A DNA stretch of 64,000 nucleotides from the human T2T-CHM13v2.0 reference genome, Homo sapiens. The notes under the pieces were generated by a model, which searched no databases, was not told the DNA's origin, and saw only the letters and a list, made by a program, of their open reading frames with translations. Shown here piece by piece: positions 1 to 64,000 of the stretch; the first letter of the stretch is position 1, and every line of letters starts with the position of its first letter. The stretch lies in the NCBI RefSeq assembly GCF_009914755.1, contig NC_060945.1; one strand, written 5' to 3'. The position numbers and the translations under genes are program-made.

Positions 1-194
1 TGTGACATGGATGTCATGGGAGGGAGTACTGCAGGGGGCTCACACCAGGGAGTTAATTTATAGCTCCCTGCAAGTTCCTACCGCTGCTATAATGCATGCT
101 GCGTTAGCTTGGACACTGTGGACCTTAACTCATCATTGTTCCCTCAGTGTTTATGGTGATGCTGGGTGCATAGTAGAAGCTCAATTAAAAAAAA

Positions 195-265
195 TTGAGC
201 CATAAGAAATTGGTGCCCTTATTGGTCAAACATGGTCAAATATGGACAATTCCAAATGCTTCAAG
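195..265. mobile_element. Small palindromic mariner-type MITE relic (MADE2-like)
   Basis: ttgagccataagaaattg...caattccaaatgcttcaa imperfect terminal inverted repeat; family assignment from memory. Confidence 0.4.
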
Positions 266-2566
266 GTAACACACTGGAGAAAGGGCCACACAGATATTGG
301 ATGGGAACATTGTCCTCAGGGATAATGCATTTCTTTGGATTAGATGAGATTCTTTTACCCCAAATGCTTGCAATCTCTCTTAGTTGCAAAAGTCACTGAC
401 GGCAGCTTCTGCAGATGCCTCGGAGGGCTTCACAGCATTTGAAATGCCAGGTTTGCAGGTCCCCCATCCAGTGATCCAAAAACCCCCTGGCATCTTAATT
501 TAAAGAGTAAATATACTTATTAAAAGAGGTAAAGCATGCATTGCCAGCCCCGTACCCTTTGAGACTTCTTTCCAAACACCATTCCTCTGCGTTCTTTTCA
601 AATAAGTACGGGTGCCCTTTTAATTTTAACTCTGCTCCGTTCAGAAGCACTCCTTATAGAATGCGTTTTTAAATGGCCTGTAATCTGGGTGGGCCATCTG
701 TTGTCCCACCCATGTGCTCTCTCGCTCTGCGTCAAGTTTGATATCTGAATGGCAACAAGGAGGCAAGGTTGGAGCCCTGGGTGTGGGCTGGGGGGCTGCT
801 GTTATAGCTGCTGCGCCTGCTCGTGGCCGCCCCACTTTCCTGTTTGCAGGGCGTTTTGCTGTCACACCATCCTCCACCAACGTGGATTAAAAAAATGCTT
901 GGGGCTGTGTCCTGACTGTACAAAAATAGAACAGTCAGTGCTTTTAGCAGACTTTTTGGAAAAGAAATTGTAGCCCGCCCTTCCTTTTTCAGTGAGACAT
1001 ATGTTCCCAAGGAACAGACTTTAAGAAGCCGGGTGGTTGTTAGAAGGCCAGGCAGTGAGTGGGGGGTCTTTTTGATTCCAGGGTTCTGGTGACCCTGGAG
1101 ACGGGGGTGCCACCCACAATCTCAGGTCCCAAGCTTTGGGCCACCCTCAGTTGAAGCATTTCTGCTTTTCTTGCCACTAAAGAAAATATCATAAAGAATG
1201 AATCCATGTCTGTTTCCCTGACCAGTATGCCGAAAATCACTGGACAATCCTGTAAAAAGTATAGATGTGTCTTTTAAAAAACTACATTCTACCCCACATC
1301 CTAGAAGTGTTATTAGGACACATCAGAATTTGGATGGATGTCACTGATCCTGTCTGAGTGAAGCCTGTCCAGATTCCAGTAACAGATGCTCATCTGCTGG
1401 GAGGTGGAGCGGCAGGTTCTCAGTGAGGGAGCTCACCTACACAGGGACCAAGATTCAAAGGAGGCAGCTCAGTCTCAGGTTGGAAGGAGGAGACAGCAGG
1501 GCTATGTCGCGTGGTGGTGACTGGGCACTAAATTGGATTCTGAGCCTCTCAGCAGCCAAGGCGCAAAGGGAAATGAGTTGGACAGTGTTGGGTTTTTTTT
1601 GTTTTTGTTTTTGTTATTGAGAGAAAGCAGGCACATATGTCTAAAAGCAGAATTCTTTTCATGATACTAGAAAGCATATATCCTACCAGTCCTTACAGAA
1701 AAGGCTTTGGGAAGCCACACATTATAAAATTATTATTTTCTTTACCATGGTTTTGCAAAATATATTTTTAAAAGTTCTTTGTTGCTTATTTTTATAGAGC
1801 TTAAATTCTGATGTGAAAATTTTGGTGCGTAGACTGGGGGCCGTCTACTTTTTATATAATTCTTACTGCCCAGACACTTGCTGTACAGCCAGAATGTTTT
1901 TAACCAAAAAAGAGCTTCGATGCTATTTGAGCACTAGAATATATATAGGTTGGTACATCAGAGCTTTGCTCTCTGAGGCATGGATTTCAATAGGAAAGCA
2001 TAAAAAGGGCAATAAAGGAAGCTCAGCCTGATTTCTGAGTCCGGCTTCCTGATGAGGCCATTGTTTATGGAGTGATGAGTCAGCCCAGTGCAGAAGTTCT
2101 CGTGCAAATGATCAAGTGCTTGTCATGAATCAGAGCAGCCCAGGGCCTCAGGAGAGGCTGGCAAGGCAGTATTTGTAGATGTGGCACAGAAACCTTACAC
2201 TGTCGTGGCCATTGCTACAAATGTTTTCTGTACGATGACTGTATACGGGTCCCCAGAGAGACTGTTCTGACTTTCTAGTAACCACCGATTCCGGATCCCA
2301 GAGAGCCCCACGACTCAATGCTGTTCACTGTGTAGACAGAGGCACACTTGGATGACTCCCACCCTCTAACTTGGCTCAGTGATAGAGAGGCTGGGATTTC
2401 AACTTCAGACCTCTTGCTTCTCCATTTCATCTCAAATATCCCCATCACCTAATGCAATCCTGAGCTACCTTCCAAAATTACTCAGAAGCCTAGAGAGAGA
2501 GAAGATTGATACCTCTGTTTTGAATGAATGGGTTGCATTTATTATTGGAAAAAAAAACAGTGAGTG

Positions 2567-2887
<321 letters not shown>

Positions 2888-3005
2888 TCAACTTGATCAA
2901 TAAATCAGTGAGAACCAAGTTGAGATGAGGCTCTGTTACCTGCTTCAGAAGAGAAAGCCGCCCTCACTGACCCTTTGCTCATCTTCTCTGTCTGTGCTTT
3001 CGTAG

Positions 3006-3260
3006 ATTGTCCTCCAGTCAGTGACTACGTGGTCCTCAACGTCACCAGTGACAGTTTTCAAGTATCCTGGCGTTTAAATTCTACACAGAACCACACTTTC
3101 CATGTCCGGGTTTACCGGGGTATGGAGTTGCTCAGGAGCGCCAGGACACAGAGCCAGGCACTGGCAGTGGCTGGGCTGGAGGCTGGAGTGCTGTACAGGG
3201 TGAAGACCAGCTACCAGGGGTGCGGGGCCGACGTCTCCACCACGCTGACCATCAAAACCA
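3006..3260 (+). CDS. UMODL1: UMODL1 coding exon, FN3 domain 1 (255 nt, phase 1-1); upstream exons lie outside the window
   Basis: cgtag|AT TGT CCT...AAA ACC A|gtaagg; translates DCPPVSDYVVLNVTSDSFQVSW...GLEAGVLYRVK...TLTIKT, an FN3 pattern. Confidence 0.95.
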
Positions 3261-3765
3261 GTAAGGCCCCCAGTCAGAGACCCACGTTAGCTTGCGAGCT
3301 TGTCTTTCTATCCCAGGTCTGTGGCCCTAGCATGTCGCGTTCTTCTTCCTATAACCAGGGCACCAGAAGTCACTGACCGCCCTGCACTTCCTCCCTCCCC
3401 TCCCAGTCATCCCACTGCCTGCCCGGCATTGCACCGGCCCGCTGGTGCCTTCACTGGCTCCCTCGCTTCCCTACATGTCGTCCTGTTAGGGGTTCGTTCT
3501 GCCGTGTGAGGGGACAACATGTGGACTCAGAAGCACCAATAAGGCATCAGCTAGGGTGAAGCAAAGGAACAAAATAATAATAATAAAGCAGAAGGCGGCA
3601 GCTCCTGGCAGGCAGATCCGGACCCTGCCCGCTTACCCAGCAGCACTGAGGCCGTCTAAGTTCCCTCCCCGAGAGGGGAGCATCGCTGACGTTTTCACGC
3701 CTTGCTTCACTCATGATGCATGTAAAGCGAATGCCATGCCCACCACATTGGTGCTGGGACAAAAC

Positions 3766-4005
3766 GTTTTTTCTTTTTGAGACAGGGTCTCGCTCTGTCA
3801 CCCAGGCTGGAGTGTAGTGGTATGATCACAGCTCGCTGCGGCCTCGACCCCCTGGACTCAAGTGATCCTGCCACCTCAGCCTCCCTAGTAGCTGGGACCA
3901 CAGGCACACACCACCACACCAGGCTAAATTTTTTATTTTTCATAAGGATGGAGTCTTGCCATGTTGCTCAGGCTGGTGTCAAACTCCTGGGCTCAAGTGA
4001 TCTCA
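3766..4005 (-). mobile_element. Alu (old, AluJ-like), truncated
   Basis: gagacagggtctcgctctgtcacccaggctggagtg...aactcctgggctcaagtgat. Confidence 0.9.
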
Positions 4006-4783
4006 GGAGGCAACTTTTGTCTCCAAAACACACACGACACACACATGAACTTGGGGCTTGTGTCAGGAAGGCAGCCGGTGTGGCCCATCTGGGTCTGTCC
4101 CGGGCAGCCCACTTGGCTCTGCCCGTGTCTTGCTCCCCACTTGCCTGGTGCCCGTGGTGCCTAGACTTGGTCAGATGAGGCCTGGCTGGTGGAAGTTCTC
4201 CCCCAGGCTGGCATCTGTGGCTGTGGGGTGTGAATGTGGGGTTGCTGGGGCTCCATTCTGGTTCTGGGTTCCGATGTGTGTCCCTGACGTAGAGCCAGTG
4301 GGAGCCCTGGGCTGTGGGCTTTGGGCTTCATGTCTCAGCAGAGCGTACAGAGCATACAAGTTGCTGCATGAAGACCATACTGGGGCCTTTCTCACTCACA
4401 GGGGTTAATGCTAGTGACAGTGAGTGGTGGTGGAGAATGAATGGCGGAATGAGCGACCTTCTGTGGCTCGGCCCTACACCCTTTTCAAACTGATTTGGGG
4501 CGGACCTCAAGCTAAGTCCTCATAGCAGCCAGCACGGGCATCCAGAAAGCCCTCAAGCACCCCGGCCACCCTCGACACAAGCCCTCCACTGTGCACGCGG
4601 CATCCCATTCCAAGCTGACTCCACCTCATCTTCTCATTTCATTTCCAAAGTACACCAGGACTGAGGGGAGGGACACTCTTTTCCCTTTTTGGAAACTGAG
4701 GCCTGAGAGGCAGTTCCATTACAGAACCATCCTCCAGGGTACAAAATTGATCTCTATTGGGAAATGCAATAGGAACTTGCAGC

Positions 4784-5044
4784 TCCCTCCCCACCCCAGC
4801 AACCCCGTGCCCTCCTCACCCTCCCCACCCCAGCAACCCCATGCCCTCCTCACCCTCCCCACCCCACCAACCCTGTGCCCTCCTCACCCTCCCCACCCCA
4901 GCAACCCCGTGCCCTCCTCACCCTCCCCACCCCACCAACCCCGTGCCCTCCTCACCCTCCCCACCCCACCAACCCCGTGCCCTCCTCACCCTCCCCACCC
5001 ACCAACCCCATGCCCTCACCCTCCCTACCCACCAACCCCGTGCC
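4784..5044. repeat. C-rich minisatellite, about 34 bp x 7-8
   Basis: Unit ccctccccaccccagcaaccccgtgccctcctca; G-runs on the minus strand. Confidence 0.92.
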
Positions 5045-6245
5045 TTCAGGAAAAAAAATACCTGCATTCCAATGTCAGGCACAGATAATTTGGAAGACTC
5101 TAGAAGACTCTAGAATTACCAACCTATTCCACTTCCCAGCCTTGATTTTCTTTCCTTTTCCAGATTATAAAAATGCCCTTTTTTTGTAGAGCCCTTTTTT
5201 AAGGAGCCCAATTTGCTTTAAAGGCCTTGTCTAATTCCACCTTGTCATGAGCCTGTGACACCGGGAGGCAGCAGGGCAGGTGTTACGGTGGCAGCGGATG
5301 CCCAGAGCCTCCAGGGAGTCCAATTCCCAGGGCCCTGGAGGAGGCCGCCAGTCCACGGGGCTCTGCGATACGTCGGGGCCTGAGAATCGGAGGCCACATG
5401 GAGTGCTCCTCCCTCTTGCTAAGATGGGAGATTCACAGGGGCCCCAACTGGGAAATATACAATATATAACATTGGTGGCATTTCTGTGGCCTTAAGTGTG
5501 GCGTGCATAGGTGACACACTCTGATGGCCCGTAGCTTGCCAGCTGGGAGAGAGCCAGGGTGGGGCACAGCTGCAGGTGGCTGTTAGATAACTAGAGAAAC
5601 ATGCAGAATTGCCGCCGACCTGCTCCTGTGCCCGCCGACGCTTGGGTTGTGCATGCTGGGTTTCCTTTCAGTAATGAAAGATGAATATTCCCGTGTCCCA
5701 TCTTGAAGCTTTTTTCCATCTTTGCTTATGCCCCAAAATAACGCAACCTCCCTTGTAAGTAAGCAACCCTACCATTTTGACTGGCAGAGTACGTTCTTGA
5801 GAAGTTGGACTTTCAGAGCTAAATTCTGGAACCTCCCGGGCAGGTTGGAACCCATTGGTCACCCTGATGTTGGGGGCCTGAGTAAGGGCCTCGTCGTGTG
5901 AGTACCTCCTGGGCCCTGTGGTTGTGAATAGGGCAAAGGAAGGCAGCAGCCACCCCACGGGAAAGGACCCTCCATGCTCTGGTTGAATCCCAGTTCCCGT
6001 GGGTATGGGCTGTGTGTGACGTTTGTACCTCCTTCCTGGGATGTCTCTGCCCTGGACATAAAAGTGTTTGTTTATTCTCTCGTTTCTTACATTTATTTCC
6101 CCCAATTAGGATACCTCAATCTAAGATTCATGCCTCAATCTATTAAAAAAAATTATCCCGCCAAAGAGTAGGCTTCATGGAAAACATTAACAGACAAGTG
6201 TGTGACTTTTGACCACAGGCTAATTTGTTTCACTGTCTGTCTCAG

Positions 6246-6358
6246 ATGCCCAGGTATTTGAAGTCACAATAAAGATTGTAAACCACAACCTGACGGAGAA
6301 GTTACTCAACCGCAGCAGTGTGGAGTACCAGGACTTTTCTAGACAACTGCTTCACGAG
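6246..6358 (+). CDS. UMODL1: UMODL1 coding exon, SEA domain 1 N-terminal part (113 nt, phase 1-0)
   Basis: ctcag|AT GCC CAG...CAC GAG|gtaaag; NAQVFEVTIKIVNHNLTEKLLNRSSVEYQDFSRQLLHE; absent from the ORF track, read by hand, frame fits both neighbours. Confidence 0.93.
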
Positions 6359-7947
6359 GTAAAGCCACAATGCAGACAGAAATCTTTTCTTGGGTGTTCT
6401 GAGTGAGGACATCAAACACAAGCCGTTAATTCCTGCCCAGCTCTTCCTCTGGGATTGTGGCAAAAATACATGTTACTGCAGCTTCAGGGGAGGCCAAACC
6501 CAAATCGCACAGTGATTAGTCAAAAGCTTTCCCCCTGCTTTTATGGGGTACTTAATCCAGATACTGGGCCAATCCATCTTTAAGATATGTGCCTTTATTC
6601 AAATGGTGTACACCACTTACTCCTACTGTTGGATTTTCTGTGGAACCTTCTGTCTGAGGGCCCTGGCTTCCAGCTATGGGGTAGCTTCATTAGTGAAGCA
6701 TTTACCAACAATCATGGCATCCATTCCTCCCTCGTGACTAAAGGGAGACATCAGCAGACAGCCAGGGAGAAGCAAGCCAGTGGGAAGCACCATCTATCCA
6801 CAGATGGTGCATTGGAGGGAGAAGTGACTTCCTAAACTGCCAAGAATCACATAAAGTCTGAGGTTTTACCCTCCCTGCAAACTAACAAGTGAGTCTGCCA
6901 CAGTTTCATGGATGCTGGCAGAAGACACGAGACTCCTGGGCCAGAGACGGAAGACTGTATTACTCCAGCACAGCAGGCAGCATGCGTGTGCTGCTGTGCC
7001 GGTTCCCCTTCCTGCACCCGAGTCCCGCAGAGGTGATGCAGAGGGGACCAGGGGCATGAAGCACACAAAGTGGGTCTGCACCTGAGCTGAGGAACCCCAA
7101 CTCTAGGGAACCTGAATCTTTTATAATGGGTGCAAGCACTGGCTCCAGAAGGAGACATTATCTGTTACATCAGACAGTAACAAACCTGCCCTTTGCTCTG
7201 GAGGGAGCCAATATCTCTCCCTCCCAAGGCTGTTCACTATGCAAACATCCTTGGAAAGATATTCTGGAACAAAAGGGCAGTTAGTGCGTCTACTTGCAAG
7301 ATGTGTAGAAATGCCAGAGACCCACAGAGTGTTGCTTCCCAACATTTGCCTGGAGGAGGAATCTGGTTTTCAATGTTTTCAGAGAATTCCCTCCCTTTTG
7401 AAATGTTAACTCACTTGTGTGTGCAAGTATGGGTTGGCACAAAGGCAGGGAACCAGGCTGGTATCTCCCTTGCTTGGGCATGGGTAGCCCTAAGCACCTG
7501 GCTCTGTGTGCGTGTTTTGTGTGGGATACAGCCTAGTAAGAGGGGGGACAGCTCCAAATAGCCATAGGCATTGTTCCTTGGTGGGGCCTCTCCATCTATC
7601 AATCAATCAGTCTTTCTCACACGCTCACACAAATGACCTTCGCACCAGTTTTCAGGACACTCAGAGGGGATTGTCCATCTGATGCTCCACAACTGGGAGC
7701 TTGATTGCAGTGGTCACTGTGAGTCCCCAGCACACACCAGGCCAGGCCCGGCCGTCCCAGGGAAAGCCCAGCTAAGGTGCTGTGAACGGACTTCTCTGCG
7801 TGCTCTGAGAGGTCGGTCGTCAGGTGCCTCCTCTTGATTGTAGAGGAGAGAAATGGCTCCAAGCACCATCCATCGGTCACACCTGGAACCCTGCTTAATG
7901 GTCGTGAAGACGTTGATGGATGTCTGCTGTTGCCTCTTCTTGGCTAG

Positions 7948-8167
7948 GTCGAGAGCTCCTTCCCACCAGTGGTGTCTGACTTGTACCGAAGTGGGAAGCT
8001 GAGAATGCAGATCGTGTCTCTCCAGGCGGGAAGTGTGGTCGTGAGGCTCAAGCTCACCGTGCAGGACCCCGGGTTTCCCATGGGCATCTCCACGCTGGCC
8101 CCCATACTCCAGCCCCTGTTGGCAAGCACAGTGTTCCAGATTGACCGGCAGGGGACACGCGTGCAAG
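7948..8167 (+). CDS. UMODL1: UMODL1 coding exon, SEA domain 1 C-terminal part with GSVVV motif (220 nt, phase 0-1)
   Basis: ggctag|GTC GAG AGC...GTG CAA G|gtatgg; VESSFPPVVSDLYRSGKLRMQIVSLQAGSVVVRLKL...RVQ. Confidence 0.95.
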
Positions 8168-8488
8168 GTATGGCCCAGCCACCCGCCCTGCTGCCTGGTG
8201 TCCTCCAGCTCAGAAATCCTCTTGGTGACTTTATTTGAGTCAGTCTTTCCTTTATTTCAAAGGGTAAAGAAATGCAAATCCTTATTCTATCTTCCTCCAC
8301 CGGAACCAGGGGCCAGGGCAGTAGCCCTGAATAACTAGCTCACCTGTGTCTCATTGGTCAGCCCAGGACACTGAGTGAAATGGGGCTGGAAGGTACCCTC
8401 AGGGGAAAGGGACAGGAGTTCACTGTGTCTGTCGTCAGGGCCCCCCAGCACTTCTGGGCAGCGGGACAACTGCCCACCTGTGGGTCTA

Positions 8489-8884
<396 letters not shown>

Positions 8885-9523
8885 TGAAGCAGGAGGTCAT
8901 GGACACAGGACAGACACAAAGAGACAGAGAGATAAAGAGAGAGACAGAAAGGCACGGAGACCAGGTTCTTGCTGTCCTGCAGCAGGCACGGAGTTCTCTC
9001 CTGGCTGTGAGGGCACACACAGTCTCTAGATCCACAAGCTCCAGTTTTGGGCTCAATCTGTGGAGTGGGCACCTCTCTGGTCGTCTCCCGGGGTGCTGGG
9101 TCTTGGAGCTCAGCCACGTGCTGGCTTCCTGTCCCAACCTTCCCCCACCAGGAGGTGCCGGGAAGAACTGGGTTGGGTGTGGGGGGATCTACTCTTTGAA
9201 GTCATGCCTGGAAACCTCGGCCTGGGGTTACTCTGTTCACTTGGCACTCCCTAAGGATGGGGATACTACAGTGGCCCCTGTACCTGGTAAGATCCCACCT
9301 AGCTGGGCTGCAGGGTAGGGCCTGAGGTTGGGGTCCACAGGGTATGCCCCCAGCAGGGTCCTCAGTGTGTGACCCCGTGATCCAACCTTCAGGCGGATCC
9401 AGCCTTCAGGTGGATGCCACCCAGCCCGCCCTCCACACCTCCCTGCCTCCCTCCTCCCATCCTCTGGGACTAGGGCTCAGGCGATTCCAGATCCCTGCCA
9501 AATGAGAACCTCGGCAGCAGGGA

Positions 9524-9960
9524 TGTCGTGGGTAGAATGGTGGCCCCCTCCAAAAAGATATGTTCACCTGGAACTTCAGAATGTGACCTTATTTAGAATA
9601 AGGGTGTTTGCAGACACGATTAAGTTAAGGATGTCAAGATGAGGTCCTCCTGCCGTTGGATTTGGGTTGGCCTGAAGTTCAGTGACAAGTGTTCTTATAC
9701 GAGACAAGAGGAGGAGACACAGACACAGAGGCCAAGATTGGAGTGATGCAGCCACAAGCCAAAGGACTCCTGGAGCCACAAGATAAGACACTGGAAGAGG
9801 CCTGGGAAAGCCCCTTTCCTAGAGCCCCAGAGGGAGGGCGGCCCTGCTGACACCTGGAGTTTGGACTTCGCCTCCGGAACGGCGGGAATACATCTGTGCT
9901 GTTTCAGGCCCCCCAGCTGGTGTGTTTGTGATGGCAGCCACAGGAGACCCGTGTCTTGCA
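9524..9960 (+). mobile_element. MaLR LTR (MLT1 family)
   Basis: gaatgtgaccttatttagaataagggtgtttgcaga...gccacaagccaaagga...ggccctgctgacacc, typical MLT1 motifs. Confidence 0.8.
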
Positions 9961-12915
9961 CCTCTAGGACTGGATGAATCCATTGTAAGCATTCGCAGCA
10001 CCCCACTCCCCACGCTGTTCAGTGGTCCTGCAGAAGTTATTAAGCTCCTTCTGCAGGCTCTTGCCCGGCAGGGTCCCGGGCAGGCTGTGGCCTGCTTCCT
10101 CCACATTTCAGAGCTGAGGTGCTGGTGCGGGCAGGTCTCCTGAGCTGGGGGGTCAGCTGTGTGGCCAGTGATGGTGACGCCTCAGGCCGTGCATGGCCGG
10201 GGAGGCGGCCCTGCCTCTGCACTCTTTTGACTCCATGACTACTGGTGTCTTCGGACGCCAGAGTCGGGGGAGCAACCATGGGGCACCGCCCCTGCCTGGG
10301 GAGGCAGCACGAGGCCTGAGCCCAGCTTACAGGGGGACATCCACCCCCGCTGAGAGCCCCACCTTCACGGCGAGGATCTGTAGAAGAAGACATTTGATAT
10401 TACTCGGCAAAAAAAACAAGAAACGAAAACACAAAAAGAGCTCCTCTGAAGAAGAAAAGGTATTTGCGCTGTGGTCCACCTAGAAATAATGTTGTTGGCA
10501 CAACTAGAGCATTCCTCAGTCATTCAGGAGCACTCCCTGCCGGTGCGTCCACATGTCCCAACCCCGATAGATGAGGCGCTGTTCGCCCGTGGAGGGGTCA
10601 GGTTGTCGTGACCTTATCTTTACCCTTAGGCCGTCCATCCCGGGGCCTGGGGTTTCCTGCGCCAGTCACGGTGGGCTGTGTAGGTGGCCATGTGTTCGGT
10701 CTTTCCCCAGGAGGTACGTACCATGTGCTGGGAGGCCTGGAGGCTGAGCCGCCCCCCGCGCCTATGAGTTGCACCCTCACAGCGGCGGCCAAACCTCCTG
10801 CTCACTTTGCCCCATAGGAAGAGGTTAGAGTGAGGCGGAACGGGTTGGAATCCCAGCTCTGACACTCACTCACTGTGGGATGCTGCACAAATGACTTCCT
10901 CTCCCTGGGCCTCAGTATACTCATCTGTGGAATGAGATTACAGCAACATCCCACCTCCTATGGCGATGGAGTAAATTAAGGCACAATGCCTGTGTGGGTT
11001 TAGCCCAGTGCCTGTGCATGGCGACAGTGCATTTCTGATGGCCCCTCCAGCGTTCAGGGCTAACTCTTCCAGGATTAACTTTCATATCTTGGATGAGAGC
11101 TCATCTAGGAAGGTCTCCTAGCAACCCCTGGGTTCCCACTGGTCCTTCCGCCTCACGGGGCTCCTTTTTGAACCCCTCACATCATTTCCATTCAATCTCT
11201 TGCTCCTAACAGCACGGCCCCTATTCCTTCTCTTTCCCAACATCTGCTCTCAGGAGAGATTCTCATACAGTGTGCATTTGTTCTAGAGTGAGGGTCATCA
11301 CTGGGCTTCTATGAGGCACCGCTGTGAACCCTCTGCACCGACCTTAGCCAGAGGAGCAGGACTCCCACCGGCATCCTTCTGCGTAAGAGGCCTTGTGGGT
11401 CTTCTGGGGCTCTGGAATCAACGCCGCTTTTCCTGGGGCCAGAGTAGGTGGACCTGAGCTCCCCAAAGCTTCCAGTTTGCTGCCTGCTCCCACCCGCCTC
11501 GCCACTGCGCGAGCCCTTTCCATCCCCTCTGCAGAGTGAGAGAAGGGCCGTGAGTGAGGATCCTGGCCTAGGGCTGTCACCATCCCCCTCACCTGCTGGC
11601 CAGGCTAACCTACTGCAGGCTGCTTCCTTTCCTTAGGTTCACGGGTACCGCTATTTGTCCAGCGTCCATTTGCGGTGGCATTAGGATGAGGTGCTCTGTG
11701 CCCTCTTTCTCCCAGTGTGAATCTGACACACGCCCCCAGGAGAGTCCGAGGGGCATCACTTCTGGAGGACGCCCTGGGCCCTGAAAGACAGCTCATGGTC
11801 CAACTGAGGAGCCTGCACCTTGCTGGGACAGGGTGGCCCAGGAGATCTGGGGTCTGTACCTGCTCCTGGACCCTCTCCAGCTTGTTGTTCTGGGTGGGGC
11901 CAGCTCAGGAGGGGCACCTGGGCTGGGAGTCTCTGAAGCAGCTGCCCCCATTGCTCCAGGAGAGGGCTCAGCCCTTGTCCCAGCTGCGGGGCCAGTGGGA
12001 GCAGTGTGCAGCGTCCTGCCCTGGGCTCTCGCTGGCTCTGCGCCCTCGCCTGGCCAGCCCGGGAGGGTGCAGAGGCTCACTGGCAGCTCTTCCTGCTCCC
12101 ACACCTGCCTCTTCCTCTGAACTGGAGGGCCGGCAAGCCTCAAGGCTTAATGCAAGACTAAATACAGCTGTCAGCGCCTTCCTCTGAGCTCGCTTGGGAG
12201 CTGTCTGGGGGGACGGAGGAGTGAAGATTAGGTGAATCACCACGCCCCAAAATAGACATCAGGTGCTTGGTGGTTTGAGCCAGCGTCTTGCCTGGTGCCT
12301 CTGCTGTCCTCCGTGGACTGCAGCCCAGCCAGCCTAGGCTCCAACCCCAACCCGGAGCACCCCCAGGAGAGTTACCTGTAGGCTGGAGGTTGAGTAGCAC
12401 CCCAGGAAGAGGTGTGGGTTGGCACCAGCAGTGTTCTGATGGCAAGGCAGCCCCCAGGCCATGCTAGGGTGGTGGCATAGCTGTTGTGGCAGCTGACGAG
12501 CTTGCTGTTCTCCAGGGAAGCTGCTTCTGTGGAGACCGCAGGAAGCACAACAGAAAAAAACCCACAAAACGAGCCTCAGAGCACTCAGCAGCAGGGTTTT
12601 CTTTGCCCAGAACTGAACTGGTCCTGCATCGTGGCTTAAATTCCACCTGAATTGGAACTTCTCTGGCATGCCGGGTGTGGGTTCGTTCCCGAGCACCTCC
12701 ACCCGCAGCTCTACAGAAGCACGCGCAGAAGGCACTGTCACCTCCAGCAGGGCCTGGCCCTGACGACCTCGGCTCAGCCACCCCATGGGAGCTACATTGT
12801 CCTTGTCCTCACCTTCATTCCCCTCAGGCGGGCCCCCCGGTGACATGACATCACAAGTCTTTGGGCACAGGAGGAGGGACATACCTGTGGAGACACCCGG
12901 GTGCTCTAGAATATG

Positions 12916-13260
12916 GCGCGGGAAGTTCATGTTGTACTCCGCTGGACCCCACCCCCGGCGTGGGAAGTTCATGTTGTACTCAGGCTGACCCCCACCCCCC
13001 CCACGAGAGAAGTCCATGTTATACTCAGGCTGACCCCCACTCCTGGCATGTAAAGCTGGTGTTATGCTCAGCTGGACCCCCACCCCCGGTGTGGAAAGCT
13101 CATGTTATACTCCACTGGCCCCCACCCCCGGCGTGGAAAGCTGGTGTTATACTCCGCTGGACCCCCACCCCCGGCGTGGAAAGCTGGTGTTATACTCCGC
13201 TGGACCCCCACCCCCCATGCGGAAAGTTCACGTTATACTCAGCTGTGTCCCCACCCCTGG
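12916..13260. repeat. Minisatellite, about 43 bp x 8
   Basis: Unit ggaagttcatgttgtactccgctggacccccacccccggcgt. Confidence 0.92.
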
Positions 13261-13641
13261 CTCAGTTACTTTCCTATTTCTTGGTTGAGACACTAAGTAT
13301 TGGAGAATGTTGGCACATCAAAGAGAGAGGAGAAAACATTTCAAGTTTTGGGTGTGGAAACAGAATAAAGAAGAGAGGGCTACATGCACACCCATGGGTG
13401 CTAATATTTAAGGAATGAACATTTCCTAATCTTTGCCCCCAAATAAGCCAACCAATGTGAAGGTGGGCACAGGCAGGCCGTAAGGTTGTCATGAGAGTGT
13501 TGGACGGATGCCCCAAAATGCCCCTGCTCCCGGCCGTTCACTGCAAAGACGGCTAGGAAGGACTCCTTCCAGCATGGGTCTGTCTTCTGATCACTCTTTG
13601 GCTGTTTTCTCATGGGTTTTGATTGTGTCTCCCCCTGGCAG

Positions 13642-13779
13642 ACTGGGACGAGTGTGTGGACAGCGCGGAACACGACTGCTCACCGGCTGCCTGGTGCATC
13701 AACCTGGAGGGCTCCTACACCTGCCAGTGCCGTACCACCAGGGACGCCACCCCCTCCCGCGCAGGCCGGGCCTGTGAGG
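13642..13779 (+). CDS. UMODL1: UMODL1 coding exon, calcium-binding EGF domain (138 nt, phase 1-1)
   Basis: ggcag|AC TGG GAC GAG TGT...TGT GAG G|gtacgt; DWDECVDSAEHDCSPAAWCINLEGSYTCQC...ACE, six Cys with cbEGF consensus. Confidence 0.96.
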
Positions 13780-14959
13780 GTACGTGTCGACCCCCCTGCC
13801 GACTCTGGGAAGACCCCCTGCCCGAGAATCTGGGGGTGGGGCAAAGCCCAATTCTCCATAGGCACAGGGCTGAGGACCTATGGTAATGTTAGGGGCCTAC
13901 AGAAATGTTTTCATTTCAATTTATTTTAAAATCAGAAGAAAGAAATTAATAGAAGGATAGTAAATATACATAAAACAATGAATCTAGCTTGGATTACACT
14001 CATCTCTATCTAAATGCCATTATAAAATGTAATTTTTGATAGATTGTTAAGTGGAGGGGTGCAGGGGTCCATGAAGGCCAAGTTCCTTGGGCCCACAGAA
14101 GTCAGGATGCAGCCCGGGGTCGAGGGATTCCTTCCCCAGTGGCCTGGAGCCCGAGAGGGTGTGGCCTGGAGCCCGAGACAGTGTGGAAGCCCAGAGAAGC
14201 TGCAGAGAGGCCCGATGGGGGCCGCTGAGCTCTAGTCCTGCTGTATCGGCCCCCAGTCTTTTCTGTGGACCAGTTCTGATGAGTGGGTCGGGGATACCTG
14301 GGATGCTGAATTGAGCAGCAGGAGGAGGCCACGTAGGGACCTAAAATGCAGTGACTGATTAGCAATGTCGGCCCGGACACAGGCGTGGCAGAGGCGCCCA
14401 GCCACTGGCTTGCCAGCCCCTGCTGAGGGCTTTCTAGCTGGAAGGAGCAGCCGAGACCAGTTCCCTGGGGAGAATATTCCTTAGACACTGCGTGTGCTGT
14501 CCTGCTTCCTAACATCCCACACCTTGTCTTCTGTTTTTCTCATTCGCCTAATGTCCTGCAAGTCGATGACAGCATCCAGCACCAAGTCCCACATTGAGCA
14601 CAAATCTGGGGGAAATTGTCCCATTTTCCCAGAGTCCTGATGGATTAATCTGAGGCCTATGAGAACCAAGCCCTGCATTCAAGCCCGGGTTTTGTAGCCC
14701 CCCGGGTGGATCCCTCACCCTCAACTTCAGTTTCCTCATTTATCCAGTGGAGAGGCGTGATTTGCCTTCAGAGAGCCCCGGGGAGGCTGCAAACATGGGC
14801 CCAGGAAACACTCCTGAACGCTGGCGCCCGCCTGCGTCCCTGGCCAGGTCCACTCCGGGATGCAGAACAGTCCTGCTGGACGGCCATGCTGCCCTCCTGG
14901 GAGGGCTCTTACTCGTGGGTGGGATCCAGCAGGCTCTGACAGTGGATGTGTCTTGGCAG

Positions 14960-15790
14960 GTGACCTGGTGAGCCCCACGGGCGGTGGACTGTCTGCGGCA
15001 ACAGGGGTAACGGTCCCAGGTCTTGGCACGGGAACAGCAGCCCTCGGCCTAGAGAACTTCACCTTGTCACCCAGTCCTGGGTACCCTCAGGGCACCCCGG
15101 CAGCAGGCCAGGCCTGGACCCCAGAGCCCTCACCCAGAAGAGGGGGCAGCAATGTGGTCGGGTATGACAGGAACAACACAGGAAAAGGCGTGGAGCAGGA
15201 GGTGCCCAGCACTGCCCCGGGTCTGGGGATGGACCAGGGGAGCCCCAGCCAGGTGAACCCCAGCCAGGGGAGCCCCAGCCAGGGGAGCCTCAGACAGGAG
15301 AGTACCAGCCAGGCGAGCCCCAGCCAGAGGAGCACCAGCCAGGGGAGCCCCAGCCAGGTGAACCCCAGCCAGGGGAGCACCAGCCACGCGAACTCCAGCC
15401 AGGGGAGCCCCAGCCAGGGGAGCCCCAGCCAGGAGAGCCCCAGCCAGGGGAGCACCAGCCAGGCGAGCCCCAGCCATAGGAACACTATCGGGGTGATAGG
15501 CACCACCTCCTCCCCGAAGGCTCCTGGGTCAACCCACAGCTTCCCTCCTGGGGCCACAGATGGCCCACTGGCCCTCCCTGGACAGCTACAGGGAAACTCC
15601 ACCATGGAGCCACCCTCCTGGCCTTCCCCTACTGAGGACCCCACCGGCCACTTCCTGTGGCATGCCACCCGTTCCACCCGGGAAACACTTCTGAATCCCA
15701 CGTGGCTGCGAAATGAGGACAGTGGACCCTCCGGTTCTGTAGACCTGCCATTGACCTCCACCCTCACAGCTCTGAAGACCCCCGCCTGTG
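14960..15790 (+). CDS. UMODL1: UMODL1 Ser/Thr/Pro-rich linker exon (831 nt long form; short form is 14960-15201 plus 15586-15790)
   Basis: ggcag|GT GAC CTG...GCC TGT G|gtgagt; open throughout (ORF 14860-15894); internal GT..AG segment 15202-15585 is 384 nt. Confidence 0.92.
15234..15476 (+). repeat. Coding 15-bp tandem repeat (SQGSP/SQAS units) within the exitron
   Basis: cagccaggggagccc repeated about 16 times with variants. Confidence 0.92.
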
Positions 15791-16194
15791 GTGAGTTCCT
15801 CGAATGGTGCATGGGGATTAGGACTAATAGGACCCATAGCCTGTGTGAGCCTCTGGGGCAAAGCTCCTGCAGCCGTGGAGTCGCAGGCTGCTAGCAATGC
15901 TCAGGCGGCATCCTCATCTTGTGCGTGTGGAAACGGAGGCACCCAGCAGCTGGTTTCTAGTTGAGTTAGGAAGACAGCTTGGTCCCCTTGCCTGTCCCAG
16001 ATCTCTCTTCCCCATCTCTTAGGGCTCCCTGTCTGCAGCAGCTGGGGCGGAGGTCTGCCTTCAGGAGCAGGCTTTGGGCCTTACTTGTCGCGTTAGGTGC
16101 TGGAGCCATCCCCTGAGGTGTTGCCCACCCCCGCTGTCCTGCCTCCTAGCAGAACTGTGTCCCGGCCCCGATCAGTGTGATGACACCCCCACAA

Positions 16195-16945
16195 CAACTC
16201 TGCACCCCCCCAGTAATGCTGCACTCCCATAGCTGTTCTGCACCCCTCAGCTGTTCCGTCACCCTGCCAAGCATTCTGCAGCCCTGCAGCTGCTCTGCAC
16301 ACCAAGGTGTGCTGCACCCCAGCTTTTCTGCACCCCCGGCTCTTCTGTACTCCCAGCTGTTCTGCACCTCCCCAGCTGTTCTGTATCTCCCCAGCTGCTC
16401 TGTATCTGCCTAGCTGTTCTATATGCCCCAGAGATTCTGCATTTCCCCAGCTGTTCTGCACCCCCAGCTGTTCTGCACCTCCCCAGTTCTTCTGCACCCC
16501 CAGCTGTTCTGCATCCCCAGCTGTTCTGTATCTGCCCAGCTGCTCTGTATCTCCCCAGCTGCTCTGTTTCTGTCCAGCTGTTCTATATGCCCCAGAGATT
16601 CTGTATCTCCCCAGCTGTTCTGCACCCCCAGCTGTTCTGTACCCCCAGCTGTTTTGTACCTCCCAGCTCTTCTGTATCTCCCCAGCTCTTCTGTATCTCC
16701 CCACTGTTCTGCACCTCCATAGGTGTTCTGCACCTCCCCAGCTGTTTTGTGCCCCCTCAGCTGTTCTGCACCCACAGTTCTGTAGTTCCCCAGCTGTTCT
16801 TCACCCCAGATATTGAACCTCTGCAGATGCTCTGGATTGTCAGCTGTTCCGTACCCCCAGTTGTTTTTTTACCCCCTAAGTGTTCTGTACCCCCATCTGC
16901 TCTACACATCCAGAGTTCCTGCACCCCCCAGCTGTTATGCACCTC
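16195..16945. repeat. Degenerate 17-20 bp minisatellite
   Basis: ccccagctgttctgcacc / ctgtatct variants over about 750 bp. Confidence 0.9.
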
Positions 16946-17652
16946 TAGTCCTACCGTAACCCCCAGCAATTCCATGTTACTTGTAGAAGATTTAGCCATC
17001 ACCAAACCCCCAGGTGACATCTCAGGAGATTCACAGCAGGAATCTGTGCAGGAGTTGGATCTCGGCCGTGACAGCCCTGTGAGCTTGCAGAGCTAGCCTG
17101 CCTCTGGATTTCATCCAAATGAGCTGTCAAATGTGATCTTCCTCAATGCATTTCCTCTGCTAAGCAGCACAGGCTCTAAGACTAAACTCTTAGCCCATGT
17201 AAGTCAGTATTACCGAGGGACCTGGGGTCTTCCTGTAAGAATGGCTCTCTAGCCAGCATTGTCACCAATGTCAACTCCTAGTTGGACCCTGGGTAAATCC
17301 ACCCAGGGGTCAAGAGTAGACAGTCCATCTGAGGCGCCACCAAGAACCTGCCCAAGAGGCCTTCATTTTGGGGAGTCCAGGGGCCTCAGGGATGTATATG
17401 AACCATCTGCTGAAACAAAACAAAATCAGAAGCCATTTGCTATCATCCCAAGGAGGGGCAAGGATGCAGGCCCAGGAAGCCCGGGCTTGGGAGGTTTGTA
17501 CAGGATCCTACTCACCCATCACCTCGGCGGCCATCACCTGCAAATCGCTCATGTCCCCATGGTGATGAATTTGATTTTTGGCATTGGGCGAGGCTTCTTT
17601 TCTCCTAGAAATGGCTTGATTGTAATTTTGGTGTTTATATTCCACTTCCCAG

Positions 17653-17910
17653 TTCCTGTCTCCATTGGGAGGATCATGGTCTCCAATGTGACCAGCACCG
17701 GCTTCCACCTGGCATGGGAGGCGGATCTTGCTATGGACTCCACCTTCCAGCTCACTCTGACTTCCATGTGGAGCCCTGCTGTGGTCCTAGAGACCTGGAA
17801 CACGAGTGTGACACTGTCGGGGCTGGAGCCTGGGGTCTTGCACCTGGTTGAGATCATGGCCAAAGCATGTGGGAAAGAAGGTGCCAGAGCTCATCTGAAA
17901 GTGAGGACAG
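17653..17910 (+). CDS. UMODL1: UMODL1 coding exon, FN3 domain 2 (258 nt, phase 1-1)
   Basis: cccag|TT CCT GTC...AGG ACA G|gtaatg; VPVSIGRIMVSNVTSTGFHLAW...LSGLEPGVLHLVEIMA...LKVRT. Confidence 0.95.
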
Positions 17911-18540
17911 GTAATGGGCTTCCATTTGTTTTTAAAGAGAGGAACAAAAAGTATGAAAAAGACTTTCTGTGGGTTAAGGCTTAAGAGAGCTGGATTTGTT
18001 TATGGGCTGCTAGGTGTCATTGTTCTTCTCAGCTTAGGGACATCCGGCTGGCTTCAGCAGGCGTGCAATGACGGCCAGACAGGAGGTGGCTTATTCAGGA
18101 AAAGGCATTAGGCAGCCCACGGGTATGGAGGCGGCAGCAGAGTGCCATAGACTGCGCCTGGAAGGCTGCGGGTGCGGCTCACCCATGTCCTCCGGGGGAG
18201 GCAGCATGGAAAATGCATGCGGTGCTCATCTGTTGAGCTGCATCCACTCCCTCTGATCTCAACAGTCCTACAGAGGACTTGGCTTTCAGGAAGGACATCA
18301 ACAGACAATCGGCAGTCACATGGATGATCTGTGAGCAGCCTGCCAGAGCCTGGGGCCACAAAGTAAAGAATTGAGCAATAATGAATCAAACATAGACTCC
18401 ACTGCGTTCCAGCTGGACAGTGACAATATTACACATATTTGGATGAAATTCCTCTTTTCTTTTCATTAGCATCGCTACCTGGGTATTTTCTTATGTGTAC
18501 CTTACCTGGGTAGTCAAGAGCGTGTCTGATGTTGCAAGCT

Positions 18541-18705
18541 GGTTTTCACGCCATGGGCAGCTTCCCAAGCGTTGATAGCAGTGGTCTGCACGGTGGGGCG
18601 CACACCCCTTGAGGGAGGTGTAGGATGGTTTCACACTGTGGGCAGCATTGACAGCAGTGGTCTGCACAGTGGGGCGCACACCCCTTGAGAGAGGCATAAG
18701 ATGGT
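18541..18705. repeat. Two-copy tandem duplication (about 77-85 bp)
   Basis: agcagtggtctgcacRgtggggcgcacaccccttgag occurs twice. Confidence 0.8.
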
Positions 18706-19952
18706 CTATTGGGATGCAATAATAGAAGTTGAGAACTATGTATGTGCTTTAAAGTACTAATCAGCCATGGCCTGAGAAATTAGAGAACAGATGGAGTGCA
18801 TGACGTGAATTGTGCACGTTCACGAGCAGCTGGAGAGGAGGGAGATCAGTGCTGGCTGGACAGTCAGACAGGGTGGCTCTGGGGTCTGAGAGCCAGAGTT
18901 GGGCCTCTGAAGGTCTCAGCTGCTCTGGACGGGACAGGCTGCACGGGGGACCCCAAACCTGTGGGTGCACTTATACCTGCTCTCACCTGTGCACCTGTCC
19001 TGCTACTGATGGCTTTCAGACTGGGTTGCTCATGCCAGCCATGGAGACTGAACCAGAAGCCCTCAGGGGCAGCAACAACAATGATCTCAAGGACGTAGAG
19101 TTTGGGGTTCGCCCAGGAATGCATAGCAGAATGGCTCTGTGGTTTGTCTTAAACTTAGTGAGAAGCTCTGGGGAGATGGACTCTAAGCCCCCTGAGGGGA
19201 GAGCTGTGTCTTTCTCCTTCACTGTCTAGAATGCCTCTGGCGCATGGCAGGCGCTTTGCAAATATCTGGTGAGGGACTGACTGAACACTGGGGTGGCTGC
19301 CATGCCAGGGCCAGGATGGGATGGCGACATTCCTGGACCACATTTATGTGCCACATACTTCTAGAAGCCCTCTGCGGAGGGAAAAGATTCAGATGGAACA
19401 GATGATGCCAAAACAGGGACTGCCCATAGACCAGGGGAGGTGGGGCTGCTGGGGGAGGAAGAAGGACTGGCTCCAAACAAGACCCCTGGGCACCCTGTGG
19501 CCACGTGGACTCTGAGCAGAGGCCTGGCCAGGGCCCTAAGTCCTGTTATACCTGGGACAGCCCAGTTTGCACCCGTAGCCCTGGCAAAGTTATTTAATGG
19601 TGCCTCCACATGCTTCAAGTCATGCCAGCTTGCTGGGAAATTGTCTGAACCCCAGCATGGGGGAACGGCAGCAAGGAAGGAAGGCTATGTGTGGTGGGGA
19701 GACAGTTGCAGGGGCGAGCTGGCTCTGTGGCCTCTGGAAGGTTCTCCCACTGTGTTCAGGCTGTGTTCTGTGTCCTCTGGAATCTGATGGGCTGTGTCCC
19801 TGAGCCCTGGCACTATTCCTTCTTTCTAGAACACGGGTTGGCTTTGGTGTGATGCTCTTCCTGGACATGAAAATACATTTATTAATATTGAAATGTTAGT
19901 CTGTTATCTAATACAGCACCAATTCCAAATGTGCTTATCCTCCATCCTGCAG

Positions 19953-20065
19953 CAGCCCGGAAGCTCATTGGAAAGGTCAGAATCAAAAATGTCAGGTACT
20001 CAGAATCCTTTCGCAACGCAAGCAGCCAGGAGTATCGAGATTTCCTAGAACTATTCTTCAGGATG
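19953..20065 (+). CDS. UMODL1: UMODL1 coding exon, SEA domain 2 N-terminal part (113 nt, phase 1-0)
   Basis: ctgcag|CA GCC CGG...AGG ATG|gtgagt; AARKLIGKVRIKNVRYSESFRNASSQEYRDFLELFFRM. Confidence 0.93.
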
Positions 20066-20132
20066 GTGAGTTGGTGATATCAGCCCTTAATTCCTTTCAG
20101 GAGGGAAAGGGTGGAAGGCTGATAGAATTCTA

Positions 20133-20447
20133 GGTTAGGCACGGTGGCTCACCCCTGTAATCCTAGCACTTTGGGAGGCAGAGGCGGGCAGATTGCCTGA
20201 GCTCAGGAGTTCAAGACCAGCCTGGGCAACATGGCAAAACCCCATCTCCACCAAAAAAAAAAAAAAAAAAAAAAATACAAAAAATGAGCCTGTCATGGTG
20301 GCGCATGTTTGTGACCTCAGCTACTCAGCAGGCTAAGGCAGGAGAATCTCTTGAACCCAGGAGGCAGAGGTTGCAGTAAGCCGAGATCGTGCCACTGCAC
20401 TCTAGCCTGGACAACAGAGTGAAACCCTGTGGGAAAAAAAAAAAAAG
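20133..20447 (+). mobile_element. Alu with expanded middle poly(A)
   Basis: Alu dimer; TSD agaattctag on both sides; long A run at about 20254-20275. Confidence 0.93.
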
Positions 20448-20714
20448 AATTCTAGTCTCATCCAACTAGGAATTTGACCTATAGGTCCTATGAGCTCCTC
20501 ATTTCTGAAGGAAGCCAGGACGTTAAGCTCTGGCCTGACTCCCTGAGTGTCCCTGGATCTGCCCCGGCGAAGACACGGTTAGCAGACAGGAGGCACAACT
20601 CTTCCTCTGCTGCATCCTTACTTCACACTTCACTTTCTGTCCAGTGAAACCTGTTTTTCAGTTGTGGAACCTATGAAGCAGAAAGTCCCTCCACGGTTTT
20701 TTTTTTTTAAACCT

Positions 20715-21465
<751 letters not shown>

Positions 21466-23190
21466 TGCCCCTGCCTCAGAGAAAGTTCTTTTCCTGCTCT
21501 TTCCTGCATTCCTCCCTGCCATCCCCTCAGCATTCTCCAGGATGCTATCTGTTACCATTTAGTGACATGCCTTCTTGTGGACTTTTTGAGGTATAGGGAG
21601 TGCCCTTGTCATAATCTAGTGATTTTGTTTGCACGGAATCTCACATTGTAGATTTCCTGAGTCTGAGCTCAGCACAGAGAGGGTTTGACATTGCCACCTA
21701 GTGGCCTGTCGTGGTAATACCGTAGCAGGGCTGCAAACCCCAGCGCTTCCCCCACAGATGAGAAGATTCGACAGCCTTTGGGAACGGCCTAGCTCATTCC
21801 CTGCTCCTGGTTTGTGCATTCAACAGTTGTTGACGGTTTGATTAATAATGTGATTTCATTGATAAGGTTAAATAGTAGTTAGAATATTAAACAACAAACA
21901 CTGAATCCTTCCACCTGGCTCGAGTGGTCAAAAGAGGCAGCTCCGTTTCCTTCCCGAGTTTCTTGATTAATCTTTCCTCTTTGAACCATTTCTTCCTTTG
22001 CCCATTTTTGGGGTGTTGTTTTTCTGTTTGCCTAGAATTTCAGGACAGCAAATAATTATACAACTTAATCACAGAAGTAGGATGTTAAGAGAAATTTCGG
22101 GGGTTTCACTTGCTGATAACCGCAGACGTGGATGTCAGGAGGTGTTGGCTGCATGGCTTGGTCCCTGGCTCTTCACCACTTCCTAGCAAGGGGCCTGGAA
22201 GTTTGCTTAGAGGTTGGTTTGAAATGCAGCTAAAAGTCACATTAATCCAAGACTATGCCAGATTCCTCTGAGAGAAAGAGAGAGGGAAGAACTGATTGTG
22301 AAGATGGTCACGACAACAGTCATCTACTGAGCCAACCAAGGGCAGCTGTGGTCTCCCTGGGGTCCACAGGCTCTGAGAGGGACAATGGATCTGTTCACCT
22401 TGGTGGCCCAGAAGCCGGGAAGTGAGTCCATGACCCAGGCCTTGAGCCATCGCACCTGTGAGGACAAACCCTGGAAGTACCCATAGGAGGTTTGCACTGA
22501 GGATGATTGAAGCTCATTATAAGATTGTTTGCCTTTCTGAGTGCTTTGACCATGATGGGTTAGCATGGAATCAATCATATAGCGTGTGGTGTGTGACTGT
22601 GTCCAAAGAGACAGAGTAGAAAGCAGGGCGTTCGGGGGCAGGAACCCCCTGTCCTAATGGGGAAGTTGGAAATGCTCACAGGAAGCAGTCTGGGGAGAGG
22701 TAGGGAGGAAGAATGAAAGGGGACATGTTCTGCAGTGCCAGGAGCAAAAGAGCTGTTCCAGAGAAGGCAGCGGGAAGTGGTCTCCCTCCCCACGACCCTG
22801 CACTCAGCCCCCTGCCCTCGGTGGCTGCAAACCAGGAGTATTAGGTTCTAGAAGCCCTTGTGAGCCCCCAGCAAATTTTAAGCCCCATGAGGTAGGGTCT
22901 CTGCCTGTGCCCCCAAGTCCCACCCTCGCCCCACAGGCATCTTTCTGAAGCCGTTTACTGGTTTGGGGGGGGAAACAAGGGCTCTTCTCATATCACAGAC
23001 ACTCCCAGGCGTTTGTGCTGGGCTTGAAAACACAGCAGACAGGAAAGGGGCCCAGAACCAACCTGTGGCTTTTACTTTGTGCCACGGGCCAGCCCTGCTG
23101 CTGGGCAGACTGGCAGGAGGAACCGCCTTGAGACGGGCATCTGTTTCCTCTCAGCGTGGGGACCTCCTCACATGGCCTCTTTCCCCGCAG

Positions 23191-23404
23191 GTGCGGGGCT
23201 CCCTGCCAGCCACCATGTGTCAGCACATGGACGCTGGTGGGGTCAGGATGGAAGTCGTCAGCGTCACCAACGGCAGCATCGTGGTGGAGTTTCACTTGCT
23301 GATAATCGCAGATGTGGATGTCCAGGAGGTGTCAGCTGCATTTCTCACCGCCTTCCAGACCGTGCCTCTGCTGGAGGTGATCAGAGGCGACACCTTCATA
23401 CAGG
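23191..23404 (+). CDS. UMODL1: UMODL1 coding exon, SEA domain 2 C-terminal part with GSIVV motif (214 nt, phase 0-1)
   Basis: ccgcag|GTG CGG GGC...ATA CAG G|gtacga; VRGSLPATMCQHMDAGGVRMEVVSVTNGSIVVEFHL...DTFIQ. Confidence 0.95.
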
Positions 23405-24049
23405 GTACGAGAGGCTGGGATGGAGCCTCTCCCGTGTTCTGGAACCAGAGGCAGCCAGAGGGCAGCCACCACCCTTCGCTTTTGAAAGATGTCGTGTTGT
23501 GCCCATGTGGTCCTTCTTCCCCCAGAATTAGATGAAGATGTGAAATAGATAGGACCCTGTCTGTCCCTCTTATTGTGATTATAATTGTGTAAAGGTTGAA
23601 GTGTTGAAAACATCTTTGGGTGAACCTGCAGATCCCCAGGGGTGCTGCTTTCTTTCCGGGTCGACTGCCCCCTCGCTGCTTGTTTCCATGGGCTGAGGGC
23701 AGATGCATCCCTCTCTGCAGCCAGACTCTCCCCCAAGCATAGTTCCCAAGGAGATCCCAGTAAAGATAATTAACGAGAAAAGCAGGGAGAAAAAGACAAT
23801 TCAGATTCTTTTCTCCTATCATACTTGAACATAAATGATGAATGGCTTATAGTTACATGTATCAGAAACAAAAGACTTTTTAAAAATTGGAGATTCATAT
23901 TAATTTTTTGATTTTTAGAATAAGAAGGACTTCCTAAAGAAAATACGATTTTTAGAGGAAAACGATGAGATGCTGACTGCATGCAGAGATAAATCAAAAT
24001 AAAGGCACCATTTTAACGCAAAGTAAACAAAAAATTTTTCAATAATTTG

Positions 24050-24590
24050 GTGAAGTGTTAGTATCCCAAATATATAGAGAGATCATACAAATAGATAAAT
24101 ATTAAGAACCTGATGGATAAATGCACGAAAGCTCTACACAGACAAGGTATAAAAGAAGAAATATGAATGACTAACAAAGATGTGGTAACCCAAGACATCC
24201 CCATTAGAATGCATTGCACTGTTTGCCCATCAAATTGCAAACAAAAGGTCTCTTTACTGCTGACATGAATACTGGTGAAAGTGTAGTGAGGCAGGTGTTT
24301 GCACAGATTGCTGGTGGCAGAAGGATTTGCTCATGCTTCCTGGAAACCAGTTTGGTGACATAAATCAAACGCTTTCAAAGTGGCCATCCACTTGGATTCT
24401 GAAATATCAGCTCTACGACTTTGTCCTAAGGAATTTGATCTGTTTGGACCGTAGTTTAAATACAAAGATGTTCATCTTCAGTGTTACTTTAAAAGCCAAA
24501 GAGTTGGAAATCACCAATCATCCAGTAACAAAGAAGGTGCTAAGTTACCAGGTGTCCCCGCCCCGGGCTGTTATGCAATGATGAGAATAG
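24050..24590 (+). mobile_element. Old L1M fragment
   Basis: A-rich, with degenerate L1 3' motifs (gctggtggcagaagg...ctggaaaccagtttgg...aagatgttcatc...ttggaaatcacc). Confidence 0.5.
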
Positions 24591-25166
24591 CGGTTTGTGG
24601 ATTTGCATGGAGCTAGTTGGTGGCAGAGGCAAGCTATGCTCTCAGAGCATGCCTGCATTTTAAAAGGCTGGAAGGAAATACGTCCACATGCTAACTTGCC
24701 CCTGGCCACGCTTTTCTGGTTCTTATCCATGTTCTGCAGTAAACCTGTTTTGCTGTCAACAATCAACCCAGCATCATGGCGAAAGGCAAATGGCCTGAGG
24801 GCCTTCTGCCCAGGGTTGGGCTTGCAGCCTGGGTCCCTTGGGCTGGACCGAGGTGGATCTGGGGGCCTGTGCATCTCCTGGTTACTCCCGGGAACTGAAG
24901 GGATGGCCCTGCTCTGCCCAGATCCCCCTCCCAGCCCTGGGCCAGAATCCTCCTTCCAGAACAGCCCCTGCAGACATACTTAGCCATTCCCAGCCCCAGC
25001 TTCAGGAAGCCTCCTGTACTTTCCAGAACTGGTGAGCTTGACTGCAGTCTGCTGTGGCTGGAGTTTCCAGCTTTGTCTGTGAGATGCACTCTCCCCCAAC
25101 CAGGCTGCTGTGAGACCACAAGCCCCCAGGGATGTTCTTCTGTTTTGTCTTCTAAATGTTGTGCAG

Positions 25167-25304
25167 ATTACGATGAGTGTGAAAGGAAGGAGGACGACTG
25201 TGTGCCGGGGACATCCTGTCGAAACACCCTCGGGTCTTTCACTTGTAGCTGCGAGGGAGGAGCCCCCGACTTCCCTGTGGAATATTCTGAGAGACCCTGT
25301 GAAG
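25167..25304 (+). CDS. UMODL1: UMODL1 coding exon, calcium-binding EGF domain (138 nt, phase 1-1)
   Basis: gtgcag|AT TAC GAT GAG TGT...TGT GAA G|gtaatg; DYDECERKEDDCVPGTSCRNTLGSFTCSC...RPCE. Confidence 0.96.
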
Positions 25305-25444
25305 GTAATGTCGTCAGAGTTTCTTCTTCTGGAATACTGTATCATAATCGGTTTTTTTTAAGGACATTCACGTGCAAAGGGCTTCTTGTCCCTCTGAGGT
25401 CATATTTTTATGTCCTGGGGAAGTTTCCTGTGTGTGATGTGGGT

Positions 25445-25500
25445 GCACGTGTGTGTGTGTGTGTGTGATGTATGTGTACATGTGTGTACGTGTGTGCATG
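25445..25500. repeat. (TG)n-type microsatellite
   Basis: Alternating TG with interruptions. Confidence 0.85.
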
Positions 25501-26604
25501 TTCCTTCCCATTCTTTCATATGTGTCCAGGCTTCTGGGCAGTGCCTTATCTCTCCAAGTGCTAGCTCTGATATCCATGGAGAGAAAATATACACATACAT
25601 GAGGTGTGAACGTGCAGATGCTGAGCGACCGTCTTGTGAAACACGCAGCCGTGGGACACGCGACACAGGGGAATGTTTCCTCTTGGCCACTCTTTCCACC
25701 CAGCTCTTTTCCTGCTAAACGGGGTCTTAGTGGATTTAACACTGACCCCACGTTGGCCACTGCTATCCAGGAATCTGCGTCAAGTGAAGGGAGGTGGGCA
25801 TTTATACCAGTGAGTGTGGTATCCGGGGGGCTATAGAACGTGTCCTGCTTGAGGTAGAATCAGGAAGCACAGAGGAGGCTAAGTTGCTTCAGTCCAGTGA
25901 GTGTGGCCAGGGAGGGCTTCCTGGAAGTGGTGTCTTGAAGCTGGTCTTAATGGATAGCTAAGATGGCACCCAGCAGGGAGGGCAGGGCATGGTGGGTGGG
26001 TGCCGTGGTGAGAACAGAGCTGGTGATGGGCGTGATCTCACATGCAGGGACCTGCAGGAGATGGGTGGCAGAGAGCGAGAAGCAGGCTGCCCAGGGAGGC
26101 GGGTGAGGCAGCAGCCAACTGTGAAGTCCTCAGCAATGGTTTGGACTATGGCCCAGAGACAGGAGTGAGCTGGGTGGAGCTGCAGGGTGCTGGGGCTGGG
26201 CAAGCCCCACTCTGAGATAAAAGAAGGCACAAACCAGGCCCACAGATGATGGAGCCACTGCTGAAGGAGGGTGGAGGGCACGTGCGGAGCTGTGTCTGGG
26301 GTCTGCTTCCATATAGACCACCCCGAGAACAGGTGGGTGGATTGGAAAGCTTTCCGGGCCCCTTGTTCTCCTAGGCATTGAAACTGAACCTGCTCTGGGG
26401 GCAAGAAGGGAGCTGGAGTGGGAAGTTTGGGCACAAGGACCTCAAGAGGAGGCATCATTACCCCATCTTAGAGAATAGACTCAGGGCTCTCAGGGCAGAA
26501 GACTCACCCTGTATCCACTGGCTTGGCACATCCCCGGCATCAGGTCCCTCGGTCCTTGGCCCTCGGGGGCCCATGGTGAGCCTGGATCCCTGAGCTGGTG
26601 GAAA

Positions 26605-26770
26605 TGTGCAACATGTGCATGTGTGCGTGTGTGTGTGTCTGCACGTGTGTGCGTGCGTGTGTGCATGTGTGTGCATGTGTGTGCATCTCTGCGTGCATGT
26701 GTGTGCATGCACGTGTGTGTACGTGTGTGTGCATATGTGTGCGTGTGTGTGTGTGTGTGTGCACGTGTGT
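26605..26770. repeat. Degenerate (TG/CA/CG)n tract
   Basis: About 165 bp of mostly alternating purine-pyrimidine sequence. Confidence 0.9.
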
Positions 26771-26910
26771 AGTTGTGGCTGGAACATGCGGTTCCCAGGT
26801 GTGGCTGCTGCAGAGTGCAGGGCAGCTCCAGTCTGCTCCTTACCCCTGCCCCTCCATGCCAACCCCAAACACAGAGCCACTCTTTGCCTTTTCCTCCTTG
26901 TGCCTTGCAG

Positions 26911-27230
26911 GTGACTCTCCTGGCAATGAAACCTGGGCCACCAGCCCAGAGAGGCCTCTCACCACAGCAGGGACCAAGGCTGCCTTTGTGCAAGGCACCA
27001 GCCCCACCCCCCAAGGCCTGCCCCAGCGGCTGAACCTGACCGGAGCAGTCAGGGTGCTCTGTGAGATCGAGAAGGTGGTTGTCGCCATCCAGAAGCGCTT
27101 CCTGCAGCAGGAATCCATCCCCGAGTCCTCGTTGTACCTCAGCCACCCCTCCTGCAACGTGAGCCACAGCAATGGCACACACGTGCTCCTGGAGGCCGGC
27201 TGGAGCGAGTGTGGGACCCTCATGCAGAGC
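26911..27230 (+). CDS. UMODL1: UMODL1 coding exon, linker and start of ZP-N (320 nt, phase 1-0)
   Basis: ttgcag|GT GAC TCT...CAG AGC|gtaaga; ...VRVLCEIEKVVVAI...LYLSHPSC...WSECGTLMQS, ZP-N signature. Confidence 0.95.
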
Positions 27231-27555
27231 GTAAGACCAGGAGAGCCAGGCTCAGGATGTACACTAGGGCGCAAGGGGCTCTAGGTTACATGGGCCTCGA
27301 TGTGGGAGGGCCAGGCAAGACTCTGCACCCCGAGGGGAACCCAGCAAGGGGGGTTCAGGACAGGGTTGAGTTCTCAACCAGGGACCAGCCTGCACCCCAG
27401 AATCGGAAGGGAGCTGTGAGTCCACCCAGGAGGGACTCTGGTGCAGAGTGCTGGGGCAGGCTTCAGAGTCACGGCTTAAAACTCCTCCCTGCACAGACAG
27501 GATGAGAGGCAGTGGGACAGGAAGAGGCAGGAAAGCCAAGGAGTCCTGTGTGATA

Positions 27556-27890
27556 TGAGAGTGTGTGTGTGTGAGTGTACGTGTGTGCATGTGTGCATGT
27601 GTCTGAATATGTCTGTGTATGTGGGGGTGTGCATGTGTGTGAATGTGTGTAAATGTGTGAATCTGTGTGTGCGAATGTGTATGTGTATATGCATGGCTGT
27701 GCTTATATGTACGTGCGTGTGTGTGTGCATGTGTATCGCGTGCTTGTGTGCGTGTGGGTGTGCATGCATGTATGAATGTGTGAGTGTGTGAATGTGAGAA
27801 TGTGTCTATGTGCATGTGTGCATGTGTGCGTGAGTTGAGCATGTGTGGATGCGTTTGTCCATGTGTGAGTGTGTATGTATGGGTGTGTGT
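27556..27890. repeat. Degenerate (TG)n tract
   Basis: About 335 bp of TG-rich low-complexity sequence. Confidence 0.9.
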
Positions 27891-30424
27891 TTGGGGGGCA
27901 TTGGATGGCATTAGTCAGAACTGCTCTGTCGGAGGGACTGTGTTCCTAGCGAACATTCTCTATTTCAGGGTCCTGGATGGGCTGTGGGGCTCCCGGGACA
28001 GAGGGAGCCCAGGTGGGGAAAGTGGGTTTTCCTGGCCTGAGGCCTTCGCACCTCTGTGTGCACAGATGGGCTCTGGCACCTCCCCTTGCAGGTGACTCTG
28101 GGCCAGTGCGTCCTGGGTCTACTCTGAGCCTCTAGTGTGTGGCACCCATGAGGTAGCTGACCTGGCTCCAGGTCCTGCTTCTTCCCAGGGTGCCTCTGTG
28201 TCACAGCGAACGCTCCCATGCAGGCCCTTGTTCGTCTCCAACCCCACTTGGCCACATGGAGCACAAAGGCTTCGTGTTCAGGGCCCTGCTTGGGGGACAA
28301 GAGGAGGGGAGAGCCAGCACCTTCCACCAGCTCAGCCTGGTACTGGACACAGGGGCCTGGGCCGCATGGGCCTGGGAGTGCAGGGTGGATCAGGGAAGCT
28401 GCCTGGAGGGGCCGGCGGCTTCAGAGGGAGCCCGTGCCGGCTCTGGGTTGGGGAAGTGGCCTTCTGGGAAGGGGCTCGACCTAGAAAGGAGGCCAGCGTC
28501 GTTCCAAGGGTGAGTGAGAGAGCTGTGAATGTATCCAAGGGCCATGCCGGGGGTGGCTAGATGAGGGAGGCTGGAAACCATGGCGGAGTTAAGAGTCTGT
28601 CCGAGTGGTTCTGGTCAGGTGGGCAGGGATGGAAGGGTGGACACTCATGGGCAGGGTGGGGTATGAGGCCTGGTGGGAAAGTGGGGCTGTGGATGGGGCT
28701 GAGCAGGGAGCAGTGCCTGGCCTAGGAGCCAGGGCCAGAAGGCTCTCCTAATGGGGACATTGTCCTCATCGGGAGCTAGGCAGGAATGGTGGTTCCTGGT
28801 CGTTGGCGGGAACTCTGGGCCCTGGGCTTCTGTCCCTCAGGACCTTTGAGCAGTCCAAGGCATTGCATTCTAAAAAAAGGGATTGGTTGGGGTGGTGCCC
28901 TGAAACCACCGTGGACCTGCTTGGCTGAGAGTTCTACATGCATGATGATGTTTAGTCCCTTAGCGACCGCATGGGTCAGGCATCATCATCCACGCTCTGC
29001 GGCTGAGCCCTGGGTGCTCGGCAGGGTCCGTGGGAGTTCAGGGTCAAAGTCAACCTGACACCGAGAAGCAGCCCCGTCCCTGTGGCTCTGCCTCTTGAGG
29101 AGCCTTGAGGGGGTGCTGCTTCTGGTTGGGGGTCTGGACACACTCCTTAGTGGGGACAGGGCGGCCTCTGGCACTGGATGGGGCAAAGCTGTCAGATGAA
29201 ACCCAGAGTCCTGGCATGGGGTGTCAATGTCTGGGAGCCGACAAAGTGGGAACCGGGTGGACGTCCTGAGCAGGAGGCTGGGACATGGACCTTGGGGCTG
29301 AGTAAGGAGCTAGCCCTGGGGAGCAGAGGCCAGAAAGCCCCAGGGGCTGAGGGATGAGGTGGGGAGGTGGGGCATAAGGTGATTCCACGGTGTGGAGCCT
29401 GCTTGGAGCCTGGAGCTGGGACTGAGGGTGGCCAGGAAGCTGAGGGATTCACGTGGACACGTCGGAGGCCATTGCAGAGCACAAGCTTGCCTGGGAGGCA
29501 CAGCTCACTCTGCCGAGCTCATTCCGCCCCCTCGGGGGCTCTTCAGATCCTCCCTGGGCTGAAGGAGTAACCTGCACTGTTTCAACAGCTACAAAACCTT
29601 CCTCACCCTTCAGCCCCTCAAATGGCACAACTTAAGCAGAACTGCCCAGAATTAGTTTTCTCCCTCAAAGCTTCTTAGACGGCCACCTGGAGGCCGAGCG
29701 TTGGCAGCAGGGGGGTGTCTGCAAGGGGGATGGGCGGTGATCAGTGGCTCCTGTGGCTTCTCGGCAGTTTCCCTGGTGAGGGAGGTCTGGGGTGAGAGGT
29801 GCATGTGGGCCGGGCCACAGCGGCATCCTCAAGCCTATGCAGGGCTCTTGCAGGGCTGCGGGGCCAAGTGGAGGGGCTGAGGGTGCAGGACAGCCTGCCT
29901 GGTGCTCAGATCGCCACCCACACAGCGGCAGCTCCAGTGGAGAGACAGCGCCTCCCAGGACTGGGGCCCTGGGCAGAGCCTGCAGCCGGCAGCTCCCTCT
30001 GTGTTTTTCTGAACCAGACCAATGCTTGGCTTGATTATTAAATGCAGCAGGGTTTGGGGCATGTTGAAAGAAAAGGGAATTTGTCTCTGATGACTCACCC
30101 AGTCCCTGAAATCCACAAGAGCTCTTGACGGTTTTTGACACTTGTCAAAAACTAAGTTTCCCAGAAAGACTTATTTGTGCAGCTGCCACGGAATCCCCAC
30201 AGGTTCAGGTGCTGCCTCCTCTGGTCAATAGGGAATGAGCAGAGGCCGAGCCCTTAGGCTCTTAGGCAGTTTATGGTTGGGAGAATCGCCAGGATCTCGA
30301 TGCTGCTGGGGAGAGGCTTTAGAGAAGAACCCCCATCCCCCCAGCACCTAGAGCCGTGGCCCACAGCAGGGCGTGGGGGGCCGGCTGGGGCCTGGGAGCT
30401 CCTCATGCTCCGCTTTGTGCTCAG

Positions 30425-30570
30425 AACATGACGAACACCGTGGTGAGGACCACGCTGAGGAACGACCTGTCCCAGGAGGGCATCATCCACCACCTGAAGA
30501 TCCTGAGCCCCATCTACTGCGCCTTCCAGAATGACCTGCTGACATCCTCCGGCTTCACCCTGGAGTGGGG
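30425..30570 (+). CDS. UMODL1: UMODL1 coding exon, ZP-N (146 nt, phase 0-2)
   Basis: ctcag|AAC ATG ACG...TGG GG|gtaagg; NMTNTVVRTTLRNDLSQEGIIHHLKILSPIYCAFQNDLLTSSGFTLEWG. Confidence 0.94.
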
Positions 30571-31085
30571 GTAAGGGAGAAATGCCCCGGCTGCCCCACA
30601 GCCACGTGCCTCCAGACCACCTGCGCTTTGAGAGTTCTTTAGGGTGTCAACCACTTAAGGACCCTTCCTTGAGACGGAATATACAAATGGGTGTGGCCTG
30701 GCTGCTCCCCAAATTTTGTTCCCTCTTCCCACTCAGGGCTAGCCAGAGAAGGCCAAATATGTCCCGTGGCCAATCCCATGGGATGGCCCCACTTCCAGTG
30801 AGCCACTGGCAGGCCGCCACCCAAGCCTCCATCAGGCACCACTTTTTCTATAATGGACCCCCCACCTTCCACTGAGTCTCCACCTATACAACTGAGGGAG
30901 GCAACCCCTGGACCAGCCAGCCCTGAATAAATGGCCTCCAAGTGCTCTCGTTTGGGGTTGAGGGGGTCTTCTCGTTCATTTGCACGTTCCTCTGGAGCTG
31001 TGTTTTAGGGGAGAAGTGGGAATGGGAGGGGCCACGATAATGCGCCTCCTGAAACATGCCTCCTGCAAGCTGCTTCCTCTTGCAG

Positions 31086-31322
31086 GGTTTACACCATCAT
31101 CGAGGACCTCCACGGCGCTGGGAATTTTGTTACCGAAATGCAGTTGTTTATCGGAGACTCTCCCATACCTCAGAATTATAGCGTGTCTGCCAGTGACGAT
31201 GTCAGGATCGAAGTGGGGCTCTACAGGCAGAAAAGCAACCTCAAGGTGGTCCTGACGGAGTGCTGGGCAACCCCGTCTAGCAACGCCCGGGACCCCATCA
31301 CCTTCAGCTTCATTAACAACAG
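31086..31322 (+). CDS. UMODL1: UMODL1 coding exon, ZP-C (237 nt, phase 2-2)
   Basis: tgcag|G GTT TAC...AAC AAC AG|gtaggg; VYTIIEDLHGAGNFVTEMQLF...VVLTECWATPSSNARDPITFSFINN, classic ZP-C CWATP motif. Confidence 0.96.
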
Positions 31323-31513
31323 GTAGGGCTCAGGAGTGCAGGCACCCCCATCCAGCAATGCCTGGGGCTTTATTAACAATAGGTAGGGCTCAAGAATGCA
31401 GACATCCCCATCCAGCAATGCCCAGGGCTTCATTAACAATAGGTAGGGCTCAGGAGTGCAGGCACCCCTGTCCAGCAATGCCCAGGGCTTCATTAAGAAC
31501 AGGTAGGGCTCAA
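31263..31513 (+). repeat. 60-bp tandem repeat spanning an exon/intron junction (4 donor copies)
   Basis: Lines 31321, 31381, 31441 and 31501 all begin aggtagggctca; donors at 31323, 31383, 31443, 31503. Confidence 0.95.
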
Positions 31514-31751
31514 GCAGGCACTGCCATTGCCTGGCCTTGCTGTGTGGCCAGCTCTGGGCTCTGCAGGATTTCCAGGCGAGTGCTGTCATGGACCTGGGTT
31601 TTGGGGAACAAATGAGGTGCCCGGTCCTCGACTTCCACGGAGCCTGTGGAATCTGCGAGTGTCGTCAGATGTAGTCGTGAGTAAACTCATCTGAGAACAA
31701 GGACAGCGGGGCTCGCTGACAAGCAAGGAGTCCCATTTCCTCTCTTCTCAG

Positions 31752-31911
31752 CTGCCCCGTGCCCAACACATACACCAACGTGATTGAGAACGGCAACTCC
31801 AATAAGGCCCAGTTCAAGCTGAGGATCTTTTCCTTTATCAACGACTCCATCGTCTACCTGCACTGCAAACTCCGCGTCTGCATGGAATCCCCCGGAGCCA
31901 CGTGCAAAATC
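31752..31911 (+). CDS. UMODL1: UMODL1 coding exon, ZP-C (160 nt, phase 2-0)
   Basis: ctcag|C TGC CCC...AAA ATC|gtaagt; SCPVPNTYTNVIENGNSNKAQFKLRIFSFINDSIVYLHCKLRVC...CKI. Confidence 0.96.
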
Positions 31912-32927
31912 GTAAGTGTTTTTTGGTTTTCTAAACGTTTGGTTGGATTCACGTTCCTTATTGTTACGGTTCGAGGCTCTGTTAATAAAAACCTAGGGCT
32001 CGAGTGGCTCGGGGCCAACCTCTGGGAGGAGTCGCTGTGCCTGTCCTGCAGACTCCGCGTCTGAAATGGTATTTCCACGGCAGGCAGCCCTTGGACGGAG
32101 GACTCATGTGGACTGGTGGGCATTTCCCATTTCTCAATGGCTGAGCTGAGTTCCTTCTTGAGGCCATAATATTCAACCGGCTGTCGCGTCAGCACTGCCT
32201 TGCCATGACACCTAGTGCTTCTAAGGTGATTTATAGGTGTAAAAATATTTTTTAAATATTATTTTTAACAACATTGATGGAACATACTAAATATCAGACA
32301 CTCTGTTATTTAATAAAGTTTTTTCCCCTTTCCTTTGTTCAACAATCATGCAGGGATAATTTTACATTCCTGTTTTCCTTAGATTTTTGAATTTGAAATA
32401 TGCTTTGTAATCCTGAGGTTTGAAAACTGTGCTTTATATCACAGACAAGTACATGAGGTTCCCACATGTTGGTCGCCTGTTGTCTGAGGCAGGGGACAGC
32501 TTAGGGAGCTCCGCTGCTTTTTGCTCAGTGACCGAATGCTTCTCTCTCCTCGGAGGTAGTGCTTGTTCCTGCTCTCATCTGAGCTGTTTTCCTGGGTGAC
32601 CAAGCTCTGAGCGTCTGCAGGACGTGGATAGAGAAGCAACACAAGGAAGGCTGATTCTGTTCGTGTCTGTTTTGCTCAAACACTAGATCTTCCTGAGCAA
32701 TGGGACAGAAGGAACCTCAGGTCCTAATGACAGCAGGCTGAGGGCCACACACGAGGAGCCTGCCCCTGGTTCCACTGGAGCCTCAGAGATGACAGGAGCA
32801 CGGACAGCCACCGCCAGGCTTCGTCTCTGCAGGGAGCGGCTGGCTCTCAAGTTCTCTACAAGAGAATTCTTTACAAGAGGAGCGGCACACAGTGTGTTTT
32901 TCAAGCTCCTTTAGGATGGATAGATAG

Positions 32928-33340
32928 TGTATGAGCTTTCCGGGCTACTGTAGGAACGTACCACAAACTGAGCGGCTTAAACAGTGGAAACTTATTGTCT
33001 CTGTTCTGGAGGCAGGAAGTCCAAGATGGAGGTGTCAGCCGGCTGGTTCCCTCTGAGAGTTCTAAAGGAAGGATCTGTCCCAGGCCTCTCTCCCAGCTTC
33101 TGGTGGCCTCGGGCGTTCCTTGGCTGGTAGACGGCATTTGCCCTGTCTCTCGGTGTTGCCTTCCCTCAGTACACATCTATGTTTGTGTCCAAATTTCCCC
33201 TTTACAGAGGGACACCAGCCATAGTGGATTAGGGCCCACCCTGATGACCTCAGCTTGATGATGTGTTTCCAAGTAAGGTCACATGCACAGGTGCTGGGAT
33301 TTAGGACTTCAATCCCTTTTTGGAGGACATGTTGCAGCCC
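32928..33340 (-). mobile_element. MaLR LTR (MLT1 family)
   Basis: taccacaaactgagcggcttaaac...ttctggaggcaggaagtccaagat...ggattagggcccaccct...ccaagtaaggtcacat. Confidence 0.8.
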
Positions 33341-33792
33341 ATCTCAGGCATCTAGTGAGCAGATCCCACCATGTCACTGAGCCAGGCAGTCTTTTTTGTA
33401 AGGCAAAGGTGTAAAGGGGAACAAATGGCTGCAGCAACCTTTGGAGAACACAGAGGGACTCTGAGGGCTGTGACCAAGACACAGTCCTCAAGGGACCCAA
33501 GGAAGCAGCTCTAGCAACCAAAAGCAGCTCAAGGGGTCTTCTCCAGCCTGCTGCTCTTGCAGACCTCACTTCCTTCCCCGCTGACGCCTGGGCCTGCCTC
33601 TTGTTGCACCAGGACCCACCACCCTGGTCTCACCAGGTCTCCCACTCCTCTGTCTAAACTCAGCCCCCTTGCCTTGCAACTTCTAGCAGGATAAAATCGC
33701 ATACATCACATTAGCATCCTTGATAGTAGCTCCTTTCTCATAAATGTTGTTCAATTAATTTGATGTTTCTCTTCTTGGAAAAAAAAAAACAG

Positions 33793-33877
33793 AATTGCAA
33801 TAACTTTCGGTTGCTGCAAAATAGTGAAACCTCTGCCACACACCAGATGTCCTGGGGACCCCTCATCCGGTCTGAAG
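33793..33877 (+). CDS. UMODL1: UMODL1 coding exon, end of ZP-C and external hydrophobic patch (85 nt, phase 0-1)
   Basis: A11-cag|AAT TGC AAT...TCT GAA G|gtgagt; NCNNFRLLQNSETSATHQMSWGPLIRSE (SWGPL resembles a ZP EHP). Confidence 0.9.
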
Positions 33878-34298
33878 GTGAGTTGATGACTTGGTTTAGA
33901 CAATGAAAGAAAAGATGCAACCGATTCCTTTTCACCAGCATGTAAATAAAAAAGTAACTGTTGTGAAATGCAGAACTCTTGAGAGACTTCTAAGAGGCTT
34001 ATCATAACAGAAATACTCATAGTTAGTATTCACTGAGAGCTGCTACGTGTCAGCCTGGCACTAAGTTCTTTACATGCAGAATGTAATATGCTCCTCTCAG
34101 CAACCCTATGGAGCATGAGCTATTACCATACCCATGCTACAGATGAAAAGACTGAGGCTTCAAGAGGCCAGGCACAAAGTTACATAATGAAATGTTTTGA
34201 GCTGCATAATATCAAGCTGGTGAAGTTTTCTGACACTGGGTAAATACATCCAGTGGGCTGTTAAGAGATAAGAACTCAAGCTATAATCAGGCCATGTC

Positions 34299-34301
<3 letters not shown>

Positions 34302-34333
<32 letters not shown>
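34302..34333. repeat. (TG)n microsatellite
   Basis: Perfect GT run of about 15 units. Confidence 0.9.
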
Positions 34334-34336
<3 letters not shown>

Positions 34337-34899
34337 CACACGAATGTGCATGCACAAGGAAAAGCTATTTTATTCAAAAGATGCAAAAAATGGCATATCT
34401 GTTCCCCCTCAGTTTAAAACTTCCATTAGCCAATTACATTGCATGTATTTTCAAAACCCCACATCAACTTTCCAGAAAAACATTTTATTTTCTATATGGT
34501 CCATCATCTTATTTTGAAAAAAAAATACATTGGTTTGGGGAAAATTGTGTGCTTTGGGTATTAAGAGAGAAACCGCTAGTTGTCCCGTAGTATCTGTTCT
34601 CCTCCCCTTTCATAGAAATAGCGTCCCCAGGTTTTGCTGGTACATGGCTGCCAGGAATAAAAACTGTAATTCCAACCTCCTGGCAGCTAAGTGTGGCCAT
34701 GTGAGTAAGTTCTGACCAATGACACGTAAGTGGAAAAGTCATGTGACAACTTTTAGAGGTGCACCCTCCTTAAAAGACGTCTGTGCCTACCCTCTGCCTC
34801 TTTCTTCTTTAGGGCTGTGGGGCCCAGTCCTTGGAGGGATCTGGCTTCCCAGGACACCATGGGCAAGTGGCCAAGGCAGGCCTGGGTTCTGACCTCCAC

Positions 34900-35201
34900 T
34901 TTTTTTTTTTTTTTTTTGAGACGGAGTTTTTCTCTGTCGCCCAGGCTGGAGTGCAGTGGTGCGATCTCAGCTCACTGCAAGCTCTGCCTCCTGGGTTCAC
35001 ACCATTCTCCTGCTTCCTACTCAGTCCCGAGTAACAGGGACTATGGGCACCCACCGCCACGCCCGGCTAATTTTTTGTATCTTTAGTAGAGACGGAGTTT
35101 CACTGTGTTAGCCAGGATGGTCTCGATCTCCTGACCTCATGATTTGCCCACCTCGGCCTCCCAAAGTGCTAGGATTACAGGCATGAGCCACTGCTCCCGG
35201 A
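34900..35201 (-). mobile_element. Alu (AluY/Sc-like)
   Basis: ctgcaagctctgcctcctgggttcacaccattctcc diagnostic; TSD ctgacYYccacttt. Confidence 0.93.
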
Positions 35202-35428
35202 CTGACTCCCACTTTTATGACAGAAGGAAAGAAACTTCCATGTCCTTTAAGCCACTGCTATTTTGATTTTTTTCTCTTGCTTGCTGCTGAGCCTAATCCT
35301 AGTTGGTTTTCCTTTTTTTGTTGTTTTTTTCCCTAATCTTGATGACCCTCTCCCTTCTCTGTCTTTCCCTGTATGAGAACTTCTGGGGTTTGGATGCAGG
35401 GTGTGAGCCAGAATCTGAATGCTGCTCA

Positions 35429-35763
35429 GGTCTTGGCCATGAAGCTGGGGAACAGGAGGAGGGAGGTCTCGGCCATGAAGCTGGGGAACAGGAGGAGGGA
35501 GGTCTCGGCCATGAAGCTGGGGAACAGGAGGAGGGAGGTCTCGGCCATGAAGCTGGGGAACAGGAGGAGGGAGGTCTCGGCCATGAAGCTGGGGAACAGG
35601 AGGAGGGAGGTCTCGGCCATGAAGCTGGGGAACAGGAGGAGGGAGGTCTCGGCCATGAAGCTGGGGAACAGGAGGAGGGAGGTCTCGGCCATGAAGCTGG
35701 GGAACAGGAGGAGGGAGGTCTTGGCCATGAAGCTGGGGAACAGGAGGAGGGAGGTCTTGGCCA
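35429..35763. repeat. Near-perfect 36-bp VNTR x 9.3
   Basis: ggtctcggccatgaagctggggaacaggaggaggga; internal copies identical. Confidence 0.97.
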
Positions 35764-36182
35764 GTGACTCAACTGCTGGTTCTCATTTAAAGCATTTGGG
35801 AAACTAAAAAAGTAGACACAGGTCCCAGGCCACACCCCAGGCCTACACACAGAATCTCTAGAGTTGGGTCCCAGGCCCCTGAGCTGGTCATCAGGTGACT
35901 GTTGGTCAAGGTGCTGGGACAACCTGCTTCTCCTCACTCTTCATTTTCTTAATTTCCTGGGAAGAACGGGTCAGCCTATTTCTTTCACCCTATAAGAAAT
36001 AGCATATGTGTGAAATATGTTCTCATTAATAGATAATGTGTTCTTTCATGAATAGAAATTAAACTTCCTCCTTCATTCATTGATATCATAGGGAATGTCA
36101 TGACTAGGGGGTGAAAAGCACTAGACTTGGACTTGGGACACCTGAATTTGATTATAGGCTCTGACACTTATGAGCTGTATGG

Positions 36183-36742
36183 TTCATCCATCATCCACCC
36201 ATACATCTATCTCATCTTTCCATCTATCATTTTTCCGTCCATCCATCCATCTACCCATTCATTCATCTATCCATCTATCATCCATCCATCCATTCATCCC
36301 TCCACTCATCTATCATCCATCCATCCATCTATCCATTGGTCATCCATCTATCCACCCATTCATTCATCTATTCATCTATCATCCATCCATCCATGCACTC
36401 ATCTATCATCCATCCATCCATGTATCCATTGTTCATCCATCCATCCACCCATTCCTTCATCCATCTATCAACCATCCATCATCCATCCATCCACTCATCC
36501 AACCATACATTCATCTGTCATCCATCCATCCATTCAACTATCATCCATCTATCCACCATCATCCATCTATCATCATCCATTCGTCCATCTATCATTCATC
36601 CTTCTGTCATCCCTTCATTCATCCATCCATCCATCTATTCATCCATCCATCCTCCATCATCCATCCATCTGTTCATTAATCCATCCACCCACCCATCCAT
36701 CCATCTATCCATCCACCCATTTATTCATTAATTCATTCATCT
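36183..36742. repeat. Degenerate (CCAT/TCCA)n
   Basis: About 560 bp tetranucleotide-type low complexity. Confidence 0.92.
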
Positions 36743-37599
36743 ACTATGTTTCAGATACTCTGATTTTTCTTTGCAACATGCCCTCCCTACCTCATAAGGT
36801 TGTTGTGAGTGTCTAATGGTAACTAAGAATTCTTTGTGAGGCTAAGATTTGTGAGGTTGAAACTAGGCTCCCTGGATTCACAACTTGGCTCTGGCACTTA
36901 ATAATTTTGTGGCTTTGTGCATGCTGCATATGAATTGTGCCTTATTTTCCTCATCTTTGAAAAGGGAATAATAATAATTCCTACTTCATAAAGAGCCTGG
37001 CCCATAGAAGTTATTGAATAAGTGCTACTTTTCACTTGTAACCAGTAGAGCACTACACTGGCATAACCAAAGCAGGAAGCACGGAATGTAATAAGGGTGT
37101 AATTTCTCACGTTCAAGAACAAGGACTGTAAATATTCATGTTGTTCAACATTCTTTCTCATTGTGTTAGTAGCTTTTGTTTGATCTATGACTATCATACA
37201 AATACACAGCAAAATCATTTAGACACATGGAATCTCCCAGTTGGTGGGGACTTGGCTGCATTTTAATAGTGTATATTAACAGAAACACTGTTGGAGACTG
37301 CAGAGATGAGAGGAGGCTGGCAGACAGGTTCCTCAGGACCTCACCGCTATCCGCGGCCTCTGAGATCCCACGCTCTGTCCCTGCCATCACCATCACCTCC
37401 GTTTCAGGGAAGAAATGAGAACAACTCAGAGATTTTAGGGAATGTGCCTAAGCTCACACAGCTGGTACCTGCACGAGCTGGGCCTGCGAGTGCAGATCCA
37501 GGCTGCTCATAACCCACTCTCCTCTCTCTGTCTCCTGGGGACTGAGCTGGCTTCATTTTGAGGCTTCCCTCCACCCCAGCCCTCACATCACACTCACGA

Positions 37600-38287
<688 letters not shown>

Positions 38288-38699
38288 TCAACATATCTGT
38301 TTTTGCAGGGGGTGAGGGGTTCACAATTCGACACATAGGTAACCCTGTATATTGACAATTTAAGAAAGAATCCATTCGGGCATCTTCCCTGAATGTCTGC
38401 CACCAACAAATAGTACATCAGCATGATAATTTTTGCATATTCAGTTTTCGGAACTCCTCCATGGCCTTTCTTTTCCTAGCTGGCCCACTTATTTCACATT
38501 CATGAGCATGTCCCTGTGCTAAAAGGCCAAGAAATTTCGAGGATAGTGTCCAGGGAGTGCTCAGTGTCCCAGCAGGAAGGGCCTGGAGCAATTACTGTAG
38601 CTGCTCAGCAGTGAGGAGACTGAGGCGGTGGCTGAGCTGGAACTCAAACCCCTGGAAGGGCCCTGTTTCCTCTGAACGCGGGTTCTTTTTTAATTTTTT

Positions 38700-39023
38700 A
38701 ATTTTTAAAATTAGTTAATTAATTAATTTATTTTTGAGACAGAGTCTCGCTCTGTTGCCCAGGCTGGAGTGCAGTGGTGCGATCTCGGCTCACTGCAGCT
38801 TCTGCCTCCTGGGTTCAAGTGATTCTCCTCCCTCAGCCTCCTTGAGTAGCTGGGACTACAGGCGCGCACTACCAAGTCTGGCTATTTTTTTTTTTTTATA
38901 TTTTTTTAGTAGAGACAGGGGTTTTACCATGTTGGCCAGGATGGTCTTGATCTCCTGACCTTGTGATCCGCCCGCCTCAGCCTCCCAAGGTTCTGGGATT
39001 ATAGGCGTGAGCCACCTTGCCTG
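38700..39023 (-). mobile_element. Alu (AluS)
   Basis: Reverse Alu dimer inserted at an L1 tail. Confidence 0.93.
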
Positions 39024-39025
39024 GC

Positions 39026-39153
39026 AATTTTTTATTTTACTTTAAGTTCTGGGATACATGTGCAGAACATGCAGGTTGTTACATAGGTGTACATGTGCCA
39101 CGGTGGTTTGCTGCACCCATCAACCCATCATCTAGGTTTTAAGCCTCACATGC
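39026..39153 (-). mobile_element. L1PA 3' end fragment
   Basis: actttaagttctgggatacatgtgcagaacatgcagg...gctgcacccatcaacc. Confidence 0.85.
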
Positions 39154-40299
39154 CTTCTTCCCTTTCTCTCACTGGGTTATATCCCCCTTTACAAAAGCAG
39201 CCATTGCTGAATTTCAGCCGTCATTTAAATTTCCCCCGCATCGTGGACTGACATGTGGTCCAACGGTCACGATGCATACACAGCTCATGCCATACGCATG
39301 GAGCCTCCCTGAACAGGGAGATAGATGCCCTGTTTGGCAGGATGCCTCACCAGTGGCTGTGGGAAATTACCATCCACAGTTTTCAGGGCTTGCTCTCCAC
39401 TTCTAGCTAATCTGGCCATGGGGAGTAACCATTCCTGGACTTTGGTGTCAGTCAGTGGGCAGCACTGGCCTGTGGACCCCCTGTGGCCAGCCCTGAGCTA
39501 GTGGTTCAGTTCGGAGCACACAGCTGCAGGTCACAGAAACCTAGCTGGAGAGGTGGCAACTGAACAGGGATGGGTCTTTCCCAGGGCTGAGAGTCCAGGG
39601 CCATTCCGGGCTGCAAAGGGCCAGCAGGAGCGGGTCTCCTTGGTCTTTCTACTCTGCATCCTCAGGGCGGCACCCCCCCTTGTGCTGGCAAGGTGGCCCG
39701 TCACTCGAGGCCCAGGAGGAAGGTCCACTACAGAGCCCCTGGGGGCTGGATTTAGTGTCCATCGTGATTTAGGAGTTGTCTGGGGAAGTGGCCGGCCGGG
39801 ATCTGGGGGCCTCGGTTTCTTGGGGAGGGTGGAGTCACTTTGGCTGGAGGGTGGGAGGTGTTCCCTGTCCCTCTCTCTGGAGGAGGGATGGTGTGGTTCT
39901 AGCTGGCTTATGTTCAGCACCCCAGGGATCCGACAGTGCCATTGTTGGATGGCTTTGCTGATGGTGACGCTCCATGCTGTTCCCTGGGGGACACACAGCA
40001 GCGTCCACTCTGGGCAGACTGCCCGGAAATCAATACAGGGAATGAAAATGGGATCTCAGATGCTCCTGGTTGCACAGAAAGGCTGTTTCCAATGCAGACC
40101 TTCCTGATATGTGGGGATGAACACCCTGAGATGGAGGGGACTGGGTGGTGCAGGATGTGGCTGTGACCTGGCTATAGACGCCCTTGACAACGAATTATAC
40201 CCACACACGGTGGGCAGAGGGTCACATCTCCCCCTGGGCTCATAGGGGCCAGCCAGAGAGCCAGCAGGCAGCTGGCATCTTTCTCAGGCAGCACAGTTT

Positions 40300-41158
<859 letters not shown>

Positions 41159-41541
41159 TGCACTCTCTATTTTTTAATTGCTCCTCTGGGTCTGGGGATG
41201 GCTCATTCCTCTGTGTTGTGGAGCCTGTGTAGGCCCAACCCGTGTGTCCATGCAGGGAATCTGACTGGGCTCTCCCCCTCCCACCAGGAGGACCTGCTGG
41301 TCCCGCGCAGCCCCACCCTCATGGCCCAGGCCTCCCCAGGCTGCGCTGTCCTTACTGCAATGCTGTCCTGGGCTTGGACACCTTCCTCAGCTTTGGTAAC
41401 CCACAGGCACACGGGTGCACACATGGGCCTTGCATTCTCCGTGCTTCAGATCCATCAGCCCCGGATCCGGGTGGAGGGCTTGCTCTATCGCATTCCTCCC
41501 GTTTGTGCAGATCTCTCACCTGTGCCTGTCTCCTCCCCGAG

Positions 41542-41723
41542 GTGAGCCTCCACATGCAGAAGCAGGCCTGGGTGCCGGTTATGTGGTCCTTATTGTGGTG
41601 GCCATCTTCGTGCTGGTGGCGGGAACAGCCACCCTTCTGATCGTGCGCTACCAGAGAATGAATGGGAGATACAACTTTAAAATCCAGTCCCACAACTTCA
41701 GCTACCAGGTGTTCTACGAATAG
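41542..41723 (+). CDS. UMODL1: UMODL1 last coding exon: TM helix and cytoplasmic tail, stop TAG 41721-41723; exon probably runs to the donor at 41744
   Basis: ccgag|GT GAG CCT...; GEPPHAEAGLGAGYVVLIVVAIFVLVAGTATLLIVRYQRMNGRYNFKIQSHNFSYQVFYE*. Confidence 0.93.
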
Positions 41724-41885
41724 GAGGCGCAGGCTGACAGGAAGGTGGGTGTGGAGTGGGGTGGGAGGTGCAGGCTGACAGGAGGGTGGGTGCGGAGTGG
41801 GGTGGGAGGTGTAGGCTGACAGGAAGGTGGGTGTGGAGTGGGGTAGGAGGTGCAGGCTGATAAGAAGGTGGGTGCGGAGTGGGGG
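41722..41885 (+). repeat. G-rich 41-bp tandem repeat x 4 containing the last 5' splice site
   Basis: Yaggctga at 41730, 41771, 41812, 41853; GTGGGT donors at 41745, 41786, 41827, 41868. Confidence 0.93.
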
Positions 41886-42640
41886 CATCTGATGTGCATG
41901 TCCTGCCTTGCCATCCATGGTGATGGGGACGGCCAGCAGGATTCAGCCAAGGGTAGATATGTGTGTGTCTGTGTTTTGTGGCCCTTTACGGAGCGTGCAG
42001 CCTCCCTTCTGAAAAAGCAACCAGGAGCAGGCAGAGAGGGGAAACTACAGGTAGGTTGGTGAAGGTTCGATTGCTTCACACACCCACTGGACTGGCTCCA
42101 CGATACCAGCGGCAGTGCTATATGGGTGACCACAGGACCCAGGGGCCCACCACAAATCCCATCTCTGCCACCCACTCTCTTGACCACCCGGGCAAGGTCC
42201 TGAGCCTCTTGGTGCCTCGGTTTCATCATTTGTAAAAGAAACCATGGTAACATTTCCGGCCACGTGGAGGGTGTGAGATTTAAATGGGAAGATGCCCAAG
42301 AGGCCCCGCTATGGGGTCTGACACCCTCAATTGCTGGTGGATCCTAACGATGGACCTCGGCCGAGTGTCCCTGAAACCTGGTGCTCGTAGGGATTGTCAC
42401 GTGTGGTGTGGATGCCACAGTGGACCCCCCACACCTTGCTGCTCATGCCCGCAGCCCCGACTTATGTATGACCTTTTGAGGCTGAAGATGCTTCTCTGAT
42501 CTGCCCTGTGGACTTTTGTTTTTCCTGGGCCTGCACATAGTTCACCACAAATGAATGACAAGCATTATGGAGGGCAGTATGGTTAGTATAAACCTTCAGT
42601 GGGAAACACCAAGACTGGGACTTTTGTAAAGATTTTCAGA

Positions 42641-42936
42641 TTTTTTTTTTTTTTGAGATGGAGTTTTGCTCTTGTTGCCCAGGTTGGAGTGCAGTGGTGC
42701 GATCTTGGCTCACCACAACCTCCACCTCCCAGGTTAAAGCGATTCTCCTGTCTCAGCCTCCTGAGTAGCTGGGATTACAGGCATGCGCCACCACACCCAG
42801 CTAGTTTTGTATTTTTAGTAGATACAGGGTTTCTCCATGTTGGTCAGGCTGGTCTCCAACTCCTGACCTCAGGTGATCCACCCGTCTCGGCCTCTCAAAG
42901 TGCTGGGATTACAGGCGTGAGCCACCGTGCCCGGCC
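42641..42936 (-). mobile_element. Alu (AluSp/Sq-like)
   Basis: Full reverse Alu. Confidence 0.95.
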
Positions 42937-42955
42937 AAATTTTGAGATTTTTCTA

Positions 42956-43613
<658 letters not shown>

Positions 43614-43637
43614 AACTGCCCACCCTCTCAGCCAACA

Positions 43638-45683
43638 GGAGAACAAGGAAAGACGAGAGGCCAATTTTCCCTCGATGTTTTAATTTCAAGGAGGGGGACA
43701 TCCAGCATGACCCAGCACCGACCCACCAGATGTCCTTAGAAAGCTAGTGGGATAGTGTTGGCCTCATCGCTGGGATTCGCATCTTAAATATTAAGTAAAA
43801 GGCACTGACATTTCCTCGTAACTCTATCTAGGGAGGTGACTGGTCTCTAGCACTGGTCCCGTCTATGCTGTAAGGGTCCTGAGACCCCAGAATACTGCGC
43901 ATGTTAGTTACCAGGAGTCCTGGCAGGAGAGACGGGAAAGACAAAGCTAACACAAGCGTCCCCCTCACATGGGCAGAATCACTTCCACAAGCGGGTGGCG
44001 TTTTCTTTGAAGTTGCCCAGCAAGGGCAGCATGGAGGTTGCCTTTTGGAAACGTGTGCTGTAGTCTGGGCTTTGCTGGTGACCTGGGAGGATTGGCTTGA
44101 GTTCTCTGGGCCCCATTTCCTCATTTTAAGATTGGAGCCAGTGTCTACTACACTTTGCTGAGTTGTTTCAAAAATCTGTTATCTCAAGAAAATAAGGACC
44201 TGAGCACAGGAAAGATGGGCTGGGCTGGAGAAGCTGCCTGCCCGACGAAGAGGGGGTGGGCTGATGTTGACAATGTCTGTTGTTTCCCAACATCCCCGTG
44301 AGGTTGTGCTGTTATTAGCATCCTGTGTTATAGATGGGAATCCAGGGCAGAAAGGGATAGACGTCCCAGGTCACGTGGCTAGGAGGTCCAGGGCAAGAAG
44401 GGATAGGTGTCCCAGGTCACGTGGCTAGGAGGTCCAGGGCAGGAAGGGATGTGTCCCAGGTCACGTGGTTGGGAGGTCCAGGGCAGGAAGGGATAGGCCT
44501 CCCAGGTCACATGGCTGGGAGGTGGCCGAGCTGGGGCTGCATGGGATTTCCGTTTGGCTCTGGGGTCAGCTCTCTTAGCTACCAAGCTTAGAGCCTTTCT
44601 TACACTAGTGTTCACATGACTGATGGACCCTTAGAACAATGCCCCTTGCCTTTCCCCTTCATCAGAGACCCGGAGAATTTGTATTTTAGCAGCTGTGCAA
44701 GGGGATCCACAATTCTTAATTCTTGCAGTGGGGACACCAGGTGTCCCAGTTGAGAGGCAGCAACTGTTGTGGTTACAGGGAAGGAGCCTTCCCAGGACCC
44801 CTGAGCCTCCCCGGGAGGCAGGTGCTGCTGCTCAATTGTGGTCTGGGTCCTCAGCCACCTCCGGGGATCCCAAAGGGGCAGGGAACAACAGCGAAGTTTC
44901 AGTTCAACTTTACACTCTAATAGTGAAAAATAAGGAAGCTTCCTCAGTTTGGTAGCTTTTGGCCTCTGGTTTGGGGCCCATGGGGTTTGGGCCATGAAGA
45001 CCCCCTCCTCACCAACCCCATTGCCTCCCATCCTGGGCAGGAGACATTGTCAATACCAGCCCGCCCCCTCTTCGTCAGGCAGGCAGCTTCCCCAGCCAAG
45101 CCCGTCTTCCCTGTGCTCAGGTCCTTATTTTCTTGAGATAACAGATTTTTGAAACAACTCAGCAAAGTATAGTAGACACTGGCTCCAATCTTAAAATGAG
45201 GAAATGGGGCCCAGAGAACTCAAGCCAATCCTCCCAGGTCACCAGCAAAGCCCAGACTACAGCACACGTTTCCAAAAGGCAACCTCCATGCTGCCCTTGC
45301 TGGGCAACTTCAGAGAAAACACCACCCGCCTGTGGATGTGATTCTGCCCATGTGAGGGGGATGCTTGTGTTAGCTTTGTCTTTCCCGTCTCTCCTGCCAG
45401 GACTCCTGGTAACTAACATACGCAGTATTCTGGGGTCTCAGGACCCTTACAGCATAGACAGGGCCAGTGCTAGAGGCCAGTCACCTCCCTAGATAGAGTT
45501 ACGAGGAAATGTCAGTGCCTTTTACTTAATATTTAAGATGCGAATCCCAGCGATGAGGCCAACACTATCCCGCTAGCTTTCTAAGGAAATCTGGTGTATT
45601 GGTGCTGGGTCATGCTGGATGTCCCTTTCCTCGAAATTAAAACATCCGAGGGAAAACTGGCCTCTTGTCTTTCTTTGTTCTCC
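43638..45683. repeat. Large inverted repeat: arms 43638-44278 and 45042-45683, spacer about 763 bp
   Basis: Mirror ORFs 43828-44124(-) and 45196-45492(+) are nearly identical; arm ends traced by hand. Confidence 0.96.
44341..44525. repeat. About 46-bp tandem repeat x 4 (MIR-like core amplified) in the inverted-repeat spacer
   Basis: tccagggcagRaagggatag..tcccaggtcacgtggctaggagg. Confidence 0.88.
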
Positions 45684-46157
45684 CGGGGCTCCTGTCTTTC
45701 GAAGTGAGAACTGTCTCACCAGTTCTAAAGTTCCTGCAGACATCTGCTCTTTGAAAACCATCAGCCAACCCACCCACCCCCACCAGGTCGACCCTTGGGC
45801 AGCCCCACTCAGAGATGTTCCCAGAGTCCTGGTGGGTTCTCCACGGATGGTGCAAAGGTGCAGGGGCCCCAGCTGTGCTCGTCTGGCTCAGGTATCTTCA
45901 CCAGCCACCCCCACCAGTTGGCGTGTCAGGAGCATCGCTCACCTGAGGGCAGGCACAGCCCCATGGTCCCCGTTCCACTGGGCACTCTGGGAGTGGCTGC
46001 CTTTTCATTAGGGGCTTGATCTGTCCCTCTCCAGTAAACATAGACGCCATGTCCTCGGGTTGGTGTTTCCTCCACTACCCCTCCTCCTGGGGTTTTCTGT
46101 ATTAACTTTACCTTTCCTGCGTGCAAGCTGACCCAGGTGACCTCTTCCTCCACACAG

Positions 46158-47055
46158 GTCGCCGTGAGTCAAGCTGCCTCCAGAACCTCAGAGCTTCCCT
46201 GGTGGGCTCCCCCGGGATCCCCAGTGTCTCTCTGCACCTCCACCCATCCCTCGGTTCTTAACTCTTCAAGCCTTAACGGAGGTCTGCTCTGACGGGTGGG
46301 CTCTGCCAGAGCCCGGGTGAGCCCAGAAAGGAAGACAGCAGCCACCGTCTGTCCCGAAGAGGCAGGCCGTCCTGTAGGTCCTAGAGGAGCCACAGCCCAG
46401 GGGCAGATGAAGGGGCTGCGGAAGACGGGGGCAGTCCTGGGGGTGCTGCGGCTACACCACCACCCGCGCGGCCCCCGCAGCCCAGACCTCCCAGGCCTGT
46501 GACCCTCCACACCAGCCCTCAGAACCCTCCTGGGCTTGCCCTCCCTTGGCGTCCGTCACCCTTTGGCAAATATAGAATATTTCACATTCTCAGAGAGACC
46601 CGACCGCGCTCTTGATGCTCTTTCGAAAATAGGTCAGTCTTAGAAATATACTGCTAATGTTATTTTTAGTGGATGTTTATGCTGTTTGACTTTTCTCCTG
46701 TGTACCAAGGTATTGCTTTTATTTACACGACAGCGACTCAAAAGGCACTCGATTAATGTGACAACCTTTTCAATAAGCAGAAATAACGTAGGTACACATC
46801 ACTCTTTACATTTTTCTAAGCATTTTCACAGCCGTTTCTTCATATAATCCAACCACAGTGGGAGGTGTGATTTACCCATTACACAATGAGAAACCAGAGG
46901 AGCCGATGAGTTACTTAATTGAGGTCACAGAATGAATTAGCAAGAAAATGGTTCTAAAATCTAAGTATTTTAGTCTAGAATTTTCTCCATTACATCATCC
47001 TAAGAGATAATGCTCTGTACTTCATTTGAAATAAACTGGAATTGTATTAGATAGC
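46158..47055 (+). other. UMODL1: Probable non-coding terminal (3'UTR) exon of UMODL1; 3' end approximate
   Basis: Pyrimidine-rich acceptor cctcttcctccacacag|G at 46157; AT-rich tail with AATAAA at 47030; donor AAG|GTGGGT at 41744/41745 after the stop. Confidence 0.7.
47030..47035 (+). terminator. Polyadenylation signal AATAAA
   Basis: Canonical hexamer followed about 35-45 nt later by a GU/U-rich element (gagtgttttt, 47071-47080). Confidence 0.7.
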
Positions 47056-47566
47056 TCACACCTGAAAGTAGAGTGTTTTTCCTCAGTGAACTTAGAATTA
47101 TAACATGGCCTTAGTTTTCAACCCATGATACTAATTTTGTTGAATATAATTAATTGTCATTCATACAGAACATTTGGGGAAAGGAGTATTTTGATTTACT
47201 GGATATTCTCAGAGTCAGTAAAGAATGACAGTGGGTAATATGTGTGGATCACAGATTCTGATCAAGTAGAATCAATCGCATAAGACACTGAAATGTGGCT
47301 GGTTGTGCTGGATGCTCCATTTGGGATGGTCCATCACAGGCTCGCTGAGCATCCAACGAGGGCCGGTGCTGTGTTGGGCACGCTGGGGAGGCCAGAAACG
47401 CATCTCTGGTTCTTCCCAAGTCATGTCCCGCTGTTCTGATGTCAGCTGAGGAGCTTTCACTTGCCTTTCTTGGAAGAGCATGACACATATTCAGTAAAAC
47501 CAGCTGTTGAGCCCCATGACTGTGTGGCTCTTTGGATTTCAGATAAAGTCATTGACATATATTTAA

Positions 47567-47901
<335 letters not shown>

Positions 47902-48214
47902 CTCATGTAATCTTAATACATGTGCCACGTCTGTTCATTTGTGTTTTCTGTAATAATGAAAACTTGGTTTCCTGTCATCCTACCTCCCCCATCCAAGTCT
48001 ATTCTTCGACAAACACTTCCTGAGCACTCACAGTGCTCCAGGCCCTGAGCTTAGCGCTCTGGGCGAAGTGATGAGAGGGACAGACCAAGCCCTGCCCTCA
48101 CAGAGCACACGGTCTTGTGGGGGAGGGAGACGCTGAAGTCAGATGATGACAGCCATGGTAAGTACTGAGAGTGATGATTGCATGTGTGCTGTGAGATGCC
48201 CCTGACCTGGTCCC

Positions 48215-48615
48215 TTCATCCACCCATCTAACCATCTAACCATCTACCCATCCATTCACCCACCGACCCAACCACCCATTTGTCCACCTGTTCACACATC
48301 CGCTCGTCTGTCCATCCATCCACCCACCCACCCATCCACCCATTCACCCATCCATCTGTCTGTTCATCCATCCAACCATCCATTCATCTATTCAACCATC
48401 CATCCATTCATCCACTCAACCATTTATCGATCCATTCATCCAACCACTCACCCATGCATTCACCCACTCATCCACCCCTCCATCCATCCATCCACCTCCA
48501 TCCACCCATCCACCCAACCATCTGACTGACCATCCACTCAACCATCCATCCATCCATCCATCCATCCACCCACCCATCCATCCACCCATCCATCCATCCA
48601 TCCATCCATCCAACC
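48215..48615. repeat. Degenerate (CCAT)n
   Basis: Tetranucleotide low complexity. Confidence 0.9.
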
Positions 48616-49564
48616 AAGGAATGTGTATTGAGTCCCAGTTTATATACTGACATGAGGAAGACAAGAAAAATGAGGCAGAGTTTTTGCCCTCAAGTATTCA
48701 CAATCCATCTGAAGAAAAACCCCTGTGGATACTATAATACGTGCAGTAAATACAGGGAGGCCTCTGGTGGAAGGAAGAGAGAGAAACAGAAAAATGCACG
48801 TCTATGCATATGGACTTGTGCACCTGTTCCCATTACTTCATTGGAAGGGCTTTGGGATGCTGCTGTGTCATGACTGCTGTTTAAGAATATTATCAGCATG
48901 CATATTGCTTGCAGCTTAAACCCTCCGATCCTAGACTGTTTCCACTGGCATGGCTTAAGGGATTAAATCCAAAGTGTATGGAAACAGAAGGAGGAAGGGA
49001 GGGCCCCTGGGTGACCCTTGGATGTCTGTAGAAGTTGTTCACTGCTCTCCAGTGCAGATGTCACCCCAGGGTTGTGCAGTGCACAACCTGTAAGGCCAGA
49101 CTTCAGGGCCTTGGAGACTTCCCAGAAGATCTCTTAACAGACTGAGTGGGCAACTCAAATCCTCCTGTCTGTGGAAGCGGGGAAACTGACATAGACATAT
49201 TCTATACAAGCCTCATTATAAGCCCTCCACAAATGATTGTTCTCACTGCGCAGTTGAGGAAATGGAGACAGCAACTTTTCTGAAGCCAAACAGCTGGCCA
49301 GTGAAGGAACTGCAATTCAAACCAAGCTCATTGGGTGTAAAGTTCATGCCACCCTCTGCTTTCTGTGGGGGATGGGAAGGAGGGTCTTTGCAGGCTTTAG
49401 AACTCAGAGTACCTCTGAGATGTGGGAAGAGGGCTTAGGGGTTCCCCAAGGCCAGTGGGCCTTGGGCTCCTGGGGTTCTGGGTCCCTGGAGGTTCTCATG
49501 TTCAGACACTATTGGGATCTCAATCTTCCTGGCCCAGGATCCCAAGCTGTGAATCACTGGAAAG

Positions 49565-49680
49565 TGGAAGATCTGATGGAGGTGGAGGGTCTGATGGAAG
49601 AGAATCTGATGGAGGAGGGTCTGATGGAGGTGAAGGCTCTGATGGAGGAGGGTCTGATGGCGGGGGAGGGTCTGATGGAA
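49565..49680. repeat. 15-18 bp purine-rich tandem repeat x 6
   Basis: ggagggtctgatgga units. Confidence 0.8.
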
Positions 49681-50467
49681 CTGGAGAATTACTGGGGCTT
49701 TCCATGGGCCCTCTGGCCCAGGTTGCATCTCTCCATGCTGGCCACTAGATGGCGACATTAGCTGGAGTCCACGCTGGAAACCGAATGTCCCCTGAGTTTC
49801 CGCAGCAACCACATCCCTGGGTTCTCTTGTTTGTTCTCTTTCACTGGATTTGAGCCTCTTGCGTGTCTGAAATTGTTCTGCAGACCTGCAGGCTCCGGGG
49901 CACATGTGTGCAAAGGTGGTGCCCTGGAGGCCCTGTAAATAGCTCAGAAAGTGAGGCTGGTCTTCTTCAGAGACTGAGTGATTGCGAAGTGCAGGACAAA
50001 TGAGTCTATGTGGGGGCCACAGCACGGATGTCCACCCTCCCATCTGGATTTCCCAAGAATGGGAGACATCTTTTCCCTCCCTTCCCGTTTCTGGGAGGAC
50101 AGGGGCAGATGGACAGGCGAGTAAGACAGGTGGCAGGGAGCCAGCAGCCCTAGGAGCTGGTGCTGGGGAGGCCCAGGTGAGATCCCTGTGGCTCAGAAGA
50201 GGACCTCTGCATGTGGAAGGGACGCCCGCAATGCCCAGTGACACCTCTCTCTATTGTGGAGGGTGACGGAGTCTGCTGAGGTAGCCACATAAGCACCTAA
50301 ACCAGAAGTGAGTATCTAAAACGGCCTTGCATGCCATAAGTCATCAGATAAGAGGGGCTGGACAGGGGCTCCCCAAGCCTGTCCTCAGCTGTGACCAGGT
50401 GGCTAGCAACCCTCTTTAGTTTGAGCACCTGCTTTGTCCCAGAGAGGGAGTATTAAATGTCCGCTGT

Positions 50468-50902
50468 TCACCCCCCACGCCCCATCTCTGTCCCTCCTGG
50501 GGAGGAAGGCTGTGGTGGGAGTCAACCCTCGCATCCCATCTCTGTCCCTCTTGGGGAGGAGGGCTGTGGTGGGAGTCAACCCTCGCATCCCATCTCTGTC
50601 CCTCTTGGGGAGGAGGGCTGTGGTGGGAGTCACCCCCCGCACTGTGTCTCTGTCCCTCCTGGGGAGGAGGGCTGAGGTTGGAGTCACCCCCTGCACCCTG
50701 TGTCTGTCCCTCCTGGGGAGGAGGGCTGCAGTGGGAGTCAATCCCCGCACCCCGTCTCTGTCCCTCCTGGGGAGGAGGGCTGTGGTGGGAGTCACCCCCC
50801 GCACCCTGTCTCTGTCCCTCCTGGGGAGGAGGGGTGCAGTGGGAGTCAATCCCCGCATCCCGTCTCTGTCCCTCCTGGGGAGGAGGGGTGCAGTGGGAGT
50901 CC
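50468..50902. repeat. 54-bp minisatellite x 8
   Basis: cYcYgtctctgtccctcctggggaggagggctgtggtgggagtcaMcccccgca; 18-aa periodicity in the ORF track. Confidence 0.95.
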
Positions 50903-52022
50903 CAAGATGCAGGCTCCTCCCAGTTCTCTGCTCACCTGTGCTGAGGCTCTGCGATCTGTGGAATGGGGCCGTGTTGCAGGCTCTTGTAAGGATCAGTGTT
51001 GCCCACCGAGGGCCCAGCACACAGGCTCCTAAGGTGACGAAGCACACATCCTGCTGCCAAAGTCACAGCAGCAGCGGCGCCCTCAGACGGGCCCGTGGGC
51101 CTCCTCCGCACAGTGTCGGGTGCTGAGTGCCTCTTGTGGGCTCTGGGCTTCGCGTCCAGCACTGCCAAAGTTGCCCAGGTTTCACGGGAAGCTCGCGGCA
51201 GGCCGGGCCCAGCAGCCTTCCGGGAGAAGGACACTACGCATCTGCGGCCCTGCATGCCCCCAGGAGCCCATGGGCTCCAGCACGGGGGTGGGCAAGGGGC
51301 GAGAGTCTGGCCCCTCATCTCCTGGCAGATTTCAAAGTGTGGTCAGAAACATAGCTGGACTGGGCAACTGGCTGAAGTGGAAGTCATCATTCAGCTAATG
51401 AGGCTTGATCTTTTCTCCATCCCCTGCTACTGCTGGTGTCTGTGCTGGCCTGGAGCTCACCCCACCTCACCCGGGCAGAGCAAAGGCCCTTGGCTGGCAG
51501 ATGCTGGAGGGTCTGTAAACTTGCTGGTGAATGCCCGGCTGTGGACACACAGCAGATGCCTGTCAAGGGAGAAGGAGCCAAGGAGAGCCCTGGGGATTCC
51601 CAAGAGCTTTAGGGTGTAGGGAAAATCGCCCAGGCAGGCTGATTCTGCGAGGCTTGTCCCTATAGCAGGAGATGGCCTGTGCGAAGTGGGACTCCTGGGA
51701 AGGAGCGATGAGGACTAGAGGGAAGGGGCAGCATGACTCCACAGGCTCTCACAAGGGACACAGCATGGACATGCTTCTGCCTGGATGCCCCTCTGAGTCG
51801 ACAGAGATCCATGTGCCCTGGCATCAAGGTCAGGCAGGGGAGACGTGCAGGGAGTGGAGTGGACACCAGAGGGGCAAGCACCACGGTGTGGACACCGAGG
51901 GGAGCCATGGGTCCTGGGGGTGGCCTGGGACTGGACTGTTGAGTCTTGGGTGGGCAGAAATCGTTCCCCTCATCAAGGACTGTAGATCCTCACTTGCGAC
52001 ACCCAGGACACCAAAGCGCTTC

Positions 52023-52495
52023 TGTTACTGGATAAAAGGTCTTGACTGTGTGTCATCCAGGCTCTTTGTGTTGAACAAAAAATTGAACAGAATGCATAAA
52101 CAAAGCAAAAAAGAAGGAAGCGACGAAAGACAAAGCAACAAAATAACAGTAAATAAAGTGCAGGTATATTGAAGCTAAAGTACACTTCACAGAGTGGGAG
52201 CAGGCTTGAGCAGGTGGCTCAAGAGCCCCCATTACAATGCTCTTTAGGGTTTTTATAAAGCTCAAATAATCTGGTGACACCCCTAGGCACCCTTTAGAAG
52301 CCTCCAATTAGTCAGACCCTATGAAGGATTGGCCTGTGACCAATCAGAAGCTGAAGTGGAAACTTCTGTCTTGTTATCGCTGGAGTGAGGATGTGGCCCG
52401 TGTGCTGCCTAATCTTGCCTAGAACTGGCTGCACCTGCTGTTCTTTTGCTTATCCCTTAACCCTTGGTCACCCTAATCCCTATTCTCCTGTCTCA
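52023..52495 (-). mobile_element. Solo ERV1-class LTR (MER51/MER61-like)
   Basis: TG...CA termini (tgttactgg...cctgtctca); imperfect 4-bp flanks cttc/gttc; several CCAAT boxes (ccaatta, attgg, ccaatca). Confidence 0.75.
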
Positions 52496-53046
52496 GTTCT
52501 GATGGAAAGAAAGTGACAGATGACCTGGAGGTTCCTAACCCAGGGAATAGCTAGAGTTCGCATCCCACAAACTAGTGTTAGACTGTGGGAGGCTAAGGGT
52601 ATGGGCTTTGCGGTTGTGAGAGTTTGGAGGTTGAATCTCAGCCCTCCTATGTGGGGCATGTCACCCAATCTCTCTGAGCCCCTGTTTCCTCATATTTACC
52701 CCACCTGTGAATTGAAGCTGTTGCTAGCATTGGTTAGGGAACTTTGGGCAACAAGCAATGGAAATGTCAACTCCAACAGTCTTTAAGGATAAAGTCAATT
52801 TATGACCCCTTGCAAGTGAGAAGTCCAGGCCAGGGTGGAGCTCAGGTGTGGCTTGCTCCTGCAGCTCTCAATGGCCCAGATTTTGTCTGCCTTTTGCTCT
52901 GCGTTCCATGGTATTAGTTTAACCCAAAGCTCCCTCTTAGCTCCCAAATGGCTGCGAGCAGTAATCAGGACTAATTGCTCATTTGTGCATGTCCAGCTGA
53001 AGACAGAACAGGTCTTCCCCCAACTACGGATTAAAAGGCTGGGTTA

Positions 53047-53667
<621 letters not shown>

Positions 53668-56553
53668 CTACACTGATATTTGCTTCTCTGACCTCCGAAG
53701 GCTCCATCTCCTAGGACGTTTTCCGGGAGCCAGGGAAAGCAGGATAGCAGAGCCTGGTCACGTAGTGCTTTGAGAATGCGCTGGGTGGGCGAGCGGTGCC
53801 TTCTTATTGGGTTGTTCTTGTGAGGAGCATTCTGATTCCTACTTAGAAGCCCTGAATGAAGGTGGGAGCCCCTGACGATGGCAGAGGCAGGTATGTCTAG
53901 GGTCTGGGGGCACCTGGTGTCATCTACTTGAGTCCTCTTTGAACTCTGCATTTGGCAGCTGAGCGATACCGAGGAAGTCACTTCCCCTCAGCGTCAAGCA
54001 CCTGTGCTCATCCTCAAAGGGGTCAATGACGCTTAGGTCACACTCTCCAGGGCCCAGAGCTGCTGAGCTGCACACATGTACGTTTCTCCATGAGACCATC
54101 TTGGGGGACAAGTGCTGGCACCCCCACATGGTAGGACAAAGACAGAGGCCTTGAGACATTAGTAACCTGCCTCAGATCACACAGCTGGGGCCAGACCAGA
54201 GCCCAGGCTGCCCGCGGTCATGTCCTAGGCACCATTTCTCATAGGCATCGTTGAGTGGGAGTCTGGGCTAAACAAGACCACACTGGTTTTGATGACGGCA
54301 TTTTCTGCCCCTGTACCGCATGGTAGGCCAGGGCCTCCCTCCCACCTGGCTACGCTGCGCCTCCACCTTCACTCTCAGTCTCTGTAAAGACATGTTTTGA
54401 GTGCTTGGGGCAGTCGCTGAGAATATTAAAGACATAATACAGGGGCGTGCACGATGTGGGGCCTTGGTACAGGTTGGTACAGGTTGGATCCATGCCTGCC
54501 CTGGCTCTGGGACCCTCCTCCCCAGGATAGAGCCAGGACAGGTGGGGAGGGGGTCACTACCTGGCATGATCCGCCAGGAGCTGGGGCAGAGGGACGGAGC
54601 CTGCCTGGCAACAGCCATGATCCACCAGGGGCTGGGCAGAGGGATGGAGCCTGCCTGGCAACAGTTCCAGGGGGGGTCCTTACTGGGACTTCCCCTTCCC
54701 AGGACCGCCAGTCCCCCAAACACAGCGGGAGCCCTGGTCAGGGAGGCTGGTAACCTAGGGGGAAGCCAGCGCTGGAGCTCTGGCTGAGGATGGAGCAGGC
54801 ACTCTCTGTTCAACCCTCCAGGAAGCCAGCATCACCAGGTGGCTGGGGTGGCTTCTGGCCTCCACTGTCTGCACGCTGTACCCTGGAGCTGCCTTGGGAA
54901 GGTTTCGGCTCCTGCAGCTCCCCCACGCCAATGCAGACATTGGCCTCATTCAGAGCAGGTCCGCTCTTCCCCAGGGGCAGGCCCCTCTCATGCGGCCCGC
55001 TTTCACTTTATCGGAGTCACAATGATCTGACCTCCTCCTATTGATCACGCACAGCATTTCCTGGGACTGAGTTTAATTTCTAATATCTGCCCCATCAGGC
55101 CCCTCCTGGGCAATCCTCTTCCTTCCTGGAAGGTACATTAAACTCTGAGGTTTCACAAGGGCTGGCTGCATCCCTGTGCAGGCAGACAGGACCCCACACA
55201 CCCAGGCGAGCCCTCCTTGGCGGCCTGTTCATCTGCAGGGATTCTTCCGGTTCCCCCTCTGGACAGCCCCACGGCCCAGATGCCTTGGCTTCCCAGCCAC
55301 AGATCCCTCATTGACCTCCCCTCCTTGCTGGGGAGAGGCAGGCGCTGGGTCATCCATGGGGCATGAAAGTGACGGCTACACCCTCCAAGCCCGCTGGGTC
55401 CCTCTGCCGGGTGCCTCCCATACCTGCCCCTCTGCAGTTGAGCAGGTGAGATCTGCTGGGGGAGGAGGTGGCCCCAGGATCCCTGTCGCCGTCCCGGCCT
55501 CCCCGCTGCCCTGCACTGGCTCCTGGGCTTCTCCTTGGCCCTCAGTTCCACGGCTTCCTGGCTCCAGCCTCCTGCCTGGGGCTACCCAGGGCCGTCAGGG
55601 GCTTAGTTGTTCCAGGAGGCTGTTGTACACAGAAAACACCTTCATGGCTGCTTGAACATTTAATATATAATTTATTGAGGTTAATTTAAAAAAACAATTA
55701 GTTTTCCTTAAGTAAACTCAATTCATGAATCTTATTTATTTGTTTTATATTCATCTGGGAGCTTTTGGCAATCTCTTTCAGAGGGACTTTTGATTAATGT
55801 TTGACCAACTCAGTTGAAAAAAACCCTCATGAACAGTCAATTCTGTTAATTAAATTCCCTCAGACATTTACACTGAACTTAGAAATTTATTTGATTTTCT
55901 TTTTAAGACACTTCAGCTGCCTGACCCAAGTACTTCAGAGGACTCTGAGAAAACCACTGACACCTTTGTAAACAGGCAGCTCCCAGAGTCCAGGAAACAT
56001 TCCAATTCTACTTATATATCTAGTTTGTTTTGCTCACACCTTTCAATTTAGAATCACTAGTCTGTAGAGAATGGCACATTTTAAACTAGAATCAGCTGTT
56101 CTGGGGAATAAACTAGGAAAGTGTGTGCTGTGGGAGCCTCTAGTATGCCTCATTCTCTTACACACTGTAAACACTTTCAAACACATACACAGACTGTTTC
56201 AGAACACAGCAGGAAAGTATTAATATGATAGGTTTGATTTACTTCATCATCTGCAAACAATGGTAAACCTTCCTGGAGTTGAAGTGCTTTCTCCACTGTG
56301 GAAGCAATTTCCTGTAGCAAGAATGGGGTTACTTTCTCTAAGTGTGCGTGATTTCGGTCTGGGCTTGAGACCTGGGATCATAGGCCTTCTGGATGATTCT
56401 GTGATGCCACTGATGAGAACTTTGGAAGCTGCCCTGACACAGACCTCCACATCCTCCAGAGGGGCCAGTCTCCCAGGCATGACCTGGTTCAGATAAATCA
56501 TTCCCGGATCCTTCCATCAGATTAGTCTGTGCCCATTGCCCGGTGACTTCACC

Positions 56554-56695
56554 ACTGATTAGATTCAATGTTTCTGCTTCTTCTCGAGTTATTTTCAAGC
56601 TCTTCTGAACTGGAGAAGTACAACTGATTAGATTCAACTTCTCTGCTTCTCTTTCAAGTTATTTTCAAGCTCTTCTGAACTGCAGGGGTACAACT
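56554..56695. repeat. Two-copy tandem duplication (about 69 bp)
   Basis: actgattagattcaa...agttattttcaagctcttctgaactg at 56554 and 56623. Confidence 0.88.
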
Positions 56696-58333
56696 CTCAC
56701 AGGCAGAGTCTCCATGTCTTTTGTGCTCTGCCCAGCTAGGTGGTTCCTGGGCTGTGATGCTGCCTGGTGCTCTGGGCTGCCCCTTGATCTGTTTCTGATT
56801 TAGCATCTGGCTCTAGCTCCTCCACTGTGGTCCTGGCCCTACCTGTGCTCTTGCAAGGAGCGTTTGGCCTATTCAAAACCAAACCCTACCACCCAGTCTG
56901 TCCACGTGTACTTAGAGAGTGTGGCACAATTGGTTGGCTGTGTAGGACTGTGAGCTTTAGAGACCTTCATACACATTTGATCATTGATCCTCACAAAGGC
57001 TGTGCAATTAGCAGGCATCCTCCCAGGTTCATAGGTGGGGAATTGATGCCAAGGCACGTGAAGGGGCCTCATCAAACTGCATAACCAGTACCCTTCGAAC
57101 CTCGATAGCAAGAGCGGATATTGATCGGTTCTGTTCTTAGAGCTGGATGCTGTACTAAGAAGTTTACATACATGATCTCAATGATGCCCCCCAAGAATAG
57201 CACGGTTTGGGAACTGTTACCACCCCCGTCTCACAAATGGGCACTCAGGACCTCACAGAGGATGAGCAGCTCGGTGAGGCTGAGATTCCAGCTGAGGCAC
57301 CCTGACCCCAGAGCTTGAGCTTAGCCTCTGCAGCGCTGCGTTTCCCCTGACATCAGCCCCGGCATCGCCGCCTGCAGTGACTTTGGACACAGTTATAGGT
57401 GCCCTGCTTAACTGCACCTGGAGGAGGCAGGGTGGGTGAGCTCTATCAGGACAAATCCTGGGGGTGGCCCCAGCTGCAGGCAGGACTCGTTCCTCAGCAG
57501 AGTGGCCACTGTACAGAAGGCCACGTCAAGTCAGAGGGCGCAGGGTGGCACTGCAAGGAAGGAGTGTGTCCAACACTCAGCACCCAGGCTGCAGTGGAGG
57601 GGGCAGCAGCACAGCTTTCCGGGCAGGCAGGCAGCTGGGGACACCTGTCCAGGGGCAGCACTGTCCACTGCCAGGCTGGCTGATTGGGATGCAGGAGTGA
57701 GACTCTATTCCCTGGTTTGGGCAGAGGCAAGGTTTCGAACATGAATGTTTGTTGAACTTTTATTATGTGCTGGGTGGTGAACCATGCACTTCACAGAGAT
57801 GAGGCCCTTGAATGTGCTCTTGGCGGCAGGAAGCGTTTTCCTTATTCTTCAGCCAGAGAAACTGAGCGCAGAGCGAAGGGAGCTTGGCCAAGGTCGTCCG
57901 TGAGCGGTGTCGGGCCTGACCTAGCACGCCACACCTGGGCAGGTCACCAAGGCTCTGTGCTTCAGGAACCAGGCTGGGGAGCCCCGGCCCAGCAGCAGGA
58001 GCAGCATCAGGCTGTGTGGGACTAAGCCCTGGAACATGGGACAGGAGAGCTGATGCCCTGATTCTCTGGAGCCTGAGCCCTGGGACCCGAGCTGGGCTGA
58101 GTGTGTGTGGCCCTCTCTCAGGTCTCAGTGGCAGGGGAAGGAGGTCGTGGGGACTGGGGACCAGTGCGTCCTTTTATTCATCACCTCATAGCTACCTCCT
58201 CCCAAACCCCATTAGGATACAGTGTGTCAAATCTCAGACAGCAAATCCTTCTCTCATAAAGGGGCAGGATCATCTCCATCCTGTTTGTTCCAACAGAGGC
58301 TGTAGTCAGGGGCAGTTTATGGGGTAAGAAGGA

Positions 58334-58912
58334 TGTGCTGGGGGCCCCCAGGACCACGCTTAGGCTTGATGCTTCTCTGGAAAGACTCACAGACCACAGA
58401 AGTCACAGTTTCTTACAGCAAAAGGAGGCAGATTAAAATCAGCAAATGAGAAAGTCACACAGGGTGGGGAGGGACCGGGTGCGAGCTTTCAGCTCCCCTC
58501 GCAGTGGGGTCACCAGTCAGCACCCGTTCCCTCAGCGTTGATGTGTGACAACACTCACGGTGCCTTGCCACCACCCTGGGAGCCCTGAGCCTTGGTGTCC
58601 ACATTTTTATTAGGGGTCAGCCATGAAGGCGTGGAGCACCCACATGGTTGCCCACGGCTTCTCAGCCCCCAGCCCCCAAGAGGTCAAAACTGTGACCCAG
58701 GACCCCAGAAGACCAAGCCAAACCTTTACCCTAAATCCCCTGGTTAGGGTAAACCGTCCAACAGGGCCCCAGGTCCCAGGTCTACAAAGACATGCTTGTC
58801 GGGCGGGATATTCCAAGGGCTTAGAGGTCATCACCAGGCCAAGCAGGAGCCAGTCCTGTGGAATGTGCAGGGTCTGGACACCCAGCCCCACTGAGTGAGC
58901 CCTTCCCCGCAC
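58334..58912. mobile_element. LTR element (MER21-like)
   Basis: ccccaggaccac...gactcacag...ttacagcaaaagga...aaaatcagcaaa motifs; family assignment from memory. Confidence 0.65.
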
Positions 58913-59756
58913 AGGGGACAGGTGGTCTGGAAGGGAGGGGCATGAGTGTCTGAGGGTGCCTGTGTCCATGGAGCCGCCCTCTGAGCACTGACGTCTCATA
59001 AAGACGTGTCCCGGCTGTTGGGGGTCAGCCCCTCCTGTGTCTGGCTCTGATTTCCCTGCAGGGTGGGGAAATTGTCCCACCCCAGGCACTCAGGTGCAGC
59101 TGGACTAAAGGTCAAGGGGGCATTAGCTCAAGCTCAGAGCTCCTTGACTTCAGCTGTGCAGAAACGATGAGCGCCTGCTGGAGGGACAACTGGTGCATGC
59201 AGCTGACGGCACGCAGCTGAGAGGAGACGCCCCTCATTGGTTTTGGATGCATCATATTTTACGCATCTCCAAAGGTGTTTATAATTTTTTTTTTTCAAGT
59301 AGCAGAAATCGCCATCAACCCAGCAAAAATAAACATATCAGTAACCATGGTGACTTCAGCCTTCCAGCCCTGGGCAGAAATGATCTCAGGCGGACACAGA
59401 GGGGCGCAGGCGTGGTTCTAAACGCTGGGTTCTATTGAAGGTGGACTAGATCTGATTGAAACTCTTCACAGCTGCTGGTGGTTGGAATTCCAGGCTCCCT
59501 GCAGGTGTCTGCCCTTCCCCTGGAAGCCTCAACAGTGACAGGGGCTGTAGCTGCTGGTGCCCGGGCTGGTCTCCTGAGGCCACCACTAGCTTCCTAGGGA
59601 GGGGCTTTACCCAACTAGGACACAGGGCCGCAGACCTGGGCACCGCTCAGCCAGGCTTCCTTCCTCGGGCCTGGACCCACTATCTGCCTGGGCTTCTGTT
59701 GCACAGCGATGATGCCAGGAAGCACACATATTCCAGCGTTCACCAGTGCACACCAC

Positions 59757-59938
59757 CACACATCGACGCTGAGGGAACGGGTGCTGACTGGTGACCCCAC
59801 TGCGAGAGGAGCTGAAAGCTTGCGCCCGGTCCCTCCCCACCCTGTGTGACTTTCTCATTTGCTGATTTTAATCTGCCTCCTTTTGCTGTAAGAAACTGTG
59901 ACTTCTGTGGTCTGTGAGTCTTTCCAGAGAAGCATCAA
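59757..59938 (-). repeat. 182-bp inverted copy of 58366-58547 flanked by a 28-bp direct repeat
   Basis: Reverse complement match read by hand; flanks 59728-59755 and 59939-59966. Confidence 0.93.
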
Positions 59939-60354
59939 ATATTCCAACATTCACCAGTGCACACCAAAATTCTCTCTGTGGATTTTGGGAGAGCGAGAGC
60001 GAGAGAGAAACAACAGCAACAAAACTCTAAGGAACTAACGGTGTAAAGAAATAAATTAACATGCAGAAAATTTCACATAAGGTCCATCCGCATGGCCTCC
60101 CCAGGCAAAGCTTTCACCTTCTTCCTAAGGCCCAGCCTTCCCCTGGAGAAAAGGCCATTCACCCACCTGCTGGCGAGGGAGAGGTGGCCCCCAGATTCTC
60201 ACACACAGGGTCACGGAGCTTGTCCTCCCTCCCAAACCACCTTCACTTCGGATCTGCCTGGATGCTGATTAGACTGGAGAGAGGAACAGATCAGAGACAC
60301 TAGACCAGGGTGGGCGGAGGAGGGGCCAGGAGGCAGATGCAAAAAGGGGAGCCT

Positions 60355-60652
<298 letters not shown>

Positions 60653-61659
60653 AAAGGGGAACCTGAGACCCCCAGCTCTGGCTGCCCTCGGTCTACACTG
60701 CTGGCAACAAGTCCAGTCCATAGTTTTTTCAGACTTTGAGGCCCAAATCTTTGATCTGGAAGGACCTGGGATTGCCAACTTGGCAGGGACTAGAGGGTAA
60801 AGGGTGGAGTCTGTCCAGGCGAGGTGTGGGGTGCCCTGGACACAGAAGACTGCATTTTGGGTCTTTATCCCTTATTGTCTCCCCAGATGCTTTTGTGAAG
60901 ACAGGTCTGCTCTTCAGGTGCTCCCCTCTGCCCCTGGGTCCTGAGGGCACCAGCCCTGCCTCCCCAACCTTCTTCCAGGTGAGAATGCAGGTCAGGCTGG
61001 AGGCAGACACCTGCAGATCCTCCTAGAATGCGGGCAGCTGGGGACTCCAGATGTGGGAGTCCTGATACCCACAGTCCAGCTGTGGCCGAGAAAAGGGGCA
61101 TTTTCTACTTTGCTGATCTATTTGAAGGGAATAACACCCAAAGATGGCTTTCTCCCAAGTCATGGACAGACAAAGGCAAACACGAAAACACCATCAGCCT
61201 GGCTGGCTCCGGGCCATGAAGCCTGCGGGGCTGAGCAGACTTCTGCTGCATCTGTTGGGAAACAATGCACAGTGGCCCTTGTCCCGAGGACGCAGGCTGC
61301 CTTTCAATCACTGCTGTTTCTGGAAAAAGAGAGCCCAGTCTTCCCAGAGAAGCGGGCTTAATAAGGACACAACCCTTCTGTACTCATGATAATCACAGCT
61401 CACGGCCGTGGAGAGCTTCATAGCGCTCCATCCTGTACTGAGCCCTACACATTTATAATCTCATTTAATCCTCGTAACAATCGGGCAAGGTCAGTATCGC
61501 CGTCACTGCTCCCCTTCAGGAAGCTGAGGAACTGCCCAGGGCCCTAGGATAGATCGGCATGGGGCAGGGTCAGCCCGAGACTCCCAGCCCTTAGCCCACA
61601 GAGCCTGGGGTCACAGCGGTGAAAGAACGGGACATACAAATGCAGAGGGCTCCTGCTCT

Positions 61660-62120
61660 AGGGTCCTCTAGGTGCTGTCACAGAGGACCACACAATTGGT
61701 AATTTAAAACAATGCACATTTATTCTCTTAAAGGTCTAGAGATTGAAGTCCAACACAGGTCTCCTTGAGCTAAAATCAAGGTACTGCAGGGCTGGTTCCT
61801 CCCAGAGGCTGGGTTTAGGGAGAGTCCACTTCTTGCCTTTCCCGGCTTCTAGAGCTGCCCTGAGGCCTTGACCCTCGGCCCCTCCTCCCTCTTCAAAGGC
61901 AGCACTGGCGTGGAGGCCTTCTCACATCTCATCCCCTGAGCTCCTCTTCCGCCTGCTCTTTCACATGTAAGGATCTTGGTGATCACTTTGGGCCTACCAG
62001 GATAATCCAAAATAAACTCCTGATGTTAAGGTCAGTAGATTAGCAATTTTCATTCCACCTGATGCCTTAATTCACTTTGCCAGGTAAGGCAACCGAGTCA
62101 CAGGTTCCAGGATTAGGAGG
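61660..62120 (-). mobile_element. MaLR LTR (MLT1 family)
   Basis: ttaaaacaatgcacatttattctctt...ctaaaatcaagg...ggataatccaaaataaactc...cacaggttccaggattagg. Confidence 0.75.
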
Positions 62121-62221
62121 CAGAAAGGGCTTCAGCCGGGGTTGACGCATTCAGATGTGTGCTCTCTATGGCCTTTCTGTGTCTTGGCCTGGCAGTCCTC
62201 CTGGAGTCGTCCCTGCTGGCA

Positions 62222-62953
62222 GGGACAGGTGCTGGAGTCAGCTCACGCCGGCTTCTGAGAGCCCAGTGGGGAACGGCTGAAATGTACAATTAATAAATTG
62301 CACTAAAACAAAGGTAACTTGAGTTTTGAGCATTTGTTACCTTTGTTTTAATACAATTTATTAATTGTACATTTTATGGTATTATTATGATATAATTTTA
62401 CGATCATCATGCTGTGGCAGTTATTACCTCTGTTGCATCTGTATGGCAGAAATCCTGTGTAACAGGAGGTTTGCTAGGGCACACCGGTCTCTGCATTGAG
62501 CTTCGTCGTGTCCACAGCTTGAACCAACCATCGCAAGAGCATTTACGTCACGGAAATCAGCATGTGCTACAAATCGAGGCTTGATTTTATCGTCTTATTG
62601 ATTATCTAGACTCAAGGAAATGATGAAAATCTTCGATGAACGCAGATTAATCTACAAGTGTGCTATGGTCATAACTGTTACACTGTAAATAGCATAAAAC
62701 GTTGTCAAATCGTAGTTGAATTGCAGCTATAGGCTGGCTACAAATATGAGAGTTTGGCCAAAATCAACAAAAGCATCTGTGTGGACCAGTTGGCTCTATG
62801 GAATTTATGATAAAAAGTCCTGTATATTTATTATTTGTAAATTGTGTGCTTCCTTTGCATGAATAAAACTTAGAGTGGACTGACGTACAGATGTTTACAC
62901 ACACGTCTTTTCTGCAGAGAGCCTGTTGTTAAACATTTGCCAGCACACCACTG
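62222..62953. mobile_element. hAT DNA transposon relic (MER63-like)
   Basis: 5' gtgctggagtcagctc..ccggct..gagagcc; 3' gagagcctgttgttaaacatttgccagcacaccactg; family assignment from memory. Confidence 0.7.
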
Positions 62954-64000
62954 CCTACCCCCTGCAACCCCCACCCCGCCAGCCTCACCTTCCCGGCCCC
63001 ACACTTTGTGCTCTCGTCCTCTGAGCCACGAGCACTTTCCAGAGCTCTCCTGCTGCACCGATGCCCTCTGCCCAGCATGGGATGACCCATCCCAACCATC
63101 CTCTCCCCTTGCCTGGCCCATCCTACTGGTCCCCCAGGCACGGCCCAGCAGTTATTCTCTCCAGGAAGCTGTTCTCTCCAGGAGGCTGTCCTGGCTTCTG
63201 GGTTGGGTCAGTGCCCTTCTGTGTTCTGGGGGTCCTGGGTTTTCCCCCATTGCACCCTGTGGGAATCGTGCTTGCTTCTCTGTGTTTAGGACTGGCCCCT
63301 GGCTGCCTCGTTGGTGGGGCCATAAAACTCTCCGTTTGTGCCCCAGAATCTAGCACATTTCCTACATAGTAGATGCTCAATAAACATTCACTCAATAGAA
63401 CAAACAGAATATTCACTTAAGGAGCTGGGATTGTTCTTGACTGAATACAGAGCTAGGTCTCTTCCCAGACACAGAAGGAAACAGACAAAGGAAGGGAAAG
63501 CTCTGATGGATACATGGTTCTGAAGGGGCCCTGGGTCCTGGCACATGAAGACGCTTGGGCACATGGGTGGGGAACATTGGGGAATGCCACGTCTCAGCTC
63601 CTATGACTGGAGGGCCCTTTGGACCGTTTTGGCTTCAATACAGCAGGCACCTGACATCCTTGACAGAGGAGTTTCTTTCTGCAGATGCACGAGGGATGTG
63701 GAACCCAGGACTCAGAGGGGGCAGATTAGTGTTCCCCCCAGGGGGCCCTGGGAGCCACGATCCTGCAGCCGGGGGTGCTCAGAGGATAAACAGGTGAGGC
63801 AGTTAATCGGGAGGCAGTCCTCTGGGAGCCCCAGTGCAGTCAGCAAGGCATGGAAGCCGTCTGTGTGGGCTTCCATCATGGTGGGGCACTGGGGGCCATG
63901 TGGGGTTCCTTCACTTCACGTAGGTGCAGCTCATCATGGGATGACAGTGGGGGGTTGGAGGGGACACCCTACGGGTCCCAGAGATGCCAAGTGAGGTCAT

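What the first reader, a model, noticed from the sequence alone, without database searches (positions are those of the whole stretch)
31263..31513. Junction-spanning 60-bp repeat builds four tandem donors and in-frame 27-nt micro-exon candidates inside the ZP-C domain
Seen: each unit is a copy of the last ~55 nt of the ZP-C exon (minus ~14 nt) plus the intron start, so AG|GTAGGG recurs at 31323, 31383, 31443 and 31503. Extending the exon to a downstream donor hits the in-frame TAG at 31324-31326, so those donors are poison decoys. Each copy also has a C-rich acceptor (cccYRtccag) exactly 27 nt before its donor: 31356-31382, 31416-31442, 31476-31502. These are phase 2-2 and read SNAWGFINN, SNAQGFINN and SNAQGFIKN, a mini-duplicate of the parental SNA..FINN. 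Adjacent units are 33 nt apart, too short to splice. The upstream introns for copies 2 and 3 would be 93 and 153 nt. Inference: a nascent, sterically mutually exclusive micro-exon array born from a VNTR, tuning ZP structure or mRNA level with copy number. Caveat: pyrimidine tracts are short and an extra AG lies upstream in each unit.
Basis: partly seen in the sequence, partly recalled or inferred. Interest (0 to 1): 0.8.

Follow-up and report, generated by a model that had tools for sequence, protein, structure and literature searches.

The report
Junction-spanning minisatellite with silent decoy donors
A 60-base repeat in a UMODL1 intron is a decayed triple copy of the exon end plus its splice donor, a known kind of human minisatellite that most likely sits unused while the first donor does the splicing.

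Summary
A 60-bp tandem array (31307-31514, 3.5 copies, 87% match) repeats the 12-mer AGGTAGGGCTCA at 31321, 31381, 31441 and 31501. That is 4 matches against 0.01 expected. The stated frames, stop and spacings check out.

Each unit derives from 31257-31332 (66 nt of exon plus 10 nt of intron), with 1-nt and 15-nt deletions.

The micro-exon interpretation gains no support:
- The candidate acceptors have poor pyrimidine tracts and only 14 AG-free nt. 383-406 of 3145 intronic AGs score as well on four simple features.
- Branch-like motifs lie 40-44 nt upstream, with four AGs in between.
- The copies show neutral decay. All 9 of 9 exon CpG positions are lost, and the splice motifs are not conserved beyond chance.
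- By the supplied annotation table, none of the six RefSeq transcripts uses them.

This is a new member of a known kind: minisatellites whose first monomer spans an exon-intron boundary (F7 IVS7, IFI6, CBS, LMNB2, PDGF; PMC1557585). In these, the most upstream donor is normally the one used.

UMODL1 holds a second such array at 41723-41884, and again the first copy is the annotated donor. Transcript data and copy-number polymorphism could not be tested here.

The parts
31086..31322 (+). UMODL1 ZP-C exon. It is the 13th annotated exon in the window, and exon 19 of 23 by count. It ends in ...FINN plus AG.
   Evidence: Supplied annotation table. Pfam PF00100 ZP-C, E 2.1e-09, profile 2-74/133. Frame.
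31257..31332 (+). Parental segment U0: 66 nt of exon tail plus the first 10 nt of the intron. The repeat units derive from it.
   Evidence: MAFFT alignment A1. U1-U3 align to it with one 1-nt gap and one 15-nt gap. The 15 nt are ancestral, because uromodulin aligns without a gap across that stretch.
31323..31331 (+). Start of the intron at the authentic donor (exon ...CAG | GTAGGGCTC). It carries the in-frame TAG at 31324-31326.
   Evidence: The donor 9-mer matches 7 of 9 positions of CAG|GTAAGT, which ties for best among the 16 annotated donors in the window.
31333..31392 (+). Repeat unit U1. It holds candidate micro-exon 31356-31382 and pseudo-donor 31383 (TAG|GTAGGG).
31393..31452 (+). Repeat unit U2. 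It holds candidate micro-exon 31416-31442 and pseudo-donor 31443 (TAG|GTAGGG).
31453..31512 (+). Repeat unit U3. It holds candidate micro-exon 31476-31502 and pseudo-donor 31503 (CAG|GTAGGG, the same 9-mer as the authentic donor).
31513..31545 (+). Degenerate partial unit at the 3' end of the array. It aligns poorly.
   Evidence: TRF counts 3.5 copies ending at 31514. The U4_flank row of alignment A1 shows only scattered identity. The end point 31545 is my estimate by eye.
31715..31751 (+). Likely branch site (CTGAC, A at 31719, 33 nt before the exon) and strong pyrimidine tract of the authentic acceptor.
   Evidence: Motif scan. Pyrimidine fraction 0.94, the highest of the 17 annotated acceptors. 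Its role as branch point is inferred, not shown.
31752..31911 (+). Next ZP-C exon. It starts C|TGC..., giving S-C-P across the junction.
   Evidence: Annotation table. Pfam PF00100, E 1.2e-10, profile 84-133/133. Frame.

Best explanation
This is an old, degenerating minisatellite whose first monomer spans the junction between the UMODL1 ZP-C exon and its intron.

How it arose (inferred from the alignment):
1. A 76-bp segment (66 nt of exon plus 10 nt of intron) was duplicated in tandem.
2. The intronic copy lost 15 nt and 1 nt and picked up a few substitutions.
3. The resulting 60-bp unit was then amplified to about 3.5 copies.

What it does now:
- The copies lie wholly in the intron and evolve neutrally.
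- As a by-product they repeat the donor three times as pseudo-5' splice sites. They also carry an acceptor-like TCCAG descended from the exonic TCTAG.
- Productive splicing uses the most upstream donor (31322>31752), as the annotation shows and as in the F7 IVS7 model of 5'-to-3' oriented donor choice.
- Any use of a downstream donor would give an immediate stop. With four exon junctions downstream, that should be an NMD substrate. I expect such use to be noise-level.
- The 27-nt 'micro-exons' are in frame only because they are copies of coding sequence with a deletion that is a multiple of three. I expect them not to be included.

What is shown: the repeat anatomy, its origin from the exon, the frames, the weak acceptors and the neutral decay. 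What is inferred: which sites the spliceosome actually uses.
For: Anatomy:
- TRF score 325.
- The 12-mer occurs 4 times against 0.01 expected.
- The units align to 31257-31332 with 1-nt and 15-nt gaps.
- All three units share both gaps, so the deletions came before amplification.
- The exon version is ancestral. The uromodulin chain 6tql_A (E 7e-05) aligns ungapped over the stretch that holds the 15 nt.

Neutral decay:
- All 3 exon CpGs are TG or CA in all 3 units (9 of 9). The states are mixed (CA,CA,TG / TG,TG,TG / TG,CA,CA), which needs at least 5 separate events.
- Pairwise differences are 20 transitions to 2 transversions.
- 11 of 60 columns vary among the units.
- The two longest invariant runs (12 and 12 nt, over the donor and over TCCAGCAATGCC) are not unusual; a permutation test gives P = 0.15.
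- Differences fall on the 27-nt 'exon' part (10 of 81 pairwise sites) about as often as on the 23 nt before it (12 of 69).

Acceptors:
- Pyrimidine fraction is 0.56; 15 of 17 annotated acceptors are at least as high.
- T fraction is 0.12-0.19. The longest pyrimidine run is 5. The AG-free zone is 14 nt, shorter than in all 17 annotated acceptors.
- 383-406 of 3145 intronic AGs are at least as good on all four features, as are 14 of 17 annotated acceptors.
- yTnAy motifs occur only 40 and 44 nt upstream, with four intervening AGs.
- The authentic acceptor at 31752 is the strongest in the window by pyrimidine content (0.94) and has CTGAC 33 nt upstream.

Other points:
- RNA folding of 31290-31540 is no more stable than shuffles (z +2.13; 197 of 200 shuffles fold at least as well). 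No structure needs to be invoked.
- Precedent from PMC1557585 (abstract, Introduction and Discussion read): in F7 IVS7, LMNB2 and PDGF only the authentic, most upstream donor is used despite identical downstream copies.
- Same gene: a second junction-spanning array at 41723-41884 (period 41, 4.0 copies, 90%) has donors at 41745, 41786, 41827 and 41868. The annotated donor is again the first.
- Chance: tandem repeats of period 10 or more cover 3040 of 47058 nt of the gene part. 2 of 33 junction bases inside a repeat therefore matches the 2.13 expected.
- The supplied RefSeq table lists no alternative exon here among six transcripts.
Against: - No transcript data were examined. NMD-sensitive products would be under-represented in any annotation, so their absence from RefSeq is weak evidence.
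- The pseudo-donors are as good as the real one. They are identical from -2 to +10; 31503 is identical over the whole 9-mer. They match the consensus at 6-7 of 9 positions against 4-7 for the annotated donors.
- In two of the five published cases listed in PMC1557585 (IFI6 and CBS), the two proximal pseudo-sites are used alongside the authentic one.
- My acceptor assessment rests on four simple features and 17 in-window positives. It is not MaxEntScan or SpliceAI.
- Two annotated UMODL1 acceptors are as poor or poorer in pyrimidine content (0.50 and 0.25), so weak acceptors can work in this gene.
- A UGC lies 17-19 nt before each candidate AG. By recall, such motifs help neuronal micro-exons, and UMODL1 is expressed in olfactory neurons (PMC8874799, passages).
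- With 60 columns and three units, the conservation test has little power.
Confidence: 0.75

Rival explanations
1. Decoy-donor dosage control. A meaningful share of pre-mRNAs is spliced from 31383, 31443 or 31503. This gives exons extended by 60, 120 or 180 nt that stop at 31324-31326 and are degraded by NMD. Repeat number would then set the yield of productive UMODL1 mRNA.
For: - The pseudo-donors are identical to the authentic donor from -2 to +10, and 31503 matches over the full 9-mer.
- Every extension reads R then stop.
- In IFI6 and CBS, proximal pseudo-sites in junction-spanning minisatellites are used constitutively (PMC1557585, Introduction).
- NMD would hide such products from annotation.
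Against: - In F7, pseudo-sites identical to the authentic site are not used at all. Even improved ones do not compete unless they match the consensus perfectly (PMC1557585, abstract and Discussion). LMNB2 and PDGF behave the same way.
- Nothing here shows that copy number varies.
- Unit divergence of 12-18% and complete CpG decay point to an old, quiescent array rather than an actively varying one.
- There is no sign of selection on the donor block beyond chance (P = 0.15).
Confidence: 0.13
2. One of the three 27-nt copies is included at a time as a mutually exclusive micro-exon, because the 33-nt gaps are too short to splice. This would insert 9 residues just before the conserved Cys that opens the next ZP-C exon.
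For: - All three are 27 nt, in phase and open. Each has CAG before it and a good donor after it.
- The upstream introns of 93 and 153 nt would be spliceable.
- A UGC lies 17-19 nt upstream of each AG (sequences). Its relevance is recalled, not tested.
Against: - The acceptors are at the bottom of the annotated range on all four features. 12-13% of intronic AGs are as good.
- Four AGs lie between the only branch-like motifs and the candidate AG. The CAG 14 nt upstream would give 41-nt exons that shift the frame and stop.
- Exons of 27 nt are, by established knowledge, hard to define without dedicated enhancers. The upstream 23 nt are purine- and G-rich rather than pyrimidine-rich.
- The coding-like part varies as much as the rest of the unit. 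The changes are W/Q and N/K replacements from CpG decay and other substitutions.
- The insertion would fall between Pfam ZP-C profile positions 74 and 84. It would duplicate the ...FINN segment next to a conserved Cys, which is more likely harmful than tuning (inference).
- No annotated transcript uses these stretches.
Confidence: 0.04
3. Assembly or collapse artefact. The array length in this assembly would not reflect a real allele.
For: None found. Tandem arrays are in general prone to misassembly.
Against: - The units are distinguishable: 11 of 60 columns vary.
- The array is only 208 bp, easily spanned by single reads.
- The 180-nt core occurs once in the 3.1-Gb assembly.
- The annotated exon boundary fits the first unit exactly.
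Confidence: 0.01

Closest known systems
F7 intron 7 37-bp minisatellite (Borensztajn et al. 2006, PMC1557585; abstract, Introduction and Discussion read)
   Same: - The first monomer spans the exon-intron boundary, so the authentic donor is followed by identical pseudo-donors at fixed spacing.
- The annotated mRNA uses the most upstream one.
- Use of the next one would give an aberrant product.
   Different: - The F7 unit takes only 4 nt of exon and 33 nt of intron, and has 5-9 nearly identical, polymorphic copies. Here the unit takes 66 nt of exon (50 after deletions) and 10 nt of intron, with 3.5 copies that are 82-88% alike in pairs. Polymorphism is unknown.
- Because so much exon was copied, the UMODL1 units also carry an acceptor-like AG and an open 27-nt frame. 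The F7 units do not offer this.
- Splicing behaviour is shown by 50 constructs for F7 and is only inferred here.
IFI6 (6-16) intron 2 and CBS intron 13 junction-spanning minisatellites (as described in the Introduction of PMC1557585; original papers not read)
   Same: The donor is reiterated by a minisatellite that starts in the exon.
   Different: [quoted passage not shown] In UMODL1, any such use hits a stop codon at once, and no such transcript is annotated.
LMNB2 (100-bp unit) and PDGF intron 4 (81-bp unit) junction-spanning minisatellites (Introduction of PMC1557585; originals not read)
   Same: Long units, reiterated donor, and only the authentic donor used.
   Different: They have 10-18 copies, against 3.5 here. 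No comparison of exon content was possible.
Mutually exclusive exon pairs made by tandem exon duplication and enforced by short spacing (general knowledge, recalled; Zhuo et al. 2007 on splice sites born from tandem arrays is known to me only by its title in reference lists, since the paper was not held)
   Same: Homologous, equal-length, same-phase units in tandem, with spacing (33 nt) too short for an intron.
   Different: Real clusters have competent acceptors, branch sites and transcript support. Here the acceptors are weak, competing AGs intervene, there is no transcript support, and the copies are decayed fragments of an exon rather than whole exons.
Second UMODL1 array at 41723-41884 (this window)
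   Same: - It is a 41-bp minisatellite that starts in the exon and repeats the donor at 41745, 41786, 41827 and 41868.
- The annotated donor is the first copy.
   Different: It lies after the stop codon (the coding part ends at 41723), so it affects only the 3' UTR intron. The unit takes 22 nt of exon.

Membership tests
Junction-spanning minisatellite with reiterated pseudo-5' splice sites (F7 IVS7 type) | Head-to-tail array of units of roughly 10-100 bp | tested here: met
   Period 60, 3.5 copies, 87% matches, score 325. 3 copies of 94 nt at 60-nt spacing.
Junction-spanning minisatellite with reiterated pseudo-5' splice sites (F7 IVS7 type) | The first monomer contains the exon-intron boundary, so the donor sequence recurs in the intron | tested here: met
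   The parental unit 31257-31332 straddles 31322|31323. AGGTAGGGCTCA occurs 4 times at 60-nt steps against 0.01 expected.
Junction-spanning minisatellite with reiterated pseudo-5' splice sites (F7 IVS7 type) | Only (or mainly) the most upstream donor is used in normal mRNA | not testable with these tools
   The supplied RefSeq table shows 31322>31752 in the selected transcript and no other exon here among six transcripts. No RNA data were available.
Junction-spanning minisatellite with reiterated pseudo-5' splice sites (F7 IVS7 type) | Copy number varies among individuals (VNTR in the strict sense) | not testable with these tools
   Only one assembly was held. 0 papers hold both UMODL1 and VNTR.
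Mutually exclusive (sterically enforced) tandem exon cluster | Tandem homologous exons of equal length and phase | tested here: met
   Three 27-nt stretches keep the frame and are open.
Mutually exclusive (sterically enforced) tandem exon cluster | Spacing between neighbouring exons is too short to be an intron | tested here: met
   33 nt between each donor and the next candidate acceptor. That this is below the workable intron size is established knowledge, not tested here.
Mutually exclusive (sterically enforced) tandem exon cluster | Each exon has a competent acceptor (pyrimidine tract, branch site, AG-free zone) | tested here: not met
   Pyrimidine fraction 0.56, T fraction 0.12-0.19, AG-free zone 14 nt (below all 17 annotated). 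Four AGs lie between the nearest yTnAy and the candidate AG. 383-406 of 3145 intronic AGs are as good. These are simple features only.
Mutually exclusive (sterically enforced) tandem exon cluster | Transcripts that include exactly one member | not testable with these tools
   None among the six RefSeq transcripts in the supplied table. No RNA data.
Neuronal micro-exons dependent on upstream UGC and pyrimidine enhancers (features recalled, from no call) | Exon of 27 nt or less, with a strong pyrimidine tract and a UGC close to the acceptor | tested here: inconclusive
   The length fits. A UGC lies at -19 to -17 but is followed directly by AG, and the upstream 23 nt are purine-rich (sequences). 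No validated model was run.
ZP-C domain (Pfam PF00100) as host of the junction | Significant match above the gathering score | tested here: met
   38.1 and 42.1 bits against a cut-off of 24.6 for the two flanking exons. The junction falls between profile positions 74 and 84 of 133. Uromodulin structures match at E 7e-05.

The most novel reading that the evidence does not exclude
In some UMODL1-expressing cell type (for example olfactory neurons), the array would be read by the spliceosome. Either a downstream donor is used often enough that repeat number sets the fraction of transcripts sent to NMD, or one 27-nt copy is included and inserts nine residues next to a conserved ZP-C cysteine. Together with the second junction-spanning array at 41723-41884, UMODL1 would then be a gene whose output is set at two places by minisatellite-borne decoy donors. 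In that second array, downstream donors would move the last exon junction from 21 nt to 62, 103 or 144 nt past the stop codon, which is beyond the 50-55-nt NMD rule.
Probability: 0.1. Interest if true: 0.6.

Novelty: new member of a known kind. Interest (0 to 1): 0.25.

Why it matters
If my reading is right, this is an ordinary by-product of a minisatellite-rich part of chromosome 21. It does not change the UMODL1 protein.

Its modest value is as a natural test case for how the spliceosome picks one donor among identical copies. UMODL1 carries two such arrays in one gene. The one studied here copies enough exon to bring acceptor-like sites along as well.

It also matters for variant interpretation:
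- A mutation of the authentic donor at 31323 would be expected, by analogy with F7, to activate the next copy 60 nt downstream rather than to cause exon skipping. The result would be a stop codon.
- Short-read alignments and splice predictors may misplace junctions within the repeat.

Tried and rejected
- Own-genome search for other copies of the array: only the locus itself was found. The unit is therefore not a dispersed repeat. The tool scores only the best candidates, so this is a lower bound.
- RNA structure that might mask downstream donors: none. The region folds less stably than its shuffles (z +2.13).
- Selection on the splice motifs within units: the two 12-nt invariant blocks happen to cover the donor and the candidate acceptor. 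A permutation test of 11 variable columns in 60 gives P = 0.15, so I rejected this as evidence.
- Literature on this array:
  - UMODL1 + VNTR: 0 papers.
  - UMODL1 + 'tandem repeat': 9 papers, none on this topic by title or abstract listing.
  - UMODL1 + splice: 49 papers, 25 listed, none on this intron by listing. In PMC8874799 the passages concern a zebrafish morpholino.
  - A five-term search with a two-term minimum listed 20 of 340 papers, none of which holds UMODL1.
  - The spl-TR catalogue paper PMC10078293 has 0 mentions of UMODL1 in its main text. I did not open its supplements, which may list this locus.
- Zhuo et al. 2007 (tandem arrays as a source of spliced introns): not held. Citing papers gave only the reference line.
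- A recalled example of a splice-altering junction VNTR in CUL4A could not be verified, so I dropped it.
- Structure prediction of the nine-residue insertion isoform: not attempted, because it needs a joined sequence that the tools do not take.
- Cross-species and pangenome comparison: no collection of vertebrate genomes was available.

Full report
**What is there**

- Tandem Repeats Finder reports one array at 31307-31514: period 60, 3.5 copies, 87% matches, no indels, score 325.
- The repeat finder gives three 94-nt copies at 60-nt steps, 88-89% identical to the reference copy.
- The 12-mer AGGTAGGGCTCA occurs four times in the 64-kb window, at 31321, 31381, 31441 and 31501. The expectation is 0.01, and 0 of 100 shuffles reached four.
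- The 180-nt core of the array is found once in the 3.1-Gb assembly, at the locus itself (only the best candidates are scored). It is therefore a local duplication and not a dispersed element.

**Host exon and reading frames**

The exon 31086-31322 and the next exon 31752-31911 both match Pfam ZP-C (PF00100). The E-values are 2.1e-09 and 1.2e-10, covering profile positions 2-74 and 84-133 of 133. The junction therefore lies inside the ZP-C domain.

The frame is ...SSNARDPITFSFINN followed by AG|C.
- Reading through the donor gives AGG then TAG at 31324-31326. All three longer exons that would end at 31382, 31442 or 31502 stop there.
- The three 27-nt stretches 31356-31382, 31416-31442 and 31476-31502 keep the frame. 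They read SNAWGFINN, SNAQGFINN and SNAQGFIKN.
- The distances of 33, 93 and 153 nt are correct.

**Origin of the units**

The units are homologous to 31257-31332, that is 66 nt of exon plus the first 10 nt of the intron, with one 1-nt gap and one 15-nt gap. So 50 of the 60 nt of each unit are exon-derived, including the codons for the conserved ...ECWATP... stretch, which are frame-shifted in the copies.

The 15 nt are ancestral. Human uromodulin chains in the PDB (best 6tql_A, E 7e-05) align to the exon product without a gap across that stretch.

All three units share both deletions and several substitutions. One of these is the exonic TCTAG becoming TCCAG. From this I infer the following order of events:
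1. One tandem duplication across the junction.
2. Decay of the intronic copy.
3. Amplification of the 60-bp product.
4. Further independent decay of each unit.

**Neutral decay**

- The exon has three CpGs in the aligned part. All nine corresponding positions in U1-U3 are TG or CA.
- The states are mixed among units (CA,CA,TG; TG,TG,TG; TG,CA,CA), which needs at least five separate CpG transitions, some after amplification.
- Pairwise differences are 20 transitions to 2 transversions.
- 11 of 60 columns vary among the units. Ungapped pairwise identity of the three intronic units is 49-53 of 60.
- Differences fall on the 27-nt candidate exon (10 of 81 pairwise sites) about as often as on the 23 nt before it (12 of 69).
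- The two invariant 12-nt blocks do cover the donor and the candidate acceptor. However, two such runs arise in 15% of random placements of 11 variable columns, so this is not evidence of selection.

I infer that the array is old, roughly tens of millions of years. This is a rough estimate from recalled substitution rates, and it is testable in primates. The array is not 'nascent'.

**Splice-site quality**

*Donors.* The authentic donor matches CAG|GTAAGT at 7 of 9 positions. The copies match at 6, 6 and 7. The 16 annotated donors in the window range from 4 to 7. The decoys are therefore as good as real donors, and from -2 to +10 they are identical to the authentic one.

*Acceptors.*

| Feature | Candidates | 17 annotated acceptors |
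|---|---|---|
| Pyrimidine fraction, -20 to -5 | 0.56 | median 0.75; 15 of 17 at least as high |
| T fraction | 0.12-0.19 | minimum 0.19 |
| Longest pyrimidine run | 5 | range 4-14 |
| AG-free zone upstream | 14 nt | minimum 16, median 34 |

- Of 3145 other intronic AGs in the gene part of the window, 383-406 (12-13%) are at least as good on all four features. So are 14 of the 17 annotated acceptors.
- The only yTnAy motifs in reach lie 40 and 44 nt upstream, in the preceding unit's TTCATTAAC.
- Four AGs lie between them and the candidate AG. One is a CAG 14 nt upstream that would give 41-nt exons, which shift the frame and stop.
- The authentic acceptor at 31752 has the best pyrimidine tract in the window (0.94) and a CTGAC 33 nt upstream.
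- These are simple features, not a validated splice model. Two annotated acceptors of this gene are also pyrimidine-poor (0.50 and 0.25).

*RNA structure.* Folding 31290-31540 shows no special structure (z +2.13; 197 of 200 shuffles fold at least as well).

**What is known**

Minisatellites whose first monomer spans an exon-intron boundary are a described class. Borensztajn et al. 2006 (PMC1557585; I read the abstract, Introduction and Discussion) study the 37-bp array in F7 intron 7.
- The authentic donor there is followed by four to eight identical pseudo-sites.
- Only the most upstream site is used.
- The pseudo-sites are functional when the upstream one is destroyed.
- They do not compete unless made a perfect consensus.

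The Introduction of that paper lists four more cases. In IFI6 (6-16) intron 2 and CBS intron 13, two proximal pseudo-sites are also used. In LMNB2 and PDGF intron 4, only the authentic donor is used.

The UMODL1 array fits this class on the two features I could test: tandem array, and junction inside the first monomer. The other two features, donor usage and polymorphism, could not be tested.

I found nothing in print on this array.
- UMODL1 + VNTR gave 0 papers.
- UMODL1 + 'tandem repeat' gave 9 papers, none on this by listing.
- UMODL1 + splice gave 49 papers, 25 listed, none on this intron by listing.
- Supplements of tandem-repeat catalogues were not opened and may list it.

**Context in the same gene**

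A scan of the whole window shows that this part of chromosome 21 is rich in minisatellites. Arrays of period 10 or more cover 3040 of the 47058 nt of the gene part (6.5%). With 33 junction bases, 2.13 would fall in a repeat by chance, and 2 do.

The second is at 41723-41884 (period 41, 4.0 copies, 90% matches). It starts just after the stop codon and repeats the donor at 41745, 41786, 41827 and 41868 as AAG, AGG, AAG and AAG followed by GTGGGT. The annotated donor is again the first copy.

In both junction-spanning arrays of this gene, then, the annotation uses the most upstream donor, as the F7 model predicts. No special explanation is needed for a repeat landing on a junction here.

**Verdict**

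- **Most likely (0.75).** An old, neutrally decaying junction-spanning minisatellite. Its extra donors are silent pseudo-sites, and its 27-nt open frames are inherited leftovers of coding sequence.
- **Decoy-donor, NMD-based dosage effect (about 0.13).** This is possible. The decoys are strong, and two of the five published cases use proximal pseudo-sites.
- **Micro-exon reading (about 0.04).** This is unlikely on acceptor quality, competing AGs and lack of constraint.

None of these can be settled without RNA junction data and population or primate comparison, which the tools here do not offer.

This is a new member of a known kind and of modest interest. It is mainly a natural model for donor choice, and a caution for interpreting splice variants and read alignments at 31323.

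Noticed in passing
window 41723-41884: A second junction-spanning minisatellite in UMODL1: period 41, 4.0 copies, 90% matches. It starts right after the stop codon (the coding part ends at 41723) and repeats the donor at 41745, 41786, 41827 and 41868. The annotated donor is the first. With the first donor, the last exon junction lies 21 nt after the stop. With the later ones it would lie 62, 103 or 144 nt after it, which by the 50-55-nt rule (recalled) would make the normal stop NMD-sensitive.
   Followed up: partly
window 15234-15476, inside 14960-15790: A 15-bp repeat (16.2 copies, 83% matches) fills most of the 384-nt intron 15202-15585. The supplied table says other RefSeq transcripts retain this intron as exon 14960-15790. 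One frame is open over all 831 nt (0 stops), and there the repeat reads as a Ser/Pro/Gln-rich pentapeptide array. The intron's donor, GAG|GTGCCC, is the weakest in the window (4 of 9 consensus matches). This looks like a coding minisatellite in an alternative isoform.
   Followed up: partly
window 33770-33795: The annotated acceptor of exon 33793-33877 is preceded by a run of 11 A directly before CAG. Its pyrimidine fraction is 0.25, the lowest of the 17 annotated acceptors. This is an unusual acceptor and a possible site of length polymorphism affecting splicing.
   Followed up: no
window 35428-35763 and elsewhere: The window holds many minisatellites (29 TRF rows at score 100 or more). One is a 36-bp unit with 9.3 copies at 99% identity at 35428-35763 in a UMODL1 intron. 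That is much more homogeneous than the array studied here, so it is more likely to be an active VNTR. Others lie at 4785-5044, 12915-13261, 16219-16809, 44341-44523 and 50468-50901.
   Followed up: no

What the first reader, a model, noticed from the sequence alone, without database searches (positions are those of the whole stretch)
41722..41885. Second donor-multiplying minisatellite, straddling the NMD 50-55 nt boundary
Seen: a 41-bp G-rich unit repeats the 3'UTR-intron donor four times (GTGGGT at 41745, 41786, 41827, 41868), which is 21, 62, 103 and 144 nt past the stop codon. Established: an exon junction more than about 50-55 nt downstream of the stop triggers EJC-dependent NMD. Inference: only donor 1 gives a stable mRNA, so donor choice or repeat number would set expression without changing the protein. 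The GGG runs are hnRNP H/F and G-quadruplex candidates. Two independent donor arrays in one gene is striking.
Basis: partly seen in the sequence, partly recalled or inferred. Interest (0 to 1): 0.7.

Follow-up and report, generated by a model that had tools for sequence, protein, structure and literature searches.

The report
UMODL1 repeat copies a splice signal
A short DNA repeat that varies in length between people copies the splice signal of UMODL1's last intron four times, but the cell likely uses almost only the first copy, as it does in the clotting factor VII gene, so this is probably an ordinary repeat rather than a switch that would send the message to destruction.

Summary
Four 41-bp units (41721-41884) each carry stop-codon position, 21 nt of 3'UTR and the intron-22 donor. 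GTGGGT lies 21, 62, 103 and 144 nt past the stop. It is a catalogued common VNTR: 5 units in GRCh38, 4 here, short alleles in 263 of 2,504 people. The architecture is a known kind: F7 intron 7, CBS, IFI6, LMNB2, PDGF, ABCA7. In F7 only the first donor is used, whatever the copy number. In ABCA7 the second-unit donor gives about 2% of transcripts, independent of length. All full-length annotated UMODL1 transcripts use donor 1, and mouse has the intron at 24 nt. Donor 2 is the weakest and lies under the one predicted three-tier G-quadruplex. The array is not a lead expression VNTR in GTEx tables (weak test). The 55-nt rule is also unreliable for true 3'UTR introns. Verdict: silent pseudo-donors with a small leak, not a shown switch. 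No RNA data could be tested. Interest 0.2.

The parts
41721..41884 (+). 41-bp minisatellite, 4.0 units (41721, 41762, 41803, 41844), 57% G; a common VNTR (5 units in GRCh38)
   Evidence: VNTRseek row chr21:42137620-42137822; danbing-tk row
41542..41744 (+). UMODL1 exon 22 (203 nt): hydrophobic, likely transmembrane segment, tail, stop and 21 nt of 3'UTR
   Evidence: hub annotation; translation
41721..41723 (+). stop codon TAG, the first three bases of unit 1
41742..41750 (+). donor 1 (authentic), AAG|GTGGGT, junction 21 nt past the stop; 20 nt of G-runs in the next 70 nt, the most of the 16 annotated donors in the window
   Evidence: 4 Ensembl transcripts at 21 nt, mouse at 24 nt
41783..41791 (+). 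pseudo-donor 2, AGG|GTGGGT, 62 nt past the stop; weakest of the four
41784..41806 (+). four G3+ tracts (loops 1, 8, 1-2 nt); predicted three-tier RNA G-quadruplex covering donor 2; created by the same A-to-G difference that weakens donor 2
   Evidence: -12.3 vs -0.4 kcal/mol with and without the G4 model; prediction only
41824..41832 (+). pseudo-donor 3, AAG|GTGGGT, 103 nt past the stop; identical to donor 1 from -3 to +8
41865..41873 (+). pseudo-donor 4, AAG|GTGGGT, 144 nt past the stop
41745..46157 (+). 3'UTR intron 22 (4,413 nt); acceptor ends at 46157
   Evidence: hub annotation
46158..47058 (+). last exon (3'UTR) with AATAAA at 47030
   Evidence: hub annotation
31307..31514 (+). the gene's other donor-spanning array (60 bp x 3.5) at exon 31086-31322; any downstream donor would put a stop codon right after the old junction, with 4 junctions downstream

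Best explanation
This is a common 41-bp minisatellite whose first unit spans the stop codon, 21 nt of 3'UTR and the donor of UMODL1's last intron, so the donor is copied four times; the spliceosome likely uses the first copy almost exclusively, and the others would act as silent back-up donors with a small leak that nonsense-mediated decay (NMD) likely removes. Shown: the sequence, spacing, polymorphism, annotation of donor 1 only, and a mouse intron at the same stop-proximal place. Inferred origin: local tandem duplication of a G-rich exon/intron border of an intron older than the human-mouse split; whether mouse has the repeat was not testable. Inferred mechanism: donor 1 is transcribed first, defines the shortest exon (203 vs 244/285/326 nt), is as strong as any later copy, and has the most downstream G-runs, which would enhance it via hnRNP H/F and dampen the donors behind them. 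The next copy in line is the weakest and is predicted to be folded into a G-quadruplex. Copy number would therefore change expression little. The copies would matter mainly if donor 1 were mutated, when donor 2 (62 nt) would take over as in F7.
For: Hub RefSeq table: no other exon end here among 6 transcripts. Ensembl: 4 of 4 full-length human transcripts at 21 nt; mouse Umodl1 at 24 nt. F7 intron 7 has the same GTGGGT core and first-unit geometry (checked in this genome). There only the most upstream donor was used, pseudo-sites up to consensus value 91 did not compete with a value-74 site, and 1-12 copies gave the same choice. By that paper's values, donors 1/3/4 are about 82 and donor 2 about 74 (analogy; position -3 differs). 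ABCA7: second-unit donor 2 +/- 1%, raised by cycloheximide, not affected by VNTR size. G-run nt downstream: 20, 14, 12, 9. G-rich elements between competing donors enhance the upstream one. UMODL1's 4 lead-VNTR rows in GTEx are other arrays. Most unproductive splicing behaves as noise.
Against: No RNA-seq junction counts were available, so first-donor dominance is inferred. CBS and IFI6 do use two further pseudo-sites, and CBS repeat length is reported to go with lower activity (table row and cited title only). Donor 3 equals donor 1 from -3 to +8. F7's array is C-balanced (35% G) while this one is 57% G, so F7 may not transfer; in F7, mutating G triplets had no effect, so the G-run step is not needed there. 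The eQTL tables report lead VNTRs only. The 2021 table scored this locus 0.924, below its 0.96 cut-off, and whether it was among the 15 VNTRs tested in 2023 is unknown.
Confidence: 0.74

Rival explanations
1. CBS/IFI6-like constitutive leak: donors 2/3 take 10% or more of splicing without regulation. NMD removes these messages and lowers output modestly, a little more on longer alleles.
For: CBS and IFI6 use two pseudo-sites besides the authentic one. Donor 3 equals donor 1 from -3 to +8. NMD would hide such isoforms from annotation; low-usage unproductive junctions do act as eQTLs.
Against: F7 none, LMNB2 and PDGF none, ABCA7 about 2%. Donor 2 is weakest and predicted to be occluded. Not a lead eVNTR.
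Confidence: 0.12
2. One reading: a regulated or allele-dependent switch between splicing and NMD. Lower hnRNP H/F, or alleles whose first unit carries the weak AGG donor, shift splicing past the 50-55 nt line and tune UMODL1 dose without changing the protein.
For: Geometry fits. The VNTR is polymorphic. hnRNP H/F levels shift competing donors in PLP/DM20. Umodl1 overexpression has a phenotype in mice.
Against: No annotated isoform (hub table). Mouse annotation shows only the 24-nt junction. True 3'UTR introns beyond 55 nt were not NMD-sensitising as a class in HCT116. F7 pseudo-sites stronger than the first still did not compete. Lead eVNTRs lie elsewhere.
Confidence: 0.08
3. ABCA7-like indirect effect: the array acts as a G-rich enhancer whose length changes exon 22 inclusion or intron 22 retention, not donor choice. 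Exon 22 starts with a motif that rebuilds a donor after splicing to exon 21; skipping it would give a form without the hydrophobic segment that escapes NMD.
For: In ABCA7, length changed skipping of the neighbouring exon, not donor use. The rebuilt site AAG|GTGAGC scores -9.6, the strongest of 16 junctions in the window. Inclusion of such exons depends on competition with the downstream donor.
Against: 1.7-4.9% of human exons have such a motif and the exon junction complex normally represses it. No skipped isoform in the hub table. The apparent match of an Ensembl row to exon-22 skipping is more simply explained by mid-gene exons.
Confidence: 0.06

Closest known systems
F7 intron 7 37-bp VNTR (Borensztajn et al. 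2006, PMC1557585)
   Same: First unit spans the exon-intron border; GTGGGT donor core repeated every ~40 nt; polymorphic; only the first donor annotated or used.
   Different: F7 is a coding intron with near-identical pseudo-sites and a C-balanced unit. UMODL1 is a 3'UTR intron, so a shift changes no amino acid; its second donor is weaker and the unit is 57% G. No sequence kinship beyond a 10-nt core.
ABCA7 intron 18 25-bp VNTR (De Roeck et al. 2018, PMC5954066)
   Same: Unit includes the donor; use of the second-unit donor gives an NMD substrate.
   Different: There NMD follows from a frameshift; the array reaches kilobases and its length drives exon 19 skipping and disease risk. UMODL1's array is about 3-5 units with no known phenotype.
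CBS intron 13 31-bp VNTR; IFI6 (6-16) intron 2, LMNB2 and PDGF arrays (as summarised in PMC1557585)
   Same: Minisatellites that repeat an authentic donor.
   Different: CBS and IFI6 use two further donors; LMNB2 and PDGF use none. All have 10-25 units; none is described there as lying in a 3'UTR. I saw only the summary, not the primary papers.
Stop-proximal and distal 3'UTR introns as NMD features (Gangras et al. 2020, PMC7310861; Riley et al. 2025, PMC13223760)
   Same: UMODL1 is listed as a proximal 3'UTR-intron gene in human (21 nt) and mouse (24 nt).
   Different: Regulated NMD genes with distal 3'UTR introns have observed, UPF1-sensitive isoforms; none is known here.

Membership tests
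Donor-spanning minisatellite (F7 intron 7 type) | Tandem array whose first unit spans an authentic exon-intron junction | tested here: met
   Unit 1 is 41721-41761; annotated junction 41744/41745
Donor-spanning minisatellite (F7 intron 7 type) | Donor sequence repeated in each later unit | tested here: met
   GTGGGT in 4 of 4 units; -2 position differs in unit 2
Donor-spanning minisatellite (F7 intron 7 type) | Copy number varies between people | tested here: met
   4.95 copies in GRCh38 vs 4.0 here; non-reference alleles in 263 of 2,504; assembly mean 194.3, SD 15.9, n=17 (published tables, locus matched by two neighbouring arrays)
Donor-spanning minisatellite (F7 intron 7 type) | Downstream copies are functional but normally unused | not testable with these tools
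   Annotation is [10 protein letters not shown] (hub table); needs a minigene or junction reads
Regulated splicing-NMD switch in a 3'UTR intron | Alternative junction more than 50-55 nt past the stop is possible | tested here: met
   62, 103 and 144 nt
Regulated splicing-NMD switch in a 3'UTR intron | The alternative junction is observed in transcripts | tested here: inconclusive
   Absent from RefSeq (hub) and from 4 of 4 full-length Ensembl rows; NMD could hide it; no read data
Regulated splicing-NMD switch in a 3'UTR intron | Isoform is UPF1/SMG1-sensitive and its share is regulated | not testable with these tools
   The one table likely to bear on it could not be read
Regulated splicing-NMD switch in a 3'UTR intron | Alternative sites conserved across mammals | not testable with these tools
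   No other mammalian genome held; mouse annotation shows only the 24-nt junction
Expression- or splicing-associated VNTR | Length or motif associates with host-gene expression or splicing | tested here: inconclusive
   eqtl False but below the quality cut-off; 0 of 4 UMODL1 lead rows; no UMODL1 hit in 10 supplementary files of a splicing-TR catalogue, one file unsearched
G-run / G-quadruplex intronic enhancer (hnRNP H/F type) | G-runs within about 70 nt downstream of the donor | tested here: met
   20 nt in 6 runs; the other 15 annotated donors have 0-15 nt
G-run / G-quadruplex intronic enhancer (hnRNP H/F type) | Canonical G3-N1-7 x4 quadruplex motif | tested here: not met
   No strict motif; one near-canonical motif with an 8-nt loop over donor 2 is predicted to fold
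G-run / G-quadruplex intronic enhancer (hnRNP H/F type) | hnRNP H/F binding and effect on splicing | not testable with these tools
   Needs CLIP or knockdown

The most novel reading that the evidence does not exclude
The array is a heritable, protein-neutral dosage dial: unit composition, not only length, decides it. Contracted alleles (about 10% of people carry a short allele) whose first unit has the weak AGG donor, or cells low in hnRNP H/F, would shift splicing to a stronger donor 62 or 103 nt past the stop and hand an intact-protein mRNA to NMD. It would be a natural 41-nt ruler across the 50-55 nt boundary on one endogenous 3'UTR.
Probability: 0.08. Interest if true: 0.5.

Novelty: new member of a known kind. 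Interest (0 to 1): 0.2.

Why it matters
As it most likely is, it matters little: one more donor-spanning VNTR in a tissue-restricted gene with no established Mendelian disease. Two practical points remain. A variant that destroys the UTR donor at 41745 would be expected to move splicing to the 62-nt donor and could lower mRNA although it lies outside the coding sequence. The array also offers four near-identical donors at 21, 62, 103 and 144 nt for testing whether the 50-55 nt rule holds for true 3'UTR introns, which recent papers dispute. If the novel case held, it would be a VNTR that sets gene dose purely through splicing-coupled decay. I found no such 3'UTR case in my searches, which miss most subscription journals.

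Tried and rejected
Genome search for related arrays: only the locus itself and one 70%-identity G-rich low-complexity tract on contig 5, so it is not a dispersed family by this search. No Rfam match at gathering score in 41000-47500. The bacterial promoter/terminator scan was irrelevant and empty. Six short Ensembl UMODL1 rows (distances 188-656 nt) at first seemed to fit donor 3 (574 vs 656, an 82-nt step) and exon-22 skipping (386). Rejected: one upstream stop plus exons of 255, 113, 138 and 220 nt in the middle of the gene explains 436, 574 and both 656 rows, and 188 fits a stop in the 220-nt exon; 386 stays unassigned. Local folding without the G4 model did not separate the donors (mean unpaired 0.41-0.46). 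A genome-wide count of triple donor-like motifs gave 1,448 matches; the 100 listed fall in about 13 loci on contig 1. The reversed-pattern control (84,041) was uninformative and I could not tell which are real donors. Gene-name search of the VNTRseek supplement was empty; coordinates found the row. Literature searches returning nothing. A 2023 Cell paper on VNTRs near splice sites (recalled) is not held, so it is not used as evidence. Earlier scan findings were not available. MaxEntScan/SpliceAI scores could not be computed; U1 duplex energy is crude and inflated by G-U pairs.

Full report
1. Observation. The window shows UMODL1 exon 22 ending at 41744, with the stop TAG at 41721-41723. TRF reports period 41, 4.0 copies, 90% matches and no indels; the repeat finder agrees. 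Phased at the stop codon, the array is four units (41721-41884) that differ at 3-5 of 41 positions. Joining the annotated in-window exons gives a 1,007-aa open frame whose end is unchanged for all four donors; the last junction lies 21, 62, 103 or 144 nt past the stop.

2. The donors are not equal. With a recalled U1 5'-end motif, duplex energies are -11.8, -10.4, -11.8 and -11.0 kcal/mol; unit 2 has G instead of A at -2. They rank among the top 5 of 268 GT sites between 41560 and 46156, together with an unrelated site at 42051. This score is crude. G-run bases in the 70 nt after each donor fall from 20 to 14, 12 and 9; the other 15 annotated donors in the window have 0-15. There is no strict four-tract quadruplex motif. 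G4-aware folding predicts a three-tier quadruplex over donor 2 (-12.3 vs -0.4 kcal/mol), none in the local folds downstream of donors 1 and 3, and a two-tier one just upstream of donor 1 in the whole-array fold. The base that weakens donor 2 also supplies its extra G-tract (sequence).

3. It is a known polymorphic locus. The VNTRseek supplement of PMC8096271 (passages and supplement rows seen) lists chr21:42137620-42137822, 41 bp, 4.95 copies in GRCh38, with non-reference alleles in 263 of 2,504 people and -2/-2 as the main call in 192 of them. The match to this window is anchored by two neighbouring rows: the 34-bp and 15-bp arrays have the same lengths and an offset within 23 nt. That method sees only arrays that fit in a 150-nt read, so 4- and 5-unit alleles are invisible to it. 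PMC8275641 (passages, one supplement row) gives an assembly mean of 194.3 nt, SD 15.9, n=17, and Vst 0.011. Alleles of about 3, 4 and 5 units therefore exist.

4. The intron is older than the human-mouse split, and donor 1 is the annotated donor. The hub's RefSeq table lists no other exon end here among 6 transcripts. The supplement of PMC7310861 (passages, 13 of 13 UMODL1 rows seen) gives 21 nt for 4 of 4 full-length human transcripts and 24 nt for mouse Umodl1 (3 rows under one transcript id); no zebrafish row appeared. The other six human rows are short transcripts; five are more simply placed mid-gene and one stays unassigned. Whether mouse or other primates carry the repeat could not be tested.

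5. Precedents. PMC1557585 (parts 1-4 of 6 read) describes this class directly: minisatellites whose first unit spans an exon-intron border. It names F7, CBS, IFI6, LMNB2 and PDGF; CBS and IFI6 use two extra donors, while LMNB2, PDGF and F7 use only the first. In F7 minigenes the most upstream intact donor was always chosen. Pseudo-sites up to consensus value 91 did not compete, only perfect sites did; 1 to 12 copies made no difference; mutating G triplets had no effect. I found the F7 array in this genome, with six GTGGGT donors 37 nt apart behind a 124-nt exon that matches factor VII. It shares only a 10-nt core with the UMODL1 unit and is far less G-rich (35% vs 57%). In ABCA7 (PMC5954066, passages and section 21) the second-unit donor gives 2 +/- 1% of transcripts, rises with cycloheximide and is not affected by VNTR size; length instead drives exon 19 skipping.

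6. The NMD step. The geometry fits the textbook rule, but two papers blur it. PMC13223760 (passages) found that true 3'UTR introns were not NMD-sensitising as a class in HCT116, with no difference either side of 55 nt. PMC7310861 found some introns under 50 nt NMD-sensitive, most clearly from 36 nt. So 21 nt is probably safe, and 62-144 nt is NMD-competent but not certain to be degraded. PMC10515962 (passages) treats most unproductive splicing as noise, yet shows that low-usage unproductive junctions can act as eQTLs; this cuts both ways.

7. Has the eQTL test been run? In part. PMC8275641 marks the locus eqtl False, but its quality of 0.924 is below the paper's 0.96 cut-off. PMC10234305 (passages, supplement rows) has 4 UMODL1 length rows from 15 nearby VNTRs: three name the 43-bp array at window 12913-13257 (thyroid, lung, spleen) and one names an array upstream of the window (testis). 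None names this array. Gene-level tables report one VNTR per gene, and I cannot confirm that this array was among the 15. The splicing-TR catalogue PMC10078293 had no UMODL1 hit in 10 supplementary files, with one unsearched; it used GangSTR genotypes and may not cover this repeat. Together this is weak evidence against a large effect.

8. Two arrays in one gene. The 60-bp array at 31307-31514 repeats a coding donor; any downstream copy brings an immediate stop. Of 9 minisatellites in the in-window gene span (period >=10, >=2.5 copies, >=80% match, overlaps merged), 2 hold one of 16 donors. In 200,000 random placements P(>=2) is 0.007 for first-unit placement and 0.16 for any overlap. This is a post hoc test on one repeat-rich gene; triple donor-like motifs occur 1,448 times in the genome. 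It is mildly unusual and gives no sign of design.

9. Mechanism. Shown: array, donors, distances, polymorphism, annotated use of donor 1, stop-proximal intron in mouse. Inferred: first-donor dominance through order of transcription, the shortest exon, equal or greater strength, and downstream G-runs that favour the upstream site. The G-run step rests on PLP/DM20 (PMC1919487, passages) and the statement, although F7 did not need it. Also inferred: a leak of a few percent cleared by NMD, and donor 2 as fallback if donor 1 is lost. Confidence 0.74. Rivals: unregulated leak of 10% or more (0.12), regulated or allele-dependent switch (0.08), indirect effect on exon 22 inclusion (0.06). The last rests on a rebuilt donor at the exon 21/22 junction, the strongest of 16 junctions; 1.7-4.9% of exons have one (PMC6224609, passages).

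10. Novelty and score. It works like F7 intron 7 and meets three of that kind's four defining features; the fourth is untestable here. It is not shown to be a splicing-NMD switch. The 3'UTR position, where a shift would change dose but not protein, is the only distinctive point. No paper on this repeat's splicing appeared in the listings of searches, which cover open-licence papers only. UMODL1 biology (PMC8874799, PMC3542605, passages) gives no disease in which a small dose change is known to matter. New member of a known kind; interest 0.2.

Noticed in passing
window 41542-41549 (start of exon 22) with 33875-33877 (end of exon 21): Exon 22 follows a GAG acceptor and starts GTGAGC, so splicing to exon 21 rebuilds AAG|GTGAGC, the strongest rebuilt donor of 16 junctions. 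Re-splicing would skip the hydrophobic exon and give a short new tail ending in the last exon, escaping NMD. A putative recursive-splicing exon; no transcript evidence found.
   Followed up: partly
window 12913-13257: 43-bp array about 300 nt upstream of the UMODL1-AS1 start. It is the lead expression VNTR for UMODL1-AS1 (whole blood p=6.6e-63) and for UMODL1 in thyroid, lung and spleen in PMC10234305. Already published; causality not checked.
   Followed up: partly
window 15234-15476: 15-bp x 16.2 repeat inside the 384-nt stretch that is intron in one isoform and exon in another (14960-15790); a common VNTR in 355 of 2,504 people. Likely a coding length polymorphism in the long isoform; frame not checked.
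   Followed up: no
window 31307-31514: 60-bp x 3.5 array repeating the donor of exon 31086-31322; copies 1 and 4 score equally, and any downstream use gives an immediate premature stop. Not found among the common VNTRs in the part read, but a one-unit loss would not fit a 150-nt read.
   Followed up: partly
window 42001-42058: A strong non-repeat donor-like site at 42051 (U1 score equal to donor 1), with an AG 50 nt upstream at 41999-42000: a possible 50-nt cryptic 3'UTR exon, which would place junctions beyond 55 nt regardless of the array.
   Followed up: no
window 43221-43240: Three AATAAA motifs in an A-rich end of the masked repeat 42628-43256 inside intron 22; a possible intronic polyadenylation site if the intron is retained.
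   Followed up: no
window 35428-35763 and 50468-50901: Highly homogeneous arrays (36 bp x 9.3, 99% matches; 54 bp x 8.0, 89%), likely variable between people.
   Followed up: no
G000:C1:53165404-53166415 (minus strand); G000:C14:99770333-99772046: Long arrays of a 28-bp unit with a near-consensus donor motif, and of a 37-bp unit with a GTGGGT core; gene context unknown.
   Followed up: no

What the first reader, a model, noticed from the sequence alone, without database searches (positions are those of the whole stretch)
43638..45683. 641-bp non-Alu inverted repeat in the 3'UTR intron with a homogenised core and diverged edges
Seen: arms 43638-44278 and 45042-45683 surround a 763-bp spacer. 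By eye the outer ~120 bp differ at about 12 positions and the inner ~75 bp at about 8, but 44041-44210 differs from its partner at only 1 of about 170. Inference: an old duplication repeatedly homogenised by arm-to-arm gene conversion, the usual setting for a recurrent polymorphic micro-inversion of the spacer. In pre-mRNA it would fold into a long dsRNA stem (ADAR substrate, possibly endo-siRNA or an innate-immune ligand) and loop out 2 kb, 475 nt upstream of the terminal acceptor.
Basis: partly seen in the sequence, partly recalled or inferred. Interest (0 to 1): 0.7.

Follow-up and report, generated by a model that had tools for sequence, protein, structure and literature searches.

The report
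Old inverted duplication, partly homogenised, in UMODL1
The last intron of the human UMODL1 gene holds a unique 641-base sequence that occurs again backwards 763 bases away; the two copies are much more alike in the middle than at their ends, as expected if they sometimes copy-correct each other, but no function or inversion was shown.

Summary
Arms 43638-44278 and 45042-45683 align in reverse complement over 642 columns with 30 differences (95.3% identity). They flank a 763-bp spacer. The arm sequence occurs at only these two places in the genome, and the spacer occurs once.

Divergence is U-shaped and mosaic. The edges differ at about 10-12%, two blocks are nearly clean (0 of 95 and 1 of 203), and the block between them differs at 5.5%. 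The unevenness beats permutation (p 0.003-0.016; 0.008-0.027 when stratified by CpG) and also holds at non-CpG sites in fixed edge-versus-centre tests (p 0.004-0.027). Identity falls to about 25% immediately outside the arms.

My best reading is an old locus-specific inverted duplication that arm-to-arm gene conversion has partly homogenised.

In the pre-mRNA the two arms are predicted to pair almost fully (625 of 641 columns; MFE -1580 against about -727 kcal/mol for controls). The structure is intronic, and I found no strand bias that would point to selection for pairing.

Inversion polymorphism, RNA editing and small RNAs could not be tested here. The catalogues I could read do not list the locus. 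It is a new member of a known kind, of low to moderate interest.

The parts
43638..44278 (.). Left arm of the inverted repeat (641 bp)
   Evidence: Gapped alignment. The genome holds only two places with this sequence. Identity falls to 5 of 20 and 21 of 100 just outside the outer end, against 18 of 20 just inside it.
45042..45683 (.). Right arm (642 bp, reverse complement of the left arm, with one extra base at 45647)
   Evidence: 95.3% identity, E = 1.8e-295.
44279..45041 (.). Spacer (763 bp), a single-copy sequence
   Evidence: The own-genome search finds 1 place only. There is no arm-like homology at its ends: 4 of 20 and 24 of 100 identical in register.
44341..44523 (.). 46-bp minisatellite inside the spacer (4 copies, 89% matches)
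   Evidence: Tandem Repeats Finder and the repeat finder family D1.
43749..43843 (.). Clean block 1 of the arms: 0 differences in 95 bp (partner 45477-45571)
44008..44210 (.). Clean block 2: 1 difference in 203 bp (at 44151). It includes the longest identical tract, 143 bp (44008-44150). Partner 45110-45312.
43638..43748 (.). Diverged outer edge: 11 substitutions plus 1 indel in 111 bp (partner 45572-45683)
44211..44278 (.). Diverged inner edge: 8 substitutions in 68 bp (partner 45042-45109)
41745..46157 (+). Host: the last intron of UMODL1 (NM_001004416.3), which lies in the 3'UTR 21 nt after the stop codon
   Evidence: The hub's annotation. GT at 41745, AG at 46156-46157 and TAG at 41721-41723 were read.

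Best explanation
This is a locus-specific inverted duplication of about 641 bp of unique intronic DNA. It is old, and the two copies have since been patch-wise homogenised by non-allelic (arm-to-arm) gene conversion.

Dating rests on substitution rates that I recall rather than looked up. The edges are about 10% diverged. That corresponds to roughly 55 My at 1e-9 per site per year, with a range of 25-110 My across the usual rates.

Conversion is less effective next to the homology boundaries, so the edges keep something close to the true age. Interior tracts were reset at different times: 0 of 95 and 1 of 203 recently, 9 of 164 longer ago.

Shown here: the architecture, the uniqueness of the sequence, the sharp boundaries, the U-shaped mosaic divergence, and the predicted folding. 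Inferred: gene conversion as the cause, and the age.

When UMODL1 is transcribed, the arms should pair into a stem of about 640 bp (97.5% paired if G-U pairs are counted) with a 763-nt loop. That is a plausible nuclear ADAR substrate, but it is removed with the intron. I see no sign that the structure is selected or has a function. Inversion of the spacer by crossover between the arms is possible but should be rare.
For: - Architecture and uniqueness.
- Sensitivity control: the same own-genome search picked up old dispersed copies at 73-92% identity for another repeat in the window (31 partial hits). The two-place result for these arms is therefore informative.
- Uneven divergence: uniform permutation p = 0.0033-0.016; CpG-stratified p = 0.008-0.027; scan 0 of 300; fixed symmetric edges against centre p = 0.0004-0.002 for all sites and 0.004-0.027 for non-CpG sites.
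- Both edges are elevated, which is what the gene-conversion degeneration model describes (PMC2588116, passages).
- The clean blocks (95 bp, and 143 + 59 bp) are of the size of mammalian conversion tracts. The statement that tracts are 'a few hundred base pairs' comes from Aguado 2014.
- Boundaries are sharp: 85-90% identity inside against about 25% outside. There is no further homology in the flanks.
- No coding constraint: the 116-aa open frames present in both arms differ at 8 residues for 10 nucleotide differences, and Pfam gives 0 hits for 6 frames.
- Folding: MFE -1580.4 kcal/mol, against -723 to -730 for three controls with the right arm shuffled. 625 of 874 pairs are arm-to-arm, with helices up to 151 bp.
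Against: - There are only two sequences and no outgroup, so conversion is inferred from spatial pattern alone.
- With the 19 non-CpG differences alone, the run and gap statistics are not significant (p = 0.066-0.31).
- CpG columns are denser at the edges (one search list), which explains part of the contrast.
- Purifying selection on the centre of both copies would give the same picture and cannot be excluded without other species.
- There is no excess of G/C alleles in either arm (16 against 12). No bias signal is seen, though without polarisation this is a weak test.
Confidence: 0.6

Rival explanations
1. A single younger inverted duplication (overall 4.7% JC distance, about 23 My at 1e-9 per site per year) that has diverged at one rate. 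The uneven spacing of differences would then be chance plus CpG hypermutability, with no gene conversion.
For: 11 of 30 differences are at CpG, and CpG columns are denser at the edges. Non-CpG-only permutation gives p = 0.11, 0.066 and 0.31.
Against: CpG-stratified permutation is still p = 0.008-0.027, and the scan gives 0 of 300. Edge-versus-centre tests at non-CpG sites give p = 0.004-0.027 for four pre-set edge widths. Both edges are elevated, not just one.
Confidence: 0.15
2. The centre of the arms carries a functional element (an enhancer or a structured RNA) that purifying selection conserves in both copies. The centre stays alike because neither copy changes, not because the copies correct each other.
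For: A low-divergence interior is also what constraint would give. The region is unique sequence.
Against: No Rfam family matches in the inverted repeat and no Pfam family in 6 frames. There are 8 amino-acid changes for 10 nucleotide differences in the shared open frame. The clean region is interrupted by a 5.5% block. There is no strand bias in wobble-compatible transitions: 13 of 25 keep a G-U pair in the sense RNA and 12 of 25 in the antisense RNA (derived). Pairing of the sense transcript is therefore not visibly selected.
Confidence: 0.1
3. A non-autonomous DNA transposon or foldback element with about 640-bp terminal inverted repeats.
For: The overall shape: long inverted ends around a short interior, 2046 bp in total.
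Against: Only these two arm copies and one spacer copy exist in the whole genome. The same search finds old repeats at 73-92% identity elsewhere. No target-site duplication is visible at 43630-43637 against 45684-45691 (read). No transposase-like frame was found.
Confidence: 0.03
4. In addition to conversion, the spacer is a segregating or recurrently toggling micro-inversion in humans or apes, produced by crossover between the arms.
For: Inverted repeats of at least 200 bp flank 132 of 183 sequence-resolved balanced inversions (preprint 10.1101/2021.12.20.472354). Signs of conversion imply that the arms do recombine.
Against: The longest identical tract is 143 bp. Validated cases used repeats of 1.6-24 kb, and 23 of 32 recurrent ones had repeats of at least 10 kb. 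The locus is not in Giner-Delgado 2019, where files 1-12 of 18 were searched and the only chr21 inversion lies at 28.0 Mb. It is not in the held, truncated HGSVC3 tables either. The largest catalogue (Porubsky 2022) could not be read.
Confidence: 0.07

Closest known systems
Arm-to-arm gene conversion in sex-chromosome palindromes and large inverted repeats. Hallast et al. 2013 on a human Y palindrome was seen only as a reference title. Rozen 2003 and Warburton 2004 are recalled.
   Same: Two inverted arms around a unique spacer, with the copies kept alike by intrachromosomal conversion and inversion of the spacer as the rarer crossover outcome.
   Different: Here the arms are 641 bp at 95.3% identity. 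Palindrome arms are kilobases to megabases at more than 99.9% identity (recalled). This repeat is autosomal and intronic, has no genes in its arms, and is only patchily homogenised.
Gene-conversion degeneration pattern of duplicated blocks (Osada and Innan 2008, PMC2588116, passages read)
   Same: Divergence between paralogues is elevated at the block edges and low in the middle, which is explained by weaker conversion near the homology boundaries.
   Different: The pattern was described for Drosophila gene duplicates, mostly tandem. Here it is a small non-coding inverted pair in human, and its boundaries are sharp rather than gradually fading.
Human polymorphic inversions mediated by inverted repeats (Aguado 2014, PMC3961182; Giner-Delgado 2019, PMC6748972; Porubsky preprint 10.1101/2021.12.20.472354)
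   Same: The architecture: an inverted repeat, a spacer, then the inverted repeat again.
   Different: Those repeats are 1.6-24 kb or mostly at least 10 kb for recurrent cases. Here both orientations have not been observed and the locus is not listed in what I could read.
Long, nearly perfect inverted duplicated sequences in pre-mRNAs (Barak 2020, PMC7006430; dsRNAscan preprint, PMC11838218)
   Same: An intronic stem longer than 300 bp in a weakly or tissue-restrictedly expressed gene. 96% of genic predicted dsRNAs are intronic.
   Different: Identity is 95.3%, just under Barak's cut-off of more than 96%, and the locus is not among the 3 chr21 rows of their Table S8 of 197. It would pass dsRNAscan's '>96% paired' rule by my own count (97.5%), but their Table S5 could not be read. 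Most such stems are made of repeats, whereas this one is unique sequence.

Membership tests
Inverted duplication undergoing arm-to-arm gene conversion (palindrome-like) | Two arms in inverted orientation with high identity around a spacer | tested here: met
   642 columns, 95.3% identity, 763-bp spacer.
Inverted duplication undergoing arm-to-arm gene conversion (palindrome-like) | Arms are locus-specific sequence, not copies of a dispersed repeat | tested here: met
   2 places in the whole genome. Sensitivity control. No further hit in the window or in 11 other loci.
Inverted duplication undergoing arm-to-arm gene conversion (palindrome-like) | Spatially heterogeneous divergence (tracts; edges more diverged than centre) | tested here: met
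.
Inverted duplication undergoing arm-to-arm gene conversion (palindrome-like) | Concerted evolution: arms within a species more alike than orthologous arms between species | not testable with these tools
   No other primate or human assembly can be reached from these tools.
Segmental duplication (formal definition, recalled: at least 1 kb and at least 90% identity) | Length of at least 1 kb | tested here: not met
   The arms are 641 and 642 bp. It would therefore be absent from segmental-duplication tracks.
Polymorphic inversion mediated by recombination between inverted repeats (NAHR) | [quoted passage not shown] | tested here: met
.
Polymorphic inversion mediated by recombination between inverted repeats (NAHR) | Both orientations observed among haplotypes | not testable with these tools
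   Only one haplotype is available. The readable catalogues do not list the locus. Porubsky 2022 is not held.
Long nearly perfect pre-mRNA dsRNA (Barak 2020 criteria) | Inverted duplicated sequence longer than 300 bp within one RefSeq pre-mRNA | tested here: met
   641 bp, with both arms in the intron 41745-46157.
Long nearly perfect pre-mRNA dsRNA (Barak 2020 criteria) | Identity above 96% | tested here: not met
   95.3%. This agrees with its absence from Table S8.
ADAR-edited dsRNA / endo-siRNA hairpin locus | A-to-I editing clusters or 21-22-nt small RNAs mapping to the arms | not testable with these tools
   No expression or editing data are at hand. A literature search for UMODL1 with 'RNA editing' gave 1 irrelevant paper.
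DNA transposon with long terminal inverted repeats | Multiple genomic copies and a target-site duplication | tested here: not met
   (no other copy). The flanks read show no direct repeat.

The most novel reading that the evidence does not exclude
The 763-bp spacer is a segregating or recurrently toggling micro-inversion in humans or apes, driven by a 641-bp repeat. That would place it among the smallest inversions mediated by recombination between inverted repeats. The same repeat would also yield a hyper-edited dsRNA of unique sequence, or small RNAs, in UMODL1-expressing cells (olfactory epithelium, activated T cells, ovary).
Probability: 0.07. Interest if true: 0.45.

Novelty: new member of a known kind. 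Interest (0 to 1): 0.25.

Why it matters
If the reading is right, this is a compact, fully sequence-resolved example of concerted evolution in a small non-coding inverted pair. The undisturbed edges act as an internal clock, and the interior tracts were reset at different times.

Such loci fall below the 1-kb threshold for segmental duplications, so the usual tracks miss them. They could help calibrate how short and how diverged an inverted repeat can be and still undergo conversion or inversion in the human germ line.

The locus is also a candidate member of the small class of very long stems made of unique sequence in human pre-mRNAs. No effect on UMODL1 itself is indicated.

Tried and rejected
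1. Transposon with long terminal repeats: rejected. There are only two arm copies and one spacer copy in the genome, and no target-site duplication.

2. My by-eye impression that part of the arm and part of the spacer resemble an old SINE: not supported. The reverse complement of the arm against the spacer gives only a 13-nt match, equal to the best of 200 shuffles. Permissive BLAST finds no other copies. I make no claim about it.

3. Hidden extension of the homology beyond the arms, or across the neighbouring dispersed repeat: none. The outer-flank score is 15 against a shuffle maximum of 18, and identity in register is about 25%.

4. Coding or RNA-family content: Pfam gives 0 hits for 6 frames. 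Rfam has nothing inside the inverted repeat at E up to 1.

5. Selection for sense-strand pairing: there is no strand bias in G-U-compatible transitions (13 against 12 of 25).

6. Inversion catalogues:
- Aguado 2014 main text has no chr21 entry.
- Giner-Delgado 2019 supplements, files 1-12 of 18, list only HsInv0045 at 28.0 Mb.
- The HGSVC3 supplementary workbook, truncated as stored, has no matching coordinates or gene name.
- Porubsky 2022 and Vicente-Salvador 2017 are not held.
- bioRxiv supplements are closed.

7. dsRNA catalogues: Barak Table S8 has no row for the locus. dsRNAscan Table S5 is not readable. The supplement of Chen 2017 is too large to read.

8. Literature on the locus: searches for UMODL1 with 'inversion', with 'RNA editing', and with 'inverted repeat', 'dsRNA', 'hairpin' or 'palindrome' returned nothing about this structure.

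Full report
**What is there**

The window holds a clean inverted repeat. A gapped local alignment places the arms at 43638-44278 and 45042-45683, the latter as reverse complement. The alignment has 642 columns and 30 differences: 25 transitions, 4 transversions and one single-base indel. Eleven of the differences are at CpG. Identity is 95.3%, and the spacer is 44279-45041, 763 bp.

The annotation context also checks out. The stop codon TAG sits at 41721-41723, the intron donor GT at 41745, and the acceptor AG at 46156-46157. The repeat therefore lies in a 3'UTR intron and ends 475 nt before the last exon.

**Not a repeat family**

A search of the window's own 3.1-Gb genome with the left arm returns only the two arms. 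The spacer returns only itself. The search is sensitive enough for this to count: for a second small inverted repeat in the window it also returned 31 partial matches at 73-92% identity, and for the left flank it found 4102 first-look candidates.

Other checks agree:
- Permissive BLAST against the window and 11 other loci finds nothing more.
- Rfam sees Alu-like signal only at 42653-43219 and nothing in the repeat.
- Six open frames give no Pfam hit.
- No target-site duplication flanks the unit.

A transposon with long terminal repeats is therefore rejected.

**Boundaries**

The last 20-40 columns inside the arms are 85-90% identical. The next 20-100 positions outside, taken in register, are 21-25% identical, which is the random level. 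Local alignment of the outer flanks finds nothing above shuffles. The four ends are therefore real breakpoints and not faded homology.

The left arm starts 17-25 bp after the end of a high-copy dispersed repeat. All 40 scored copies of that repeat stop aligning at query positions 220-242, which is window 43599-43621. From memory this is a MaLR-type LTR in minus orientation. No tool here names repeat families.

**Divergence pattern**

| Segment | Differences | Length (bp) |
|---|---|---|
| 43638-43748 (outer edge) | 12 (11 substitutions + 1 indel) | 111 |
| 43749-43843 | 0 | 95 |
| 43844-44007 | 9 | 164 |
| 44008-44210 | 1 | 203 |
| 44211-44278 (inner edge) | 8 | 68 |

Tests of unevenness:
- Placing the 30 differences uniformly at random gives p = 0.013 for the longest gap, 0.0033 for the longest span with at most one difference, and 0.016 for the variance over eight bins.
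- Keeping the CpG and non-CpG classes separate gives 0.027, 0.008 and 0.021.
- With the 19 non-CpG differences alone, these run statistics lose significance (0.11, 0.066, 0.31).
- A likelihood scan picks 43752-44206 (10 of 455) against the rest (20 of 187). None of 300 permutations reaches the observed value.
- With symmetric edges fixed in advance at 60, 80, 100 or 120 columns, edge-versus-centre Fisher tests give p = 0.0004-0.002 for all sites and 0.004-0.027 for non-CpG sites.

The U shape is therefore real and is only partly a CpG effect.

**Interpretation**

Elevated paralogous divergence at the edges of a duplicated block, with high identity in the middle, is the published signature of interlocus gene conversion that weakens near the homology boundaries (Osada and Innan 2008, PMC2588116; passages read). 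The clean blocks here (95 bp, and 143 + 59 bp) match the 'few hundred base pairs' quoted for mammalian conversion tracts in Aguado 2014 (PMC3961182; passages).

I therefore read the locus as an old inverted duplication that arm-to-arm conversion has partly and repeatedly homogenised.

Jukes-Cantor distances:

| Region | JC distance | Age at 1e-9 per site per year |
|---|---|---|
| Whole arm | 0.047 | about 23 My |
| Edges | 0.110 | about 55 My |
| Centre (43752-44206) | 0.022 | about 11 My |
| 203-bp block | 0.005 | about 2.5 My |

With rates I recall (0.5, 1 and 2.2e-9 per site per year), the edges correspond to about 110, 55 and 25 My. These ages are rough inferences. No outgroup is available, so I cannot tell which arm is the copy, and no microhomology is legible at the diverged junctions.

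**Rivals**

- Chance plus CpG decay is weakened by the stratified and non-CpG tests.
- Constraint on the centre of both copies cannot be excluded without other species, but nothing supports it. The 116-aa frame that is open in both arms differs at 8 residues for 10 nucleotide differences. No RNA family matches. The low-divergence region is interrupted by a 5.5% block.
- Transitions that keep a G-U pair are split 13 to 12 between the sense and antisense RNA. This follows from 625 and 624 paired columns out of 641, with 612 identical. Pairing of the sense transcript is therefore not visibly protected.

**RNA**

The 2046-nt unit folds with an MFE of -1580.4 kcal/mol on the sense strand and -1552.5 on the antisense strand. 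Three controls with the right arm shuffled give -723 to -730. Of 874 pairs, 625 are arm-to-arm, with uninterrupted helices of 151, 127, 82 and 59 bp.

By length and pairing this belongs with the rare long stems of human pre-mRNAs:
- Barak 2020 lists 197 inverted duplicated sequences longer than 300 bp and above 96% identity in RefSeq pre-mRNAs. Only 20 of them are expressed above FPKM 0.01 (PMC7006430; passages).
- At 95.3% identity this locus falls just under that cut-off, and it is not among their three chr21 rows.
- The dsRNAscan preprint reports 2,018 stems longer than 300 bp and more than 96% paired. It finds 96% of genic dsRNAs in introns and only one long, highly paired stem in a 3'UTR (PMC11838218; passages).

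The stem is intronic, and UMODL1 expression is described as tissue-restricted: olfactory region, stimulated CD4 T cells and ovary in mouse (abstracts of PMC8874799 and PMC3542605). Nuclear editing is plausible, but a role as a cytoplasmic immune ligand is unlikely. None of this could be measured here.

**Inversion**

Crossover between the arms would flip the spacer. [quoted passage not shown]

The substrate is poor, however. The longest identical tract is 143 bp. Validated inversions mediated by inverted repeats used repeats of 1.6-24 kb. Of 32 recurrent inversions, 23 had repeats of at least 10 kb.

The locus is absent from what I could read:
- the main text of Aguado 2014;
- supplementary files 1-12 of 18 of Giner-Delgado 2019, where the only chr21 inversion is at 28.0 Mb;
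- the truncated HGSVC3 workbook.

Porubsky 2022 and its tables were not available, and these may bear on the claim. I put the chance of a currently segregating inversion at about 7%.

**Verdict**

The inversion, RNA-editing and immune-ligand extensions are untested, and the last of them is unlikely. The kind is known (small inverted duplications, concerted evolution, long intronic stems), but this particular locus appears undescribed in my searches. Interest is low to moderate.

Noticed in passing
window 58366-58547 and 59757-59938: A second small inverted repeat lies 12.7 kb downstream in intergenic DNA. Its arms are 182 nt with 4 mismatches (98%), and the spacer is 1209 bp. Unlike the UMODL1 repeat, its arms partly overlap an old dispersed repeat: 31 partial genomic matches at 73-92% identity over about 40-115 nt.
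   Followed up: partly
window 43380-43621: A high-copy dispersed repeat ends 17-25 bp before the left arm. It had 4102 first-look candidates, and the 40 scored copies are 78-83% identical. All alignments stop at query positions 220-242. From memory it looks like a MaLR-type LTR in minus orientation. This was not verified by any tool.
   Followed up: partly
window 44341-44523: A 46-bp minisatellite sits inside the spacer, with 4 copies at 89% matches. Its copy number may vary between haplotypes, which would change the spacer length.
   Followed up: no
window 42653-43233: Oppositely oriented Alu-like elements lie in the same intron, about 400 bp upstream of the repeat. The inverted pairs are 77% complementary (I2-I4), and there are SRP/Alu-type Rfam hits on both strands. 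They are a more conventional ADAR substrate in this intron.
   Followed up: no
window 35356-35799 and 50414-50953: Two tandem arrays. One has a 36-bp unit with 9 registered copies, mostly 98-99% alike. The other has a 54-bp unit with 7 copies, 72-89% alike. They are likely VNTRs.
   Followed up: no
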